This document shows, piece after piece, positions 1-64,000 of a stretch of 64,000 bases of DNA. Origin of the DNA: a virus (lineage: Duplodnaviria > Caudoviricetes); the IMG/VR virus record IMGVR_UViG_3300028197_001183, positions 1 through 64,000 of that record. One strand, given 5' to 3'. Both the position numbers and the translations under genes were made by a program. The stretch's first letter is position 1. The number at the start of each line of letters is the position of its first letter. Under the pieces are notes generated by a model. It was not told where the DNA came from. It did no database searches and saw nothing but the letters and a program-made list of their open reading frames with translations.

Positions 1-420
1 CATTTTGTATGAGTCGTCGGTAGTAATTTTGATTGGTCCCTGCTCAAGACGAATAGTCTGTGCAGGTGCAGTCTGTGCTGCTTTCTCAATCAATCTTTCC
101 ATCTGGTCTTTGGTAATTCCACCACCACTACCACCACCTTCTCCAGCTTTCTTTGCTGCCTGAACACCAAAAGTAGCCAGCACCCCAGTAAAGACGCTGG
201 CTATGAAAGTAGGATCTAGTTTTTGCTCTGGGATTCCAAGAGCAGGGGGGAGTTTGATATATGCCAGGGTGAGTATTCCACCACTCCAAACAAGGATACC
301 AAGCCTAACAAAAGTAGACAGAATAGCAAGTTGCTCTTCTTTGTCATCAGCTGCTTCTTTGATTTTACCTAGGAGACCTTTCTTTTTAGGTTCCACCTTG
401 GGTGTGGTTTCTTGTGACAT
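1..420 (-). CDS. Hypothetical membrane protein with two hydrophobic segments; 3' end runs off the window
   Basis: Not in the ORF track. My translation from ATG at 420 (TAATG overlap with the regA stop) is MSQETTPKVEPKKKGLLGKIKEAADDKEEQLAILSTFVRLGILVWSGGILTLAYIKLPPALGIPEQKLDPTFIASVFTGVLATFGVQAAKK..., open to position 1. Confidence 0.75.
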   Translation of the reverse strand, partial: MSQETTPKVEPKKKGLLGKIKEAADDKEEQLAILSTFVRLGILVWSGGILTLAYIKLPPALGIPEQKLDPTFIASVFTGVLATFGVQAAKKAGEGGGSGGGITKDQMERLIEKAAQTAPAQTIRLEQGPIKITTDDSYKM

Positions 421-842
421 TAGGATTCAACTGGTTGTTTTTTCTTCCCAATATTATATTTAGACTCTAGAGTCCATTCACCTTTATCCTTAAAGGACAA
501 AACTTTGATTTGGTTAAGGGGAGCAAGCTCTCCTACCTCGTCATCACGAGCAATGTCAATCAGACCCCAGTCTGATAACAGTTTCGCAATGCGACTTCTA
601 CGTTCGATATCATTCGTAGTGATGTTTGTTGGCTTACCATCCAACGCAAACAACTCCTTGAAGTGTACGACGTAATACTTACCACGTTTGTGGAGAATGT
701 GACAAGACTGATATAGTTTGCGCTCTTTCCTAGACGCAACACCAATACGGGTGAGGGTTTCTCTTACCTTGAGAAAATCGTCGGGTTCTTTAAGCGTCAC
801 TTCTAACATCATGTCTTGAGACCATTGGATCTCATCGCTCAT
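420..842 (-). CDS. regA: Translational repressor RegA
   Basis: Motifs DDFLKVRETLTRIG, QSCHILHKRGKYYVVHFKELF; canonical position after gp62. Confidence 0.97.
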   Translation of the reverse strand: MSDEIQWSQDMMLEVTLKEPDDFLKVRETLTRIGVASRKERKLYQSCHILHKRGKYYVVHFKELFALDGKPTNITTNDIERRSRIAKLLSDWGLIDIARDDEVGELAPLNQIKVLSFKDKGEWTLESKYNIGKKKQPVES

Positions 843-1231
843 TTCTTACCTCCAGTATTCAATTTAGATGCAATAATTTTTAGCTGGTCCTGGGTTAGAA
901 TCTTTAGTGCCGCTTGTGCTTTCTCAGTGTTGTAACCATAGTATTTTTTAACTAGGTCAAGATCACTGTCTTTTATCTTCTTGTCCCACGGGGAGAATCT
1001 CTTGGATTTCCTAACACTATATAGGAAATATTGATATTGTAAGTCACTGTCTAAATTCTGACATGCATTCATCTCATTAGCGTGCATCAACGTGTCGATG
1101 TGATGCATCATACACTTATTAATAACGTATGCTGGATACTTCTTCATGGCAATAGGATCCTCTGAGAGATCGCCTTGCTTCAGATTGATACTGTTAAGGT
1201 AGTCCTTAAGAGGGATGTCATACTGTGCCAT
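839..1231 (-). CDS. g62: Clamp loader small subunit gp62
   Basis: YLNSIN...ANEMN...KRFSPW...VKKYYGYN pattern; lies immediately upstream of regA. Confidence 0.93.
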   Translation of the reverse strand: MAQYDIPLKDYLNSINLKQGDLSEDPIAMKKYPAYVINKCMMHHIDTLMHANEMNACQNLDSDLQYQYFLYSVRKSKRFSPWDKKIKDSDLDLVKKYYGYNTEKAQAALKILTQDQLKIIASKLNTGGKK

Positions 1232-2060
1232 AGAGAGATGCTAAAGGGGTGGATTCAACAAAGTTAGTAACTAACAATTCAGTCTTGAGTTTATTGTCTG
1301 GACGATGCTTCATACCATAGGTAATACGAAACTCTTCTTGATGATAGTTAGTATATGCTTCTTTCAACTCATCGTCAACATTGTATGTCACCAACCAGTT
1401 ATGAGGACATACCTTACAGTCTTCTACAAACTTTGTGTGATCAAAATTCTTATGCATCTCAGCATTAGTGCCATACAAATACGTCTTGATTTTGTATGGA
1501 GGATCTAGGAAGATGAATACATCTTTGTCACCCCCACTCATTATGACTTCTTCATAATCTAGGTTAGTGATACGCCAGTGCTGAATGATCTGAGAGATAT
1601 TCTTCAGATGATTAGCACCACGGGTAGTAAAGTTTTGGTTAGATGCAGTCTTAGAGAAGGAAGAGTTCTCAGTCAACCCGCTATAACTGCACTTATTAAG
1701 AATCCAAAAAAGCTGAGCTTGACGAAAAATGTCTGCCTTGGAAATCTCTGCCTTAGCAGAGATAAACAACTCCTTTGCTTTCTCTTCGGTACTATGCTCA
1801 GTTTTAATCTGGTAGAGTGTTTCAGATAACTCATCCCCACGATCCTGTAACATCTTCCAGAAACTGTAGAGATATTCATACTTATCATTAATCCATACGG
1901 GAGTGTCAGGATACTTTTGAGTGAAGAGAAGTGCAAGACTTGCTCCACCCACAAAGGGCTCACGAAATTCTGAGATGTTAGTTGGAAACTTCTCGATTAA
2001 ACTCTTTGCTACCCGTGATTTTCCACCAGGATAGCGTAGTGGAGTTTTCAAATACTTCAT
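1218..2060 (-). CDS. dam: N6-adenine DNA methyltransferase (Dam/D12 class)
   Basis: LRYPGGKS, EPFVGG (SAM binding) and FLDPPY (catalytic motif IV). Target specificity cannot be read from the sequence. Confidence 0.9.
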   Translation of the reverse strand: MKYLKTPLRYPGGKSRVAKSLIEKFPTNISEFREPFVGGASLALLFTQKYPDTPVWINDKYEYLYSFWKMLQDRGDELSETLYQIKTEHSTEEKAKELFISAKAEISKADIFRQAQLFWILNKCSYSGLTENSSFSKTASNQNFTTRGANHLKNISQIIQHWRITNLDYEEVIMSGGDKDVFIFLDPPYKIKTYLYGTNAEMHKNFDHTKFVEDCKVCPHNWLVTYNVDDELKEAYTNYHQEEFRITYGMKHRPDNKLKTELLVTNFVESTPLASLYGTV

Positions 2061-2701
2061 TCTATAGAAACCTTTAATTGTGGCATTTCATATGGACCCA
2101 CATTAATGTTACCACAGGGGAATACATTAAATGAAATAGTCCAACGGTCATAATTATCTAGTTGACGACCTGAGTAGTGTCGCAACCAGGAGGGGAAGAG
2201 AATAAGTTTATTCTCCTGTGCATCAAATTTTTCATTGATGCCCCATGCACGATCCATCATATCACCTTGGAAAACATCTAGTGTGTCATATGTGCGAGGT
2301 GTAACAGGATCGTCAAAGAAGGTAGGAGCACCTGGAGTGAGGTAATAGACAGCACTCAGATAAGACATCGGATGCCTATGTAAGGGGTGCCCTACGCCAC
2401 TCCCAGCAGGTGCATGGTTAAACCACATGGAAGAGATCTCTAGAGCATCACAGTAGAGTTTGTAGGCGTACCTATACTCTGCCAGACAGTCCCAGAAAAA
2501 TTGTCTCAACTGTGTGATAGGACCCTCTTCAATCTTATGGAGATCAGGACGTGATGTAATGACACCTTCAGGAAAGTTTGACTGATGAGCAGGAAACCCG
2601 TCCATGGATTCAATCACACGTTGGTTGAGAGTCTCATCAGGTTGTTGATATGTCCTGCATACCACAGGAAACATATGTAATTCAGTCCCTTGCATAGTCA
2701 T
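2057..2701 (-). CDS. Putative 2OG-Fe(II) oxygenase (TIGR02466-like, HxH...H triad)
   Basis: WFN...HPLHRHPMSYLSAVYYL...LILFPSWLRH...RWTISFN. Confidence 0.85.
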   Translation of the reverse strand: MTMQGTELHMFPVVCRTYQQPDETLNQRVIESMDGFPAHQSNFPEGVITSRPDLHKIEEGPITQLRQFFWDCLAEYRYAYKLYCDALEISSMWFNHAPAGSGVGHPLHRHPMSYLSAVYYLTPGAPTFFDDPVTPRTYDTLDVFQGDMMDRAWGINEKFDAQENKLILFPSWLRHYSGRQLDNYDRWTISFNVFPCGNINVGPYEMPQLKVSIE

Positions 2702-3347
2702 TAAGATTCAATGGTCCAAGATTATCATTCCAGGATTCTACTTTAACCTTACTCATAGGTTTACCAAACCCACCAGTATTAATACCACCATTAGGATAGG
2801 TGTTAAAGGCAATAGAATACCTATCAACATCATCATGATTTGGTAGACTAGCATGGATCATATAACTAGGAAATATAATCAACCCACCAGCACCACCATG
2901 ATATGCCAACTCCATCCCAATCTTTCCATCTAGGTGGAAAGATCCCCACTCTCTCTGGAAGAGAGGGTCCACAAAGATTGTAGGAGCACCTGGAGTGAGG
3001 TAGAAGATGCCACTGTAGTAGGACATAGGATGCCTGTGTGCATCATGATGATGACCAGACTTTGCTAGGGACCTATTTGACCATGCTTTGTTGACTGCCA
3101 GACGATCACAATCAAGACCCGTATCAACATGCACAGTGTCTATACATGTTTGAAACCAAGACATGAGTGGTTTGAATACTTCCATACGATGAATATCGTC
3201 ACTGGTTTTAACACCAGTAGGTTCGTTGTATGCTTGATACACCAGATCTTTTGCAAGACCTAGAGTATCATCAATCATAAGTTGATCACAACGAAACTCA
3301 AAACATTGAATAGGAAATAAGTTAAGTGGTTCGTAGTTTTGTCTCAC
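2682..3347 (-). CDS. Putative 2OG-Fe(II) oxygenase (TIGR02466-like), paralogue of the adjacent gene
   Basis: WSN...HDAHRHPMSYYSGIFYL...LIIFPSYMIH...RYSIAFN. Confidence 0.85.
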   Translation of the reverse strand: MRQNYEPLNLFPIQCFEFRCDQLMIDDTLGLAKDLVYQAYNEPTGVKTSDDIHRMEVFKPLMSWFQTCIDTVHVDTGLDCDRLAVNKAWSNRSLAKSGHHHDAHRHPMSYYSGIFYLTPGAPTIFVDPLFQREWGSFHLDGKIGMELAYHGGAGGLIIFPSYMIHASLPNHDDVDRYSIAFNTYPNGGINTGGFGKPMSKVKVESWNDNLGPLNLNDYARD

Positions 3348-3544
3348 ATGTAGCCCTCATATGGATTTGGTTTGACTTCAAGCATCACACCGTTAACCTT
3401 ATTAATTAGGTCTTCCAAAGAGTAATGCAACTTACGGTATCCACTACCAACATAGATCTGACCTAGCAGCACAGAGACAGTAGCAACTCCCCAGAAGATA
3501 TAATAAAATTTAGATTTAACCTGTGCTCTTCTCTTTTCAATCAT
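3344..3544 (-). CDS. Small hypothetical membrane protein
   Basis: One hydrophobic stretch (FYYIFWGVATVSVLLGQIYVG); start and stop overlap both neighbours. Confidence 0.7.
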   Translation of the reverse strand: MIEKRRAQVKSKFYYIFWGVATVSVLLGQIYVGSGYRKLHYSLEDLINKVNGVMLEVKPNPYEGYM

Positions 3545-3834
3545 TACATCACAAGTCTTTTACTAGGTGTTTCAATGATACTAAACATTTGCTCAAACTG
3601 TTTGACCACTGGCTCTTGAGTGTCAAGAGGACCGAATACAATGTAGTCTTTGGGGACAGTCACAGGTGCGTCACGTCCATTCAGAAGTGGTGCCCAAGGA
3701 GCAAACCCCAGTCTACCTTCTCCACTAGGAATAGCGACAATAGGGTTACAGAAGGTGAGACTATCTTCAGTCTCTTCGATCAGGTCTGCAACGACATCTT
3801 CGCCAGACCGCATACGGAATACTTTTACATTCAT
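3544..3834 (-). CDS. Hypothetical protein, possibly Sm-like fold
   Basis: MNVKVFRMRSGEDVVA...GFAPWAP; ATGA-coupled to gp44. Confidence 0.7.
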   Translation of the reverse strand: MNVKVFRMRSGEDVVADLIEETEDSLTFCNPIVAIPSGEGRLGFAPWAPLLNGRDAPVTVPKDYIVFGPLDTQEPVVKQFEQMFSIIETPSKRLVM

Positions 3835-4778
3835 TTGAATTCACATCTCATCATTAATTCGGTCAGGAATGCCACCATGTTGATCTCTTGGTCAACAACG
3901 AAAGCAGACTTATACTGATACTCAGAGATGACCAGCACTGCTTCAGGAATTGACTTTGGTTGGACATGGATGTAGAGGTTATCATAGATTTTTCTCATTA
4001 TAGAATGGGGCTCGTTGTCCATATTCTGAGTTACCCACTTCTTCATGTTGGTAAACTCTTTTGTGCGAATATATCCCACGAGGTTGGTAATGTTGATGTC
4101 ATTAGAGACACCAAGGATACCTGTATCAATTTTCCCAGAAGAGGAATACCGTTGCAACTCATTGAGTGTGCGACGGAAGTCTGGAAAATATTTCTGGACC
4201 ACCTCAGCGACAACCTTTGGCTCATAGTTGACGCCTTCACTATCTAGGATAGTTTTCACACGGTTGAAAAATGCACCTGCTAATGCCTGCTTATCTTTAC
4301 CCTTGAGGGCGAAGTCAACAACAGAGCATCGTGAGTGTAGGGGAGAGATGATCTTATTCTTGTAGTTACAAGTAAAGATAAATCTACAATTCCCCTGAAA
4401 CTCTTCGATGCAAGCACGGAGAAGCATCTGCACATCAGGTGTGGTGTTATCTGCCTCATCAATAATGATGACCTTATGCTTAGCAGTAGAGGTCAAAGAG
4501 ACTGTAGAAGCATACACTTTTGCCTGGTTACGTACGGTATCGAGGAAACGACCTTCGTCAGATCCGTTGATAACCAGACAGTCAGCACCTAACTCCCTAC
4601 ACAGTGCCTTAGCGATAGTAGTTTTACCAACACCAGCAGACCCTGAGAGTAAGAGATTAGGGATCTCACCCTGATCCAGGAAACCTTGAAAGATTTCTTT
4701 AGTGCTTCCTGGTAGAATGCAGTCTCCAATAGTCTGAGGACGATATTTCTCTACCCAAAGAAACAGTTTGTTACTCAT
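3831..4778 (-). CDS. g44: Clamp loader large subunit gp44 (AAA+)
   Basis: LWVEKYRP, Walker A GSAGVGKTT, IIIDEAD and SRC motifs. Confidence 0.97.
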   Translation of the reverse strand: MSNKLFLWVEKYRPQTIGDCILPGSTKEIFQGFLDQGEIPNLLLSGSAGVGKTTIAKALCRELGADCLVINGSDEGRFLDTVRNQAKVYASTVSLTSTAKHKVIIIDEADNTTPDVQMLLRACIEEFQGNCRFIFTCNYKNKIISPLHSRCSVVDFALKGKDKQALAGAFFNRVKTILDSEGVNYEPKVVAEVVQKYFPDFRRTLNELQRYSSSGKIDTGILGVSNDINITNLVGYIRTKEFTNMKKWVTQNMDNEPHSIMRKIYDNLYIHVQPKSIPEAVLVISEYQYKSAFVVDQEINMVAFLTELMMRCEFK

Positions 4779-5497
4779 TTGTTAGGCTCTAGTGCGATGA
4801 AGTAGTTGAGGGATGAGCTGGAGAGACTGGTGAAGTTGGCAATGTTACGTCGTGAGAGCGTTACATGATAACTACCAGGGAGCAGTTTCAGATTCTCAAC
4901 CTTGAAACAATAGCAAAACGTAAGACGCTCAACTGTCATATTACCTGGGTCGCTGAAGGTTGGTTTCTTCAGTGGCAGGGAGAAGACATTAGAAGTGTCA
5001 TTCTTTTTGTCCTTTACACAGATACTATACTCACCTTCAAATCCATAGATGCAGAGATCTTCCACACCATAGACTTTGGATGCCTGCATCAGTTGCTCTA
5101 GATCCATCTGTGGCAGGTCAAAGAATAACTCAGTCTCAGGGAGGTTAGGATTAAACTCAGGGACTTTGCCGATGATGTCGGGATCACTGTAGTAGAAGGT
5201 AGTCTTACCCTTAGTGTCCTCGTCGTAGATCACAACCTTCTTGCTATCAGGGTAGAAGAGAGTGGGAGACTTGAAGAGGGACAAAGCACCGAGGAAGAGA
5301 GGCAGATCATAGATTGCCATCTGCTCAGGGATTCCCTCACGGATATCGCTTGCAGCGATGATATTCTTATTGACTGACATCGTTTCAACAAACTTACCAG
5401 GCTCAATAAGAATAGATTTGTTAATACCACTGAAGTTACGGAGTAAATCAATGGTTTGCTTACTCAGTTTAACAGTTTGTCTTGCTTCGGCTTGCAT
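4775..5497 (-). CDS. g45: Sliding clamp gp45
   Basis: KLSKQTIDLLRNFSGINKSI...FKVENLKLLPGSY...YFIALE; directly upstream of gp44. Confidence 0.93.
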   Translation of the reverse strand: MQAEARQTVKLSKQTIDLLRNFSGINKSILIEPGKFVETMSVNKNIIAASDIREGIPEQMAIYDLPLFLGALSLFKSPTLFYPDSKKVVIYDEDTKGKTTFYYSDPDIIGKVPEFNPNLPETELFFDLPQMDLEQLMQASKVYGVEDLCIYGFEGEYSICVKDKKNDTSNVFSLPLKKPTFSDPGNMTVERLTFCYCFKVENLKLLPGSYHVTLSRRNIANFTSLSSSSLNYFIALEPNK

Positions 5498-5499
5498 AA

Positions 5500-5787
5500 T
5501 TACTGGGGGTAAGTTTCGGTTGTTGTAGACTGGTCGCTGAAGTGAATCAGCAACACAGCATAGTGTAGCACTTTCATAAGGTCACGTCTAGCAGTGCCTT
5601 TCTTGTCATAGCGAGAAGCGTACTTTAGGATGTTACTCCTACAGAATGCCTCAGCGTCACCACAAGCATTGATGAGATCAAGGGTCTGGATACCTTCGGC
5701 ACCACTGGAATAGTGTTGCCGATAGGTGCCAATGATATAGTCTTTCAACTCCTTGATGATCTCTTCTTCGTTATACTTGTTTGCCAT
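5500..5787 (-). CDS. Hypothetical protein, DUF3310/SaV-like
   Basis: QHYS...FCRSNILKYASRYDKKG...DLMKVLHYA resembles the DUF3310 NxxKYxxRxxxK...DLxK signature. Confidence 0.7.
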   Translation of the reverse strand: MANKYNEEEIIKELKDYIIGTYRQHYSSGAEGIQTLDLINACGDAEAFCRSNILKYASRYDKKGTARRDLMKVLHYAVLLIHFSDQSTTTETYPQ

Positions 5788-5809
5788 AATATACGGAGGT
5801 TATCTATAA

Positions 5810-5838
5810 AGGATATCAGAGATTGAGAGGATTGTCAA
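5810..5838 (-). promoter_or_regulatory. Sigma70-type promoter for the clamp/clamp-loader operon
   Basis: TTGACA-17 nt-TATCCT on the minus strand, overlapping the end of the CobS-like gene. Confidence 0.7.
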
Positions 5839-6898
5839 CAGAGATGTCAACGTCGGCATCAATCTTATCATACAACTCAATGAATGACTGCTTAGTCTCG
5901 TCATCAAAACGGTTGAGACATACCTTGATTGCCTTCACACGGTCAGAGAAGATACTGTATGCACGGATAATGTGGACAAGACGACGGGTAGAGATTACCT
6001 CATCAACACCACCATCCTTGAAAGTCTTACGGATGATGTCTGCCCAAGAAACAAGATTCTTGATGAAGTCATCATCGCAACAATCCAACTCGGTGCAGTA
6101 GTTGTGGAGCATCTTAATCTCAAGAGCAGGAGCAGGATAGTCTTGCTCAAAGGTCACAGGGAAACGCTCAAGGAATGCTTCATTGAGTACGTTAGTGCCG
6201 ATGAAACGACCGTCATCGCTACCTTTACCTTTAGTATTGGCAGTAGCAAAGATGTTGAAACCAGGAGCAGGTGTGACCTGACGACCAATCTTCTTAAGGA
6301 AGACACCCTTACCTTCTAGGACGGATTGCAGGCAGAGGATTTTGTTGGATGCGAGATCGATCTCGTCAAGTAGGAGCACTGCTCCACGCTCAAGTGCTTC
6401 AATAACTGGTCCATTGTGCCATACAGTGTTACCATCGACAAGACGGAAACCGCCAATAAGATCGTCTTCATCAGTTTCTACAGTAATGTTTACACGAATT
6501 AATTCACGCCCAAGAGCAGCACATGCTTGATCAACACCAAGGGTCTTACCGTTACCAGAGAGTCCCGTGATGAATGTGGGGTAGAAGATCTTAGACTTGA
6601 TGATCTTCTTAAGGTCAGTAGCGTTGCCGAAGGGCACATAGTTAGCATCCTTAGGGGGAATAAGTGATTCACTCTGCTTTACAACAGTCTCAAGTTGTTG
6701 CTTGATTTCTTGCACAGACAGATTCCACTTACCAATACCTGCTTTGTAGTCAATGAGACGCTTCTTGACAGTGGCAAAGGAGCAAGAGAAGTACTCAGCA
6801 GCACCCAACAATTCCGTAGTACCGACGCGCTCGCCATGCTTGCTTTGGAGATATTCAACGATTTGATCAGTGGTCACGGGGTGTTGGGCGAAAGTCAT
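5816..6898 (-). CDS. cobS: CobS-like/MoxR-family AAA+ ATPase
   Basis: Walker A GLSGNGKT, DLIGG, LLLDEID, ATANTKG, NEAFLERF. Confidence 0.9.
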   Translation of the reverse strand: MTFAQHPVTTDQIVEYLQSKHGERVGTTELLGAAEYFSCSFATVKKRLIDYKAGIGKWNLSVQEIKQQLETVVKQSESLIPPKDANYVPFGNATDLKKIIKSKIFYPTFITGLSGNGKTLGVDQACAALGRELIRVNITVETDEDDLIGGFRLVDGNTVWHNGPVIEALERGAVLLLDEIDLASNKILCLQSVLEGKGVFLKKIGRQVTPAPGFNIFATANTKGKGSDDGRFIGTNVLNEAFLERFPVTFEQDYPAPALEIKMLHNYCTELDCCDDDFIKNLVSWADIIRKTFKDGGVDEVISTRRLVHIIRAYSIFSDRVKAIKVCLNRFDDETKQSFIELYDKIDADVDISVDNPLNL

Positions 6899-6923
6899 GT
6901 GTTTCTTTGTTGTGTATACAGTT

Positions 6924-6981
6924 ATTATACACAGGCAGGAGTGGAGTAGTAGTCCACCCAGGACGGTTTGTGAGCTGGCAC
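6924..6981 (-). promoter_or_regulatory. Early-type promoter: 21-bp quasi-palindromic box 31 nt upstream of TATAAT
   Basis: Minus strand GTGCCAGCTCACAAACCGTCC-N31-TATAAT-aactgtatacacaacaaagaaac-ATG(cobS); a matching element lies at 9594-9650. Confidence 0.65.
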
Positions 6982-7461
6982 ACGCAGGTAGTTATTTGCT
7001 ACCCATGGTTTGCTTGCCACATACCGTTGGTATGCTTCGATAGTAGAGATACTGTCGTCAAACTTCCACTCGTCAGGCATAGCGCGAGCGAATGGAGTGT
7101 GGTCATCAGGACAACCATGTTGATACGTGAGTGCAGCAACAAAGATTGATGATTGACAGGCATGTCTTTTACCGTATCTATATGTATATTCTTCACATAG
7201 AGAAATGCCATGCTGCATCAACCACTGAATATTATGATCAGACTCTGCCACCCACTTAGTGCAAGGATGATTACGAAATGCACCCTTCTCTGTAGCGTAA
7301 GGAGTCCCATCTTTCTTCAGGACAGGACCCTCATTGAGATACCACTTACTGAATACAATAGCGAGCATCTGACAACACTCTAGTGGCATCTTGACGATGT
7401 GTTTGTCTGGCAGACAAGTTGCTGCCAGGGTTGGATCATCATCTACTGCAAAGATATTCAT
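6925..7461 (-). CDS. Pyrimidine-dimer DNA glycosylase-like protein (DenV-related family)
   Basis: MNIF...DKHIVKMPLECCQML...NHPCTKW...LCEEYTYRYGKRH...FARAMPDEWK. Confidence 0.75.
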   Translation of the reverse strand: MNIFAVDDDPTLAATCLPDKHIVKMPLECCQMLAIVFSKWYLNEGPVLKKDGTPYATEKGAFRNHPCTKWVAESDHNIQWLMQHGISLCEEYTYRYGKRHACQSSIFVAALTYQHGCPDDHTPFARAMPDEWKFDDSISTIEAYQRYVASKPWVANNYLRVPAHKPSWVDYYSTPACV

Positions 7462-9572
7462 GCAATTTGGTTGATAAAGGACGAGAGGATCTTCTTGTTG
7501 TTGGACTTTGCCTTAAGGGTCTTCTTGAAGGCACGAGTAATCTGTGCCTTGGATGCATCCTCATCTACATCAAACTCTACCTCTTCATTTAACTTGTTAC
7601 TTTGAATTAGAAACAATTCTTGATAACCCATCATTGGGGCAGAGGTTGACTTAAACTTCTTGAATACATCAGTAGCATTCCTCCTCTGTAGTTGAGTAAG
7701 ATCGTTGAAGTTTTGGATGATGTAATTGATATCACGAGTGCTACCAAGACGGAAACCAGTGAAGTTACACTGTGGGAAACGACCCTTCATGTAACGTAAG
7801 AGAGTTTCAGTCATGTAGTTACCCCACTTTGGTGAGTTGTAGGTGCGACCTGTCTTGCGACAACGAATAGCAGATTGTGCAGGCATTGCAGAGCGATGGA
7901 TCTTATCATCATAGGCAGACCTGATCCAGCATCCAGACCAGTTGCTCTCACCATCAGACAAGATAGTGACGTGACACTTTTCAACACCATATTTGGCAGT
8001 AAATACAGGAATCAGAGTCTGGAGACACACGATTGCCTCATTTAGAGGGGTGCCACCAAGCATAAGGTGAGGGGGAATGCAATCAGGGACAGGGCGAGAT
8101 TGGAATGGATTGCGGTTACCATAGCGTTGCTCATACATCTGAGACACACGGTAAAGATCCCTGGCATAGCGATCAAAAACACTGTTACTAAGGTCTCCAT
8201 TGAGTAATTCTATAAGGTGGAAGTGCTTAGCAACATATAAAGTATTCTCCTTACCAAAAGACTCTTCATAGTCACGAAACTCAGCGTATGATGCATCAGT
8301 TACAAAGGCATATACACTGAATGGGATACCAGACTTGCGACAGAAGAAGCACAGTGACAACAGTTGCCTGAATGTATCATGAATAATTTCTGCCATAGAT
8401 CCAGACCAGTCAACAAGGAAGATCAAACCATGATTCTTACCATCAGGACGGACTGTGACCTTCTTAAAGAGGTCTTCGTTGTAAAGATACTGATGGAGTT
8501 TAGCAGTGTCAAGTACACCAGTCTTAGAGATAGACTCGCGAGCATGTGCTGCTGCAGACTTCTTCATCTCAAACTCTTTCTGAAGATATGACACCTCACG
8601 GGTGCAATCTCTCTTAAAAGTGTTGTAATTTTGGTCTGCAACACTCCAGTCAAGACCTGTCGATGGAGTGAGAGGATGCTTCCACTCAGACCAGTATGTC
8701 TGTGCCATGTCATTGATCATCTTAGGGTCAATAACGACGTGATTAATGTCAACATTAGGAATCTCAAAATACCTAGTCTCAGAGTTAGTATTTTCAGTTG
8801 CAATGTCTTGCAGTGCTTCCTCAAGAGACTCATCAGTCATTGCCTCTTCACCACCATTACGGTTGAATGAGGGTGTTTCAAGGTCTGCATCTTGCTCACC
8901 TTCACTATCACCTTCTTGCTCCTCATCACCATCTCCAGAAGAAGGTCTCTCATCTTGTGATTCCTGCTGGTCGCTACCACCACCAGAATTGTTGTCTACA
9001 TCAGTGATATCATCAATTTTTTGCTGATCTGCTTCTGCTTTTTCAAACTCTTTGATAGCGACAGCAGCATCGATAGCGTCTTGGAAAGACTCTGCCTCAC
9101 CAACTGCATCGCGAAGAGGAATCTCTTCAGCAGAGAAGGGCATAAAGGCATTTGCACCCAATTTATAGTAAAGATTGATACGGTCAATCAGTTTGAGTGA
9201 GTTGGTGTTGATCTCCTTGACGCTGAAGAAATCATCTTCATGAAGTTGCTTGTATCCACCATAGAAATCCTTGGAAATACCTGCAAATTTGCGTTTCATT
9301 AGTTTCTCAATGCGAGCATCCTCAGTCACATTGACATAAGACTTGGGGCAAGGAAGTTTGTCTAGAATGTCACCGTCTGGGGTGAAGAGAGCGTGACCCA
9401 CTTCATGCGCTACCAGCAGATTGAAGACAATTTCCTTAGCATTCCAGATAGGGAGGGTCAAGACTCGCCTATGCACATCAAAGGATGCTGTGCTGACTGC
9501 CCTGTGCTCTACAACTAGGTTTTCAGTGGCGAGTAGTTTGGCGAGAGTGCCTTTGACTTCTTGTACGGTCAT
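7458..9572 (-). CDS. HExxH metallopeptidase-like N-terminal domain, acidic linker and VWA domain (CobT-like partner of the AAA+ ATPase)
   Basis: AHEVGH and EDARIE; acidic linker; MIDAS-type DWSGSM...GGTPL...SDGE. I moved the start to ATG 9572 because the longer GTG start lies upstream of the -10 box. Confidence 0.85.
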   Translation of the reverse strand: MTVQEVKGTLAKLLATENLVVEHRAVSTASFDVHRRVLTLPIWNAKEIVFNLLVAHEVGHALFTPDGDILDKLPCPKSYVNVTEDARIEKLMKRKFAGISKDFYGGYKQLHEDDFFSVKEINTNSLKLIDRINLYYKLGANAFMPFSAEEIPLRDAVGEAESFQDAIDAAVAIKEFEKAEADQQKIDDITDVDNNSGGGSDQQESQDERPSSGDGDEEQEGDSEGEQDADLETPSFNRNGGEEAMTDESLEEALQDIATENTNSETRYFEIPNVDINHVVIDPKMINDMAQTYWSEWKHPLTPSTGLDWSVADQNYNTFKRDCTREVSYLQKEFEMKKSAAAHARESISKTGVLDTAKLHQYLYNEDLFKKVTVRPDGKNHGLIFLVDWSGSMAEIIHDTFRQLLSLCFFCRKSGIPFSVYAFVTDASYAEFRDYEESFGKENTLYVAKHFHLIELLNGDLSNSVFDRYARDLYRVSQMYEQRYGNRNPFQSRPVPDCIPPHLMLGGTPLNEAIVCLQTLIPVFTAKYGVEKCHVTILSDGESNWSGCWIRSAYDDKIHRSAMPAQSAIRCRKTGRTYNSPKWGNYMTETLLRYMKGRFPQCNFTGFRLGSTRDINYIIQNFNDLTQLQRRNATDVFKKFKSTSAPMMGYQELFLIQSNKLNEEVEFDVDEDASKAQITRAFKKTLKAKSNNKKILSSFINQIA

Positions 9573-9593
9573 GCTTTCTTTGTGTATGAATCT

Positions 9594-9650
9594 ATTATAC
9601 CCACCCACATGACCCGTGGAAGGGTTAGGGTGCCACTTTATAGACTGTCC
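9594..9650 (-). promoter_or_regulatory. Early-type promoter: 21-bp quasi-palindromic box 30 nt upstream of TATAAT
   Basis: Minus strand GGACAGTCTATAAAGTGGCAC-N30-TATAAT-agattcatacacaaagaaagc-ATG. Confidence 0.65.
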
Positions 9651-11353
9651 TGCTTCATGGTGCTGAAGTCACCGATCTTGTCAAAAGTGACCACAGTATC
9701 AAACTTGTCCAGAAGGATATCACCCTTGTGACTGATCACAAATAGGTTGGTCCTATCGTCCATACCCCTCAGAATCTTCATCAGTTCCTCTGTAGCAGCA
9801 GTATCAAGAGAAGAATCGAATACCTCGTCAAGAATGAGGAGATTGGTCGATGCAGAGTTTTTCATCTTGGCAATGTCACGCCAGCAAAACAGTAAAGATA
9901 GGTCAATTTTCTGCTTTTCACCCTCTGAAAACGATGCATAAGAGAACTCATCACGGTAGCGTGACTTGATAACTTCATTGAATTCTTCATCCAATGTGAA
10001 GTTAACAAAGAAGTCCATGAGTTGCAGATATTTATTGATTTGATTGTTAAAAATAGGCACAAACTTACTGATAACCTTACTTTTAATACCACTGTCCCTG
10101 AGTAAGGAGGATACAATTTTCAGGTTATCAAACTCCTTACTGACACCAGCACAACGCTCTATATTTTCACTATATTCTGCCTCGTATTCGTCTAATCTTA
10201 CCCTCTCACCATCAATATCTGGGGTCTCTTTGTTTACCTCGGCCATGATGCTTTCATTCTCTTTAAGCAGTCGTGATACCTGCTTACCAATGTTAATATT
10301 ATCACTCTGTAACTCAATAATTGACTGCCCATAACCCTTCATGTCACGCAGTTTGTCATAGATGAGACCGACTTGCTCATCGATCTTTGTATAACCTTCA
10401 TTATACTTAACACGACGTGACTCAGCATCCACAAGTTGACGATGCTTATGCTCTTCTTCTAGGTCTTGACTACATGTTGGACACTTATCATGCTTGGTAT
10501 AGAACTTATGATCTTTCTCTGCCTTGTTTTTATTCTGCTCAATCTTAGATCGCATGTCACGGAGACTATCATACTTCTCTTGCCATGAAGATTGGTCTGT
10601 AATACTTTCAGCAAGCACACCCATCGAGTGATTGTTTTCTTCATGACGCTTATTCAAACTTACTATATTATCTTCGTTGTTATTAAACTTTGAGTGCAAA
10701 CTTTTAATAACGCCATCCTGTAACTCAGTGAGTTTGTGGATAGATGTACGTTGATGATTCAGTTTTGTCTCACAGATCTCCAACACATGCTTACATGATG
10801 TGAAATTCTCTTTATTATCCTTGACTCTATCCTTCAGGATAGTATTCATCTTAGAAAAGATTTTGATGTCGAGCAGGTCTTCTACCACCTCTCTCCTATG
10901 TGTGGCAGGAAGTTGCATGAAAGGCACAAATGTACTGCTACCTAGGATAACAACCTGTGTAAATGACTTGTAGTTAAACTTGAGGATGCTCTGCTCTAGA
11001 TATTTCTGGTAGTCTTTTTGGGCAGCGTCTTGATCAAGCAGTTGTCCGTTTCTAAGGACCTTAAAGATGCCTGGTTTGATGCCTCTAATGACATGATAAT
11101 TTACTTTACCAATAGAAAACTCAACCTCCACACAGCACTCTTTCTCATTGACGCTGTTGACCAGTTGAGACTTATTAATTTTACGAAAAGGTTTATTGAA
11201 TAGCACAAAACACAGGGCATCCAACATAGTGGATTTACCTGCGCCATTAGATCCGATAACAAGTTGCGACTTAGACTCATTGAGAATCATTTCCGTAAAG
11301 GTATTACCTGTACTTAAGAAATTCTTCCAACGAATCTTTTCAAATACAATCAT
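9638..11353 (-). CDS. g46: Recombination endonuclease subunit gp46 (Rad50/SbcC-like)
   Basis: GSNGAGKST, CPTC zinc hook, FSEGEK signature, ILDEVFD, ISH. Confidence 0.97.
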   Translation of the reverse strand: MIVFEKIRWKNFLSTGNTFTEMILNESKSQLVIGSNGAGKSTMLDALCFVLFNKPFRKINKSQLVNSVNEKECCVEVEFSIGKVNYHVIRGIKPGIFKVLRNGQLLDQDAAQKDYQKYLEQSILKFNYKSFTQVVILGSSTFVPFMQLPATHRREVVEDLLDIKIFSKMNTILKDRVKDNKENFTSCKHVLEICETKLNHQRTSIHKLTELQDGVIKSLHSKFNNNEDNIVSLNKRHEENNHSMGVLAESITDQSSWQEKYDSLRDMRSKIEQNKNKAEKDHKFYTKHDKCPTCSQDLEEEHKHRQLVDAESRRVKYNEGYTKIDEQVGLIYDKLRDMKGYGQSIIELQSDNINIGKQVSRLLKENESIMAEVNKETPDIDGERVRLDEYEAEYSENIERCAGVSKEFDNLKIVSSLLRDSGIKSKVISKFVPIFNNQINKYLQLMDFFVNFTLDEEFNEVIKSRYRDEFSYASFSEGEKQKIDLSLLFCWRDIAKMKNSASTNLLILDEVFDSSLDTAATEELMKILRGMDDRTNLFVISHKGDILLDKFDTVVTFDKIGDFSTMKQDSL

Positions 11354-11613
11354 TTATCTTGTAGTGGCGGAATAACAAATTCATCAGCATCAATAATGGT
11401 AAAACGATACCCATATTGACGACAGTTTTCTTTGACAGTATCTTCATCTACCTCCGTGACGGTGAGATCACGGGGGTATTCATCTGCCTTCAGTAGCACA
11501 TAATAGCGTTCTGCATCGTCCTTGTCAACAAACAACTGGACTACCCTCTCCACTGATTCGTCGTCTCTGACAGCGTATACACCACCTGATTTATTGTCAG
11601 TTAGGACAAACAT
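11350..11613 (-). CDS. Hypothetical protein between g47 and g46
   Basis: GGVYAV...LFVDKDDAERY...VIPP; overlaps both neighbours. Confidence 0.75.
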   Translation of the reverse strand: MFVLTDNKSGGVYAVRDDESVERVVQLFVDKDDAERYYVLLKADEYPRDLTVTEVDEDTVKENCRQYGYRFTIIDADEFVIPPLQDK

Positions 11614-12638
11614 TAGACCTCCAACGCTTCCACATATAGGGATTTTAAGATACCAAAAATCTCATCGTGATTTTTATACTCAGAGACACATGATTCTAGG
11701 ATAGAAAGAGTGTCTTCAACCTCAATCTCTTCATCAATTTCACCCAACTCTTGAGACATGTCTTCGACAATCTTCAAGTCTGCTAGGTCAACCTGCTGAA
11801 GTTTCCTTATACACCGATCAAACTTAACTTGATCCTTTTCTTCTCCCACAACCAGTTTAACGTATGTCCCTTCTAACTGTGAGAAGCTAGAGACATCAAT
11901 ATCATCAGTGTAGTAGACCTTACTAAAAGTATTATAGGGATTTGCAATGAATTCCATTGACAAATCATCTGTATTTAGGACGTGGAATCCACGTTTGTAC
12001 CCGTAATCATTCCAATACAGTTGATAAGGATTACCCAGATACTGGATAGGACCTTGCTTACTCTTCATATGATAGTGACCAGAGCATGTCATGTCAAACT
12101 TCTCAAAGGGAGATGGATCAAGACCATGGTCCATCTTAAGACCAGGGATAACTTCAAACCCATTCAACTCAAGGTGTCCTAAACACACAGATGCTTTAGA
12201 TGCCTTGACCTTTTTCATGATATGCTCCTGGTTTTCAGGACAAATCCATGGTAGAAGAAGGAAACTCCTACTGCCAAACTTCTTAGCAGTGGGCTCGGTA
12301 ATGATCTCGATGTTGTTGTAGTCACCTAGCAACAGATCAGGTGCATTTACCTTGAGAGTATTCTTGTAATAGATGTCATGATTACCTATAAGCATAGACA
12401 TACGGATGCCTCTCTCAGCAAGTGGATCAAACCACATCTCTCGTGCTGCTTCTAATGAATTAAAATTCACATACTTTCGACGATCAAAGGTATCACCTAA
12501 GCATAAGACCTGAGTGATACCTTCTCTGTCGATGTAAGGGAGGACTACATCTTGATAAAATTTTCTATAAAGTTTTTGAAAGAATTGATTGTCATTCCTG
12601 ACACCAAAGTGCTGATCAGTTATCAGTAGGATTTTCAT
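11613..12638 (-). CDS. g47: Recombination endonuclease subunit gp47 (Mre11/SbcD-like)
   Basis: ITDQHFG, LGDTFD, GNHD and SGHYH metallophosphoesterase motifs. Confidence 0.97.
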   Translation of the reverse strand: MKILLITDQHFGVRNDNQFFQKLYRKFYQDVVLPYIDREGITQVLCLGDTFDRRKYVNFNSLEAAREMWFDPLAERGIRMSMLIGNHDIYYKNTLKVNAPDLLLGDYNNIEIITEPTAKKFGSRSFLLLPWICPENQEHIMKKVKASKASVCLGHLELNGFEVIPGLKMDHGLDPSPFEKFDMTCSGHYHMKSKQGPIQYLGNPYQLYWNDYGYKRGFHVLNTDDLSMEFIANPYNTFSKVYYTDDIDVSSFSQLEGTYVKLVVGEEKDQVKFDRCIRKLQQVDLADLKIVEDMSQELGEIDEEIEVEDTLSILESCVSEYKNHDEIFGILKSLYVEALEV

Positions 12639-12771
12639 TCTTTTTACCAGTTTCTAGATCACGAAGACGTTTCCGCCAATAACCACGGTCATTACTATCT
12701 TTACAAGGATTGTCTCTATCTTGAGTATCGTGAAGATCATCAAGTCCTTCTTTAGATTCCATTTTTGGCAT
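12616..12771 (-). CDS. Small hypothetical protein (51 aa)
   Basis: My translation MPKMESKEGLDDLHDTQDRDNPCKDSNDRGYWRKRLRDLETGKKNENPTDN fills the g55-g47 gap. Confidence 0.6.
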   Translation of the reverse strand: MPKMESKEGLDDLHDTQDRDNPCKDSNDRGYWRKRLRDLETGKKNENPTDN

Positions 12772-12775
12772 AGAG

Positions 12776-13252
12776 TTAATTACGCATGTTGGTTTCGATG
12801 CGACTCTTGATGGAATTCATATCAGCATGATTGTCATTCTCATCTGAGTGGAAGACCTGATCGTAACCATTCTTCTCGATAAGTTTATCACGGATATCCA
12901 TCTGACGCTTTTCCTTAGCAATTCGTCGCAAGAATGCATAGTAAACGATTTGCGTGAAATATGCAAATGGATTCTTGCTCTTAGCGGGATCGAAGTTATC
13001 GATGTATTGGACACAATTCTCTACACCATCGGAGATCATGTCCTCCTTATACATGTAGTTAATAAAATTAGGTCTATACGACAAGTGTACGGCAATCTTC
13101 AAGAAACAGTCTCCTAGGTAATGAGTGATCCTAGGTTTCACTTTATCTTGTATCTTAGCAATCGCAACAAGGTCTCGATACTTTACGATCTCCACAAGAA
13201 ACTTTTTGTTGTCAACGTAGTGTTGCTTTTTCTTAGGAGGCATTAAAGTCAT
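12776..13252 (-). CDS. g55: Late-transcription sigma factor gp55
   Basis: HYVDNK...LSYRPNFINY...DMISDG...NFDP.KSKNPFAYFTQI.YYAFLRRI. Confidence 0.97.
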   Translation of the reverse strand: MTLMPPKKKQHYVDNKKFLVEIVKYRDLVAIAKIQDKVKPRITHYLGDCFLKIAVHLSYRPNFINYMYKEDMISDGVENCVQYIDNFDPAKSKNPFAYFTQIVYYAFLRRIAKEKRQMDIRDKLIEKNGYDQVFHSDENDNHADMNSIKSRIETNMRN

Positions 13253-13274
13253 ATTTAATTTTGCTCACAAATAC

Positions 13275-13303
13275 ATTATAAAGGTTTATGTATCATAAGT
13301 CAA
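13275..13303 (-). promoter_or_regulatory. Sigma70-type promoter of g55
   Basis: TTGACT-17 nt-TATAAT on the minus strand, just upstream of the g55 start. Confidence 0.8.
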
Positions 13304-13305
13304 GC

Positions 13306-13352
13306 TTGACAACTCTAAGAATAATCATTATACTCAACCATGTAAGGGTTGA
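13306..13352 (+). promoter_or_regulatory. Antisense sigma70 promoter with 5' hairpin (element copy A)
   Basis: TTGACA-17 nt-TATACT followed by TCAACC-atgtaag-GGTTGA; back-to-back with the g55 promoter across the palindrome GTCAAGCTTGAC. Confidence 0.7.
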
Positions 13353-13360
13353 AAACAATA

Positions 13361-13789
13361 CTACTTAGAGTTCTTCCATTGATCCTCTAGTTTCTTTCTC
13401 ATCTCTGAGACTTTACCGATTAGACCCATATTTTCATTCATGGGTACACCAGGATCTACATCATCCATTAGTTTACCGTCCTTTCTCCACCACATCTTAT
13501 ACAGCATGATTGCTTCGGTGGACATCGGGGCAATGGTTACAATATCTGGCTCTTGGATAATGTAGAATTCTTCATCTGACCATAGCATCCACTTAACGAA
13601 TCCTGCAGCTAGTCCCATTTCACCATCAGGTTTCTCTATAGGGGTGAGTGTAGGAGACAAAGGATCAGACACATACACTATTGTGCAGTTGTCTTCATTC
13701 GTGGCAATCATTGTACCTATTACTTCCTCGCCAGTTACTAACTTGACGACTCCGAAAAATTCATTGTCGTGACGGATGTAGTTAATCAT
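13361..13789 (-). CDS. Conserved hypothetical protein downstream of uvsW
   Basis: FFGVVKLVTGEEV...FVKWM...MGLIGKVSEMRKKLE; ATGA-coupled to uvsW. Confidence 0.75.
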   Translation of the reverse strand: MINYIRHDNEFFGVVKLVTGEEVIGTMIATNEDNCTIVYVSDPLSPTLTPIEKPDGEMGLAAGFVKWMLWSDEEFYIIQEPDIVTIAPMSTEAIMLYKMWWRKDGKLMDDVDPGVPMNENMGLIGKVSEMRKKLEDQWKNSK

Positions 13790-15246
13790 TGTCGTAGGTT
13801 TACCTTAGTGATTTCATAATCAAATTTCTCTTCCTCATAGATTTTCAATCTTTCAATGAGGTGACGGAGAGTATAATTGTGTCTATTACCTCGGGAGCAG
13901 TCATCAGCAATGTCATACAACACCGCTTGTGCTTTGTTATCTCCCTTACGCAAGACACGTCCAATAGACTGGAGGTTTCTTACTCGTGATTTGGATGGAC
14001 TCGCAAAGATTACATTATGTAGGTTGCGAATGTTAATGCCTGTGGAGAATGTGCCGTAGGATGCAAGGATGATTGCATCTTTTTCCAACTCACATATTTT
14101 GCGAGCCTCTTCTCTTTCAACAGCATCTACACCACCATGAATAAAGAAGATCTTTCGATCTTTACTCACCTTAGTATTTAGCATCTCCCATAGAGGGTCA
14201 CCGTGCTTCTCGATGTAGTTGAATAGGATGAGTGTATTGCCACCTATGTCTTCTGCTAGGTTACAAATTAGGTTATTTCTCTTGGGGTGTGATACTATAT
14301 AATCCATCTCTTGCTGATAGGTATCAAATGGGACATGACCATGCTGCAGCAGAAGGCATTTTACTTTCAGTGGTGTCAGCTGTCCCTTTTTCATTAGATC
14401 GACAGTTGTGGTCACCCTATCACAGCGTCCGAATAGACCCTCCAGCACCAACTGATGACTATACATACCGTCTAATGTACCAGTCAACCCGATACGATAG
14501 CGAGCATCGTGACATTTATTCAGAATACCTGATAGACTCTTCGCCTTATACAGGTGTGCTTCATCGCCAATGATTACATCAAACCTTTCAAAGAATTTCT
14601 TAGGCTCTTTGTATATACTTTGCCATGTAGAGATGACTACAGGTGCTTCTACATACCTCTCCTTTCCACCCATGATCTGATGGACATAATGATCTGCTTT
14701 CCACCCGTAGTCTTTGAAGTCTTGCGTTAACTGTGAGACTAGAGAGACTGTAGGTACAATGATTAGGATCTCACGCTCCGCCTTAATGTGCCAGCGGACC
14801 AGACCATAAATGATCAGCGACTTTCCAGATCCTGTAGGCGAGAGTAGTAACTTGCGACGCTGCTTAATTGCCGTGAAAAGTGCTTTGAGTTGGTAGTCGC
14901 GAATCTTAAATGGCAGTCCCAAAGATCTAACAAAAGACGCCACTGATTCTGGTGATACATACTCCTCTTCCTCGTTTGGTATACCAAAGAATTTACTATC
15001 TTTGATAGCGTATTCATACCCCCTCTGGTCGAGATACTCTAAAAGGTAATCGTATAGACCGACATAGATCTCTCCTGTCCCTGGAGAGTACAATCGGATC
15101 TTACCGTCCCATACTTTTTTCTTATACTGTGGCATGAATTTAGCACCAGGCACTTCAAACTGGAAGTGCTCGCTTAATTCTTTATGGATGTGTTGCTCGC
15201 CTTCGACTTTTAGAAAAACTTCGTTTTTCTTCTCGATAGTAATCAT
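13786..15246 (-). CDS. uvsW: UvsW RNA-DNA/DNA helicase (SF2)
   Basis: RDYQ, SPTGSGKS, GDEAH, GLTGT, QSIGRVLR. Confidence 0.97.
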   Translation of the reverse strand: MITIEKKNEVFLKVEGEQHIHKELSEHFQFEVPGAKFMPQYKKKVWDGKIRLYSPGTGEIYVGLYDYLLEYLDQRGYEYAIKDSKFFGIPNEEEEYVSPESVASFVRSLGLPFKIRDYQLKALFTAIKQRRKLLLSPTGSGKSLIIYGLVRWHIKAEREILIIVPTVSLVSQLTQDFKDYGWKADHYVHQIMGGKERYVEAPVVISTWQSIYKEPKKFFERFDVIIGDEAHLYKAKSLSGILNKCHDARYRIGLTGTLDGMYSHQLVLEGLFGRCDRVTTTVDLMKKGQLTPLKVKCLLLQHGHVPFDTYQQEMDYIVSHPKRNNLICNLAEDIGGNTLILFNYIEKHGDPLWEMLNTKVSKDRKIFFIHGGVDAVEREEARKICELEKDAIILASYGTFSTGINIRNLHNVIFASPSKSRVRNLQSIGRVLRKGDNKAQAVLYDIADDCSRGNRHNYTLRHLIERLKIYEEEKFDYEITKVNLRQ

Positions 15247-15686
15247 CTGATTCCATAATACTTCACAATTTCGATAGTATTCTTGATTGCAAATCCACGG
15301 CTGTCGATTTGTTTAAGTATCCTATCAATACAATTTATACAAGTTTCAAGATAGTCTATTTTCTGTTGTGCTCTAGTGAGGTCTGGGTCACTATCAATGT
15401 ACACATGAAGGTCACCCTTGAGGATCTTGAGTGCAAAAGGTTTTTCTTTATAGACTGTGGCAGATGCTTTACCAGAATAATATTCAAACTTCTCACGCAG
15501 TAATACCTTGCGCTTTACCTCTGCTTCTGATAGCATGAGTTTGAATTGATTAACAAATTGCAAATACTTTGCATGGAGTCTGGGTGTTTCCATACTGTCG
15601 TTTGCCAACAGCTCAGGTAACTCCCTGTGATCAAAGAATCTTTCAGAATCCTTTGCCCACATCTCCTCAATTTTTTCTAGATTCAT
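15243..15686 (-). CDS. uvsY: Recombination mediator UvsY
   Basis: WAKDS...PRLHAKYL...YYSGKA...YIDSD...RGFAIKN.I; adjacent to uvsW. Confidence 0.9.
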   Translation of the reverse strand: MNLEKIEEMWAKDSERFFDHRELPELLANDSMETPRLHAKYLQFVNQFKLMLSEAEVKRKVLLREKFEYYSGKASATVYKEKPFALKILKGDLHVYIDSDPDLTRAQQKIDYLETCINCIDRILKQIDSRGFAIKNTIEIVKYYGIR

Positions 15687-16240
15687 TAAGTAAGTCGCTT
15701 ATCACGGGTGAAGGTGGTGGTCTCTTGTATCTCCATACGCATGTAGTTGAAAGTAACTTGCGCCATGGCATACTCTGTGCCATCTATTGTAGCATTAAAT
15801 TCTAGTGCATTCAACCCAGTAGGAATCAGACCCTCAAACTGGACGTTGAAATTCATTTTGAAATTACTGTTGAGCACAGTCAGTGTTGCATCAGCATATA
15901 GATCATCATTGCCAAAGAGTGCCATCATCTTATTCCTAAAGTCAAGTCTCTCTATAGTATCGTTTGGTGTGCCGAGAGCACGGATCCAGTTATGCATGAT
16001 CATATAGTTACTTAGATCCTCATCTACTAGGAATGATAAAGTAAAAGGATCGTACGTGATAAAACCTTCCAGAGGTAGTGCTCTGAAAGGTGTAGGTTGC
16101 TGCTGAATACCCAACGTCATCGATGGGATGTTTGCAGACTGTGCGAAATATGCAACCTTAGGATACTTGGCAAGAGTAAACCTAAATCCAATAGGCGACA
16201 GGAAATTTCTGTTTTCAATTTGCTTATTCCAAGTTGCCAT
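15686..16240 (-). CDS. g3: Tail completion/tube terminator protein gp3
   Basis: NRNFLSPIGFRF...ANIP...FLVDEDLSNY..HNWI; position between g23 and uvsY. Confidence 0.88.
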   Translation of the reverse strand: MATWNKQIENRNFLSPIGFRFTLAKYPKVAYFAQSANIPSMTLGIQQQPTPFRALPLEGFITYDPFTLSFLVDEDLSNYMIMHNWIRALGTPNDTIERLDFRNKMMALFGNDDLYADATLTVLNSNFKMNFNVQFEGLIPTGLNALEFNATIDGTEYAMAQVTFNYMRMEIQETTTFTRDKRLT

Positions 16241-16264
16241 GTGTCATAGGATATCTTGTCCTAG

Positions 16265-16272
16265 TATTTATA
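16265..16272 (-). promoter_or_regulatory. T4-type late promoter (g3)
   Basis: TATAAATA on the minus strand. Confidence 0.8.
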
Positions 16273-16471
16273 GCAAAGTATGTATATCTAACCAGGGAAA
16301 TACTGGCTCTATTACTCCGATAAGTCGAAGTAAACCCTCAGCAAAAAGTGCAAGAACAATCCAGCCAACAATGACTGAAATAATTGAAGCATTACGATTA
16401 TGTTTTCGTATTGCATCATCGATCATCTCCTTGCATTTTTCTTCTGTAATATAATTTGGTTTATTCTCCAC
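16268..16471 (-). CDS. Small membrane protein (67 aa, probable GTG start)
   Basis: (M)ENKPNYITEEKCKEMIDDAIRKHNRNASIISVIVGWIVLALFAEGLLRL...; the track's longer start overlaps a separate acidic ORF. Confidence 0.65.
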   Translation of the reverse strand: MENKPNYITEEKCKEMIDDAIRKHNRNASIISVIVGWIVLALFAEGLLRLIGVIEPVFPWLDIHTLL

Positions 16472-16589
16472 TGTCTTCGTTGGATCTGGTCCAGAAATCT
16501 TCCCAGTCTTTAGCATCACCTTCGGTGATATTTTCAGACTTTTTCTTTTCATCATCAAGGAGGTCGTCAATAAAGTCTAAGTCTTTCAT
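16461..16589 (-). CDS. Small acidic hypothetical protein (42 aa)
   Basis: My translation MKDLDFIDDLLDDEKKKSENITEGDAKDWEDFWTRSNEDSGE; preceded by AGGAG and ATGA-coupled. Confidence 0.6.
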   Translation of the reverse strand: MKDLDFIDDLLDDEKKKSENITEGDAKDWEDFWTRSNEDSGE

Positions 16590-16753
16590 TCTGAATACTC
16601 CTGTAAGTGGTCAAGTACTTGATTTAATGCATGATGGGCACCATCGTACCATTCATCATCAGCACTTCCTTCCTTGTGCTCATTATATAGTGAGGTCTTC
16701 AACTTGTATAACTTGGCAAGGAGATCAACCTTTCGCATATTAGCCCTAGGCAT
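16586..16753 (-). CDS. Small hypothetical protein (55 aa)
   Basis: My translation MPRANMRKVDLLAKLYKLKTSLYNEHKEGSADDEWYDGAHHALNQVLDHLQEYSE; TAAATA box at 16775-16780. Confidence 0.65.
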   Translation of the reverse strand: MPRANMRKVDLLAKLYKLKTSLYNEHKEGSADDEWYDGAHHALNQVLDHLQEYSE

Positions 16754-16780
16754 TTTACTTTCCCATTATACATGTATTTA

Positions 16781-16807
16781 ACAAGAAAGCACCCACTAGG
16801 GGTGCTT
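16781..16807 (-). terminator. Rho-independent terminator
   Basis: AAGCACCC-ctagt-GGGTGCTT followed by TCTTGT on the minus strand. Confidence 0.65.
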
Positions 16808-16833
16808 GTAAAGGGTTTACTGTTAGGGCACTC

Positions 16834-16992
16834 TCACATAAGTAACTCCTTACAGATTTTCTTGCATGATGTTTGACTATTGATATCGCACTCAATTAGA
16901 CATTCATAATAATCATTCAAGTTTTCCTCCTCTACAGTTTCCTGAAAGTGTCTCCACTCGTTGAGTTGATTTCTTGATGTTAGACTGTGCAT
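16834..16992 (-). CDS. Small Cys-containing protein (52 aa, CxxxC-x7-CxxxC)
   Basis: My translation MHSLTSRNQLNEWRHFQETVEEENLNDYYECLIECDINSQTSCKKICKELLM; GAGG upstream and a terminator downstream. Confidence 0.7.
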   Translation of the reverse strand: MHSLTSRNQLNEWRHFQETVEEENLNDYYECLIECDINSQTSCKKICKELLM

Positions 16993-17133
16993 TTACCATA
17001 CCTCTAAACGTTTTGCGTTACATAATTAAGAAAGGTTTGGGCGCATTTGATCCTCCGATCTGCTACTACTACTTATGTTTGTTTTGATATCGTAATATAC
17101 TTTTCTTACAACTTAACGTAAGTATACACAGAC

Positions 17134-17161
17134 AAAAAAAGACCCCCCTTGCGGGAGGTCT
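17134..17161 (-). terminator. Rho-independent terminator after g23
   Basis: AGACCTCCC-GCAA-GGGGGGTCT followed by a T run (GNRA loop). Confidence 0.9.
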
Positions 17162-17201
17162 GAAAGGACATGTTGGGCAACCAGCGCCACAACATCCAGA
17201 A

Positions 17202-18563
17202 TCACATAAGGTTAGTAACCTTAACACGCCTGTAGTAACGGTTGGCGTTAGCGGTGAGAGCACCTTGACCTTGGGAAAGACCTTCAGCGAATGGGTTAGC
17301 AACCATTCCGTAACGAGTCTTAAATCCAATTTTTGGTTGGAAGGTATCAGGTCCCACAGCGCGGACCATCTGGAGGGGCACATAAGGGCAGTAGAAGAGA
17401 CCTGCGTCATAAGCACTGCTGCCTTTGTAACCAGCCACATAGAAGTGAGCGTCGGAAACGTTAGCAGAGTAAGGATCGACGTAGACCTTAATACGACCGT
17501 TAAGCGTACCAGCAAGGGTGCTGCTGTTGTCATCGGGCAGTAACTGAGCGTTACCAGACAGAGCAGGGGTGTAGTCAAGCACACCAGCCATGGACAGAGC
17601 GGAAGCCACATCAGCAGAGCAGATGAGGATGTTGCCCTTCCCACGACGAGTCTCGTGACCAATCGCATTCATGTCTCTCTCAATTTGGAAGAGAAGACCT
17701 TTGAATTTCTCAACTGACCAGCGACCGTTGGAGTCAACGTCGAGGTCAAACACACCTGCAGTTGCAGTGTTGTTTTGAGCACCAGGACGAGCAATCTTGT
17801 AAACAGTACGGACAACCTCACGGTTGATCTCTGCCAGCACTTCAGTGCTGAGGATGTTTGCAAGCTCGCTTTCGGCATCCAAACCATGGACTGCCTTAAG
17901 GTCCTGAGCAAGCTCAAGACTGTATTCTGCTTTCAGAGCTCTTGACTTCGCAGTAACGGTGACCTTCTCAATCGAGAAGCCCATTTCGTTGAAGTGGTTA
18001 GAAGATCCATCACCCAGTGTTTCAGACTGAGCAGTGGTCATGCCCTGACCGCCGACCGTGTACTGACCAGCACCATCAGCAAGCAGACCAGGATTAGATC
18101 CAGTCTGAGTGTTAGATGCAAGACCGTTTGCACTATTCTCGGAAGAATGCTCGGAGTTAACTTCGTTGAAGAAAGTCTCAACGCCGCTGTTGTTGATGTC
18201 TCTGTTGGTGCCCGTTGTGGAGCGCATTGCAAAGATCAGTCCAGTAGGACCAGTCATTGGTTGCACGCCGCAGATGTCATAAGCAATAAGCTTAGGCATG
18301 GAGCGTCTGATCAGAGAGATCAGCACAGGGTCGAAACCTGCAACAGGACCAGTGGCAGTACTGCCACCTGAGAATCCAGTGCCGCCCATTGAGTTAGTAG
18401 GAGCTGCTTCTTGTACAAGACCGCGCTCTTCTAGGAGGAATTTTTCTTGGTTCTCCAGGAGGACTGAGGTAACCGCCTTTCTGTATGTATCCTTAATAGG
18501 ATCGAGCTCACTGTGCTCAAGAATGGGGTTCCACTTTTCCTGGAGGTGTTCTGCGTTAAACAT
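17202..18563 (-). CDS. g23: Major capsid protein gp23
   Basis: AGFDPVLISLIRR, GVQPMTGPTGLIFAMR, KSRALKAEYS.ELAQDLKAVHGLDAE, FQPKIGFKTRYG. Confidence 0.99.
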   Translation of the reverse strand: MFNAEHLQEKWNPILEHSELDPIKDTYRKAVTSVLLENQEKFLLEERGLVQEAAPTNSMGGTGFSGGSTATGPVAGFDPVLISLIRRSMPKLIAYDICGVQPMTGPTGLIFAMRSTTGTNRDINNSGVETFFNEVNSEHSSENSANGLASNTQTGSNPGLLADGAGQYTVGGQGMTTAQSETLGDGSSNHFNEMGFSIEKVTVTAKSRALKAEYSLELAQDLKAVHGLDAESELANILSTEVLAEINREVVRTVYKIARPGAQNNTATAGVFDLDVDSNGRWSVEKFKGLLFQIERDMNAIGHETRRGKGNILICSADVASALSMAGVLDYTPALSGNAQLLPDDNSSTLAGTLNGRIKVYVDPYSANVSDAHFYVAGYKGSSAYDAGLFYCPYVPLQMVRAVGPDTFQPKIGFKTRYGMVANPFAEGLSQGQGALTANANRYYRRVKVTNLM

Positions 18564-18593
18564 TTTGTCTCTTAGGTTAAATGAAAGGGTAAA

Positions 18594-19628
18594 TTACTTA
18601 TTCCAGCGGGAAATTGCTTGGGCATATGCTGCCATAGCATCTCCAACAGGACCGTTCTCAACTTGGACATCTTCAGTGACAGTAGTCACTTCAGGCTTAG
18701 TGGAGAAATACGATTCACGGAGGGTAGAGACCTTCACACGGAAAGACTCTTCATTTTCAAACTCAACAGCTTCCGCTAGGGATACAATCTTCTCGCGTTG
18801 AGCGAGTGATAGTCCCTCAGCGATCTCTGTCACAATCCCATTCTTGATATAGGTGCCGACGCTCTTATTAAGCTCGACATTTTCTTCAATAGACTCGTTG
18901 AGTTTTGTTTCCATTACATCGAGTTGTGTCTGAATTTCTTCTACAACATCAACTTTTTCTTCGGGGAGATCAATATAGTTCTCCACGAAAACTTGCTTGA
19001 GACCTGCAAGCATGGACTCAGCCATTTCGGTTTTGATACCCTGCTCAATGGCGAGCTCATTCTTTGTCATCCACTGACCAACAGCATAAGTCAAATACTC
19101 ATCGACTTTTTCTGCGAGGTCGGACTTAACAGACTCAATTTCTTCTTCAAGGACTTTTGCATAGTCCTCGTGCATACGCTCCAACTCTTCGTTGATGCGT
19201 GATACGACTGCTGCTTCAAAGATCGTTTTTGCTTTCTCTTTGAATTCTTCAGTCAGCTCTTCACCTTCGGTAAGAGCAGCAACATCAGCAGAAAGATCTA
19301 CTTCAATTACAGTCTCCTGAGGCTCTTCAGCAATCACATCGCCCTCGGGCTCGTGACCTGCCTTCACATCACCCTTAGCAGCAAATTCTGCTTTTCCGCC
19401 AGAGGCGTCAGAGGGTTTTGTAGTTGGGGCAGCTGCATTTCCACCAGCAACAGTCTTATACTTATTGCTGTCATCTGTGGGTTTGCTATTCTGTGGTGTT
19501 GGACCACCGAGATCTTGTACTCCAGCGAGACTACTACCGTCAGCGCCCAATTTGGGCATAGGGTCGGCAGGTTTTGCGCCAGCGGTTACACTCGATTCAT
19601 CCAGAGTTGTTTCAATCTCTTGTGACAT
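18594..19628 (-). CDS. g22: Prohead core scaffold gp22
   Basis: LTEEFKEKAKTIFEAAV...VDEYL...W...N.LAIE.GI; between g21 and g23. Confidence 0.93.
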   Translation of the reverse strand: MSQEIETTLDESSVTAGAKPADPMPKLGADGSSLAGVQDLGGPTPQNSKPTDDSNKYKTVAGGNAAAPTTKPSDASGGKAEFAAKGDVKAGHEPEGDVIAEEPQETVIEVDLSADVAALTEGEELTEEFKEKAKTIFEAAVVSRINEELERMHEDYAKVLEEEIESVKSDLAEKVDEYLTYAVGQWMTKNELAIEQGIKTEMAESMLAGLKQVFVENYIDLPEEKVDVVEEIQTQLDVMETKLNESIEENVELNKSVGTYIKNGIVTEIAEGLSLAQREKIVSLAEAVEFENEESFRVKVSTLRESYFSTKPEVTTVTEDVQVENGPVGDAMAAYAQAISRWNK

Positions 19629-19668
19629 TTTGTCTCCTGGTTTACAAACGTGCGATATTTGCTATAGT

Positions 19669-19676
19669 TATTTATA
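19669..19676 (-). promoter_or_regulatory. Late promoter (g22-g23)
   Basis: TATAAATA. Confidence 0.8.
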
Positions 19677-19678
19677 GA

Positions 19679-20326
19679 TTAAAGATTTTTGATGAAGGAG
19701 TGAAACGCGGAAAGTTTCAACTCATCCAACTGAGAACGGTGGGCGTTATCAATTCTCTGTTTAATCTGCTCGATTCTTTGCTCTTGGATTGCGCCTCCAG
19801 CATAGACCCACTCTTTTCCTTCCATGATGCCATTGACAAAAGCGTCGGGGGCAGAAGGATCTGCTACGATATCCGCAGCAGTGGCAAGCATAAAATCATC
19901 AGCGACGATTTTAATACCACCTTCTTCTTTAATAGATCCGAGACCTCTAGAAGATACACCTAGTTTTACACCTTCGTCAAGAAGATTCTTCGCGATGTTG
20001 CCCATAGGGGTATCGAGAAGTCTTGCCTTACCTACGAAGTTATTGCCTTCTCTATGCAGAGAAGTAATTAAATGAGACACGCGGTCAAGATTAATAGTAG
20101 GACCATCAGGATGACCCAACTCACCTAGTGCGCGACCTTTGGTGATGTATTGCTCGTTGTATTTAGCAACTTCACGCTGCAAAGTTTCGGCGCGATACAT
20201 GCGACCATTTCTATTTTTGATTTCACCCTGCAAGAAGACACCTTCGATAAAATGGCGCTTTTGTCCATTCTTACCTTCGGTAATCGTTACCTTTGCGGAT
20301 TCAATCTCCTCCCTGATTAGTCTCAT
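19679..20326 (-). CDS. g21: Prohead protease gp21
   Basis: IEGVFLQ...NRNGRMY...ALGELGHP...LGVSSRGLGS...DIVADPSAPDAFV. Confidence 0.97.
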   Translation of the reverse strand: MRLIREEIESAKVTITEGKNGQKRHFIEGVFLQGEIKNRNGRMYRAETLQREVAKYNEQYITKGRALGELGHPDGPTINLDRVSHLITSLHREGNNFVGKARLLDTPMGNIAKNLLDEGVKLGVSSRGLGSIKEEGGIKIVADDFMLATAADIVADPSAPDAFVNGIMEGKEWVYAGGAIQEQRIEQIKQRIDNAHRSQLDELKLSAFHSFIKNL

Positions 20327-20549
20327 CTGTAGTTTCCTCTGGTGGTGTATCAGTTACTTCGGTCTCTGCAGATGCTTCGACTTCAGATTCGGTATTGGGG
20401 TCCTTAAACATTGAGGACCCAACCTCTTGCTTCTTAGCGTCAATTTGATCAACCGCTACTACTTTCATAGCAGAATCCACATAGTCTGATAGGTCTTTTT
20501 GACCTGCAAACAATGCGTTGACGATCTCAAGCGCGGATTGCGTTGGCAT
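20301..20549 (-). CDS. Small acidic prohead core protein (gp67/68 position)
   Basis: Acidic C-terminus; between g20 and g21; CTAAATA boxes at 20553-20559 and 20573-20579. Confidence 0.7.
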   Translation of the reverse strand: MPTQSALEIVNALFAGQKDLSDYVDSAMKVVAVDQIDAKKQEVGSSMFKDPNTESEVEASAETEVTDTPPEETTDETNQGGD

Positions 20550-20575
20550 AATTATTTAGAATTCAGTAATACTAT

Positions 20576-22210
20576 TTAGAAGTCTCCTTTTTTACGATCC
20601 GCCTGATCGATTCCACCCTGCGCGTATTGATCCATAGCTTGTTGCTGAGGATCAACTTCTTCAGGTTGGAGTGACATTGCCATTTGCTCGACTTCCATTT
20701 GAGGCAATGTCATTGGATCGATAACCTTACCGTCTTTAATCTCTTGCGCCATATCCTTATCGATGTCCTTGAATAGGGCATCAGGTTGCTTAAGAATCTG
20801 ACGACGCATGTATTCTAGTGAGAAGTATTTACCCACATATGGATCCATCTGCTCAAGAAGTGCCATACGAGCATTCATGATCTCTTGCTCTTTCAACTCA
20901 GCGAAGTAGTTGTCGGCAACAAAATCATATTGAATATGCTCTTTTGCATCTTCCCACTCTTCAGGTGTGAAAACACCTTTCAGAATAAGTTGAGTCTTGA
21001 GCAGATCGTTAAACAGATCACCAAACTTCTTGCGGAGTCTAACGACGAATTTTTGGAATTTAACTTCGTCACGGGTGATCTCTGCAGACCTACCTACGTT
21101 AAAAGAAGAATCAGATTCCAAACGTGACTCAGGTACGTTGAGTGACCTGTAGAGTTTCTTCTGGAAATACTTAACATCCTCCAACTCACCTAGGTTTTGT
21201 CCACCTGGGAGTGTGGTGATCTCAGTGCCGCGTCCACCTTCACGTCTTGGCAACCAGAAATCTTCCAGCATAGACATGAATTTCTTGTCATCACGAATCT
21301 CACCAGTGTCGGCGTTATATACCAACTTGTTTCTATAGCGAGACATCACCTCTCTGAGGTATTGCTCTGCTTTTTGCTTAGGTAGGTTACCCACATCGAT
21401 GTAGAAGATTCTACGCTCAGGTGCGCGAGAGAGACGATAGATAACCAGAGAATCCTCAATCATTCTCAGTTGATTGAGTGCTTTAATTGCTTTATGGAGG
21501 TGTGACAACACACAGTTGCGTTGCATATCAAGTTGACCTGAGTGTGCAAAAGCAATTGCATCAGGTGCAATCTTGATCCCATTATTTTCGTAACCGCGTA
21601 AACCCTTAGGGGCGTAAATATAATACTCAACTGCCTTAGGAATCAGCACGTTAACCTGTGGATCTGATGGAGATATCCGATCCTTGGGTTTATCATACTC
21701 GATAACTTTTTTGATTTTGCGAGGATCAATATACCTCAACTCTGTAATCCCTAGCGCAGGATTATCAGGGTTAATCATCTTATGGTAGAAGAGGCGACCA
21801 TCGATATACCATCTACGGAAGATATCATATGCCTTTCTATCAAAATCGAGGAGTGACAATACGTTGTCAAACTCCTCTCGGATGCGAGTCTTAATAGCGT
21901 CAGACACTTTAAGATTAGAAAGCTCAATATCAACAGGGTGATCGTCAAGATCTCCAGCGATTGCCTCATTCACGATGTCATTAATTGCTGCATCCGCTTC
22001 AGGATGCAAAGACATACCTCTATACCGACCAATAAGATCGGATTCACCAGCTTTATTTGCTGAGTCTCCCAGATCTACATACTGACCGAAGTGTCCGCCA
22101 GCAGCAATCGGTTGCGCGGCATCGTCATTGTCCTTATGCACGAAAGAAGGACCCTTCTCAGAGCCCTTACTTTTCTTTCGATCTAGGGAATAACCAAATA
22201 GTTGTGACAT
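20576..22210 (-). CDS. g20: Portal protein gp20
   Basis: FRRWYIDGR, YRLSRAPERRIFYIDVGNLPK, EDFWLPRREGGRGTEITTLPGG. Confidence 0.98.
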   Translation of the reverse strand: MSQLFGYSLDRKKSKGSEKGPSFVHKDNDDAAQPIAAGGHFGQYVDLGDSANKAGESDLIGRYRGMSLHPEADAAINDIVNEAIAGDLDDHPVDIELSNLKVSDAIKTRIREEFDNVLSLLDFDRKAYDIFRRWYIDGRLFYHKMINPDNPALGITELRYIDPRKIKKVIEYDKPKDRISPSDPQVNVLIPKAVEYYIYAPKGLRGYENNGIKIAPDAIAFAHSGQLDMQRNCVLSHLHKAIKALNQLRMIEDSLVIYRLSRAPERRIFYIDVGNLPKQKAEQYLREVMSRYRNKLVYNADTGEIRDDKKFMSMLEDFWLPRREGGRGTEITTLPGGQNLGELEDVKYFQKKLYRSLNVPESRLESDSSFNVGRSAEITRDEVKFQKFVVRLRKKFGDLFNDLLKTQLILKGVFTPEEWEDAKEHIQYDFVADNYFAELKEQEIMNARMALLEQMDPYVGKYFSLEYMRRQILKQPDALFKDIDKDMAQEIKDGKVIDPMTLPQMEVEQMAMSLQPEEVDPQQQAMDQYAQGGIDQADRKKGDF

Positions 22211-22235
22211 TCAACTGTCCCTATACATTATCAAT

Positions 22236-22243
22236 TATTTATA
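22236..22243 (-). promoter_or_regulatory. Late promoter (g20)
   Basis: TATAAATA. Confidence 0.8.
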
Positions 22244-22253
22244 CGCTAAGAAT

Positions 22254-22931
22254 TTACTTATCTACAGCGTTGCCAGCGTTGTTATCGTTGGCGTATGTCC
22301 AGTACTGGACTTGGAATTCAACAGTATACTCTTCAGGAGTATCGTTGCTATCCCATGCAAGATCAATTGCACTAACGTTTGATGGCCAGATGCCAACAAA
22401 CTGATACGATCTTACAACACCACCCTGTCTATCATACTGACGCACAAGTGCGCTAGACTGATACTCAGAGATATTCTTAGGTGTCTGTAGGTTTTGTTGC
22501 AGGTTTTGGATCTTAGTGGACCACTCTTCAAACTTAGAGCGCAGTGCAAATCCTTTGTCGTTAAGGACAGTAATTGTCCAAGGCTCAAAGGTTCTGTCGC
22601 CAGCGATCTTGAGTGTCCTACCTCTGTAAGGAACCTCGATCACACCCACTGTAGAAGCGGGAATGTTTGCTGCCTTCACAAGGAAGGTTGCAAGAGATCC
22701 AGATGATGCAGAAGATCCTGCTTGGGAAGCACCAGCAGTTTCCTGCTGACGCTTTTCTTGAGATGCAGGTGTGGCACCCGATGCGGGGGTGCCGTCATCT
22801 ACGATGCCTGGGAAACCGATTTCAACTTGAAATAGGTTGGGGCGGGCTAGGTCCCCTATTCTGTTTCTGAAGTCAAGGATTGGTGCGTTGACCATCTTGC
22901 CTTCTGTCTGCCCTGGGTATTTGTCAGCCAT
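22254..22931 (-). CDS. g19: Tail tube protein gp19
   Basis: ARPNLF.V...KAANIPAS..G.IEVPYRGR.LKIAGDRTFE.W...EEYTVEFQVQYW. Confidence 0.95.
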   Translation of the reverse strand: MADKYPGQTEGKMVNAPILDFRNRIGDLARPNLFQVEIGFPGIVDDGTPASGATPASQEKRQQETAGASQAGSSASSGSLATFLVKAANIPASTVGVIEVPYRGRTLKIAGDRTFEPWTITVLNDKGFALRSKFEEWSTKIQNLQQNLQTPKNISEYQSSALVRQYDRQGGVVRSYQFVGIWPSNVSAIDLAWDSNDTPEEYTVEFQVQYWTYANDNNAGNAVDK

Positions 22932-22982
22932 TTTGGTGAAGTACTCCGATGTTTATGTAATGGGGGTTAGATGGTTAGATGA

Positions 22983-25754
22983 TCAGGAGACGAGCTCGGT
23001 GAAGCTTGCGCCAGTCCGTGTTGCCGTGAATGTTAAGGTGATGAAGTTGATGGATCTCGTGGGTTTCACGAAGATCTCAGCATAGAATTCACCACGGTCG
23101 ATTGATTCCGCAGGGTTGTTGGTGCCATCACAGACAACCAGGAAGTCAACAATACCACGACGTGATTGGACAGATCTCAGGTAAGGCTCAACGATATTCT
23201 TGAATTGTTGGCGAGTAAACTCATCATTCAATTCAAAGAGTTGAGTCTTGGCAGCGTTGCTGACTGCTTCTTCGATAACGAGGAAGAGACGGCGGACGTT
23301 GATTCTGTCGAATGCGGATTGATAACCCAGTGCAGTCTTGTCTCCGAAGAGGACCATGCCCTGACCAGGGAATGCGACGATGGGGTTAACTCTTGCTGCA
23401 TAAAGCAGATCTCTATGATCCTTCAGAGGAGAATAAGCAAGTTTGATGCTGTTTCTCAGGTTACCACGGTTGAAACCAGCGGGTGAGAACCAAGGCTCTT
23501 GATTAAGAGTCGTGCTCAATACCAGACCAGCCATGTCACCGTTACAAGGAATGTAGCGATAGACATCATTATACTTGTCGTAGATATACTTGTAGTTGTT
23601 ATCGAAGACAGTGTAAGAAGAGGATCCGAGTTGATCGAAGTACTCAATCGTGCGGGTCACGATTTGAGGTGTAGAAGTTTGTCCTACAATGTCACCTCTA
23701 TAAGGTGAGATGAAAGCGATGCAATCCTTACGGGCATCTGCAATACCGATGATGTGTTGTGCTTTAGCGATAGTATCATTCAAACTATTCATGCCAGGAC
23801 CCATCAGGATGTAGTCCAGTTGCACAGTCTCAGCGTCATTGAAGAGTGTGTATGCACCCAAGATGTTAGGACGTGAGATGGTATAACCATCAACGCCACC
23901 TTGGAGAGCGAAGCGCAACGTTGCGCGACCCTTCGTGCCAACCAGAGGCACTGCAAGAGGATTGAGACCAGTTGGGTCATCAAGGTTGTTGAGGGAGTTG
24001 TCAGACTTAATCAAGTCAAACTCTCTGTTAACACCACTCAGACCGAAACCACCAGAAGAATTAGTGTCGCGATCATAGATGTTATTAACCTCGTGTGATC
24101 CCCAATACAGGAATTGCGAGAATTGCTTAATCACCTCCTTATAGTAGATGTTGTCACCCTGAGGAGACTTAGCATCGGTTGCCTTAGACACGTTAAGGTG
24201 CTTCTCAAGGAGAGCGCCAGGGGTGCCAGTAAGTTTACCGTCGCCGTCAAGGACCAGGATGTGTAGTAGGTCGTTATAACCACCTCTGTCTTCCACCCAT
24301 GCGGATGAAGTAGGACGAGGAGCAATGTTTGACCATCTCTGATTTACCCCATAAAGACGGGTGTCGTAGTCATTTTCTACTGCTGCGATCAACACAGAAG
24401 CAGCGTTTGCATCAGCAACATTCTGGTTTGCTTGGAAGTTGGGTGATCCAGGGTTAAGAGAAACTCTCAACTCTCTGCGGATTGACTCAACCTTAGCGGC
24501 ATCGCCAGTTGCACTACCAGGACTGTTGCTGTTGTTTGCCAACTCAGAAATGGTATCGCCAATCTCCAGCACGTCAGCGGAGGAGGTGTCGATAGCAACT
24601 TCTAGTTTGCGAGTCTCAGGATCATAAGCAACAACGCGACCAGTAACACCACCACTAACAGCAGTGATGTAGTTGTCCTTCTCAAAGGATCCAATCAACG
24701 TAGCGTCGTCAACTACAGTGACGATAGTATCGTAGGTATAAACCTTACCGTAGATGTTTGCTGCAGAGTATGCAACTTCTGCACCGTTAGTGAATTGCCA
24801 CTCAGTGCTAGTAGGTTGTGCCAAAGACAAGACCTGATCAGCACCAGCGTCGGTCATTACCACGCGGATGGAGTTGCCATGAAGACCAGCAGACTTAGCT
24901 GCCCATTTCCAGTTGTTGGCAGCAGACTCAACGTTATTCTCATACTCGTCATCATTTTTGATGAGGGGAGCAGAGATACCCGTTGCAGTGGTCTCGTTAA
25001 TCTCAGTCTTCGATGCTGTAACCAATTGCAGTGCAACGGCAGATCCATCGGTGTGTGCAGCAGCAGTAGTGCCGAGCAGACCGCGAGTCACGTTAAGGTT
25101 GTTGCCAGAGACACCAGTGATCTGCATGATCTCGTCATCAACTCTAATGTAAGAGTTGGTGCCGCCACCAAGTGTAGATGCAGAGGTCACAGTCAGAGTG
25201 CCGTCTGCGTCAGTGAAGGTAGATCCTTCGTTAATAGTAGATGATGTGCCAGCAGGCTCAATCAAAGTGATTGGGGAAGCAGCAGCGTGAGATGCAGCAG
25301 ATGTTGCAAGTTGACCGCGAAGCACAGTAACGTCGTTACCTGAAACTGCTTGGATAGTCAGCAATTCTGCGTCCACAAGGAGCAGATCGTTAACGTCCAG
25401 ATCAGTTGCAGCTGCAACTGTCAGCGTGGTGTCGGTGCTAGTGAAGGTTGAAACTACAAATTGTGCAGTATCAATTGCGTTCTTAAGCGAGTCATTCATT
25501 GCGCGGACCACCTTCACGGTGCCGCCATACAGCAAGAATTGTGCTGCAGTAAACCAATATTCGTAATTGTACTCGTTGGGTTTGCCAAAGATCGAGAGGA
25601 GCTCACGCTCGCTCGTTACCTGAGTCATTGCCTCAACGGGACCCTTTTCAAAGGAGCCCACAATAGCAGCAACATTATCAACTGTTGCGTTGGCTACTGA
25701 GGTAAGGTCTCTTTCAAGTACAACAACCCCTGGTGAAAGTTGTGTTGATGCCAT
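22983..25754 (-). CDS. g18: Tail sheath protein gp18 with inserted domains (923 aa)
   Basis: SPGV...E.DLT at the N-terminus; PWFSPAG, LFGDKT, AFDRINVRRLF, FELND at the C-terminus. Confidence 0.97.
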   Translation of the reverse strand: MASTQLSPGVVVLERDLTSVANATVDNVAAIVGSFEKGPVEAMTQVTSERELLSIFGKPNEYNYEYWFTAAQFLLYGGTVKVVRAMNDSLKNAIDTAQFVVSTFTSTDTTLTVAAATDLDVNDLLLVDAELLTIQAVSGNDVTVLRGQLATSAASHAAASPITLIEPAGTSSTINEGSTFTDADGTLTVTSASTLGGGTNSYIRVDDEIMQITGVSGNNLNVTRGLLGTTAAAHTDGSAVALQLVTASKTEINETTATGISAPLIKNDDEYENNVESAANNWKWAAKSAGLHGNSIRVVMTDAGADQVLSLAQPTSTEWQFTNGAEVAYSAANIYGKVYTYDTIVTVVDDATLIGSFEKDNYITAVSGGVTGRVVAYDPETRKLEVAIDTSSADVLEIGDTISELANNSNSPGSATGDAAKVESIRRELRVSLNPGSPNFQANQNVADANAASVLIAAVENDYDTRLYGVNQRWSNIAPRPTSSAWVEDRGGYNDLLHILVLDGDGKLTGTPGALLEKHLNVSKATDAKSPQGDNIYYKEVIKQFSQFLYWGSHEVNNIYDRDTNSSGGFGLSGVNREFDLIKSDNSLNNLDDPTGLNPLAVPLVGTKGRATLRFALQGGVDGYTISRPNILGAYTLFNDAETVQLDYILMGPGMNSLNDTIAKAQHIIGIADARKDCIAFISPYRGDIVGQTSTPQIVTRTIEYFDQLGSSSYTVFDNNYKYIYDKYNDVYRYIPCNGDMAGLVLSTTLNQEPWFSPAGFNRGNLRNSIKLAYSPLKDHRDLLYAARVNPIVAFPGQGMVLFGDKTALGYQSAFDRINVRRLFLVIEEAVSNAAKTQLFELNDEFTRQQFKNIVEPYLRSVQSRRGIVDFLVVCDGTNNPAESIDRGEFYAEIFVKPTRSINFITLTFTATRTGASFTELVS

Positions 25755-25796
25755 TAGTAGATTCTCCTGATTAGATTCCTAGTCGGATGCTGAAAC

Positions 25797-25803
25797 TATT
25801 TAG
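25797..25803 (-). promoter_or_regulatory. Late promoter (g18)
   Basis: CTAAATA. Confidence 0.7.
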
Positions 25804-25839
25804 AATAACAGCGTTTTTCAGAGGGTAAACACGACGAAA

Positions 25840-26067
25840 TCACCAGTCAGGATACTCTGTATCCCACTTCTTTTTCTTCTTTCTGTTAGCAGCGTTACGC
25901 TTTACTTGACACTGTTTACAGGTATAAGAATATGCTGAAACATTCTTGCCTCTATCAGGTCTAGTCTTGTAGAAATGATCTACTAATGACAGGGTGCGAA
26001 GACATTTACGACACTGCCGATCTACAAATAGAAACTCTTCTAGATCTAGGCTGTCTTCAAAGTCCAT
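25840..26067 (-). CDS. Small Zn-ribbon protein (CxxC...CxxC)
   Basis: RQCRKC...FYKTR...AYSYTCKQC...YPDW. Confidence 0.75.
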   Translation of the reverse strand: MDFEDSLDLEEFLFVDRQCRKCLRTLSLVDHFYKTRPDRGKNVSAYSYTCKQCQVKRNAANRKKKKKWDTEYPDW

Positions 26068-26231
26068 TCCTGTACTAATCTCGCAACTTGTTTTCTATCA
26101 CACCCTTCAGGTGCATTCTTTATACAACGAAGAATTAATTCTTCATCGCTGATAGTTGGTTTAATAGTAAACCCCCACTTATCAACTTCACCTTCGGTAG
26201 GTGCTTCAACGTAATCAAATTCGCTACTCAT
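26046..26231 (-). CDS. Hypothetical protein (61 aa)
   Basis: ATGA-coupled to the g17 stop; MSSEFDYVEAPTEGEVDKWGFTIKP. Confidence 0.65.
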   Translation of the reverse strand: MSSEFDYVEAPTEGEVDKWGFTIKPTISDEELILRCIKNAPEGCDRKQVARLVQEWTLKTA

Positions 26232-27895
26232 TGGTAATCCCACATATACGACATGTCGCCATACTCAGCAATAGATTCTCTTTCTGCGTTATGCCAGGTC
26301 TGTCCTTGTGGATCTACAGTAACCTCTTCTTGGAGACCATCATCCATAAATCCAAACGGTGCCATATCTGCTTCGATTGCTTCCTTCTGCTCCAGATACA
26401 TTCGCGTCCTGACATCGCTGTCATGCAGTTCTCTGAAGTAGTCTGAGGTCGCTAACCAAGAAAATATGACCAGACACATAGAGAGGTCATCATTACATCC
26501 TTCTTCGGCTTCCCATGCCTGTCCCTTCTGGATGAATGTAGTTAACTCAGCAATGATATCATAGTCAGTAAAGACAAGTTTGTCATCCTCAATCAACTGT
26601 TTCATGTTTGCACACCCAGTTTTCTTGACTGTGGTAGACATCTTGACACCTAGTTGCACCTTAGATCCAGAAAATCCCTGACCAACAACCTGCCCAGCAC
26701 GTCCACGCATGGATGACATCAGGAGGTTATCATACTCCAGATCAAACTGCATAATATCTGCTACCTGCCCACCAATATCATTAACTTCAATCAGGGTATA
26801 TGCATGATTGTAACTCGTGACTACCTGATGAATGATGTTGGGGAAGAGTAATGGTTTAATTTTATTGTTTCTATACTTTGCTACTAACTTATACGGGATC
26901 GTGGTAGTATCAAATACACAGAACGCTGAGTAATCTTTAGTTATACCACGAGCAACGTCCACAGTACATACATAAGTATGTTCGGGTTTAGGCTCTTCAA
27001 ACACATCTAGTCCTTGATTGGACTTCACAGGATCATCGTATACCAAAGTTTTTAGTTTAGATGATGTGATGAGAGTATTAACCGAACCTAGAAATTCACA
27101 TTCAAATTCCTGATTAAACTGCTCTTCGGACGTGTTACGAATAGTCTGCTCTTTCCATGCAGCATCTCTACCAGGCACCTCTGACCAGTGGACTTCTGTG
27201 GTAGTGTATTCATTCTTGCCCTTCTCTGCGTCATGCCAGAGTTTGTAAAACATATTCATCCCCTTGGGCGTGGAGATGATGATTACTTTGGTAGATTTAC
27301 CAGAACTAATAGTAGGATACACAGAGCTGAAAAACTCGTCAGCAATATGCGTTGGTATAAAGGCGAATTCATCCAGAAATATGATGTTAAAAGACATACC
27401 ACGGACGGCAGAAGCTGAAGTAGAAGCAGCCATAATCTTGCTTCCGTTTTCCAATTCGAGACTGCCCCTGTTCCAGTTGACAACTCCTTGTTGGAGCCAG
27501 TTTGGGAGGTTTTCATAGGATAGTTGCAAGCGTTGTAACATTTCTCGTGCCGTTGCTGCCTTGTTAGCAAGGATTGCAACGTTAACATTATCATTAAAAA
27601 TAATATACCACAGCAAATATGCAGTAACAACAGTTGACTTACCTGACTGTCGTGGCAGTTTTGCTATATTAAATCTATTTGCATGGAATCTTTCTACCAT
27701 CGACTCTTGAAAGTCGTATAACTCAAATGGAATCAGACCACGATCCAGCGAGATGATTTGGATATAGTTTTTAATAAAGTAGACAGGATCTTTAGAGCAC
27801 TTGATAAACTCTTTCACCTGATCATCGGTGAAACTTTGTGCTACGTTAGCTCTTTTTAGGTTGGGATTACCTAGATAGATTTCATTTTGACTCAT
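26228..27895 (-). CDS. g17: Terminase large subunit gp17
   Basis: YLGNPNLK, PRQSGKST, FLDEFAF, STPKG, DVARG, GCNDDL. Confidence 0.98.
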   Translation of the reverse strand: MSQNEIYLGNPNLKRANVAQSFTDDQVKEFIKCSKDPVYFIKNYIQIISLDRGLIPFELYDFQESMVERFHANRFNIAKLPRQSGKSTVVTAYLLWYIIFNDNVNVAILANKAATAREMLQRLQLSYENLPNWLQQGVVNWNRGSLELENGSKIMAASTSASAVRGMSFNIIFLDEFAFIPTHIADEFFSSVYPTISSGKSTKVIIISTPKGMNMFYKLWHDAEKGKNEYTTTEVHWSEVPGRDAAWKEQTIRNTSEEQFNQEFECEFLGSVNTLITSSKLKTLVYDDPVKSNQGLDVFEEPKPEHTYVCTVDVARGITKDYSAFCVFDTTTIPYKLVAKYRNNKIKPLLFPNIIHQVVTSYNHAYTLIEVNDIGGQVADIMQFDLEYDNLLMSSMRGRAGQVVGQGFSGSKVQLGVKMSTTVKKTGCANMKQLIEDDKLVFTDYDIIAELTTFIQKGQAWEAEEGCNDDLSMCLVIFSWLATSDYFRELHDSDVRTRMYLEQKEAIEADMAPFGFMDDGLQEEVTVDPQGQTWHNAERESIAEYGDMSYMWDYQ

Positions 27896-28490
27896 GTGGA
27901 AATGGTCTCCTGTTTTTTTCTTGTCCTTTTGCGTGTGCTTCTACAACCTCTTCCTGTCCAGGACAGAATTGAAAGACTGCGCTATACCTAGCAGCATATG
28001 GACAATGCTTTGTTGGTGCTCTGCCCCCATGGGGGACTAATCCTGGGAATATTACAATCCTTCCTGGTTTAGGAATGACTGTATCTGTGATTCGGTCGCC
28101 CATCATGAAGATAGTTTCACCGCCCCATTCAGGTATCCATGCCCTGTTAGTGTAGACAAGGAAACTTAATGCGTCTATTTCTTCCCCATCACAGTGGATA
28201 GCAGGACTATCACCAAAACGGAAAGCATTATAAACGACTCTGTGAAATGCAGGAATGGGTATCCCAGCGCGAAGAAATGCATGGTTTATACAAAAGAAAT
28301 CAAACTCCCCATAGTTGGGGTAGTCGATTGCTCTACCTAGTGAATAAGTGGAAAGGTTATCGTCTGGACTATCATCAAAGATGAGTTGCCATCCGTCAAA
28401 GTTGGTGAAGTATGTATCCATATAAAGGATCTCTTCATCTGTGAAGAGATCATCAATGACCATCACCTGATCATATTTAACAATATCCAT
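27882..28490 (-). CDS. 2OG-Fe(II) oxygenase (prolyl-4-hydroxylase-like)
   Basis: HCD...W..EWGGET.F...PKPGRIVIF.G.VPH...RYS. Confidence 0.85.
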   Translation of the reverse strand: MDIVKYDQVMVIDDLFTDEEILYMDTYFTNFDGWQLIFDDSPDDNLSTYSLGRAIDYPNYGEFDFFCINHAFLRAGIPIPAFHRVVYNAFRFGDSPAIHCDGEEIDALSFLVYTNRAWIPEWGGETIFMMGDRITDTVIPKPGRIVIFPGLVPHGGRAPTKHCPYAARYSAVFQFCPGQEEVVEAHAKGQEKNRRPFPHESK

Positions 28491-28951
28491 TATTCAACTA
28501 ACGTACCGTGCGCCCTCCGTATCTCTTTTAGTGCTTCGAGATTCATATCCTTAGTGCCACCATCATATGCGTGAGCATATCCTTCAGTAATCATTTGCTC
28601 GTTAAGGGACACATTGTCGTCCCCAATGTAAAGCCAACCCAGAAGACGCCCGTATTTCCCAGTGCCACCAACAAGTTCAGTCCTAACAGACAACTCATCA
28701 TCACCAGCCAACGTGCCTTCGAGTTTTTCTTTGAGCCAGTTGGTTGCGTCGATTCCAAGTGCTTTCTCCTCTAGGTTCCTCGTCCTTTTCTCTGGCGTAT
28801 CAACTCCAGCAACTCTAACTCTTTCTTTCTTGTATAGATCAAACCCGAGGTCAATAGTGACATCGATAGTATCGCCATCAAGAACACGATTGATCTCCGT
28901 CACTCGGAAGTTGTAACAACTTTTCCTGCTTGGGGGCGTCAGTCCTGCCAT
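28490..28951 (-). CDS. SNase/thermonuclease-like nuclease
   Basis: RVLDGDTIDV...RVRVAGVDTPE...GKYGRLLG...LNEQMITEGYA; start taken at MAGLTPPS. Confidence 0.88.
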   Translation of the reverse strand: MAGLTPPSRKSCYNFRVTEINRVLDGDTIDVTIDLGFDLYKKERVRVAGVDTPEKRTRNLEEKALGIDATNWLKEKLEGTLAGDDELSVRTELVGGTGKYGRLLGWLYIGDDNVSLNEQMITEGYAHAYDGGTKDMNLEALKEIRRAHGTLVE

Positions 28952-29087
28952 TTTCCAACTCTGCAAATGCTATTCTTAATATGTATATAACATAACCCAA
29001 TGCTAATCCAACAGCAATAATTACTAGAATAATTACTGACCATACAGGATAACCTGGGATATCAAGAGGACGCAATAATAAATTCAT
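28878..29087 (-). CDS. Small membrane protein
   Basis: PVWSVIILVIIAVGLALGYVIYIL hydrophobic segment. Confidence 0.6.
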   Translation of the reverse strand: MNLLLRPLDIPGYPVWSVIILVIIAVGLALGYVIYILRIAFAELENGRTDAPKQEKLLQLPSDGDQSCS

Positions 29088-29152
29088 TTCTTAAGATTGT
29101 GAAGCGAATAATACTCGCTAATGGCTTCATCGATAGTCTGTGCGATCTCCAT
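29084..29152 (-). CDS. Possible 22-aa ORF
   Basis: My translation MEIAQTIDEAISEYYSLHNLKK; ATGA-coupled to the next ORF. Confidence 0.4.
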   Translation of the reverse strand: MEIAQTIDEAISEYYSLHNLKK

Positions 29153-29273
29153 ATTCTTCTTCCCTTTCATCAACATCTGCATATGCATTAGTCTTAGCAT
29201 CTACAGAGGACATCTTCAGTATAATGAATATGATTGCCACAGGGGCTAAACATAATAGAAATTTTACATTCAT
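29127..29273 (-). CDS. Small membrane protein (48 aa)
   Basis: My translation MNVKFLLCLAPVAIIFIILKMSSVDAKTNAYADVDEREEEYGDRTDYR. Confidence 0.55.
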   Translation of the reverse strand: MNVKFLLCLAPVAIIFIILKMSSVDAKTNAYADVDEREEEYGDRTDYR

Positions 29274-29488
29274 TCATCAACATCCATATAGCGAAATTTG
29301 TAGTCCAATACTCCTTTATACAACTCATCTCTAAGTATGCGTAAGTGCTCCTGCTCCTCATAGGGACGAGCAGGAGCACCTGGCCACAACCTTATCGTTT
29401 CACACACACAGTGATAAAGTAAATATATGTCTTCAATATTCCATTCATAACCAAATTTACCTTCGTCATCCTTCGGATCGAATTCCAT
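29270..29488 (-). CDS. Hypothetical protein
   Basis: IEDIYLLY..V...WPG.PARP.EEQEHL..LRD; tiles with its neighbours. Confidence 0.7.
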   Translation of the reverse strand: MEFDPKDDEGKFGYEWNIEDIYLLYHCVCETIRLWPGAPARPYEEQEHLRILRDELYKGVLDYKFRYMDVDE

Positions 29489-29648
29489 GTTTTTTAGTGA
29501 ATGGTTCCCAATGACTCCATTGGTATTCGTGGACTGCCCACATTCCTATAATAGGGACAAAGACTAGCGTCCATGATAGGATGGCAATAGTCCACCAAGT
29601 ATTTAGTAACCATGCAGAGAATTGCCCTGCAGTGTGGAAAAAAGTCAT
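29466..29648 (-). CDS. Small membrane protein
   Basis: Trp-rich hydrophobic segment, ...GMWAVH..W.HWEPF. Confidence 0.65.
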   Translation of the reverse strand: MTFFHTAGQFSAWLLNTWWTIAILSWTLVFVPIIGMWAVHEYQWSHWEPFTKKHGIRSEG

Positions 29649-29845
29649 AGAAAATACTTTGATAGAACGTCTATACGCTCTTGCTCGTGAGCAATAACGT
29701 CTAATTGATCTTGAATAGCAGCGAGCACATCAGGGTGCTCACCAATACCTACTGGATTCTTAAGGTAGATCTCACAATTGAGTCGTGCCTTTTCGATGTT
29801 ACCTTCAGCATCAACGCGAAGTGCTTTAAGAATTTCGTTTCTCAT
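29645..29845 (-). CDS. Hypothetical protein
   Basis: G.IEKA..N.EIYL.NPVGIGEHPD pattern typical of T4-like marine phages. Confidence 0.75.
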   Translation of the reverse strand: MRNEILKALRVDAEGNIEKARLNCEIYLKNPVGIGEHPDVLAAIQDQLDVIAHEQERIDVLSKYFL

Positions 29846-29854
29846 AATTAATTT

Positions 29855-29938
29855 TTAATGATAGGCATTTTCTAGTCCCCATGTAACAGAATACACTACT
29901 ACCGAGATAATTGCAATTGCTTGTACCGCTAACCCCAT
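29855..29938 (-). CDS. Possible 27-aa membrane peptide
   Basis: My translation MGLAVQAIAIISVVVYSVTWGLENAYH. Confidence 0.45.
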   Translation of the reverse strand: MGLAVQAIAIISVVVYSVTWGLENAYH

Positions 29939-30078
29939 TTTTTCCATGGATCCTCGTTATGTAGGCAAGAATTTGGATGTACCCACCCTTTATTTAATTC
30001 TTTTAGATCTTCACGGAGCCTTTTATTTTCGAGTTTCAACATATAAATCTGTTGCTTTAACTTTTCAATTGGGGTCAT
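29929..30078 (-). CDS. Small coiled-coil hypothetical protein
   Basis: MTPIEKLKQQIYMLKLENKRLRE...WVHPNS..HN.DPW. Confidence 0.55.
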   Translation of the reverse strand: MTPIEKLKQQIYMLKLENKRLREDLKELNKGWVHPNSCLHNEDPWKKWG

Positions 30079-30280
30079 ACCTTTTTTTCCAAATCTCCAA
30101 GAAATACCTATCAACTTGATACAAGTCAGATTGGTGTGGTGGTAATCTATCTAGGTCTTTAGACCATAACTCACATATAGATTTCATTTCTGGATTGATG
30201 CCATTTGGTCGAAACATTCTACCAAAGGATGACATAGCAAACGCATACCTCATCCTAATGCGTTGATCGGTTAGGGGCAT
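30065..30280 (-). CDS. Hypothetical protein
   Basis: RMRYAFAMSSFGRMF...C..WS...LY.VDRYFL..WK. Confidence 0.7.
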   Translation of the reverse strand: MPLTDQRIRMRYAFAMSSFGRMFRPNGINPEMKSICELWSKDLDRLPPHQSDLYQVDRYFLEIWKKRYDPN

Positions 30281-30747
30281 GGTGCTAATGATCGAAAGAT
30301 TTTAGAGCACGTATCAACAGCAACTCTTGATCCATACACATTAGAGAAGATATATGCTATGCCTAACTTGGAGCAATACAATTCTAACTCTTTACATGAT
30401 GTGACATCAGCACTACTGAAATCAATGAGCACATCTCCCTCATCTAGTAGTGGCAACAACTCATCAAGTGTATGCTCTACTGATTCAGGTGGGACAACCA
30501 GCATAAAGATACCAGATTCAGTGAAAGGGACGGTCTCTCCTGACTTAATTCCATAGATTAGTTTTGTCTTAATCTGGGAAACTAGAAGTGGAATACTGGT
30601 GGTGCATCCACTAATGTATCCAGAATCATACTGCTCGCTTGACATGTCATAATTTCTTTGGTAAGAAAACACATCAATATTATCTGACATCATACGGCGA
30701 GCAATGCTCTCGCCCATACGACCCAGAGTAATCATCCCAACTTTCAT
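30271..30747 (-). CDS. Truncated, degenerate 6-phosphogluconate dehydrogenase N-terminal (Rossmann) domain
   Basis: MKVGMITLGRMGE...GYISG.TT...GIF.LVVP...LDELLPLL..GD..ID...IFRSLAP resembles the Gnd N-domain, but the GxG is altered, SGG is absent and there is no C-terminal domain. Confidence 0.75.
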   Translation of the reverse strand: MKVGMITLGRMGESIARRMMSDNIDVFSYQRNYDMSSEQYDSGYISGCTTSIPLLVSQIKTKLIYGIKSGETVPFTESGIFMLVVPPESVEHTLDELLPLLDEGDVLIDFSSADVTSCKELELYCSKLGIAYIFSNVYGSRVAVDTCSKIFRSLAPCP

Positions 30748-30751
30748 AATG

Positions 30752-31408
30752 TTAAACTGTGGAGTTTGCAGATTCCCAATCCTTCTGGAATTGATCAAGT
30801 CCCTCACGAGTCAAGACGTGATCATACATCTTCCAGAAGATCTTAGGTGGCATAGTAACGGTACTAGCCCCATAAGTATAGCACCTTGAGACGTGATGCA
30901 CATCCCTCAGGGACGCTGCAAGGATCTCAGTGGGCATCTGTTGCACACTAAATGCATTAGCAATTGCACGGACCAACTCAATGCCACTGAATGAGTTATC
31001 ATTACAACGACCAATGAAAGGAGACACGTATGCTGCTCCTGCCTTCGCTGATATCAACGCCTGCGCCACTGAGAAGATCAAAGTGACATTAACCTTAACA
31101 CCTTGCTCTGAGAGGATCTTACATGCCTTCAGTCCCTCAACAGTGCATGGGACTTTAATTGTAATTGCTTTGCCTAATAGAGCGTAGTGGACCGCTTGCT
31201 TAATCATTTCGTCAGCTGTCTCGGCAACCACCTCCGTGGAGACGCTAATTAGGTTTGGACATTCTTTCAGTAGTCTTGATGCTACATTATAAAGAGTATC
31301 ACCCGATCTCAAAATTAGTGTCGGGTTTGTTGTAACGCCATCGATTAAACCTGTGCTATATGCCTTCTGAATTTCAGAGACATCCGCAGTATCTAGAAAT
31401 ATTTTCAT
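30752..31408 (-). CDS. talC: Transaldolase TalC (auxiliary metabolic gene)
   Basis: MKIFLDTA, GVTTNPTL, IKVP, NVTLIFS, YVSPFIGR, LAASLR, HVLT..GL..F..DW. Confidence 0.96.
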   Translation of the reverse strand: MKIFLDTADVSEIQKAYSTGLIDGVTTNPTLILRSGDTLYNVASRLLKECPNLISVSTEVVAETADEMIKQAVHYALLGKAITIKVPCTVEGLKACKILSEQGVKVNVTLIFSVAQALISAKAGAAYVSPFIGRCNDNSFSGIELVRAIANAFSVQQMPTEILAASLRDVHHVSRCYTYGASTVTMPPKIFWKMYDHVLTREGLDQFQKDWESANSTV

Positions 31409-31458
31409 AATTTAATTAGACTGTAGCTATGTAGGGGGTTTATGCTACTCCAACATAT

Positions 31459-31746
31459 TCAAATATCAAGTTTTCCTAACTCCTCTAATGCATCCTTTCT
31501 TGCCTTAAAAGCACCGTCAATAAAACCAGCACGATATTCCCAAGTCTGTCCACCATCTTTCCCTTTCATAGGATTGATGCAGGTGGCGTCTCCATTCTTA
31601 TTGCAGACAAGACCAGCAAGATCTAATTCACTTTTAGCATATGATGATGCTGTGCCTCGGAACACATGCGTACCATTAATCCAAGTAGCACCACATTTAG
31701 GACATTCCTTTCTCTCTAGTTTGAGATCAGACAGTTCTTTAGTCAT
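31459..31746 (-). CDS. Cys-containing hypothetical protein
   Basis: CPKCGATWING.H...DLAGLVCN...CINP..G..GG.TW. Confidence 0.75.
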   Translation of the reverse strand: MTKELSDLKLERKECPKCGATWINGTHVFRGTASSYAKSELDLAGLVCNKNGDATCINPMKGKDGGQTWEYRAGFIDGAFKARKDALEELGKLDI

Positions 31747-31749
31747 GAT

Positions 31750-32019
31750 TTAGCAATTCCAAGCTCTTAAAGATTTATTTATTCTACTATCTGGATCAGA
31801 TGCTGTCTTCTTAGATGTGAGTTTCCTCTTCATCCCCGACATCCTCGCGCAAAAACTCGCTCTACGAGGGTTCCCAGTTTTCTTTGAAGGTCTTTTAAGA
31901 TCGCTTCCTGGGTTTTCACGCTCATACGACTTTCTACCTTTTTCATTCAGTCCACCTTCACTATTTTTACCTGACTTTTTCTGCCAGTCTTCAGTAATAA
32001 ATTCATCGAAGGATTTCAT
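31750..32019 (-). CDS. Basic protein with an N-terminal capsid-targeting-like sequence (DUF6321-like)
   Basis: MKSFDEFITE...GGLN.KGR...PGS.LK...RR.SFCARM...SRINKSLR.W.C. Confidence 0.75.
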   Translation of the reverse strand: MKSFDEFITEDWQKKSGKNSEGGLNEKGRKSYERENPGSDLKRPSKKTGNPRRASFCARMSGMKRKLTSKKTASDPDSRINKSLRAWNC

Positions 32020-32141
32020 TCTTCTTTATTGTTAGGGTTGTTAGCACAATTCTTCTCATGCTTATCCATCCACGTCTTGGGACGTTGGTGTCCAATGGGC
32101 ACTGTGATGCCACAGTATTGACACTTCTTAGTTTCAGCCAT
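32016..32141 (-). CDS. Small C2HC zinc-finger-like protein (41 aa)
   Basis: MAETKKCQYCG...KHEKNCANNP; GGAG upstream. Confidence 0.6.
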   Translation of the reverse strand: MAETKKCQYCGITVPIGHQRPKTWMDKHEKNCANNPNNKEE

Positions 32142-34209
32142 AATGATACGCTCCTTTAGTAGTTTTCTTAGGTAGTTTACCACTTCTAGCTTTGGTGCCA
32201 GAAGTTTCACCATACCCTTCAGGATGTTTGCCTGCTTTGGTCTTACCAATAGAATCAGACTTTGCTTTGCTACCCTTCTCAGTATAGTGAAGTTTAGCAG
32301 ACTTGTCCTTGTCCTTGGTGATCACGGATTCTTGCCCGTGCTTGCGTCCCATGCGACGCATAACTTTACCGAATCTGCGCTTACTCATCTTATCAGGTTT
32401 TGATGTCTGATAGGAAACCTCTCGACCAGTTTCTCCACTGTCATACTTGTATTCGCCCACGCCTTTCTTGTGACCGATACCATGCTTCTTCATATCCTTT
32501 TCGAGACCTTTACGTCCATCACGGTTCTTTTTTTCGTCAGACCCCCTGTCAGCACTGATGTGTCCAGTAACCTGAGTCTTTGACTTTTGCATCATACGAC
32601 CAGTACGATTACCTTCTGCAAGGAATGCACCGAATGAAAGTGTAGACACTTCCTCACGCTTGATACCACCGATCTTATCGAGTGCTTTACCGATTGCTTT
32701 ACCGATCTTGTCGCGCTTACGCTCTTTGGGTTTGATATTAGCACCCAACTTATTCAATCTGCTAGTAGCAGTGCCAGACTTTGCTGCCTTCTGACGTTTG
32801 GAATAGTCCATGTAGGACTCACCAGATTTCAGTTTCTTAGGATCTGCTTTAGGTTTTGCTGCATCAGCACGATCTTCACGAGCACGAGCATTAGCACCAG
32901 GACCACCCAGTTTCTTATCCTTCTCAGGATCTGGATGCCACATGTCAGCACGCTCAGTGATAGACTCTTCACCCAGTTTGCGTGCTACGTTACGAGCACC
33001 ACGGGAAAGGGATCTTGCACCAGCACCAACTGCTTTCTTGATACCACGCTTCAGTTTGCTACCAATTCTGCTGAGTAGACCAGGCTTCTTAGGACCTGAA
33101 TCACTACTGCTAGAAGAGGAGTCACTGCTACTGCTAGAAGAGGAGTCACTACTTGAATCGCTAGAAGAAGAGGACGATTGGGTGGAGTTATAACCACTCT
33201 TAGCGGCACTACCCATGTCTTTCGCGAGATTTTTCGCGTGTCCTGCTGCCTTACCAGCAACTGCAGCACCCTTAACAGCACCCTTACGTGCCAGTTTAGC
33301 GCCAGTCTTAAGACCAGACTTCAGTGCAGACCCAATTTTCTTAGCGGCACTCTTAACTTTAGAAAGTTTATCGGATCTTGATGAAGAACCACTTCCGATA
33401 CGACTCCTCGCTTCAGCACCAGCATCCTTGCCAGCACTCTGACCTTCACCAGAAGCAGCAGATGCCTTATCCTTCAAGCGAAGAGCATTGACCTTAGCGG
33501 GACTGGTAACCTCAGTAAGTAAACTCAGTGAATAGTCAACAGACTCACAGAGCATATTTGAGACGCTATCAATATCTCTACCTTCTGCCATCTCCTCAAC
33601 AAAGACTTCTGCCACGATCTCTTCAATAAGAGTATCGCTAAGGAGTGAGACCTCCCAATCATTCAATTCAGCAAAGATGTCAACTTGATTCCAGAGACTT
33701 TCTTTCTGTAGTTTAGCGGCTCTCTTTGCCTTAGTCTTAGCAAGGATACGTGCCTTTGCATCAGATGCATCTTGCTTAGAAATCATACTCACTGCGCCAA
33801 CCTTCTTGTCAACGTCACCAGGAGCATAACCTTCTACTTCAAGAGTCTTAGGGTAATCCTTAGATCCTTTCTTAGCAGGTTTCTCACCACGCTTACGCTT
33901 GGCATGAATATTTGCCCAGAGACCTGGCTTATTTCCTTCATTTGCAATACCGTCCTTTGGCTCAATGAAAGGACCTTCCTCTTCCTTAATTGCTTTGTCA
34001 CCATGCTTAGCACGGATGCTTGCCTTTACTTTCTCAAGTGCAGACATACCATCATACTTTTGCCCAGGCTTCTTACCGAATGTATTAGGTGCTCCAATAG
34101 GTGCTTTATTCCTACTACGAGCACCCATACCGCCACGCTCTAGTTGACGGTCTTTCATTTTATCGGATTCTTCCTCACTGAGGGAAGCGATGTCGGAAAA
34201 GGATTTCAT
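32134..34209 (-). CDS. Lys/Ser-rich modular protein, putative internal head polyprotein
   Basis: Starts MKSFSDIASLSEE; basic modules separated by hydrophobic-x-E motifs; TAAATA box at 34221-34226. Confidence 0.75.
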   Translation of the reverse strand: MKSFSDIASLSEEESDKMKDRQLERGGMGARSRNKAPIGAPNTFGKKPGQKYDGMSALEKVKASIRAKHGDKAIKEEEGPFIEPKDGIANEGNKPGLWANIHAKRKRGEKPAKKGSKDYPKTLEVEGYAPGDVDKKVGAVSMISKQDASDAKARILAKTKAKRAAKLQKESLWNQVDIFAELNDWEVSLLSDTLIEEIVAEVFVEEMAEGRDIDSVSNMLCESVDYSLSLLTEVTSPAKVNALRLKDKASAASGEGQSAGKDAGAEARSRIGSGSSSRSDKLSKVKSAAKKIGSALKSGLKTGAKLARKGAVKGAAVAGKAAGHAKNLAKDMGSAAKSGYNSTQSSSSSSDSSSDSSSSSSSDSSSSSSDSGPKKPGLLSRIGSKLKRGIKKAVGAGARSLSRGARNVARKLGEESITERADMWHPDPEKDKKLGGPGANARAREDRADAAKPKADPKKLKSGESYMDYSKRQKAAKSGTATSRLNKLGANIKPKERKRDKIGKAIGKALDKIGGIKREEVSTLSFGAFLAEGNRTGRMMQKSKTQVTGHISADRGSDEKKNRDGRKGLEKDMKKHGIGHKKGVGEYKYDSGETGREVSYQTSKPDKMSKRRFGKVMRRMGRKHGQESVITKDKDKSAKLHYTEKGSKAKSDSIGKTKAGKHPEGYGETSGTKARSGKLPKKTTKGAYHYG
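33104..33150. repeat. 24-nt-period tandem repeat encoding a poly-Ser linker
   Basis: CTACTGCTAGAAGAGGAGTCACT at 33104-33126 and 33128-33150. Confidence 0.85.
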
Positions 34210-34236
34210 GTTCTTCTCTTTATTTAATTAGTGTGA

Positions 34237-34770
34237 TCAACCACCAACCACTTGGACTTGCTCGACTACAACGTCGGCTCCTCCAGCAGTGAGTTTAACT
34301 GCACGCTTAAGTGCGGGGACAGTGCCTGCTGCAACCTTTGCAGTAGCCAGAGCATAGTCAGCACTTGCTGCACTACTGTCATAGTCAGTAGTGATTGTGG
34401 TATTAGAAACTGCAGTTACTTTCTTACCACCAGATCCAGCAGCTACAAAATCACTTGTAAACGCTGCATCACTATTTGCTTCAGTTGCAATATAATCGCC
34501 AACGGCAAACTTATGTGCGGGGGTGCCACCACCAAGGACTGTGATAACAGCAGCTGCTGCATCAGTCATCGCGTTGATTTGTGCATTCTTTGCCTTACCG
34601 CAAGACAGGAGCAGTGCTTCACCTGCTGCAAGAGTTACGGCAGGACCAGCATCAATCTTGATTGTGGACGCTGACGCTGCATAGCAGCGGAGGACACCTG
34701 ACTTCACCACAACGTAGCCAACGCCACTTGCAGAAATGGTTTGGGTGTCAATGACATTTAATACTGACAT
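34237..34770 (-). CDS. Probable virion structural protein
   Basis: Ala/Thr/Val-rich; ATAAATA late box at 34795-34801. Confidence 0.7.
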   Translation of the reverse strand: MSVLNVIDTQTISASGVGYVVVKSGVLRCYAASASTIKIDAGPAVTLAAGEALLLSCGKAKNAQINAMTDAAAAVITVLGGGTPAHKFAVGDYIATEANSDAAFTSDFVAAGSGGKKVTAVSNTTITTDYDSSAASADYALATAKVAAGTVPALKRAVKLTAGGADVVVEQVQVVGG

Positions 34771-34793
34771 TGTTAATACGTACTCCTACGATT

Positions 34794-35246
34794 CTATTTA
34801 TCGCGTTGTTGTTTTAGAAACTTGGCGAGATCTGCTGTGCTACCTACAAACATGGTATTGTTTGTAGTGTTAACTTCTTTAGTAGATCCTTTTGGATTTT
34901 CGATATCGTTGACTTTCTTTTGAAGGTCTACGAGTTTATCCGCCACGTCGCCAACGTGCTTGATCAATTGACCAGCAACCTCAAACGCACGAGGTTGATC
35001 GGATTGTTGTGCTAACTCAAGAATTCCATCTACTGCTTCCTGACCTTTTTCGATCAGAGAGTATAAATTACCACGAGTATACTCATAGTCTTTCTTCAGT
35101 TGATCCCGCGTAGAGGTAGGATCCTCTACAGGCACAATAGGTTCGGGTTTTGTTTCAGGGACGATTTCGCTAGAGACATCGAGTGCTTCCTCAATGCCGT
35201 CATACTTACTCGTCTTGTCCTGTGACTGGGTTGTAATCTTTTGCAT
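34794..35246 (-). CDS. g16: Terminase small subunit gp16 (start uncertain: ATG 35246/35252 or ACG 35213)
   Basis: DYEYTRGNLYSLIEKGQEA..GILE.A...PRAFEVAGQLIK...MFVGSTADL. Confidence 0.9.
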   Translation of the reverse strand: MQKITTQSQDKTSKYDGIEEALDVSSEIVPETKPEPIVPVEDPTSTRDQLKKDYEYTRGNLYSLIEKGQEAVDGILELAQQSDQPRAFEVAGQLIKHVGDVADKLVDLQKKVNDIENPKGSTKEVNTTNNTMFVGSTADLAKFLKQQRDK

Positions 35247-36003
35247 CGACATAATGAGATGAGAACTCGGAGAATCCAAAATCGTCCGTAGGATCTGCAT
35301 TGAGCGGATCTGGTTGGACGGTATAACGCAATTCCCGTGGAGCCTGACGGTCCATAGTAGTTGCATAGTCCACCTGGACCTTCTTGATGACTTCGCCACT
35401 TGCGTCGCCTACAGGACCGTACAGGTATGTCTTAGCGACAAACTGTAGGGTATATACAAGTGTGCGGCGAGTATCATAGTCACCCTCATATTCATCACTA
35501 TAATCTACTGATGTGAGGGTCACAGGATAGTCTCTTTTCTCACCCAGGTCTGGGACCAGATTCATGGTGAGACTAAAACTTGGTTGGAAGTATGGGAGAA
35601 TCTGCTCCAAGATTTGCAGGGAGTCGTCCTGATTCTTTGCAAGAATTGACAATTCAAAATTGATATTATATGGCACAGGCATGAAAGCCTTTGTTTCAGT
35701 GCCGTCAGATTTAGTATTTCTGATTGCAGAAATAGGTGACAACTTTCTGGTAGGATCATAGGAGATACCACCAATCTCAAAAGAGACTCTAGGAAGTGTG
35801 ATCTGTGCCTGATCTTGTGCAGACAAGTCACCGACTTGACGAAGACGTGCCAAGAATTTATTCTTAGGACCATATGCCAGGGGCACCTTCATAACTTCGG
35901 TCTTCGATCCTTTAGTGCGACGAAGCTCGATGTTGTTAAACAGTGTGCCAAATCCGACAACTGTCTTTCTTATAATCTCGTGATATGTATAAGTGCCTAG
36001 CAT
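35206..36003 (-). CDS. g15: Tail sheath stabilizer/terminator gp15
   Basis: YHEIIRK.V.FGTLFN...VPLAYGPK.KFLARL...LPR.SFE...EQILPYFQP. Confidence 0.95.
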   Translation of the reverse strand: MLGTYTYHEIIRKTVVGFGTLFNNIELRRTKGSKTEVMKVPLAYGPKNKFLARLRQVGDLSAQDQAQITLPRVSFEIGGISYDPTRKLSPISAIRNTKSDGTETKAFMPVPYNINFELSILAKNQDDSLQILEQILPYFQPSFSLTMNLVPDLGEKRDYPVTLTSVDYSDEYEGDYDTRRTLVYTLQFVAKTYLYGPVGDASGEVIKKVQVDYATTMDRQAPRELRYTVQPDPLNADPTDDFGFSEFSSHYVDAKDYNPVTGQDE

Positions 36004-36884
36004 TAAATTGTACCGCCTGAATTACCAAACTCACCAAAGGGATTACCCTCTGTGAAATCGACAATACCATCTGCCTGCGTTTCGATGGTCCAGTTGGAAT
36101 CGATAGTGTCAGAAGTATTCACATTATTTAGGGTGTTGTAATTAGCACTTGTCCAGGATGCACTAGATGTATCTCCAGTGATAGTCTCAGGAATAGTGAA
36201 TCTACCGTCACGATTGATGACAATTAACTTACCAGTAGCAGAGTCCCACGATTTAACATCAGCCGTGGTGTTGGAGGTACCGCCCGTAACAGTCTCACCA
36301 ACGGTAAAGTCTCCTGACCCACCTGAAGCCATGGTGACGGTGATAGCGTTGGCGAAGTTGAGCTCGATAGCATCAATTTCTGCGACTCCTGTATTGATAT
36401 CTTCATCAGAGTACTCAAAGAGCTCACAACGTAAACCCCAGACATGGATTTTCCCGAGTTGGTAGAAGGGAATTTCATGCTCGACGAATTGAATTTCAAA
36501 AGTTTTGTTAGCAAGGGGGAAATGTATGAGGTCTCCTTCATTTGGTCTTCCTTCTACTATAAGTGTTGCGTTGTCGTCTACTGCTTCAGTAAACCTAGTG
36601 CGTGAAATGATGAATGTAACTTGGTCGGAGATTCTGACTCCGAATTTGCTAAACATGTCGCCATCACCACGAAACCCATTGGCGTCTTCGATGTATGCTT
36701 CGAGAAGATATGCACCATTGAATGATGATAAATTGTCCTCTCCAAAAACAGTATCTTCATTAACCAACGTCCTCGGAATATAATAAACATCTTTACCGAA
36801 CATCTTGATCTGCTCGACCACTAGATCTCCTACGAGATCTTGCTCCCCTGTTGTGCCTTGACTGAAGTAACTGTTAGTAGTCAT
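36003..36884 (-). CDS. g14: Neck protein gp14
   Basis: EQ.L..DL..EQIKM.G..VYYIPR...RPNEGDLI...FYQLGK...CELFEYS...NPFG. Confidence 0.95.
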   Translation of the reverse strand: MTTNSYFSQGTTGEQDLVGDLVVEQIKMFGKDVYYIPRTLVNEDTVFGEDNLSSFNGAYLLEAYIEDANGFRGDGDMFSKFGVRISDQVTFIISRTRFTEAVDDNATLIVEGRPNEGDLIHFPLANKTFEIQFVEHEIPFYQLGKIHVWGLRCELFEYSDEDINTGVAEIDAIELNFANAITVTMASGGSGDFTVGETVTGGTSNTTADVKSWDSATGKLIVINRDGRFTIPETITGDTSSASWTSANYNTLNNVNTSDTIDSNWTIETQADGIVDFTEGNPFGEFGNSGGTI

Positions 36885-36885
36885 C

Positions 36886-37686
36886 TTATCCGATCATATC
36901 TAGAGGTGGTAATTCCCATTCTGTACGTAGTTGCTCTTCAAGAGACTTGAGCTCATCTACAGCATCGTTATAAATCATCTCACCATTTAGAGACACACCA
37001 CCTGGCATTTGCACTCCAGTAAATTTAGTCATATTGCTTCCCCATTGCTTTTTAATCTTAGCGGAAGCATAATCCTTGACCCACATCTGATTATAAATCT
37101 CTGTCCATGTGTCTGGATTCAGAGCACGATATGCGTGGATAACGATATACTGACCAACCAAAGCATCCATTGACCAATCAAAGTCAATATACAGTCTGTC
37201 TTGCACAGCACTATATCTGACTGGTTTCATACCTTCCAATAGGAAGTCAATAGTTTCCAGGTGCTGCTGGACCATGTAATAATTATAAAACTGAGTAGAC
37301 GTAAAGTCATACAAATCATTCAGTCTCATCTGATAACGAATATCAAACATATTTCTGGTGCCCTTATCGGTAAAACCGAAGAGACCTTCTACTGAAAGAA
37401 TATGCTCAGGCATTTCAATATACCCATTTGCTTCAGACCAGATATCATTACCAGCATCAGACGTTGAGTTTGTGTTGGTCTTTGCTCGGTCAACAACATC
37501 CTGTGTCAACAGATGTTTCAGATAAACTTTCTCACATCCATCATAATGAAACTGTTGGAATTTTTGCAGAGTGTAATCGATAGCATCATCGACCTGATCG
37601 TCAGAGACATTAATCTCCAAGACTGGTTTACCCAGTCTACGGAGGCAATACTCCTTTAATTCTGCTTTGGAAGTAGGTTTTGCCAT
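36886..37686 (-). CDS. g13: Neck protein gp13
   Basis: YCLRRLGKPVLEINV..DQ.DD...HYDG...KQWG.N..KF.G..PGG..LNG. Confidence 0.95.
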   Translation of the reverse strand: MAKPTSKAELKEYCLRRLGKPVLEINVSDDQVDDAIDYTLQKFQQFHYDGCEKVYLKHLLTQDVVDRAKTNTNSTSDAGNDIWSEANGYIEMPEHILSVEGLFGFTDKGTRNMFDIRYQMRLNDLYDFTSTQFYNYYMVQQHLETIDFLLEGMKPVRYSAVQDRLYIDFDWSMDALVGQYIVIHAYRALNPDTWTEIYNQMWVKDYASAKIKKQWGSNMTKFTGVQMPGGVSLNGEMIYNDAVDELKSLEEQLRTEWELPPLDMIG

Positions 37687-37692
37687 TTGTTA

Positions 37693-40600
37693 TCAGAGAG
37701 CAGCGATTGCAGCCTGGAATGCTGCGAAATCAGCAGCAGCCGCGGCGACGGACTTGAGAGTTGTGAGGGTAATAGTCTCTGCTTGTAGTGCAGAGTCAGC
37801 AGTTGTGCCTTGTGCAGCAGTAGCATAAGCGGTTGCAGCAGTTGCAGCAGCAGTGCCTAGTGTTGGTTTGCCTGTTAGATCATTATATGCACCAGAGAAT
37901 AATGTAGGTTTGCCAGTTAGGTCATTGTATGCTCCAGAGAAGAGCGAAGGCAGGTTAGCAAGATCGTTGTAAGATCCACTGGTTGCTACGGTTGCCAGAT
38001 CTCCTGGTTGTGTAGCAGAAGCAGCAAGTGTGCCCTGTGCAGCAGTTGCATATGCAGTTGCCGCAGTGGTAGCAGCAGTGCCAAGACCTAAAGCGGTGAT
38101 GGCTGCTGATGCACGAGCATCGGCACGAGCGTCTGTGTAATAAAGATTTGTGCCTTCAGACAGATCACTCGTAGACTGGTTGCTAATATCAAGGTTTGCA
38201 CCAACTTGGAGTGCAATGCGAGCATCGGCACGAGAGTTGGTGTAGTAGAGGTTAGTGCCCTCTGCCAAATCTGCTGTATCCTGATTACTCAGATCAAGGT
38301 TTGTGCCAACATTCAGTGCAATACGGGTGTCGGCAAGTCCGTTTACCTGAGAGTTAGTGCGTTGAGTGAAGGAGAAGACACCAGTAGAAGCGTTATAAGC
38401 GAGATCGCCACCAGCACTAAATGCACCCCTAGCGCGAGACTGAGTAAAGAAGATGTTTGTGGATCCTTCTGTGACATTATCAGTATTAATATCAGATTGG
38501 GTAACAGAAAGAGCACCAGATCCATCATGCTCGATGCCAGTGCCATACGAGAAGTGTGACCTTGTGCGTGCAGCAGTGGTGAATAGAGCAGAAGATCCTT
38601 CTGTAATGTTGTCAGTATTGATGTCACCCTGAGTTGCACTCAGAGTCAGGATATTACCTGCATCATCATATGTAGCAGTGATGCCAGTGCCACCTGTGAT
38701 CAGAGCGTTAACTCTGTCATCAACTCTCTCATCAGTGAAGTAGAGGTTAGTGCCCTCTACAAGATCACCAGTATCGTGGTTGGCGATACTACCAACCTGT
38801 GACTGGAAGAAGGTCAATGCACCAGTAACATTCAAGTTACCTTGAATCTCAAAGTCAGTAACTGATTTGAAGTTATCAACCGTAAGTGTATTAGTGCTTG
38901 GGTTGTATGTAAGGTTAGTGGAGTCTGTGCGGACCTCAGTGAATCCGTTGTTACTCGAAACGAATGCAGGGAAGTAAGTAAGGTTAGAAGTTGTAGTGTC
39001 AGTAACGTCAACCAGATTTGTCTTGTCTGCAGTACCTGTAAGGTCACCAGTAACGTTACCAGTAATCTGACCAGTAACACCCAACGTGCCACCCATGGTG
39101 GAGTTATTAGTAACATCAAGACTTCCAAGGGTGCCAAGACCAGTGATCTCAGCGTTACCTGAAGTAGAGTTAAGTGTAATCTTGTCAGTGCCACTACCAT
39201 TCTGCAACTTGAGAGTCTTAGTAGCACCACGAAGGACCATGCTGTCCTTAAACAGTGAGGTGCTATCAACAGTCAGGGTGCCGTCTAGTTGCTGATTGCC
39301 ATCAACATTAAGATCAGAATCAAAGTCTACATTCTGAGTAACATTCAGAGTGTCATCAATAATGACTCTGCCTGCAACGTCTAGGGTGCCATCAATAGTA
39401 ACGTTACCTGTTGATCCTTGGACAATAAACTTATTAGTGTTAACAACGATCGATCCACCAACGTTGACGTTAGAAGTCGTGTTAACGGTAGCAATGTTTG
39501 CTGTAGTTGCTGCTACTACTGCAGAGGTGATTGTGCCGTCTGCAGTAATGTTACCTGTAGCACCAAAGAAGGTGATGGTTTCATTCTGGTCAGGTCCGAC
39601 AAAGATATCTTGACCGAAGTAAGAATCTTCATAGACTGCAATACCACCGTTGGTGACCATCAATGCTGCGTTAGCAGTCAGACGATTCGCAGTAGCATTG
39701 ACGTTAAGTGTGACCTTCTCAGCAAAAGCAGCAGTGTCAGTGACTGCCAGTGTGCCTTCAACTAGACCGTTACCAACAGTAGAGAAGTTACCAGTTGCTG
39801 AGGCAATACTAAACTTATCAGTAGTGCCAGAGCGGACAGCGAAGTCAGCATCAACATCTACAATACCATTCAACTCTGTGCGTCCACCAACAGTCAGTGT
39901 GCCAGAAGTATCCTGGTTGCCGTTATGGTCAATGTTATCATTGACAGTTAGCAGACCTTCAATCTGAGTTGTGCCAGCAATAAAGGTATTACCGTTGTCA
40001 GTGTCAACGGTAAATCTGTCAACCAGAGAAGATCTGATGACAAAGTTTTCGTTAGTAGCATCAATGATTAGAGTGTCATTGATGGTTGTCTGATCAGATA
40101 CGACCAGAGTGCCACTGACTGTAGCATTGTCAGTGATATCTACTGATCCACCAGCAGAGTCAAGGACAAGGTTACCAGCAGTGGTATCAATCTCGTTAGA
40201 AGCAGCAACACCGATTCTTACAGCATCAGCAGTGATGTCTGTAGAGATGATTGCAGCATTGAATGTAGATGTAGCGTTAACTGTCAGAGTGTCGCCAGAA
40301 GCGTCACCAAGAGTTGTGTTGCCGTCTACCTGAAGGTTGCCATCAACTTCAGCGTTGTCTGTGATGTGGACCTTTCCAGCGGCGGAGTCGAGGATAAGGT
40401 TACCAGTTGTGGTACTAATCTCATTGTTAGCATCGACCCCGATCTGGACGGCATCTGCGGTGATATCTGTACTGGTGATTGCTTGGTTAAATGTAACCGT
40501 GCCAGTAACGATGTGGTTATCTCCTGCCTGGTTGCCAATAGTAGCATTGCCATCAACAGTAAGAGTGCCATCGATTTGAGTATTGCCGTCAACATTTAAG

Positions 40601-43600
40601 TTTCCATCTACATCAGCATTGTCTGTGATATTGACGGTGCCACCTGCAGAATCAAGAATCAGATTACCTGAGGAGGTGCCGATCTCGTTAGCGGCATCTG
40701 TGCCGACCTTAAGGTCGCGAATATTAAGTCTTTCAGCAGCAGTCAGTGCTTGGTTAAACTGGACTGTGCCGTTAACAGTATGGGAGTCACCTGACTGGTT
40801 ACCAATCTGTGAATTACCATTGACATTGAATGTGCCGTTGGCAAATGTATTACCAGTCTGTGCATCTACAGTAAATGTAGTGCCAACTGCAAAGTCATCG
40901 GTAACATCTAGGGTGCCTGTAATATCAACGTTACCGCCGAAACTACCATCGTCGGTAACAACCAGATCGTCGCCCACATAAAGATCGAGACCGATGCCAA
41001 CACCGCCACCAACGATGAGAGCACCAGAAGATGCGTTGGTTGCATTTGTTGTATCAAATAGTTTAATAGATCCAGCGTCAAGACCTGATCTTGATCCACT
41101 GAATGCTTCACTGCTATTAGTTGCGTTGTGATAGAGAGCATATCTTGCAGCACTCACATCCCAACCGAAGAAACCAACACGAGCAGTCGAGTCGTAGTAT
41201 CGGAATTCGACACCACGATCTTTAGCATCCGACTGGGTAGGAGCAGTGTCCCCACCTAAAGTAATGACAGGATCATCCAGCGTCACTACTGTGCTATTAA
41301 CTGTAGTCGTAACTCCGTTAACTGTCAAGTTTCCTTCGATAATGGCATTGCCATCGATATCAAAGTCACCATTAATAGTAACGTTATCGGTGAATGTAGA
41401 GACAGCGTTGACTGTCAAGACATCAGTATTTGCATCACCGATAGTGGTCAGAGGACCATTGATTGTAAACTGCTCGTTAAACGTAGCGTAACCATGGACC
41501 AGAATGGCACCATCAGTAGCGTTACCCTGTCCAACACGACCAATGGTTGTGTAACCAGACTCGCCAAGGATAGAGAATTCAACGTTATCATTAGTGTCAA
41601 CCTTACCAACGTAGAAGTCATCACCAACATGCAGATCTTGGACAATACCAACACCACCAGCAACTCTCAGTTGAGCATCAGCATCATTTGCAAAGGATGC
41701 GTTGTGTGCTGTGCCACCACCCATATAGGTGCGGTATAGGACATCAACATTATTAAGCAGGGAAGGACGTGTGCGAGCAGTGCCAGCATCTTTGACGACC
41801 AGACGATCTGCCAGATAGATGTCACCACCAACACGGAGATCCTTATCCATGTTGACGCCACCAGCGAAGGTAGCATTACCTCCAGTGCTTAGGGTGATAT
41901 CAGAATCAGTCTCGCCAATAGTAATATTGTTAGTGCGCTCAAAAGTGTTGACGCCGCCAACATTAAGACTACCTTCGATATCTGTATTGCCATTCGTGCT
42001 CAGAATACGGAACGTTTGATTACTGCCGTTGGTAATAGTAAGATACTTACCAGTGACATCCATCAAGAAGTCATTGTGGAAGACCACATCATCATCGACA
42101 TCCAATTCAGCATTGAATGTTACGTTGCTATCAACATTAAGAGTTGAATCAAAGTCAACACCTTGGACTACATGAAGTGTCCCTTGGACATCAGTATTAC
42201 CGTTATCAGAATCAACAGTAAACTTATTGACTGATCCAGCAGTGCGGATAATAAATTCTTTGTTATCAGCAGTGAGGATGAGATTATCTGTAATCTCAGT
42301 CTCAAGTTGAATGTCCAGGGTGCCTTCGATAACAGTGTTACCAGTTGCACTCGCGATAGTAAACTTATCAGTAGTATTATTTCTAACAGCAAAGTTGGCA
42401 TCAATGTCAACTGTGCCGTCAATCTCAACGTTACCATTCAGGTGGGTTGTGCCACCGACGTTAAGATTCTCAGAGATACCTGTGCCACCAGTCACCACCA
42501 AGGTGCCAGTTGTAGGTGTCTTCCAAGTAGAAGAAGTATCTGTAGTTAGTCTGAGGTTACCAGCAATGATAGGAGCGTCAGTGCCAGCGTAGACTTCAGA
42601 GGTGTTAGTCGCATTGTAGAGGAACCTATACCCGCCAGTGCCAGACCAAATGTTAGAGTCCGCATAGTCTTCATCCCAACCATAGAATCCAAATCGCTCT
42701 TGACTATCATAATACCTAAATTCAATACCACGATCCTTATTGTCATCAACTGTAAGAGTATCCTCACCACCCAAAGTCATGATGGGGTCTTGGATAGTCA
42801 CCACAGTTGAGTTAACGGTGGTTGTAACACCATCAACTGTCAGGTCACCACGGATACGGACGGTGCCAGTAATGTCATCGTCGTCATTAGGATCCAACAC
42901 CATAATGGCATTGGTTGTAGAGAAGACGTTATCTTGGAAGTGGAAGTCTTCAACATTAACTCTATGGTCAACGTCGGTAACCAAGATCGTAATATCCTGA
43001 TCTGAAGTAACGTTAAGAGTTGCATCTCCACTACCAGCATTGGTAACATTGATGTCCATGGAGCGATCTGTCGCTTCATTTACCTCTAGAGCAATCTCTA
43101 GATTTCCTGAGGTCCGCTTAATAAACTGGTTGGCCTTTGTAACATCAAGAGTAATGTTACCACTGATGGTAGCATCGAGGTTAACGTCAACAAGACCAGT
43201 GAGAGATGATCCACTGGTGGCACTACCGTTACCGTTAGCGTCGTCAGCAGTAATAGCAGGATAGGAATTGCCCTGACCCAGAATGCTAGGTTGGAAAGGA
43301 TACTCACCAGTATCGTAACCAACGATACGGAATACGCTACCGCCAGTTCTGTTGTTAACGTTAATATGATTAAGCTTGGTAATGCCATGATAAGCATTAT
43401 CAGTCGTTCTTTCGGGGTCCAGCTCAAAGGTTTCAGTTGCATTTTGGTCCGTAAACATCAAATGACCCAGTGATTGCAACTGGGAATTCTCTACTGCGTT
43501 AGCAGCAATTGTCACATGACCGTTGGCATCTACGTCAAAGTCTTCTTGGTCAAAACTCGCAAGACCCTTTTGCTCTGTGGTATCAGTACCCAGATCTCTC

Positions 43601-44631
43601 CATCCACCTTGATCGTCTGCATCACCACCTTGGATGCTGTGTGATGGCTCTCCAAGTCCTGAACCGATATCCCTAATCGCTGCTTGATAAATTCTACCGT
43701 TACTTGCAATAACCTTGGAAAATCTAGGATATGCAGTAGCGTTATCGTAAGTGGTGAAAGATGTGCCAGTCTTCGCGCCCTCCGTTGCTGTGGCGATTGG
43801 TGAAGTATTAGCATAAACTAGACGACCATATCTGTCAACTTGGAAGTTAACGGTGTTAACTGTTTCCTCACCAGTTGAAGCACTAATCAAAGGATTGATT
43901 AGAGCATCCATCGAGTTGAGTGGATTATACTTACCCACCACAACTGTGGTATCTGCTAGGTCAACGAATGGATTATTAGTTTGAGCATTACCATTTTGTA
44001 CAATGATACGCCCACTACCACCAGTAACAGTGCGGTTTACTAGAGTGCCTTCTGCCTGACGAGAGATGAAACCAAAACCCGACATGTTTGCCAGAGAGGT
44101 TAGATCACTATCTAAAGGTTGTGCGTCACCAATACCATACTCAGCAAGAGTGCCAGGTGTTTCAGCATCGATAATACGACCACGAGAGTCTACCGTGATA
44201 CGTGTGTAGGTGCCAGTTGCTGCTAGGTCATTCTCATCGTAGTGAGGCAGTGCCACCACATAATTCAATTCGGCAGTAATGGTCAGGTTTGAGGATCCAT
44301 CAAACGTGCCAGCACCAGACATATCACCACCCAGGGCGATCTGTCGTGCGTTTGCCAGTCGGGTTGCCGTAGCAGAGTTACCAACGAGAGAAGCAGTAAT
44401 TGCACCTGCCTCAAAGTTACCGTCAGCATCACGTTTAACAAGCGTGTTAGCGGTATTAGATTCCGTCTCAATCGGTCTCTCATATCTTAGAGAGTTCCAG
44501 GCGGTTACACCATCACCGATTTTGATACGCGAGGTATCAATTTCGATTCCCAACTCACCTTGGGCGAGAATAGGGTTGACGTTTGCCCACTGCTGAGCAC
44601 CGTCACGTCTTAATTGTATTCTATTTGCCAT
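37693..44631 (-). CDS. Long tail-fibre-like protein (2312 aa)
   Basis: N-terminal RIQLRRD...NPILAQGE.G.E.DT..KIGDG..W attachment motif; repeated DRG.EFRYYD, NEI.T..GNL.LDSA.G and EGTNLY.T..R blocks. Confidence 0.85.
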   Translation of the reverse strand: MANRIQLRRDGAQQWANVNPILAQGELGIEIDTSRIKIGDGVTAWNSLRYERPIETESNTANTLVKRDADGNFEAGAITASLVGNSATATRLANARQIALGGDMSGAGTFDGSSNLTITAELNYVVALPHYDENDLAATGTYTRITVDSRGRIIDAETPGTLAEYGIGDAQPLDSDLTSLANMSGFGFISRQAEGTLVNRTVTGGSGRIIVQNGNAQTNNPFVDLADTTVVVGKYNPLNSMDALINPLISASTGEETVNTVNFQVDRYGRLVYANTSPIATATEGAKTGTSFTTYDNATAYPRFSKVIASNGRIYQAAIRDIGSGLGEPSHSIQGGDADDQGGWRDLGTDTTEQKGLASFDQEDFDVDANGHVTIAANAVENSQLQSLGHLMFTDQNATETFELDPERTTDNAYHGITKLNHINVNNRTGGSVFRIVGYDTGEYPFQPSILGQGNSYPAITADDANGNGSATSGSSLTGLVDVNLDATISGNITLDVTKANQFIKRTSGNLEIALEVNEATDRSMDINVTNAGSGDATLNVTSDQDITILVTDVDHRVNVEDFHFQDNVFSTTNAIMVLDPNDDDDITGTVRIRGDLTVDGVTTTVNSTVVTIQDPIMTLGGEDTLTVDDNKDRGIEFRYYDSQERFGFYGWDEDYADSNIWSGTGGYRFLYNATNTSEVYAGTDAPIIAGNLRLTTDTSSTWKTPTTGTLVVTGGTGISENLNVGGTTHLNGNVEIDGTVDIDANFAVRNNTTDKFTIASATGNTVIEGTLDIQLETEITDNLILTADNKEFIIRTAGSVNKFTVDSDNGNTDVQGTLHVVQGVDFDSTLNVDSNVTFNAELDVDDDVVFHNDFLMDVTGKYLTITNGSNQTFRILSTNGNTDIEGSLNVGGVNTFERTNNITIGETDSDITLSTGGNATFAGGVNMDKDLRVGGDIYLADRLVVKDAGTARTRPSLLNNVDVLYRTYMGGGTAHNASFANDADAQLRVAGGVGIVQDLHVGDDFYVGKVDTNDNVEFSILGESGYTTIGRVGQGNATDGAILVHGYATFNEQFTINGPLTTIGDANTDVLTVNAVSTFTDNVTINGDFDIDGNAIIEGNLTVNGVTTTVNSTVVTLDDPVITLGGDTAPTQSDAKDRGVEFRYYDSTARVGFFGWDVSAARYALYHNATNSSEAFSGSRSGLDAGSIKLFDTTNATNASSGALIVGGGVGIGLDLYVGDDLVVTDDGSFGGNVDITGTLDVTDDFAVGTTFTVDAQTGNTFANGTFNVNGNSQIGNQSGDSHTVNGTVQFNQALTAAERLNIRDLKVGTDAANEIGTSSGNLILDSAGGTVNITDNADVDGNLNVDGNTQIDGTLTVDGNATIGNQAGDNHIVTGTVTFNQAITSTDITADAVQIGVDANNEISTTTGNLILDSAAGKVHITDNAEVDGNLQVDGNTTLGDASGDTLTVNATSTFNAAIISTDITADAVRIGVAASNEIDTTAGNLVLDSAGGSVDITDNATVSGTLVVSDQTTINDTLIIDATNENFVIRSSLVDRFTVDTDNGNTFIAGTTQIEGLLTVNDNIDHNGNQDTSGTLTVGGRTELNGIVDVDADFAVRSGTTDKFSIASATGNFSTVGNGLVEGTLAVTDTAAFAEKVTLNVNATANRLTANAALMVTNGGIAVYEDSYFGQDIFVGPDQNETITFFGATGNITADGTITSAVVAATTANIATVNTTSNVNVGGSIVVNTNKFIVQGSTGNVTIDGTLDVAGRVIIDDTLNVTQNVDFDSDLNVDGNQQLDGTLTVDSTSLFKDSMVLRGATKTLKLQNGSGTDKITLNSTSGNAEITGLGTLGSLDVTNNSTMGGTLGVTGQITGNVTGDLTGTADKTNLVDVTDTTTSNLTYFPAFVSSNNGFTEVRTDSTNLTYNPSTNTLTVDNFKSVTDFEIQGNLNVTGALTFFQSQVGSIANHDTGDLVEGTNLYFTDERVDDRVNALITGGTGITATYDDAGNILTLSATQGDINTDNITEGSSALFTTAARTRSHFSYGTGIEHDGSGALSVTQSDINTDNVTEGSTNIFFTQSRARGAFSAGGDLAYNASTGVFSFTQRTNSQVNGLADTRIALNVGTNLDLSNQDTADLAEGTNLYYTNSRADARIALQVGANLDISNQSTSDLSEGTNLYYTDARADARASAAITALGLGTAATTAATAYATAAQGTLAASATQPGDLATVATSGSYNDLANLPSLFSGAYNDLTGKPTLFSGAYNDLTGKPTLGTAAATAATAYATAAQGTTADSALQAETITLTTLKSVAAAAADFAAFQAAIAAL

Positions 44632-44672
44632 TGCTTAAAAGGATCCTAGCACAACAGTTAGTCTGTCTGACT

Positions 44673-44679
44673 TATTTAT
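44673..44679 (-). promoter_or_regulatory. Late promoter (fibre gene)
   Basis: ATAAATA immediately after a terminator. Confidence 0.75.
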
Positions 44680-44685
44680 GTCACG

Positions 44686-44707
44686 AAAAACCCCCTTTTC
44701 GGGGGGT
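44686..44707 (-). terminator. Rho-independent terminator
   Basis: ACCCCC-cgaaaa-GGGGGT followed by TTTT. Confidence 0.8.
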
Positions 44708-44712
44708 AGGGG

Positions 44713-44958
44713 TCAAGTAGTTTCCAGGTCATCGGGATCGACAGTCCCGTCTGGAAGTGGCTCAGCTTCTTCTTCAGTAGCAGGTGGATTGAGATACTCA
44801 AGAGTCTCAATAGCACCTAGAAGTTTTAGAGCGGTAGCTTCATTGCTCTTAATCTTGTCTGCCATCTCACGGTTGTCTTTCAAAAGACCCTGGTAGCGAG
44901 TTTTGAATTGCTCAAGCAATTCCTCTTGTGAGGCAGTTTCAGTCACATCAGCTGGCAT
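44713..44958 (-). CDS. Small acidic coiled-coil protein (possible fibre chaperone)
   Basis: AGGAG before ATG 44958; ...NE..ALKLLGAIETLEYL. Confidence 0.7.
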   Translation of the reverse strand: MPADVTETASQEELLEQFKTRYQGLLKDNREMADKIKSNEATALKLLGAIETLEYLNPPATEEEAEPLPDGTVDPDDLETT

Positions 44959-45238
44959 TGTTGTCTCCTTGTAGTAATGATTTAAGTAGGTTTTTGATTT
45001 CACCGATATCTGATTTTAACCCAGATACCTCATCTTGTAAAGTGTTTAACTTCTCCTCTTTCTTGGTGCGACGATTAAATGCCGCCATATAGTTGTCATA
45101 CTCTGACATATTACAATTCACAATAGCATTACTATTTGGGTCACGAAACCAACCATCCCTGCCTTCAACAGGGATTAGGTCTTCTTTGAATGGTTTAATG
45201 TAATCAGTTGAGTCAGTTGAGTCAGAAATGCTTGACAT
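44948..45238 (-). CDS. Hypothetical protein
   Basis: PVEG...RDP.S.AIVN....YD.Y...LKSDI.EIK.LL; ATG at 45238. Confidence 0.75.
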   Translation of the reverse strand: MSSISDSTDSTDYIKPFKEDLIPVEGRDGWFRDPNSNAIVNCNMSEYDNYMAAFNRRTKKEEKLNTLQDEVSGLKSDIGEIKNLLKSLLQGDNNAS

Positions 45239-45274
45239 ATCCAAGAATAATTATTATAATAACCGTGTTAGGTT
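45232..45274 (+). promoter_or_regulatory. Antisense sigma70 promoter with 5' hairpin (element copy B)
   Basis: Perfect TTGACA-17 nt-TATAAT followed by AACC-gtgtta-GGTT, which overlaps the stop codon of the 2435-aa gene. Confidence 0.72.
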
Positions 45275-48200
45275 GCAAGAGCAATGGATCTGAGATCAGC
45301 TATGAGTGGTACTCGTGCTTGATTTTTAGATCTCATTACAATCTTCACTTGGAAGGCGTTAAAGTTAAGTCCCCTTGCTTCATATGTATAATCCTTCCAA
45401 AGGTATTCTTCTGTAGGAGTTGTATCATATGCTTCACCTAAGTTTTGATTGGAAGTGGGGAGACCCATTTGTGTCCAACCAATAGTCTGAGGATCAGTTG
45501 CATCACCAACCTTGAATGCCTTGTAGTAAATACGAAGCTCGGTAGCAGGGTGACGGGTAACTTGGAAGTCAATCTTCAGTGAGCGTGCTTCTTTACCCAA
45601 ACGTGCGAGACGTGTGACATAGACAGCATCATTTTGATCACCAATTGCAAGAGTAGAAACATCCTGGTCTCTATCAATTTGTGATTGCTGACCGTAAGTT
45701 GATTGTCCACCTGGCCACATATTCACGCGGTTAGATGTTGTAATCAGTGACACACGGTCAAGGTCAATACAAGGTGAGAGGGATGATTTCTCAGTCTCAA
45801 GCATGATTGACATAGTAAGAGACTTGTTACCATCCAGTTTGTTTTGCTCATTAATCTTAGATGCTACCATCTGAGGAGCAGTAAACTGGTTTTGCTCATT
45901 CAATACAATGTCAACATAAGTGCCATTATTGATGAAAGAGTTTTGGTCAACTACATTAGATCCATCACCAACGGATGTAGCAGTAGTGGTATTCAATCTT
46001 GCTGATATTTGTGTGTCTGCCATAACCATCGTAGACACCGTAGGTGTAATGGTTTCAAACTGGACATTCTGCGAAGAATAAACGTTAGTGCCACCACCAC
46101 GAATACCGTTAGTCGCAACACTATCAATGTGCAACATGTAGGTATCTAACCATGGGCAAGAGATAGTAGTATGGACCTTATTGATTTGGGTTAGAGGAAT
46201 GCCATCAAGGTTGTAGCATTCAACAACTGCACCAGAGGCGTGCTCAACATCAGCAGTGCCATTGTTACCTCTACCAGAGGTTGCCACTGTGATAACTTGA
46301 CCGTTAGAAGAGATCGAAGAGTATTGAATAATCTCATCTTCAATCTTCAAATAACCTTGGTTAAGGTTGCCAATTGGAGATCCACCAATAATGATATGGA
46401 ATTGAGATCCGTCATTGACCTGAATTGAAGTTGATCCAGCAGTCAGAGTAGTTGTCAACGTAGTAGGAGGCACTTCGGAGATAATACCCTCAACCTCAAC
46501 GTTGTTGCTACGTTGGTGCATACCATGGTTTCTGTGATAAACCAATACTTCCTTGTCATCATTAGGATAAGAAGGAGCAGCAGTTGGGAATGCATTGTAG
46601 GAATCGCCGCTGTAGGTGACGCTAGTGATCGTTGCAGATGTGCCACCTGGCTCAGATAGAGTATCCGAAAGATCGTATGCTCTAGTGATGTAGTTAAGTG
46701 TCAATGTCTGGGTCCCAGTATCATATGCTGTGACAACACCAGTTGAAGCAGATGTGGATCCACTTACAACATCACCAACTTCAAACGTGCCGTTAAAGAT
46801 TGCAGACAGGACAATCGTGGCGACAGATTGGGAAGAGGCGATGCCTTGGAATGTATTGTTGTTAGCATCGAGGAAACCAGCAGACCAGATACCGTCAATA
46901 TCTGAGATAGTAATGGTTTCAGGATCAGTAGTTGCGTCAAATTCAGTAATCGTGCCTTCTGCATTAGAAGGTGTTTGGACGATTCTTGCACCAACTGTAA
47001 ATGTGTAGTTGGTACCCACAGGAAGCGTGAGAGTCTGCTTAGGTTTCAGAGTCTGAATTGGATTTTCAATCAGTCTGTGAATACCATTGTTACCCTTACC
47101 AAGCTCAGCGTTGTTAAAGATCGCAGTGCCCAGATTCTGAGTAAACTCAGCACGATACATTGTAAACTTAAGATCTTCATACTGGTCAGCAGTCCAGGTA
47201 GAAGCGTTTTGGGACTTGAAGAGCACACCAGCATATGGTTGCTCGGAAATTGTCCTTGTGCCTGTCACATCAACGTCACCCATTCTGGAGATCCAAACGT
47301 TATATTCGTTGGAGTCAGACAGAAGCACGAAGCAATATTCAATGTTTGATTTAATATAAACAGGAGATCTGAATGTAAATCTTGTAGGAATACTTGCGTT
47401 TTCCGACAACTCCACAGTGTCAGGATCGATAGTAGTATCAGAGAAAGGAATAATATCCTTGGTAGGATAACCATTCTCCATTGTCCTGATCTGAATTGAG
47501 ATAGGAATGTTAGCGTCCTTAGTCCTGAAGAAGATGTCAACACCTGTCAAGAATACGCCGCCTTCCGAATCGCAAATAAAGGATTGTGCAAGAGGGTCAT
47601 ACCAACCAATCTGACGTTGCTCAGTTCTGGTAGTAATAACAGTCCTTTCATCGTTAACTGTATCGCGGACGATCTCAGCATTACGCATAGCAAGGATGTT
47701 TTCTCTAACAGTCTGTAAGGTGCCAGTTGCAGAGTATGCTGCATCTGCAGAAGAGTCTACATTTCCAGGAGTCCTATCATTAGTATCCGAAGTTGTGACT
47801 CTAACCGTCCTTGTGCCAGTTGCCCAGCGTGGGTTAGAATCATTCTTAGGAGAAGGAATGAAGAAAGTACCTTGTAGGTTACCAACGTTATCAGCAAGAA
47901 GACGACGGTCTCTTACAACAGCACGAGCGCCAGAGGTCAGTCCAAGAAGGACTTCACCCACGTTGACGTTACCGTAGAAGTTGGGGTTGACTGTCTCTGC
48001 CATTGCAGTGATATCAATATTCAAGAAGTTGGTTTGTGATGCATAAGACTCAGCAAGTCCAGTTGCACCAACACCATAGGGGTCAGTCTTATATCCATCA
48101 TTAGCAGGAGCAACTAATATTCTTGCACCAGAAGTCTGACCCACCACAGTTTCACCAACCACGAAAGGAGTTTCGTTGGAGTTGGGATCTGAAGTAGAAG

Positions 48201-51200
48201 ACTTAGTAAGCTCAATAACCTTGGGTGTTACATAACCACTGACATTAACGCCATCGAAGAAGTAATACATTCTTGTGCGAGGTTTCAGACGGTCGATGTT
48301 GAAACCAATGTTTCTAGACCTAATCCAAGGGATTGCTGTTTGCGACAGCATAGTGTCACCTAAAGACTTACGATCAATCTTGGGAGTAACACGAGTCCTA
48401 ACACCTTGACGTGCTTGGTTGTTAACAACACGATAGGTGCGTCTCTCATGCACAAACAGAGGTTGACGACCTTGACCATGACCCAATCTACCAAGTCTAC
48501 GACCACCAGAGGCGAAACTACCAGATCTGTTGGAGAATCTAGAAGTAGATTGGACCGACTCACCAGTCCAGTTAGTTTGCCAACCACCCCATTGGATAGG
48601 AGCAAAACCATTCTGGTCAATCTGAAGGTCTCTAGCAACAGCAGAGAAGTCACCTTCAACGTTTTCAACACGAGCAGGAAGACGCTCGATATCAATCCAG
48701 TCGTCAGATGCAGGTGTCAGGTCAATACGACCAATGAATGTAAACACGTTGAATGGGTTAACATTCTCAGTCCTAGATGCATATGGTTGGGTAATGATTG
48801 CCAAATCTTCGTAAGGCAGCATCACCATGTTTCCAGTAGTCTTAACGACGTTGCTGGATGCACCCATGTTAATTTGCAGGGGCACATTAGTAGTATAGTG
48901 TGAAGGACGGAGGTGACCCTCCTTAAAGTCCATAGAGCACTTATAGTCAATACTGAGCACGTCACCAACAGTGTGGTCGGTAAAGTCATCTACAACATAA
49001 CCATTCTTCAGGCGGTCGAAACCGTTATCATCATATGTTTTAGTATTATCTGCTTGTACTTCCAACAGAGACAATGAAGTGTAATACTCAACATGAGAGA
49101 GTCTGGTCTCCAGATCTCCAATGTCCTTCATTGTATAGCGTTTAATGATCTCAGGATAGATCAAAACATCACGCTCAACGTCATACACATATGGACGCAT
49201 CTCAATCGTTGCGAGAAGCATCGCATTATCAATTTTATCAGGATGAGGAAGATTCTCAGATGACACACCCTTGACAATCTTCAGTTTGTTATCATGTGTC
49301 AAATACAACTTGTCTGCTCTAGGAAGATAGAAGCAGTAGTCACATCTAAATTCTGTGTTGACCTTTGGTATATCAAAGATGGTAGATCCACCAACACCAC
49401 CAGAGGTATCAAATTGCCTAGATCCAAAATCAAGTGACGCACAATTCACAAAGAACGGTGACGTGATGGTGCCAGATCCAGATGCTAATTCACCGATACC
49501 AGGACGGAAGTCAATCTGGTCACGGATATAGTTAATTGATCCATCCAGTTTATACTTAGGAATCTCCTTATACATGATGCCAGTGTAAGACTGGGCTGAG
49601 AAGTAGTCACCTGAAGACTCATGCAAGAAGTAATCAAAGACCACGAGTACCTTACGGATTGGAGGAGAGAATCCAGGAAGACGAGTCAGTTTGCAAACAT
49701 CATAGAAGTGTGCTTTCTGACCACTCTCCAACTCAAACTGAGTTGTGATAACCTTAGATCCTTTAGAAACAGATCCTTCAGAGTCATCAACAATTGCCTG
49801 TAAAGGATTGCTATCATCATCAACACCATCGATGGTTTCACCAGGGATGAATGGAATTTCGTTAAGAGCAACAAAGTACAGTCTCAGGGTGCTGTTGACA
49901 AACTGCACGACTCGACCACGAGCACCAGAGGTTTTACCAACAACAACTGTGCCGTTATCAAAGAAAGTAGATTCTGACAACACCATGTAAGGTGATTCAG
50001 CATCATTATCATTCTCAGATTCATACACAGCATGAATTTTATAGACATCATTCAATGCAAATGAAATCTCTTCATCTTCAATACGGGTGCCATACAGGTT
50101 ACCATATGCCAGACCATACTTGGTTTGGTCATTGTTAACTCGTGTGCGGGTCACCTTCATTGCACGCATCTTAGCGGCAGTCTTAATTTTTCTAGTGACA
50201 ATATTCTTAGAGATAAGAGCAGTCAACTTAACGGTGTTGACATTAGTCAAACCAGAGATGGTAATAGACTGTGCATCAGCACCAAAGGTAACAGTCAGAG
50301 ATCCAAGGTCATTGAGGTTATCAATGTCAAGGTTATCACCAACGTTATATGAAGATCCAGACTCAGCAACAATCGTCAATACATAGTTTTCATCATCAAG
50401 TGATGCAAACTGCTCAGATTCAGGCAGAGATACAGTAACACCACCAGACACAACGGTCTTATTAGCGAATGTCCTATAGACAAAGAATGATTCGTCAGAG
50501 ATTGACTTCATCGATGTGCGAGGTGTGTCAATAGACAACTCGCCATTCTGGTAGTCTTTTTGGAAGATGAAAGGACGCATCCTTACCATCTCAGAATACT
50601 CACCGTCAGCGTTACCACTACCCTTCTTAAGGGAGGCATCCATAACAGCAGTTTGGGCGAGGTAATCAAAGATTGCTGCTCCACCTGTAGCGATGTTACC
50701 AGTGTTGGTAGCAATCAGTGTAGGATCAACTCTCTTAATTCTTAAAGTATTGGCACCATTTAGACCAGATGCAGTTGTAGTAACAACATCACCAGGACGA
50801 AGATCTTGTGCAAACTTGGTCCTAAAACCTGTAGCAAGAGCACCAGTACCACTAACGGTAACAGTAGAAGACTCAATAGATGATGCATCATTTAGCAACC
50901 AGTTTGCTGCAAATGTTACAACGTTGCTACCATTTCTACCAAGAGAGCGGCGGACATCAGACAGGTTATAAGTATGTGCTGCTTCTAGCGTGCCGATCAC
51001 ACGACCATCTCTTTCAACAACTTCGTTGTTAAGGAAACGACCAGAGACCTGCTCTAGTTTGCAGTGGGTGCCACTACCATTGTCAGCAACAAAACCACGA
51101 GCACCAGAGGTGCGACCTCTTAATACATCACCAATAGCAACAGAGTTGTTACCAGAAGCAAAGTTGACGGCAGTAAACATCTGTGGGTCAAAGAACCACA

Positions 51201-52575
51201 TGTCATACTGGTTTGTCTGATCAACTTGAATCTGTACAATACGAGCACGACCGATTTGAGTGCCGACAACTGAGTTGGATACACCAACATTCCAGTCATC
51301 ATATAATTCAATAACTTGGTATGCATCAGATACACCTTCACCAGTTAGGTCAGCCCAACCATACTGATCATAGACCTTAACAAAGTTGCCAAGTCTAAAA
51401 TGGATAATTCCATTTTCTACACAAGAGAAATCTCTAGGTTTGGGAGAGTCAATATACTGAGGTGTAAGGAATTCAGTCCTGTATCCTTTAACGTACGCTC
51501 TACCAGGAGAGATCTCATAACTTAAGAGATCATCTGTAGGAGTATTGTTTTGCTGAGTCGTTTGAGCAGGAGTGTAGACCCCGTTGTTAAACCCATCATC
51601 AAGACATTCTCTTGCCTTGATACTGAAAGTGTCGATAACATAGTCACCAGACTCTTCATATGTCCGACGTGCAAGAGACTTCTCAAGCTCTGAGTATGCA
51701 GTATGATCAACAAACTGCTCAACTTTACTGTTGTTGATTCGTAGTAATTCAACGAAGTTTTTGTCAGTTGAATCATTGATTGCTTTCTTAACAAGCGTAG
51801 TCTTAATCTTAAATCTATGACCGCCAGGTGCTGAGTAGTTTGAAGTGCCTGCAGCATTGTCATTCAGTGACGGATCGTCTTCTGGGGTAACAATAGATTC
51901 ACTAACTTCTAAACCAACCCTATAAGAAGGGTTATTGCTATATTGCTCAAGGATCAGGTTTGCAGATTCAACATCAACAAAGTGACCTCTAATAAAGTAC
52001 ACACCATTGTTAATGTATGCAGCAGATGCAACCGCAGTAGAGTCAACGGGTAGCAACTGTCCAAATGGTGATCCAATTTCAATCAGTGTTGTGCCGAAAG
52101 TAATTTCGTTTTGGGCAAGCAACTGTTCGTTTGGTTGGAATCCTTTAATGGTGGTGTCAGAAACTGTATCACCAGACTCAATATACTTAACGTATAAAGT
52201 AACGTAACCACGCTCAGATTCTGAACCAGCAATTGAATACAAGACCTTTGCTTTCACGCCAGTCGTGATGCCCTCAATAATCTGACCGTGTAGCTGAGTC
52301 CTGTAGGTTTCGACATCTACACCTAGGAATGATTGTTGCAGAATGATTGCCTGAACATTCAGGTCATAACCGACCTGACCAGGAATAACCATCGCACCTT
52401 CTTTGAAGAAGTGTTGACCGATGGATTCAATCTGATTCTGGAGAATCGATTGTAGAGTCGTTAATTCACGAGCTTGGATAGGATACCCAGGTCGAAACAA
52501 CACTCGGTAGAAATTCTTATCCTTATCGAAGTCGTCGAAATAAGGAGCAATATTTAGATTGGTATTCTGGGGCAT
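45268..52575 (-). CDS. Large baseplate/virion structural protein (DUF4815/VrlC-like, 2435 aa)
   Basis: NLN..PYFDDF...VLF.PG.PIQARELT.LQS.LQ.Q; DPLAQSF; LFKSQN..TW; follows g8. Confidence 0.85.
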   Translation of the reverse strand: MPQNTNLNIAPYFDDFDKDKNFYRVLFRPGYPIQARELTTLQSILQNQIESIGQHFFKEGAMVIPGQVGYDLNVQAIILQQSFLGVDVETYRTQLHGQIIEGITTGVKAKVLYSIAGSESERGYVTLYVKYIESGDTVSDTTIKGFQPNEQLLAQNEITFGTTLIEIGSPFGQLLPVDSTAVASAAYINNGVYFIRGHFVDVESANLILEQYSNNPSYRVGLEVSESIVTPEDDPSLNDNAAGTSNYSAPGGHRFKIKTTLVKKAINDSTDKNFVELLRINNSKVEQFVDHTAYSELEKSLARRTYEESGDYVIDTFSIKARECLDDGFNNGVYTPAQTTQQNNTPTDDLLSYEISPGRAYVKGYRTEFLTPQYIDSPKPRDFSCVENGIIHFRLGNFVKVYDQYGWADLTGEGVSDAYQVIELYDDWNVGVSNSVVGTQIGRARIVQIQVDQTNQYDMWFFDPQMFTAVNFASGNNSVAIGDVLRGRTSGARGFVADNGSGTHCKLEQVSGRFLNNEVVERDGRVIGTLEAAHTYNLSDVRRSLGRNGSNVVTFAANWLLNDASSIESSTVTVSGTGALATGFRTKFAQDLRPGDVVTTTASGLNGANTLRIKRVDPTLIATNTGNIATGGAAIFDYLAQTAVMDASLKKGSGNADGEYSEMVRMRPFIFQKDYQNGELSIDTPRTSMKSISDESFFVYRTFANKTVVSGGVTVSLPESEQFASLDDENYVLTIVAESGSSYNVGDNLDIDNLNDLGSLTVTFGADAQSITISGLTNVNTVKLTALISKNIVTRKIKTAAKMRAMKVTRTRVNNDQTKYGLAYGNLYGTRIEDEEISFALNDVYKIHAVYESENDNDAESPYMVLSESTFFDNGTVVVGKTSGARGRVVQFVNSTLRLYFVALNEIPFIPGETIDGVDDDSNPLQAIVDDSEGSVSKGSKVITTQFELESGQKAHFYDVCKLTRLPGFSPPIRKVLVVFDYFLHESSGDYFSAQSYTGIMYKEIPKYKLDGSINYIRDQIDFRPGIGELASGSGTITSPFFVNCASLDFGSRQFDTSGGVGGSTIFDIPKVNTEFRCDYCFYLPRADKLYLTHDNKLKIVKGVSSENLPHPDKIDNAMLLATIEMRPYVYDVERDVLIYPEIIKRYTMKDIGDLETRLSHVEYYTSLSLLEVQADNTKTYDDNGFDRLKNGYVVDDFTDHTVGDVLSIDYKCSMDFKEGHLRPSHYTTNVPLQINMGASSNVVKTTGNMVMLPYEDLAIITQPYASRTENVNPFNVFTFIGRIDLTPASDDWIDIERLPARVENVEGDFSAVARDLQIDQNGFAPIQWGGWQTNWTGESVQSTSRFSNRSGSFASGGRRLGRLGHGQGRQPLFVHERRTYRVVNNQARQGVRTRVTPKIDRKSLGDTMLSQTAIPWIRSRNIGFNIDRLKPRTRMYYFFDGVNVSGYVTPKVIELTKSSTSDPNSNETPFVVGETVVGQTSGARILVAPANDGYKTDPYGVGATGLAESYASQTNFLNIDITAMAETVNPNFYGNVNVGEVLLGLTSGARAVVRDRRLLADNVGNLQGTFFIPSPKNDSNPRWATGTRTVRVTTSDTNDRTPGNVDSSADAAYSATGTLQTVRENILAMRNAEIVRDTVNDERTVITTRTEQRQIGWYDPLAQSFICDSEGGVFLTGVDIFFRTKDANIPISIQIRTMENGYPTKDIIPFSDTTIDPDTVELSENASIPTRFTFRSPVYIKSNIEYCFVLLSDSNEYNVWISRMGDVDVTGTRTISEQPYAGVLFKSQNASTWTADQYEDLKFTMYRAEFTQNLGTAIFNNAELGKGNNGIHRLIENPIQTLKPKQTLTLPVGTNYTFTVGARIVQTPSNAEGTITEFDATTDPETITISDIDGIWSAGFLDANNNTFQGIASSQSVATIVLSAIFNGTFEVGDVVSGSTSASTGVVTAYDTGTQTLTLNYITRAYDLSDTLSEPGGTSATITSVTYSGDSYNAFPTAAPSYPNDDKEVLVYHRNHGMHQRSNNVEVEGIISEVPPTTLTTTLTAGSTSIQVNDGSQFHIIIGGSPIGNLNQGYLKIEDEIIQYSSISSNGQVITVATSGRGNNGTADVEHASGAVVECYNLDGIPLTQINKVHTTISCPWLDTYMLHIDSVATNGIRGGGTNVYSSQNVQFETITPTVSTMVMADTQISARLNTTTATSVGDGSNVVDQNSFINNGTYVDIVLNEQNQFTAPQMVASKINEQNKLDGNKSLTMSIMLETEKSSLSPCIDLDRVSLITTSNRVNMWPGGQSTYGQQSQIDRDQDVSTLAIGDQNDAVYVTRLARLGKEARSLKIDFQVTRHPATELRIYYKAFKVGDATDPQTIGWTQMGLPTSNQNLGEAYDTTPTEEYLWKDYTYEARGLNFNAFQVKIVMRSKNQARVPLIADLRSIALAT

Positions 52576-52578
52576 CGT

Positions 52579-54114
52579 TTAGAACTCTACTACGATCTTA
52601 ATGTCTTCGATTTGGTCACCAGCACGAGTGATAGCGCCTCTATTATCTATGTAAATAACCCGACCCGAATTTGGCTCAACCTCAGGTTTTGCATAACCGT
52701 TGGTAAAAGACATACCCAAGTCATACTCAGTGTTGTTAATAACACGAGTAGATGCACCTGATACAATTGGGAAGTTGATATCAGGGTCTGCAGATGCACC
52801 AGATGTTGCACCCACAACAGGGTTACCACCCTCAAACTCAATTAGACTACCAGTGAATTCAGGGAAGACACCATCAATTCTATTCTGGTAATACTTAAGC
52901 ACTTTGGTTGTGCTATTCCATGAGATCACACGCCCACGGGCAGTCACTTGCTGACCACCAATTGTGCGAGACTGTGTCATAATTTCGTCAGTAGCAAAGT
53001 TACCCGTAAAGGTAGGAGCAAAGATAACTGACTTTGTGGCGGACAGAGTAAGATCTGCTGCCAATTCTGTTGTGCCGAATTTGTTGGGGTTGATCACCAG
53101 ACCAATACGACGGTAGTCGTTATCAGTTGGGAAGTCACCACTACCCTCAGCGTAGGTAAATTTGGTGTTGATCATGACTCGGTATCCACCCATTTCTGTC
53201 CCTGGCTCAGCACCATGACCGACAGTTGGGGGAATGATCACTTCAACGGTGCCACCTGATCCTGCACCTGCACCGATACCGTTGACTTCATCGATGATGA
53301 CTTTACCGAAGGTGTATCCTGATCCACCCGATGTGACAGTAGCATTAACAATACGCCCCCCATCGACAACCAGAGAAACACGACCGCCAACACCATCTCC
53401 TTTGATAGGCACATTCTCGTAGGTACCATTGTTATATCCTGCACCAGAAGAAGAAATAATAACTGTATCAATCTCACCACCGATTGCATCAGACACCACA
53501 GCGGTGTCACTCAGCACAGGCATGTATTCGTTAGAGAAGAATTTCAGTACAAGACCCACAGGGATCGTATACATATACTTCCAACGATAACCGTCAGCAG
53601 TGGTAATAATAGAAGTTGAAGTACCCGTAGGCTCAACAGTAGAAGGCTTACCGTTAGGATCACTAGGGGATGTCCCGTTATAGATGCACTTATAGACTTG
53701 ATACGATGAGTTAACAACGTAAAAGTCTGCATCATAAAGTTTGGTAGCACCAGAAGATGCGGTTTTAGTTGCACTGTAGTCATGACGATACATATCGTAA
53801 ACATAACCCAAGCCACCAGTGGTCTGCTCAGGAGGAATCCAGTCAGTCCTACGAATAACTTGAATAGTATCATTCGCCAGCACCCGCTTCATTGATATCA
53901 TGTCAGCGAAGTCATCGCTAAACTCTTGGAAAGAGTCCACAGGATCGGGCGCTGCATTCTCGTTATCCCAAGGTTGGGGACGACCGATGAAAACATACAG
54001 ACGATCACGACTACTTCCAGCATCACTATCAGTCTGAGCAGGATCGGGACCTTGCAAAGACTTGATGAGCCGACTGGCAGTAAAAATTCTAAATTGGTCG
54101 GTTAATAGCGCCAT
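52579..54114 (-). CDS. g8: Baseplate wedge protein gp8
   Basis: Y.FIGRPQ.W...VYKC..NG...DGY.WKYMYTI...G.VIYIDNR..ITR..DQ.EDIKIV.EF. Confidence 0.92.
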   Translation of the reverse strand: MALLTDQFRIFTASRLIKSLQGPDPAQTDSDAGSSRDRLYVFIGRPQPWDNENAAPDPVDSFQEFSDDFADMISMKRVLANDTIQVIRRTDWIPPEQTTGGLGYVYDMYRHDYSATKTASSGATKLYDADFYVVNSSYQVYKCIYNGTSPSDPNGKPSTVEPTGTSTSIITTADGYRWKYMYTIPVGLVLKFFSNEYMPVLSDTAVVSDAIGGEIDTVIISSSGAGYNNGTYENVPIKGDGVGGRVSLVVDGGRIVNATVTSGGSGYTFGKVIIDEVNGIGAGAGSGGTVEVIIPPTVGHGAEPGTEMGGYRVMINTKFTYAEGSGDFPTDNDYRRIGLVINPNKFGTTELAADLTLSATKSVIFAPTFTGNFATDEIMTQSRTIGGQQVTARGRVISWNSTTKVLKYYQNRIDGVFPEFTGSLIEFEGGNPVVGATSGASADPDINFPIVSGASTRVINNTEYDLGMSFTNGYAKPEVEPNSGRVIYIDNRGAITRAGDQIEDIKIVVEF

Positions 54115-54138
54115 TGGTTACCAATTATCCTATAGATT

Positions 54139-54145
54139 TATTTAT
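54139..54145 (-). promoter_or_regulatory. Late promoter (g8)
   Basis: ATAAATA. Confidence 0.7.
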
Positions 54146-54149
54146 GGGG

Positions 54150-56033
54150 TTAATACTCACCCTCATTTCTGAGGAATTTGTTATACTCGACTGCGATGAT
54201 TTTTGCTTGAGCACCAGAGGTGTTTCCTTGCAATGTCTCACCAGCAGCAAATTTGTAAGTTGGATCATTACTTTGGATTGATTTAACATCCAAATAATAT
54301 TGACCTGACCTAGGTGCAAGTCTTCTTGCTGTTGTAGTTGCTGTGATGCCAGATGTCTGTCCAGCTACGACCTCTTCACCACCTGCAGTGGGGACATTAA
54401 ACAGAGAAGCCGTAATGTATTCAATTGTAATAATTGCAGTAGAGATATGTGAATCACCATCTCCTAATGCACCTGCAGATTGGACAGTAGCAACCAGTTG
54501 GTTAGGACTACCATCATAAATTTGATCACCAATTTGGAAGAGTGTGGTATTTGTGCCACCCAATTCTTCCTCAATACCATATTTAGACGAGGCAACGCCT
54601 CCATCTAAATTAACTTGGGATTCATAATCCGTTCCTGTGTTAAGAAGATCGGGAATACCATCTCCAAACTGTTGGATACCATCAGCATCAACATACTCTT
54701 CGTCATTATCTTCAAATTTTCTATTTTGGATAATTGTAAAAGGTGTGGTAAATGCAACAATATCATTACCTTCCAATTCAACCAGAGTATGTGGTGCAAC
54801 ACCAGTTGAAGATGATCCAGAAGTGCCTGCAAAGAATGCGATAATTTTAGACTTCTCACCTGATCTGCCAGCATCAATAAATGCCAACTCATCAACTTGG
54901 AATGTTAGATATAATGCTCGCTCGGTCTCATCCCAGTCATAGACAATAGCGACTCTATTAGTTGCGTTTTCAACAACACGTCTAACTTTATCAGTAACTT
55001 GGAAATTATAAAGAGTGTCTCCCGTTGCGGCATCATTTTGGAGAGTATCAAGAATGATCTTTTGGTCAAATCTAAAGTTTGTGCCCCTGTCACATCCATC
55101 AAATGTTGTAGCAGTTTTACCTGTATATCTAACAATTTCTCTACCAAGAAGGAATTTACCAGATCCAGGATAAGGTGCAGTTGATTCAACATGAATGGTT
55201 TCGGTGCCAGTTGTCACGTCGGTCAGAATACCTGACAAATTATAAACAACAGAGTTTAGAGACTGTCTGTTTCTCGCAGTCTTGATTAGGTTTGTATCTC
55301 TAGTAAAGATGACCTGAGGGGAATTTACATAACCAGCACCACCTGCTATGAGGTCGATAGAAGTAATAGCACCAAGATCAATAAATGCCGCAGCACTAGC
55401 ACCAGATCCACCACCACCAATAATTTGAATTAGGGGAGGATCTTCAAAGAATTCACCAGAGTTAGTGAGGGTAATTGCCGTAACTTTACCAAATGGGTTT
55501 ACACCAGCAACACCAGTTGCACCTTGACCACCACCACCTGAGATGATAATGTTGACATCTTCTTCGGTATAGTTTCTACCAAACTCTTCAATAGCAAGAC
55601 CTGTGACTAGACCTGTGATAGGCACCAACTCAGATCCAGATCCACCACCACCTTTAACTTCTGCGTCAGTGGCATAGTATTCATCACCAAACTGAGTCAT
55701 CTGAATGAAGTCAATACCGCCGTCATCCTTCAGGAAGATCTTACCTTGAGCAGGGACAGATGCATCTTCATCTACAATTTCCAGACGCATGGGATCATAC
55801 CCTTCACCTGGATCCAACACTTCTACAGCAGTGATCTCACCACGAATACCATCGATGACTGGTCTAAGTACAGCATCTCTAATGGGTGTGCCGCAATTTT
55901 CAATACGAAGTCTAGGGGGGTCAGCGGGATCATACCCACTACCTCCTGCAGTAACATAAACTTCTCTTACCCCGAATATACTATTAAATACGGGGAAAAT
56001 TGAAGCACCAGATCCAGGGACTGTTCTTGTCAT
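54150..56033 (-). CDS. Virion structural protein with G.GY...P...GGGG.GA repeats
   Basis: Gly-rich repeats typical of cyanophage baseplate proteins. Confidence 0.75.
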   Translation of the reverse strand: MTRTVPGSGASIFPVFNSIFGVREVYVTAGGSGYDPADPPRLRIENCGTPIRDAVLRPVIDGIRGEITAVEVLDPGEGYDPMRLEIVDEDASVPAQGKIFLKDDGGIDFIQMTQFGDEYYATDAEVKGGGGSGSELVPITGLVTGLAIEEFGRNYTEEDVNIIISGGGGQGATGVAGVNPFGKVTAITLTNSGEFFEDPPLIQIIGGGGSGASAAAFIDLGAITSIDLIAGGAGYVNSPQVIFTRDTNLIKTARNRQSLNSVVYNLSGILTDVTTGTETIHVESTAPYPGSGKFLLGREIVRYTGKTATTFDGCDRGTNFRFDQKIILDTLQNDAATGDTLYNFQVTDKVRRVVENATNRVAIVYDWDETERALYLTFQVDELAFIDAGRSGEKSKIIAFFAGTSGSSSTGVAPHTLVELEGNDIVAFTTPFTIIQNRKFEDNDEEYVDADGIQQFGDGIPDLLNTGTDYESQVNLDGGVASSKYGIEEELGGTNTTLFQIGDQIYDGSPNQLVATVQSAGALGDGDSHISTAIITIEYITASLFNVPTAGGEEVVAGQTSGITATTTARRLAPRSGQYYLDVKSIQSNDPTYKFAAGETLQGNTSGAQAKIIAVEYNKFLRNEGEY

Positions 56034-57517
56034 TAGACAACCACGAGATTACCGACCATTCCAGAGTGAATGGTGCATTGATAGACATATGATGTGCCTG
56101 CTGCAAGCGTCATAGGCACTGTCCAGTATTGGACACCACTTTGTGATCCACTCACACCAGCACTTACAGCAGATCCACCACTCGTCTGTCTCAGAGCAAA
56201 TGGGTGACCACCACCAGTGGTGTTGTTAAATCTGTATGTGAATCCACGATAGACATAGATGGTTGGGTTTCCACTTCCACTCCATCCGCCGTTGCTGAAG
56301 TTATATCCAGCACTTGTGCTTCCAGAAATCTCGAAACCAACAGCAGCAGATGAAACAGCTTCAACTTCACCACTTGCATTAGTAATGAAACTCTGATTCT
56401 CTGACAGAGTAACGCCACTAGCAAGAAACAGATCAGCAGCAATACTAACAGTGTTAGCAGTAACAGTTGTTGTTACACCGTTACCACCACTTACTGCCAA
56501 TGATCCAGTAATGGAGCTGGAAGTAGTAGTGCCGCTATCACCAGTTACTGTTGCAAAAATGTTTTGATCAGCGTTAGGTGAATCATTGGTGATTGTCAGA
56601 TTATCGCCATTAATAGCAGTAGAGACCCCAGTGCCACCAACAAAATTAACAGTGGTAGTAGCAGAATTGGCAGTTTTAGATCCAGAGTCAGATCCAATCA
56701 CCGAGAAAAGGTTTTGATCAACATCACCTAACGTCCCAGTCATTGCAATTGTTAATGTATCTCCAGCAATAGACGTGGAGATATTTGTGCCACCAGCCAC
56801 AGTAAGCACGTCAGTAGGAGCACTCGCTGTAGTAGACCCCGTATCAGCATTGAAACCTTCAAATAGATTCTGTGTAGTGCTGCCACCACCAGATGCAGTA
56901 GCATCGTTGTCTGGATACCAATGACTATTGGCAGCAGACCACTTGAGCACCTGACCATCGGAGGGACCACCACCAACTGTCATATCAACGTCAGTGAGCT
57001 CACCAACACTAGATCCAGAGTCAATCAGTTGAATCCAAGCACCACCATGTGCAAAGTATCCATGATTTTCAGCATGGACATGAGCAAACATACCATGATG
57101 ATCTGCTGCTGCAGGGAGATCTGCCGTAGTGTCAAAATGGTTTGTATACTTTAACTTACCGTCCGTGCCATCGATATATGTCAGAGCACTTCCAGTGCCA
57201 CCCGCCCAAAACTTAATATCACCACTACCATGAGGTTTGATGACTACATCACCATTAGCGGTAGATCCGATCTCAAATCCACCAACGTCTAAGTTTGAAG
57301 TTAGTGTGTCAAAATTTCCCTCAGCAAATTGAGATCCATTCCATTTCAACAACTGCCCTGCGGAAGGGGTGCCAACATTCACCAACAGGTTGGTGTCATT
57401 ACCAAGAGCGGTATATAATTCGTCAATTACGCTATTCAGTTTGATAGCACCATCTCTGAGACTATCACCTGTTCCGTCATTTGCTGACGATCCAATACTA
57501 AGATTCTGTTTTGCCAT
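56033..57517 (-). CDS. Baseplate-attached protein with a gp9/gp10-like N-terminus and a C-terminal cupredoxin-like domain
   Basis: IG..ANDGTGD.LR....K.N...ELY at the N-terminus; HPF...YQCTIHSGM at the C-terminus; CTAAATA at 57540-57546. Confidence 0.78.
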   Translation of the reverse strand: MAKQNLSIGSSANDGTGDSLRDGAIKLNSVIDELYTALGNDTNLLVNVGTPSAGQLLKWNGSQFAEGNFDTLTSNLDVGGFEIGSTANGDVVIKPHGSGDIKFWAGGTGSALTYIDGTDGKLKYTNHFDTTADLPAAADHHGMFAHVHAENHGYFAHGGAWIQLIDSGSSVGELTDVDMTVGGGPSDGQVLKWSAANSHWYPDNDATASGGGSTTQNLFEGFNADTGSTTASAPTDVLTVAGGTNISTSIAGDTLTIAMTGTLGDVDQNLFSVIGSDSGSKTANSATTTVNFVGGTGVSTAINGDNLTITNDSPNADQNIFATVTGDSGTTTSSSITGSLAVSGGNGVTTTVTANTVSIAADLFLASGVTLSENQSFITNASGEVEAVSSAAVGFEISGSTSAGYNFSNGGWSGSGNPTIYVYRGFTYRFNNTTGGGHPFALRQTSGGSAVSAGVSGSQSGVQYWTVPMTLAAGTSYVYQCTIHSGMVGNLVVV

Positions 57518-57542
57518 GGTGGGTAGATTTCTACAGTGTTAT

Positions 57543-59132
57543 TTAGGTGCCATCGAAGGTTTGTGCCGTAGAGTCAAGAGTACTCGACGTGCTATCGAAT
57601 CTATTAGCGGTAGATCCGCTGCCACCGCCAGATCCAGTAACAGTCAATGTTGCTGCATTGGAGTCAAGTGGTGAGTTTTGTGCTTGAGTTGATACTCCAA
57701 GAGGACCGATGATACGACAACGGAATCTGTATCCCGTCATATATGTAAGGACGCTGAGAGTATAAGAGTTTGTAGTTGCTCCTGTAATAGCAGCAAATGC
57801 GAAACCGCCATCTGTGGAGCGATACCACTGATAAGCAATAGGTCCGTTTTCTGGACTGATCTCTGCCTGCACAGAGAATGTTGCTGTTTCTCCTGGGTTT
57901 GCCGAAGCATTCTGAGGTTGGTTTGTAAATACCAGAGTTGGGAGGACTGGTGGTCCACCGTCACCACCACCATCAGGGGGAGCTGCAGGTGCTTGTAATG
58001 TAAATCCAGTATTGATAGTCTCTCGTGTCGAGGTCCCAATCATATATGGAAACTCAGGAGCATCAATATCGTCTGGGTCTACAGATAGAAAATACGCATA
58101 GGTTCCAGTCTGGAATTCTGGAGTAATGCAAAATCTACCATTATGGATGTCTAGGTCACCCGTTGCCTCAATATACTCCCAGTCCTGCACCAGAGCGCCT
58201 GCAGGGGGGTTTTGAATGGTGTTACCATAGTCAGGTCTACCTGATGTCTCAACTGATTTAGTTGAGAAAGAAGACTGCATAATTCTGGGAGTGGACAGAT
58301 TATCCCATGAAGATGCATAAGCATACGGACCATAGATTGGGAATCCGTCAAATGCAATACCAACGATCTTGGAATGTCCGTCAGGATGTCTCAGGTTGTC
58401 ACCGTTATATTGTGTAGTGCCATAATAATCATTGTATCCTGCCATCGATGACCCTTCTCGCCAACAATCAAGGAAGTGTGTATCATGATAATGATACTGA
58501 CCACTTTGCTCAGGATGACCACCACAGTTATCATCACCAAAATCTACAGGAGACTGTGGGTAGTGTGCATTCCAACTAAATCCTACTGGAGGGTTTCCGC
58601 CAGCACCAGCAGAAGGATTAAACAGGGCAACGCCATTAGCAGCAATACCGATAGTGCCTAAAGGTGTAGCACTTCTACCGTTTCGATCATCATAATACTC
58701 ATATGTGCCGCTAGTTAGAGACTCTTGGTCTCTCATAATAAGGTCAAGTCTATCTGATGTTGCTAACCAACATTCGTTTTCAATAGATGTAAAGGTAGTG
58801 CCTTTATAAAGGAATACTCTTTTAATACCATCACTGAAGGTAAACATAAGTCTGTCACCCACTTGGATCTCGCTGTTAAACAACGAGTTATCATTACCAG
58901 ATATGACTATAGACCTAAGGAATCCGTCTTGATTCCAAACGTTAGTGTCGAATGTGCGACTAATACCAAAGGTCCCACCACGGTAAACGAAAGCATGATC
59001 GAAATCTTGCTCCGTTACTGTGTTTGGGTTATTGGCGTTAGGAAACGTGCCAAACCCCACAGGAGCGGGAAGACCATCCGCCGCTACTGTGAGAATTTCA
59101 GTGGCATTGTTATAACTTGCAGTTGCCCCCAT
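57543..59132 (-). CDS. YHYH-domain protein with a C-terminal Ig-like domain
   Basis: G.IGIA.NGV...GHP...YHYH...HS...G.AFDGFPIYG...LD..NGR; QP.N....G..ATF.V...YQW...FRC; CTAAATA at 59144-59150. Confidence 0.85.
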   Translation of the reverse strand: MGATASYNNATEILTVAADGLPAPVGFGTFPNANNPNTVTEQDFDHAFVYRGGTFGISRTFDTNVWNQDGFLRSIVISGNDNSLFNSEIQVGDRLMFTFSDGIKRVFLYKGTTFTSIENECWLATSDRLDLIMRDQESLTSGTYEYYDDRNGRSATPLGTIGIAANGVALFNPSAGAGGNPPVGFSWNAHYPQSPVDFGDDNCGGHPEQSGQYHYHDTHFLDCWREGSSMAGYNDYYGTTQYNGDNLRHPDGHSKIVGIAFDGFPIYGPYAYASSWDNLSTPRIMQSSFSTKSVETSGRPDYGNTIQNPPAGALVQDWEYIEATGDLDIHNGRFCITPEFQTGTYAYFLSVDPDDIDAPEFPYMIGTSTRETINTGFTLQAPAAPPDGGGDGGPPVLPTLVFTNQPQNASANPGETATFSVQAEISPENGPIAYQWYRSTDGGFAFAAITGATTNSYTLSVLTYMTGYRFRCRIIGPLGVSTQAQNSPLDSNAATLTVTGSGGGSGSTANRFDSTSSTLDSTAQTFDGT

Positions 59133-59146
59133 GGTTTTACTTTTAT

Positions 59147-62100
59147 TTAGATGTCATCGAAGATTGATGCTGGGTTGAAGTTACTAATTACAGTAGCTCC
59201 AGTCTGCACCGTAAGTACTGCGCTCAGTGAGTAGACAGGCGTTGCACCTGCAGCAGTAATTGCAACTCTGTATTCGTCACCATCGTCTGCCTGAGCGGCA
59301 TCGTTGGTGTTGAATGTTGACTGGTTAGCACCGATGATGTTACTCCAGGTCTGAGTGCCATATTCCTTCTTCTGCCACTGGTAGTTGAGTTGCTGACTGT
59401 TTGTGACAGTAGCAGCAACCGTGAAGGATGCAGTCTGACCTTGGTTAACTGTTACGTTTACAGGATCCTGAATGATCGCAATCGTGCCAGCAGTAATCGT
59501 AGTGGTGTCGCCATCAATTGCCTCATCAGCGTTGTAGATATCTCTACCACCGTTGACAGGCGTGCCCGAAGGATTAATAAAGTCGTCTGGGACAATGTTA
59601 TCAATCTGGACTAATGGTTGCAGATAAGAAGTGCCAGGGGTCTTCACGTCAATGCGTGTGATGCCCATGAGTGCCTTGATACGACCATCAAAACCAGAGG
59701 ATGAAATCACGTCCACGTTAGGGCGTGAGGTGTAACCATCACCAGAGTTGGTGAGAAGTGCAGTATTCAACTGACCCGAGCGGATAGTTGCCAATGCAGC
59801 AGCGTTACGTCCCTTAACAGATCCCGTATATTCAAAGGTGATCAAGGAGTTTGAAGATTCGATCAGAGCAACGTCACGAGGGAATTCCTCACCGTCAATC
59901 TCAAGTTTGTCACCTGCTTCCACAGGAGGCACAACAGTTGCAGCAATCACGTCCGTGTCAGATCCAATATAGGAGAATCCGACGAAGGTTGATCCTGCGC
60001 GAGGCACTTCAGCAAAGATGACTCTAGATCCGACAAGATCGTATGCGACGCCAGGTTCCTGAATGATACCGTTGAGTGAAACAATGATGTTGTTTTCTGG
60101 GCGAATCACGTTAGAAGAGACACCCTCAGTCAGAGTCAGTGAGTAGAAGAGACCTTCACGTTTGAGGTTGAAGGACGACCGCAAGGAGTCAAACTCGAAG
60201 CTAATATCGTCCATCTGACGGAGTTTACCAACGTAGTAACCAACGAATTCAGATCCAATGTCGGGTGCCTCAGAGAAGTTAATCTTGTCAGAGAATGCGA
60301 CATAGGAGTTGTTACCGCCAGGAGGTTGCAGGATACCGTTGACGAAGATGAGCATGTGACCAGCGGGATCTGGGAAGTATGCTTCACCGTTGCTGATCGT
60401 AAGATCAAACTGTGTCTGAGCACCGTCGAAACCACGGAAGTAGCGATCAACACGACCCTCAAGCGTGCGTGCCTTAGCAATCACACCACCCCAACCATAG
60501 TCAGAAATGACGGTCATGTTGTCAAGGAAGTTGCCTTTAACATTTTCCAACCAGACGGTTGCGGTGATACCCTGCTGGTTGATAGCAGCCACGCGCCCGT
60601 AAGAGTTATATGCAGTGTCTGTGATCGTAGTAACATTAGCATAGATGCTTGGGAAGTTACTACCAATATCAAGTTTACCGATGTTATTACCACCCGTGGT
60701 AAGAGCATTGATATCTTCACCAGTGCCCACAGGAATCAAGTTACCGATAAACAAGCGATGGATTCCATAGTTTGGATCGGCAGGATCTATGTTGATGCCA
60801 TTGATATATTGAGTTACCGTTGCACGGAAACCAGGATCTTTCAATGTGGTGCCTTGTAGGAGGACAACCTCATCACCCACGCGGAATGTGTCAGCAACAC
60901 CCGTATCAACAATTGCAGTGCCAAGCTCCAACTGATAGATGTTGGTGCCATGGATATACTGGTTAAGTTGAATCTGCGTACCAGAGAGACCCTTAATTTC
61001 AAGGATGTAGTCAGTGACGCTACCGTAGATAATATCGCCAGTAGACCATGCATCTCCGATGGTTTCAACGTCAATCGTAATACGACCACCGTCATTACCT
61101 GTAAGAGATCCAGACTTATTGGCATATGTATTAGCGTATGCCTCAACAGCAGATGCTTTATCAAACAACCAGTCGCCTTGTGCGAATGATCCCTTCTCGA
61201 CGTTGATTAACATGCGAGAATCGAAGGAAGTAACTTCAGCAGTCGTGCCGCTATCAGCACCAACTAGGATATCACCTACGTTAATTACGCCCGCGACAGT
61301 AGTTAGATTGACAAAGTTTATACCATCTGAATTTGTCTTGTCTGTCTGTAAAACCTGTCCAGTAATACTAGGATTTGTTTGGACTGTAACAATCTCACCA
61401 TTCTGGAAGTTTTCATAAACACCCAGATTCTGACTGACATTATTCAGATTATAACGAGTATAGAGTCTGTTAATCTCTGCTTGGTTAAGTGAGATACTAC
61501 CAACTTCAGAGGAAGACTCAGAAGTGGTGCCGTAGATAACATCTGCGGGGTTAAATCCACCCTGGATAGGAGTCTGCGAAGGATCCGCTGGGAAGAGGGG
61601 AGTTGATCTATCGATACCAGTACGTCTGACGACAGAGAAGATCTGCTGACCAGAGTTAGTGGTGTCAACTTCAATTTTTCTAAATCTGCCATCGTGCATG
61701 TAATGGGCACCAACCTCAAACCACTGTGCAGTGGCAGTCATCACATACCAGTAAGATTGACCAGTAAGTTCTTTGACTGAAGTCTCAGATGCTGGGATAT
61801 ACTGGAGAATATCACCACGACGGAAGGAGTTTGTGCGATAGATTCTAACTCTATACTCGGCGCGGTCGAAACCAACGGGGACGATAGGAGTCAGAGTAAC
61901 CAGAGCGGGGTCAGTGTTGTAGTCATATCCCAACTCATACTTGGTGCTAATGTTAACAACGTCGCTGCTAGGCACCCAGGTAACACTACCTTGAGTTGGG
62001 AATTTAGATGTCTCCAGTGAATACTCAATACAGTTGATTGAAGAATCCATAATAAATTCAGATGCTTCACGGTTATAATCTAGGCGACCATTGAGTCCTA

Positions 62101-64000
62101 ACTGATAGGTGTTGTATGCTGCCCAACCTGCATCTGAAGTCAATTGATACAATACCGACTTGATATACTCGCGTATACGAGTAGTTGCATAAATTAGATG
62201 CGTGCGAGATACATCTTGGAATGCAATGAAGGTACCTTCACCATCAAACCAGTTTTGGACCAGTCCAAATGCACCTGCGTTACCACCAGTAATCATGTCA
62301 TATCTGATTGCCTTGACGACATCACTACAGAAGTCCACTGTCATGTTAGTGGTGCTGTAGTAGGTCACAGTTTGATCAAATGCTCTCTGTGCGATAGCAT
62401 CCTTATTAAACAACAACATGTTAGCAATACTCTTGTCAGTGTTTAATCCACCGCCAAGAGTATCTGTCATCAGATCAAACAGAGTATCAATGGCAGATTG
62501 TGGTCCTTCACATGTGCCTTGCTGATAATTGCTATTTGTGTAAGCGTCAAGTCTAGTTGTCCTAACGATATTAGACAACTGATTAATATTGCTATTTGCT
62601 GCGTTTTCAATTGTAGTGATGTAGATATCAATGAGTGTATCGATAGCAGAAGCAACTTCAGCACAAGTCTGATTCCACTCAGCAGCAGAAGAGTCATATG
62701 TAAGATCCGTGTCTCTAACTGCAATTTCAGGCGTGTATTTAATTGGCCAAATCTTAGGCAGCGTGGTAGCGCGGCTTGCAACGTTACCAGGATTACTAAT
62801 TGCATCTGTAACCAGTGCCATTAGATTATCAATTTCAGTTGCAACGGCATCAGCCTCACTACCTGTGTAGGCAGGATCAACCAGACGTGATCTGTAGTAT
62901 GAAAGATCACCTGTTGTATACGCCCATGCTGTTGTTGATTCGCCCGATGGCACAGCACCTGCCGTAGCGGCAAAACCGCCAGCATTGGTGCCTGCCAGTA
63001 ATCCACCTGCTTCATAAAGACCAACATTCAATCCAGGTGTCTCTGCAGAAGCGATTTCGTTGCCATCAATCCAAAGTTTGACACGACCAGATCCAGAAGC
63101 AACTGTGCCACCAATTCTAATCTCCCAAGTAATCTCATGCTGACCACCATCAAAGTAATCTGAGAGACTAGAGACTTGGACATCAAGAAGTGCGAGACCG
63201 TTGTCGGAGGCAGCAGATGCACCACCAGAATAGGAGTTAGCACCATTACCAGCACGGAGACGGAGGTATGTGCCACTATCTCTGATACCGATGTATGCAC
63301 CAGCACTACTGTCACCAAGCTCCCAGAGGACGCCATCGGTAGGTGTGCCACTAGGAAGCACTGTTACACAACTACAAGTCAAATCTTCATCGTTGGAAAT
63401 ACCAGTTGTGGAGTTGGATGCACTAGCAATGTCAGTTGTGCCATTGGTGAATGATCGAGTAATAACGTTGTTATAATCGCCCCCGAGAGTGATGCCGTCA
63501 GATGTAGAATTGCGAAGCACCGTAGTAGGTTTAGGTGTTGAATTTGAGAATGACTGCCCACCATCCGCTTCAAGAGATCCACCGTAATTTGCAACGTTAT
63601 TAATAATCTGACCACGAATTGCACGTTTTACTAATCTCTTAGTTTCATTCAGAATCCAATTTACCTCTGTTGCCAGGGATGTAACGTGTGCAAGAGATCC
63701 AGAATATGTCGTATAGAATTCAGATACCCAGTTAATCCAGTTGTCACCGTCATACTTGAGGTTGAATACCAGTGCTCTGAGGATATCAGTTACATCATGG
63801 ACACAATCAATACTTCCAGCGGAAGTAAGTGAATCTGGTGTAGATCTTACAAATGTGTGAGTATATTGTTGACCAACAGGAGAAGCGCCAACGTTAACTG
63901 TAACCTGACTATCTTGCTTAATAACTGCGCCAGCGGTAGCACTCACGAATGCATGTGTATACTGATTTGCATTTGCAGCAACACCCACATAGCAGGTGAA
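59147..64000 (-). CDS. Giant baseplate wedge initiator-like (gp7-type) structural protein; 5' part lies outside the window
   Basis: The frame is open to the window edge. It has HTFV repeats, C..DV....A...GGN repeats, FDG..T.F.L and NGI.Q.PG motifs, and a C-terminal Ig-like domain. Confidence 0.8.
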   Translation of the reverse strand, partial: FTCYVGVAANANQYTHAFVSATAGAVIKQDSQVTVNVGASPVGQQYTHTFVRSTPDSLTSAGSIDCVHDVTDILRALVFNLKYDGDNWINWVSEFYTTYSGSLAHVTSLATEVNWILNETKRLVKRAIRGQIINNVANYGGSLEADGGQSFSNSTPKPTTVLRNSTSDGITLGGDYNNVITRSFTNGTTDIASASNSTTGISNDEDLTCSCVTVLPSGTPTDGVLWELGDSSAGAYIGIRDSGTYLRLRAGNGANSYSGGASAASDNGLALLDVQVSSLSDYFDGGQHEITWEIRIGGTVASGSGRVKLWIDGNEIASAETPGLNVGLYEAGGLLAGTNAGGFAATAGAVPSGESTTAWAYTTGDLSYYRSRLVDPAYTGSEADAVATEIDNLMALVTDAISNPGNVASRATTLPKIWPIKYTPEIAVRDTDLTYDSSAAEWNQTCAEVASAIDTLIDIYITTIENAANSNINQLSNIVRTTRLDAYTNSNYQQGTCEGPQSAIDTLFDLMTDTLGGGLNTDKSIANMLLFNKDAIAQRAFDQTVTYYSTTNMTVDFCSDVVKAIRYDMITGGNAGAFGLVQNWFDGEGTFIAFQDVSRTHLIYATTRIREYIKSVLYQLTSDAGWAAYNTYQLGLNGRLDYNREASEFIMDSSINCIEYSLETSKFPTQGSVTWVPSSDVVNISTKYELGYDYNTDPALVTLTPIVPVGFDRAEYRVRIYRTNSFRRGDILQYIPASETSVKELTGQSYWYVMTATAQWFEVGAHYMHDGRFRKIEVDTTNSGQQIFSVVRRTGIDRSTPLFPADPSQTPIQGGFNPADVIYGTTSESSSEVGSISLNQAEINRLYTRYNLNNVSQNLGVYENFQNGEIVTVQTNPSITGQVLQTDKTNSDGINFVNLTTVAGVINVGDILVGADSGTTAEVTSFDSRMLINVEKGSFAQGDWLFDKASAVEAYANTYANKSGSLTGNDGGRITIDVETIGDAWSTGDIIYGSVTDYILEIKGLSGTQIQLNQYIHGTNIYQLELGTAIVDTGVADTFRVGDEVVLLQGTTLKDPGFRATVTQYINGINIDPADPNYGIHRLFIGNLIPVGTGEDINALTTGGNNIGKLDIGSNFPSIYANVTTITDTAYNSYGRVAAINQQGITATVWLENVKGNFLDNMTVISDYGWGGVIAKARTLEGRVDRYFRGFDGAQTQFDLTISNGEAYFPDPAGHMLIFVNGILQPPGGNNSYVAFSDKINFSEAPDIGSEFVGYYVGKLRQMDDISFEFDSLRSSFNLKREGLFYSLTLTEGVSSNVIRPENNIIVSLNGIIQEPGVAYDLVGSRVIFAEVPRAGSTFVGFSYIGSDTDVIAATVVPPVEAGDKLEIDGEEFPRDVALIESSNSLITFEYTGSVKGRNAAALATIRSGQLNTALLTNSGDGYTSRPNVDVISSSGFDGRIKALMGITRIDVKTPGTSYLQPLVQIDNIVPDDFINPSGTPVNGGRDIYNADEAIDGDTTTITAGTIAIIQDPVNVTVNQGQTASFTVAATVTNSQQLNYQWQKKEYGTQTWSNIIGANQSTFNTNDAAQADDGDEYRVAITAAGATPVYSLSAVLTVQTGATVISNFNPASIFDDI

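Follow-up and report, generated by a model that had tools for sequence, protein, structure and literature searches.

Two copies of a short cassette, each made of a host-type sigma70 promoter and an inverted repeat (the box) directly behind it, face backwards against the genes of the window, by which we mean the whole 64,000-nucleotide stretch of viral DNA analysed here. Judged by sequence and conservation, copies A and B are probably real, conserved promoters of the early, host-sigma70 type that are under selection, and we infer from the same data that they fire, that they do so early, where the RNA would start and what it would do. We give about an even chance to the reading that they are antisense early-promoter cassettes, which provide local antisense transcription together with boundary or interference control beside gp55 and a giant virion gene; on this best reading the cassette is a variant of promoter/stem-loop cassettes already known. 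Early in infection, unmodified host polymerase would load at A and B and transcribe non-coding RNA backwards. The RNA of copy A would enter the 3' end of the unit formed by an Sm-like gene and uvsW, and that of copy B would enter the giant structural gene. The effect would be local, through head-on transcriptional interference and/or the formation of an RNA duplex, and the cassette would mark where an upstream unit borders on the gene that follows, which is gp55 for copy A and phrog_473 for copy B. Antisense units active early were one of two options raised by an initial, sequence-only reading of this DNA, and this option fits best: the elements are promoter-like and run against all genes, with early firing as its predicted part.

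The accessible text of PMC2984593 describes T4-like cyanophages as lacking the T4 proteins that reprogram the host polymerase for middle transcription, and the timing of gene expression in these phages is therefore still a question. The cassette offers a concrete handle on timing, with the region's strongest host-type promoters lying backwards beside gp55 and after the giant virion gene, and it is carried by the cultured phages Syn9, S-RIM2, S-SM1 and S-RSM4. If it is a boundary or switch element, it would be a compact engineering part for marine cyanobacteria; if it is merely a sporadic antisense promoter, it would still be worth annotating and would correct the other option raised earlier, that the pair are replication origins.

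Sequence and position of copies A and B

The source virus is a T4-like cyanophage whose gp47 DNA is 78-79% identical to that of Syn9 and P-SSM7. Of the named phages, P-TIM40 has the closest gp55 (77.6%). The contig of the source virus is 91,219 bp long, with an estimated completeness of 51%. Copy A occupies 13304-13351 on the + strand and reads GC-TTGACA-ACTCTAAGAATAATCAT-TATACT-CAACCATGTAAGGGTTG. The core promoter (13306-13334, + strand) consists of a -35 element TTGACA at 13306-13311, a 17-bp spacer and a -10 element TATACT at 13329-13334, and the box at 13335-13351 (+ strand) is the inverted repeat CAACC-ATGTAAG-GGTTG. Copy B, at 45230-45275 on the + strand, reads GC-TTGACA-TATCCAAGAATAATTAT-TATAAT-AACCGTGTTAGGTTG, with TTGACA (45232-45237), a 17-bp spacer and TATAAT (45255-45260) forming the core promoter at 45232-45260 and the box AACC-GTGTTA-GGTT at 45261-45274, both on the + strand. 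The sequence-only reading had given both sequences correctly. By sequence, the two copies look like sigma70-type promoters, which are defined by hexamers near TTGACA/TATAAT and a spacer of 17 +/- 1 bp. Scored against the consensus TTGACA-17-TATAAT, copy A reaches 11/12 and copy B 12/12, the top + strand sigma70 scores of the whole contig.

A 31-position pattern composed of the hexamers and the spacer shared by the two copies, with up to 3 mismatches allowed, matched the window twice, at A and B, compared with 0 matches in 100 shuffles. In the 91,219-bp contig it again found just A and B, and a backwards control found 0. The chance expectation for such matches is none. An Rfam 15 scan at the gathering score returned 0 matches in the whole window.

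ATG-initiated ORFs of at least 100 aa number 51 on the - strand of the window (20,024 aa) versus 7 short ones (104-168 aa) on the + strand, so the initial description of the elements as opposite to every gene holds. It was also right that no credible + strand gene follows either copy, since no + strand ORF downstream is kept in relatives; a 12-codon ORF behind copy B with a CAAGAG leader was considered and set aside because it is not conserved in relatives.

Copy A lies in a 108-bp gap between an Sm-like gene and gp55. The gene for gp55, the late sigma factor, spans 12776-13252 on the - strand (phrog_234, E 3.7e-66). On the other side, likewise on the - strand, are the genes for a 142-aa Sm-like domain protein (13361-13789; phrog_471; Pfam PF16243 Sm_like, E 5.7e-23), a UvsW-type helicase (13786-15246), annotated as uvsW at the same place in S-SM1, Syn9, P-TIM40 and S-RSM4, and a UvsY-like recombination mediator (15243-15686; phrog_231, E 4.6e-44). 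The order along the - strand is uvsY, uvsW, Sm-like gene, gap, gp55, a small ORF, gp47 and gp46. Copy A had been described as next to uvsW/uvsY. It is in the same neighbourhood (the end of uvsW is 430 bp away and uvsY 1.9 kb), but its direct neighbours are the Sm-like gene and gp55. Phage records call the 142-aa Sm-like gene 'methylamine utilization'. The gap also holds a sense sigma70-type gp55 promoter on the - strand (13303-13275, TTGACT-17-TATAAT), whose start is predicted at about 13268; this promoter and copy A stand back-to-back and jointly form the palindrome GTCAAGCTTGAC. The position of copy A implies that its RNA would cover the 3' end of the Sm-like gene.

Copy B occupies the entire gap from the stop codon of the giant ORF (45268-52575, - strand; 2435 aa, phrog_358, no assigned function) to the ATG of the gene for the virion structural protein phrog_473 (44948-45238, - strand). 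The likely ATG of the latter (45238-45236) is the complement of the CAT in TTGACAT, within the -35 region of copy B, and the inverted repeat holds the giant ORF stop codon (45268-45270) in its loop. A transcript of copy B would run antisense across this ORF's 3' end. Among relatives, the start of a phrog_473-type gene lies within a few bases of the -35 element at 9 B-type loci, and the B-type cassette is retained with the giant-ORF stop in the loop or 12 nt beyond it.

Conservation among relatives and the cassette family

A strict pattern that keeps the shared spacer found 39 stretches in IMG/VR, 22 of them A-like, 12 B-like, 4 with a variant box and 1 without a box; one of these contigs has the A and B types together, like this window. 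As a motif-independent anchor we used the best 80 of 597 gp55 relatives and six named phages, which make 86 loci with 62 distinct upstream regions. Within this set (best 80 of 597 relatives plus the 6 named phages), an antisense TTGACA-17-TAnnnT was present upstream of gp55 in 35/62 distinct regions and 54/86 loci. The carriers, which include Syn9, S-SM1, S-RSM4 and S-RIM2, have the promoter always in the antisense orientation and the box in 34/35 distinct regions. Position and orientation are thus conserved in related phages, in line with the initial proposal. The cassette is missing in the other 27/62 distinct regions (32/86 loci), where a short gap contains the sense promoter only, and is therefore dispensable.

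Information content was calculated for 34 distinct gp55-upstream regions, anchored ungapped and chosen by a promoter regular expression that fixes TTGACA and three -10 positions. It amounted to 2.00 bits per position for the -35, 1.65 for the -10, 1.15 for the box, 0.67 for the spacer and 0.45-0.47 for the flanks; the hexamer values are partly circular owing to this choice, and the contrast between box, spacer and flanks is non-circular. A looser pattern with a free spacer listed at least 120 stretches, which together with the earlier loci make 124 distinct contexts; about 6 of these, among the matches listed, are chance matches without GGTT. Among the matches listed, the spacer is 17 bp long in every family member while its sequence differs by lineage, and the -10 across lineages is TAnAnT (TATAAT, TAGAAT, TACACT, TATACT or TACAAT). 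Such a pattern, with hexamers and spacing fixed and the spacer sequence variable, appears promoter-like. The spacer shared by A and B, AAGAATAAT, is confined to close relatives of the source phage and is no family-wide feature. The likeness of the two copies had been judged greater than a sigma70 promoter needs; this is true of the box, which is common to the family, but the spacer likeness is lineage-specific. The sense gp55 promoter of many lineages has the antisense -35 within its own spacer (TTGACAnnnTTGTCAA), with TTGACA nonetheless intact, which is hard to explain other than by selection on the antisense promoter itself.

The cassettes form a discrete family. A profile of 104 distinct aligned cassettes, searched against three genomes, gave 7 strong matches with E <= 2.4e-7 (2 in our own contig, 3 in S-RIM2 and 2 in Syn9), and the next best match had E = 0.17. 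Sigma70 sites scoring at least 10/12 number 47 on the + strand and 14 on the - strand in Syn9, and 33 and 5 in S-RIM2; given the E value of the next-best match, the ordinary early promoters of these two phages are not family members. The cassette has the same -35/-10 type as the host-like sigma70 early promoters of S-PM2 and Syn9, which use unmodified host polymerase according to the accessible text of PMC2984593; the ordinary early promoters of cyanomyoviruses differ from it in that they face genes and fall outside the profile. By pattern scan, whole records contain 0 copies in P-TIM40 and MED4-213, 1 each in Syn9, S-RSM4 and S-SM1, and 3 in S-RIM2, and two complete IMG/VR genomes contain 2 and 1. 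In MED4-213 an antisense TTGACA-17-TACACT is present and the box is absent.

The family occurs in four settings. Two are antisense: one in the gap that separates the Sm-like gene from gp55, the other where the giant ORF ends. The other two are sense: between phrog_627 and cpeT, with the phrog_627 stop TGA inside TTGACA, and upstream of the small phrog_718 gene in S-RIM2 and Syn9. Because these sense copies precede real genes, the cassette is a working promoter type. A role of phrog_718 as regulator was considered and rejected, since it has no Pfam match and is not in our own contig. Among the matches listed, 119 distinct occurrences had enough flank to be classified, a few chance matches in bacterial contigs counted in; the downstream ORF is on the opposite strand only in 87, on the same strand only in 11 and on both strands in 21. 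Those with ORFs on both strands are mainly shadow ORFs.

In a scan of one genome per prokaryote species, 13 stretches matched, 0 of them in named Prochlorococcus or Synechococcus records; 5/13 belong to marine MAG contigs that are cyanophage DNA (93-95% and 68-76% identity to the window). Of 401 picocyanobacterial genomes, 2 gave a match, which in one case looked like chance, and a control pattern matched 1. In the genomes searched, the cassette therefore looks phage-borne and was not found as a host feature. A host origin of the box was rejected on the same grounds, the pattern not being found in named marine host records and the 401 picocyanobacterial genomes giving nothing beyond one contig.

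The box behind the -10 element

The box has the consensus AAC(C)-RTGT-..-GGTT and follows directly after the -10. Folded as RNA, its hairpin has an energy of -5.0 kcal/mol on the + strand and -3.4 kcal/mol on the - strand at copy A, and of -4.4 and -2.7 kcal/mol at copy B. Transcription usually starts ~7 nt past the -10, and the starts predicted on this basis, 13340-13342 for A and 45265-45267 for B, are loop positions; the promoter's own RNA would then probably lack the 5' arm. The hairpin had been placed at the transcript start, which we do not confirm, its 5' arm sitting between the -10 and the expected start.

Base pairs were counted in 88 distinct boxes by our own parse, and a MAFFT alignment of 87 boxes left the loop ungapped; two rows (L090 and L190), chance matches without GGTT, were excluded ahead of the alignment. 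AAC and GTT are invariant in 88/88 distinct boxes and both were part of the selection, so they are uninformative on pairing. The fourth stem pair is C-G in 80 of the 88 boxes, A-G in 5, C-A in 2 and T-G in 1, and the loop is 6-8 nt long in 85/88. Some boxes have one more base ahead of AAC, and in 25/27 such distinct boxes this base pairs with the one that follows GTT (C-G 23, G-C 1, A-T 1); in boxes without it, the flanking T stands opposite C in 38, G in 12, T in 9 and A in 1. Relatedness may explain this association. The stem is weakened with the sequence retained in Syn9 (AACACTGTCAGGGTT) and S-RSM4 (AACTCTGTCAAGGGTT). Boxes also agree within a genome, with AACACTG(T/C)CAGGGTTGA twice in Syn9 and three AACCATGT..GGTT in S-RIM2, an agreement that a co-evolving factor could produce, as could gene conversion among the copies.

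We thus treat the box as a signal conserved at the sequence level that is partly dyad-like. The sense copies before cpeT and phrog_718 have it too. Control or boundary marking for this promoter class is a likelier role for the box than hairpin formation within the RNA that the promoter makes. Two further roles were tried and rejected. A leaderless start-stop mini-ORF (RTG, then a stop) is present in 50/88 distinct boxes only and is no rule. A - strand promoter built on the palindromic -10 would read TTTTCA-17-TATAAT in copy A and TTGCAA-17-AATAAT in copy B, but it is not general, as TAGAAT and TACACT, usual in relatives, give complements that are not -10-like.

Known systems and competing explanations

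The geometry of the antisense early-promoter cassette resembles that of CfrI, a cis-antisense RNA of cyanophage S-PM2, mapped at ~225 nt and involving psbA and a homing endonuclease gene (accessible text of PMC2984593, PMC5931967 and PMC12197685). Both concern antisense transcription over the end of a coding gene in a T4-like cyanophage. CfrI is mapped, whereas the RNAs proposed here are predicted from sequence, lie at gp55/Sm-like and at the giant ORF, and come from a repeated promoter plus box. In the literature on T4-like cyanophages accessible to us, CfrI is the one antisense RNA found. A description of the cassette was not found in our literature search, though an earlier one is possible; the words 'antisense' and 'stem-loop' have 0 occurrences in Sullivan 2010.

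A rather unlikely alternative is a boundary element on the gene strand that resembles the PeSL cassettes of T4-type phages. PeSLs are described, in the accessible text of PMC2839356 and PMC4122927, as a strong sigma70 promoter and an AT-rich region with a terminating stem-loop just upstream, present in many copies and in hyperplastic regions and promoting exchange. On such a model the mRNA arriving from upstream on the - strand would be ended by the hairpin, or protected by it at its 3' end; the sense gp55 promoter would have the AT-rich stretch as an upstream element, and the + strand promoter would be secondary or incidental. The - strand layout at copy A (stop, stem-loop, AT-rich stretch, -35/-10, gp55) matches the available description of PeSLs (PMC4122927, PMC2839356), its - strand RNA forms an extended hairpin of -10.4 kcal/mol, and the pairing of the extra base in 25/27 boxes also speaks for a stem. 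What argues against it is that the + strand TTGACA-17-TAnAnT stays intact inside the sense spacer, which would be needless for a mere AT-rich region. Furthermore, copy B has no sense sigma70 promoter, the hairpin follows the promoter in the sense copies, and in Syn9 the stem is broken (AACA..GGGTT) with the sequence retained.

RNA data bear on this alternative from both sides. The public RNA libraries consist of assembled contigs only, from which strand, level and start are unreadable. One metatranscriptome, from an rRNA-depleted library, has contigs of a ~91% relative that stop at 13268 and resume at 13330, leaving 13269-13329 uncovered. Position 13268 coincides with the start predicted for the sense gp55 promoter. 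On the - strand 13330 is 5 nt beyond the repeat, and relative to the predicted + strand start it lies 10-12 nt upstream. These edges give a weak hint that the repeat marks the 3' end of a - strand RNA, and they hint, again weakly, that 13330 is less readily a + strand start than the end of a - strand RNA shortly after the hairpin. Against this, a contig spans the gap at copy A in two other RNA runs, and contig breaks can arise from repeats. The - strand stem is weak (-2.7 to -3.4 kcal/mol) and has no adjoining U tract, and a search for intrinsic terminators found 0 in 12700-14200, at copy A, and none on the + strand in 44600-46100. A canonical terminator of this phage, at 44707-44690, is quite unlike the box, and none that would bound the putative antisense RNA was found near A or B. 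A looser hairpin-plus-U scan gave candidates at varying positions in 23/40 distinct regions with the promoter and 4/25 without it, and we draw no conclusion from this contrast, the two groups being different clades with different protein ends. The + strand RNA of copy B folds well, at -23.7 kcal/mol (z -2.4), but this stretch also encodes a conserved protein C-terminus, and the fold was set aside.

PeSLs are nevertheless the closest counterpart among described systems, and the cassette shares several features with them as far as the accessible descriptions go. It is a short intergenic composite in a T4-like phage, with a promoter of the type of the RB49/phi1 PeSL (TTGACA-17-TATAAT). It joins a near-perfect sigma70 promoter, an AT-rich stretch (13240-13329, GC 0.23-0.25) and a stem-loop, and it repeats within a genome with same-genome copies alike, which is consistent with exchange. 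The differences lie in arrangement and use. The PeSL stem-loop is described as upstream of the promoter, often G/C-rich and shown to terminate, whereas the repeat of the cassette is behind the -10, over the start site, and weak (-2.7 to -5.0 kcal/mol); at A it is upstream of a promoter, and a different one, only on the - strand. PeSLs are reported to face a gene with SD and ATG, whereas two cassette settings face backwards and are geneless. The cassette has 2 copies in 91 kb and 2-3 per genome, part of them in core regions. Its own promoter faces the opposite way, and there is no sense promoter for copy B to serve. We found no report of PeSLs in cyanophages in the accessible literature; the S-PM2 paper, in the text available, found few.

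It is quite unlikely that the box is an operator, to which a phage or host factor binds to shut the promoter class and, wherever the antisense promoter abuts or overlaps that of gp55, to release gp55 and time the late sigma factor. Its place over the start site is a usual one for a repressor, it is common to sense and antisense copies, and in many lineages the interleaving of the -35 hexamers would allow the use of only one promoter at a time, but in this window the promoters are back-to-back and not overlapping. The agreement of box variants within Syn9 and S-RIM2 would suit a dedicated factor and is equally explained by gene conversion. According to the accessible text of PMC2984593, cyanomyoviruses are without MotA and Asi, which leaves room for another switch. 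Against an operator stand the lack of a candidate factor, an arm spacing of 6-8 nt that is awkward for a dimer, and copy B, which is unrelated to gp55.

The origin proposal of the sequence-only reading is improbable. It holds that RNA from an early promoter stays hybridised downstream, primes the leading strand and is later removed by UvsW. Strong promoters with no gene to serve would suit such a role, and so would a G-rich initial transcript (GGG). The T4 origins, in the accessible text of PMC3016281, are a promoter plus a downstream element; oriF and oriG are ~100 bp each, the oriF promoter is shared with a gene, and oriE uses an early promoter, as the cassette would. Like oriF (uvsY) and oriG (34), the cassette is a promoter whose transcript need not code, with one copy near recombination genes and one among large structural genes. 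It differs from them in its promoter, which has a sigma70 -35 (TTGACA) in place of the MotA box at -30 and -10 of the T4 middle mode; no MotA-type promoter is present. As regards an AT-rich unwinding element downstream, the two copies are not consistent. From +1 to +100, copy A is somewhat AT-rich, with a GC of 0.35 (3.8th percentile), but copy B has 0.40 (21st percentile); from +1 to +50 the values are 0.36 and 0.46, with a window mean of 0.436, so that the DNA downstream of B ranges from the 21st to the 58th percentile. The AT-rich part is the promoter region itself, and the downstream DNA is ordinary coding sequence that differs by context. Syn9, S-RIM2 and our own contig each have a monotonic cumulative GC skew without an inflection; this is a weak test, as skew tracks gene strand. 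The cassette is moreover patchy, being missing in 27/62 distinct gp55-upstream regions and counting 0 in P-TIM40 by pattern scan, it is untied to uvsY/uvsW or tail-fibre genes across its settings, and the identical type acts as an ordinary gene promoter before cpeT and phrog_718. Taken together, these results neither support an origin nor disprove one. We consider it equally improbable that the cassettes are early-promoter-primed cyanomyovirus origins at one to three fixed places, with the box serving to establish or cut the hybrid; if so, this phage family would have its first defined origins.

Chance or a decaying, functionless remnant is most improbable: -10-like hexamers arise easily in AT-rich intergenic DNA and the cassette is dispensable in many relatives, but shuffles gave 0 matches, the strong profile matches are these copies only, and the cassette is kept across several genera despite diverging flanks.

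Possible exchange between the copies and likeness to early-gene leaders

In some lineages (occurrences L176, L141, L187 and L228), the cassette copy at the end of the giant ORF, which is the B-type context, carries the -10 element and box of the gp55-side type, TATACT-CAACCATGTAAGGGTTGG. The finding of a gp55-side-type -10 element and box in a B-type context suggests, at the level of sequence, that the two copies within one genome exchange sequence.

Several ordinary early promoters of the cyanophages Syn9 (18628, 19075 and 162082, in record coordinates) and S-RIM2 (17140, 47407 and 159910, likewise) have a common leader pattern, GGTA..CAAGAG, located a few bases 5' of the ATG. Because CAAGAG is also the end of copy B (GGTTGCAAGAGCAATG) and of some box variants, the cassette may derive from a standard early-gene leader.

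Surroundings of the two copies

In a single metatranscriptome, contigs of an approximately 91% identical relative stop at 13268, the predicted start of the gp55 mRNA, and resume at 13330, just beyond the AACC/GGTT inverted repeat of the box when read on the minus strand, leaving the promoter core of copy A between them without cover. The neighboring gene on the minus strand (phrog_471, 13361–13789) carries a "methylamine utilization" label in cyanophage records; the domain found in it is Sm-like (Pfam PF16243, E = 5.7e-23), and its product is an Sm-like protein that possibly binds RNA. The predicted antisense promoter of copy A points into the 3' end of this gene.

Near copy B, a canonical intrinsic terminator of the phage, ACCCCCCGAAAAGGGGGT followed by TTTTT (44690–44707, minus strand), lies 3' of the phrog_580 gene. 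In contrast to this example of the phage's clear terminators, the AACC/GGTT repeat is weak and unlike it. Directly left of copy B, a 9-bp unit, TCAGTTGAG, occurs in about 2.4 tandem copies (45205–45231), which, read on the minus strand, code for the N-terminal DST repeats of the phrog_473 protein.

Cassettes in contigs filed under cellular organisms

The contigs that hold five of the cassette occurrences (L237, L238, L232, L243 and L241) are cyanomyovirus DNA by comparison with the window, with identities of 93–95%, 70–74% and 68–76%. They were binned in the marine MAGs Euryarchaeota TMED129, Flavobacteriales TMED113 and Rhodopirellula NAT69, a placement that looks like mis-binning. A full-box cassette, TTGACA-17-TATAAT-AACCATGTCAGTGGTTCAGAG, was also located in a contig from a picocyanobacterium whose record bears the name Microcystis elabens FACHB-917 (L235, G006:C56:329-373, minus strand). 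It is 329 nt from the contig end with a serine-recombinase-like ORF nearby, and may be phage-derived or mobile DNA within a host genome.
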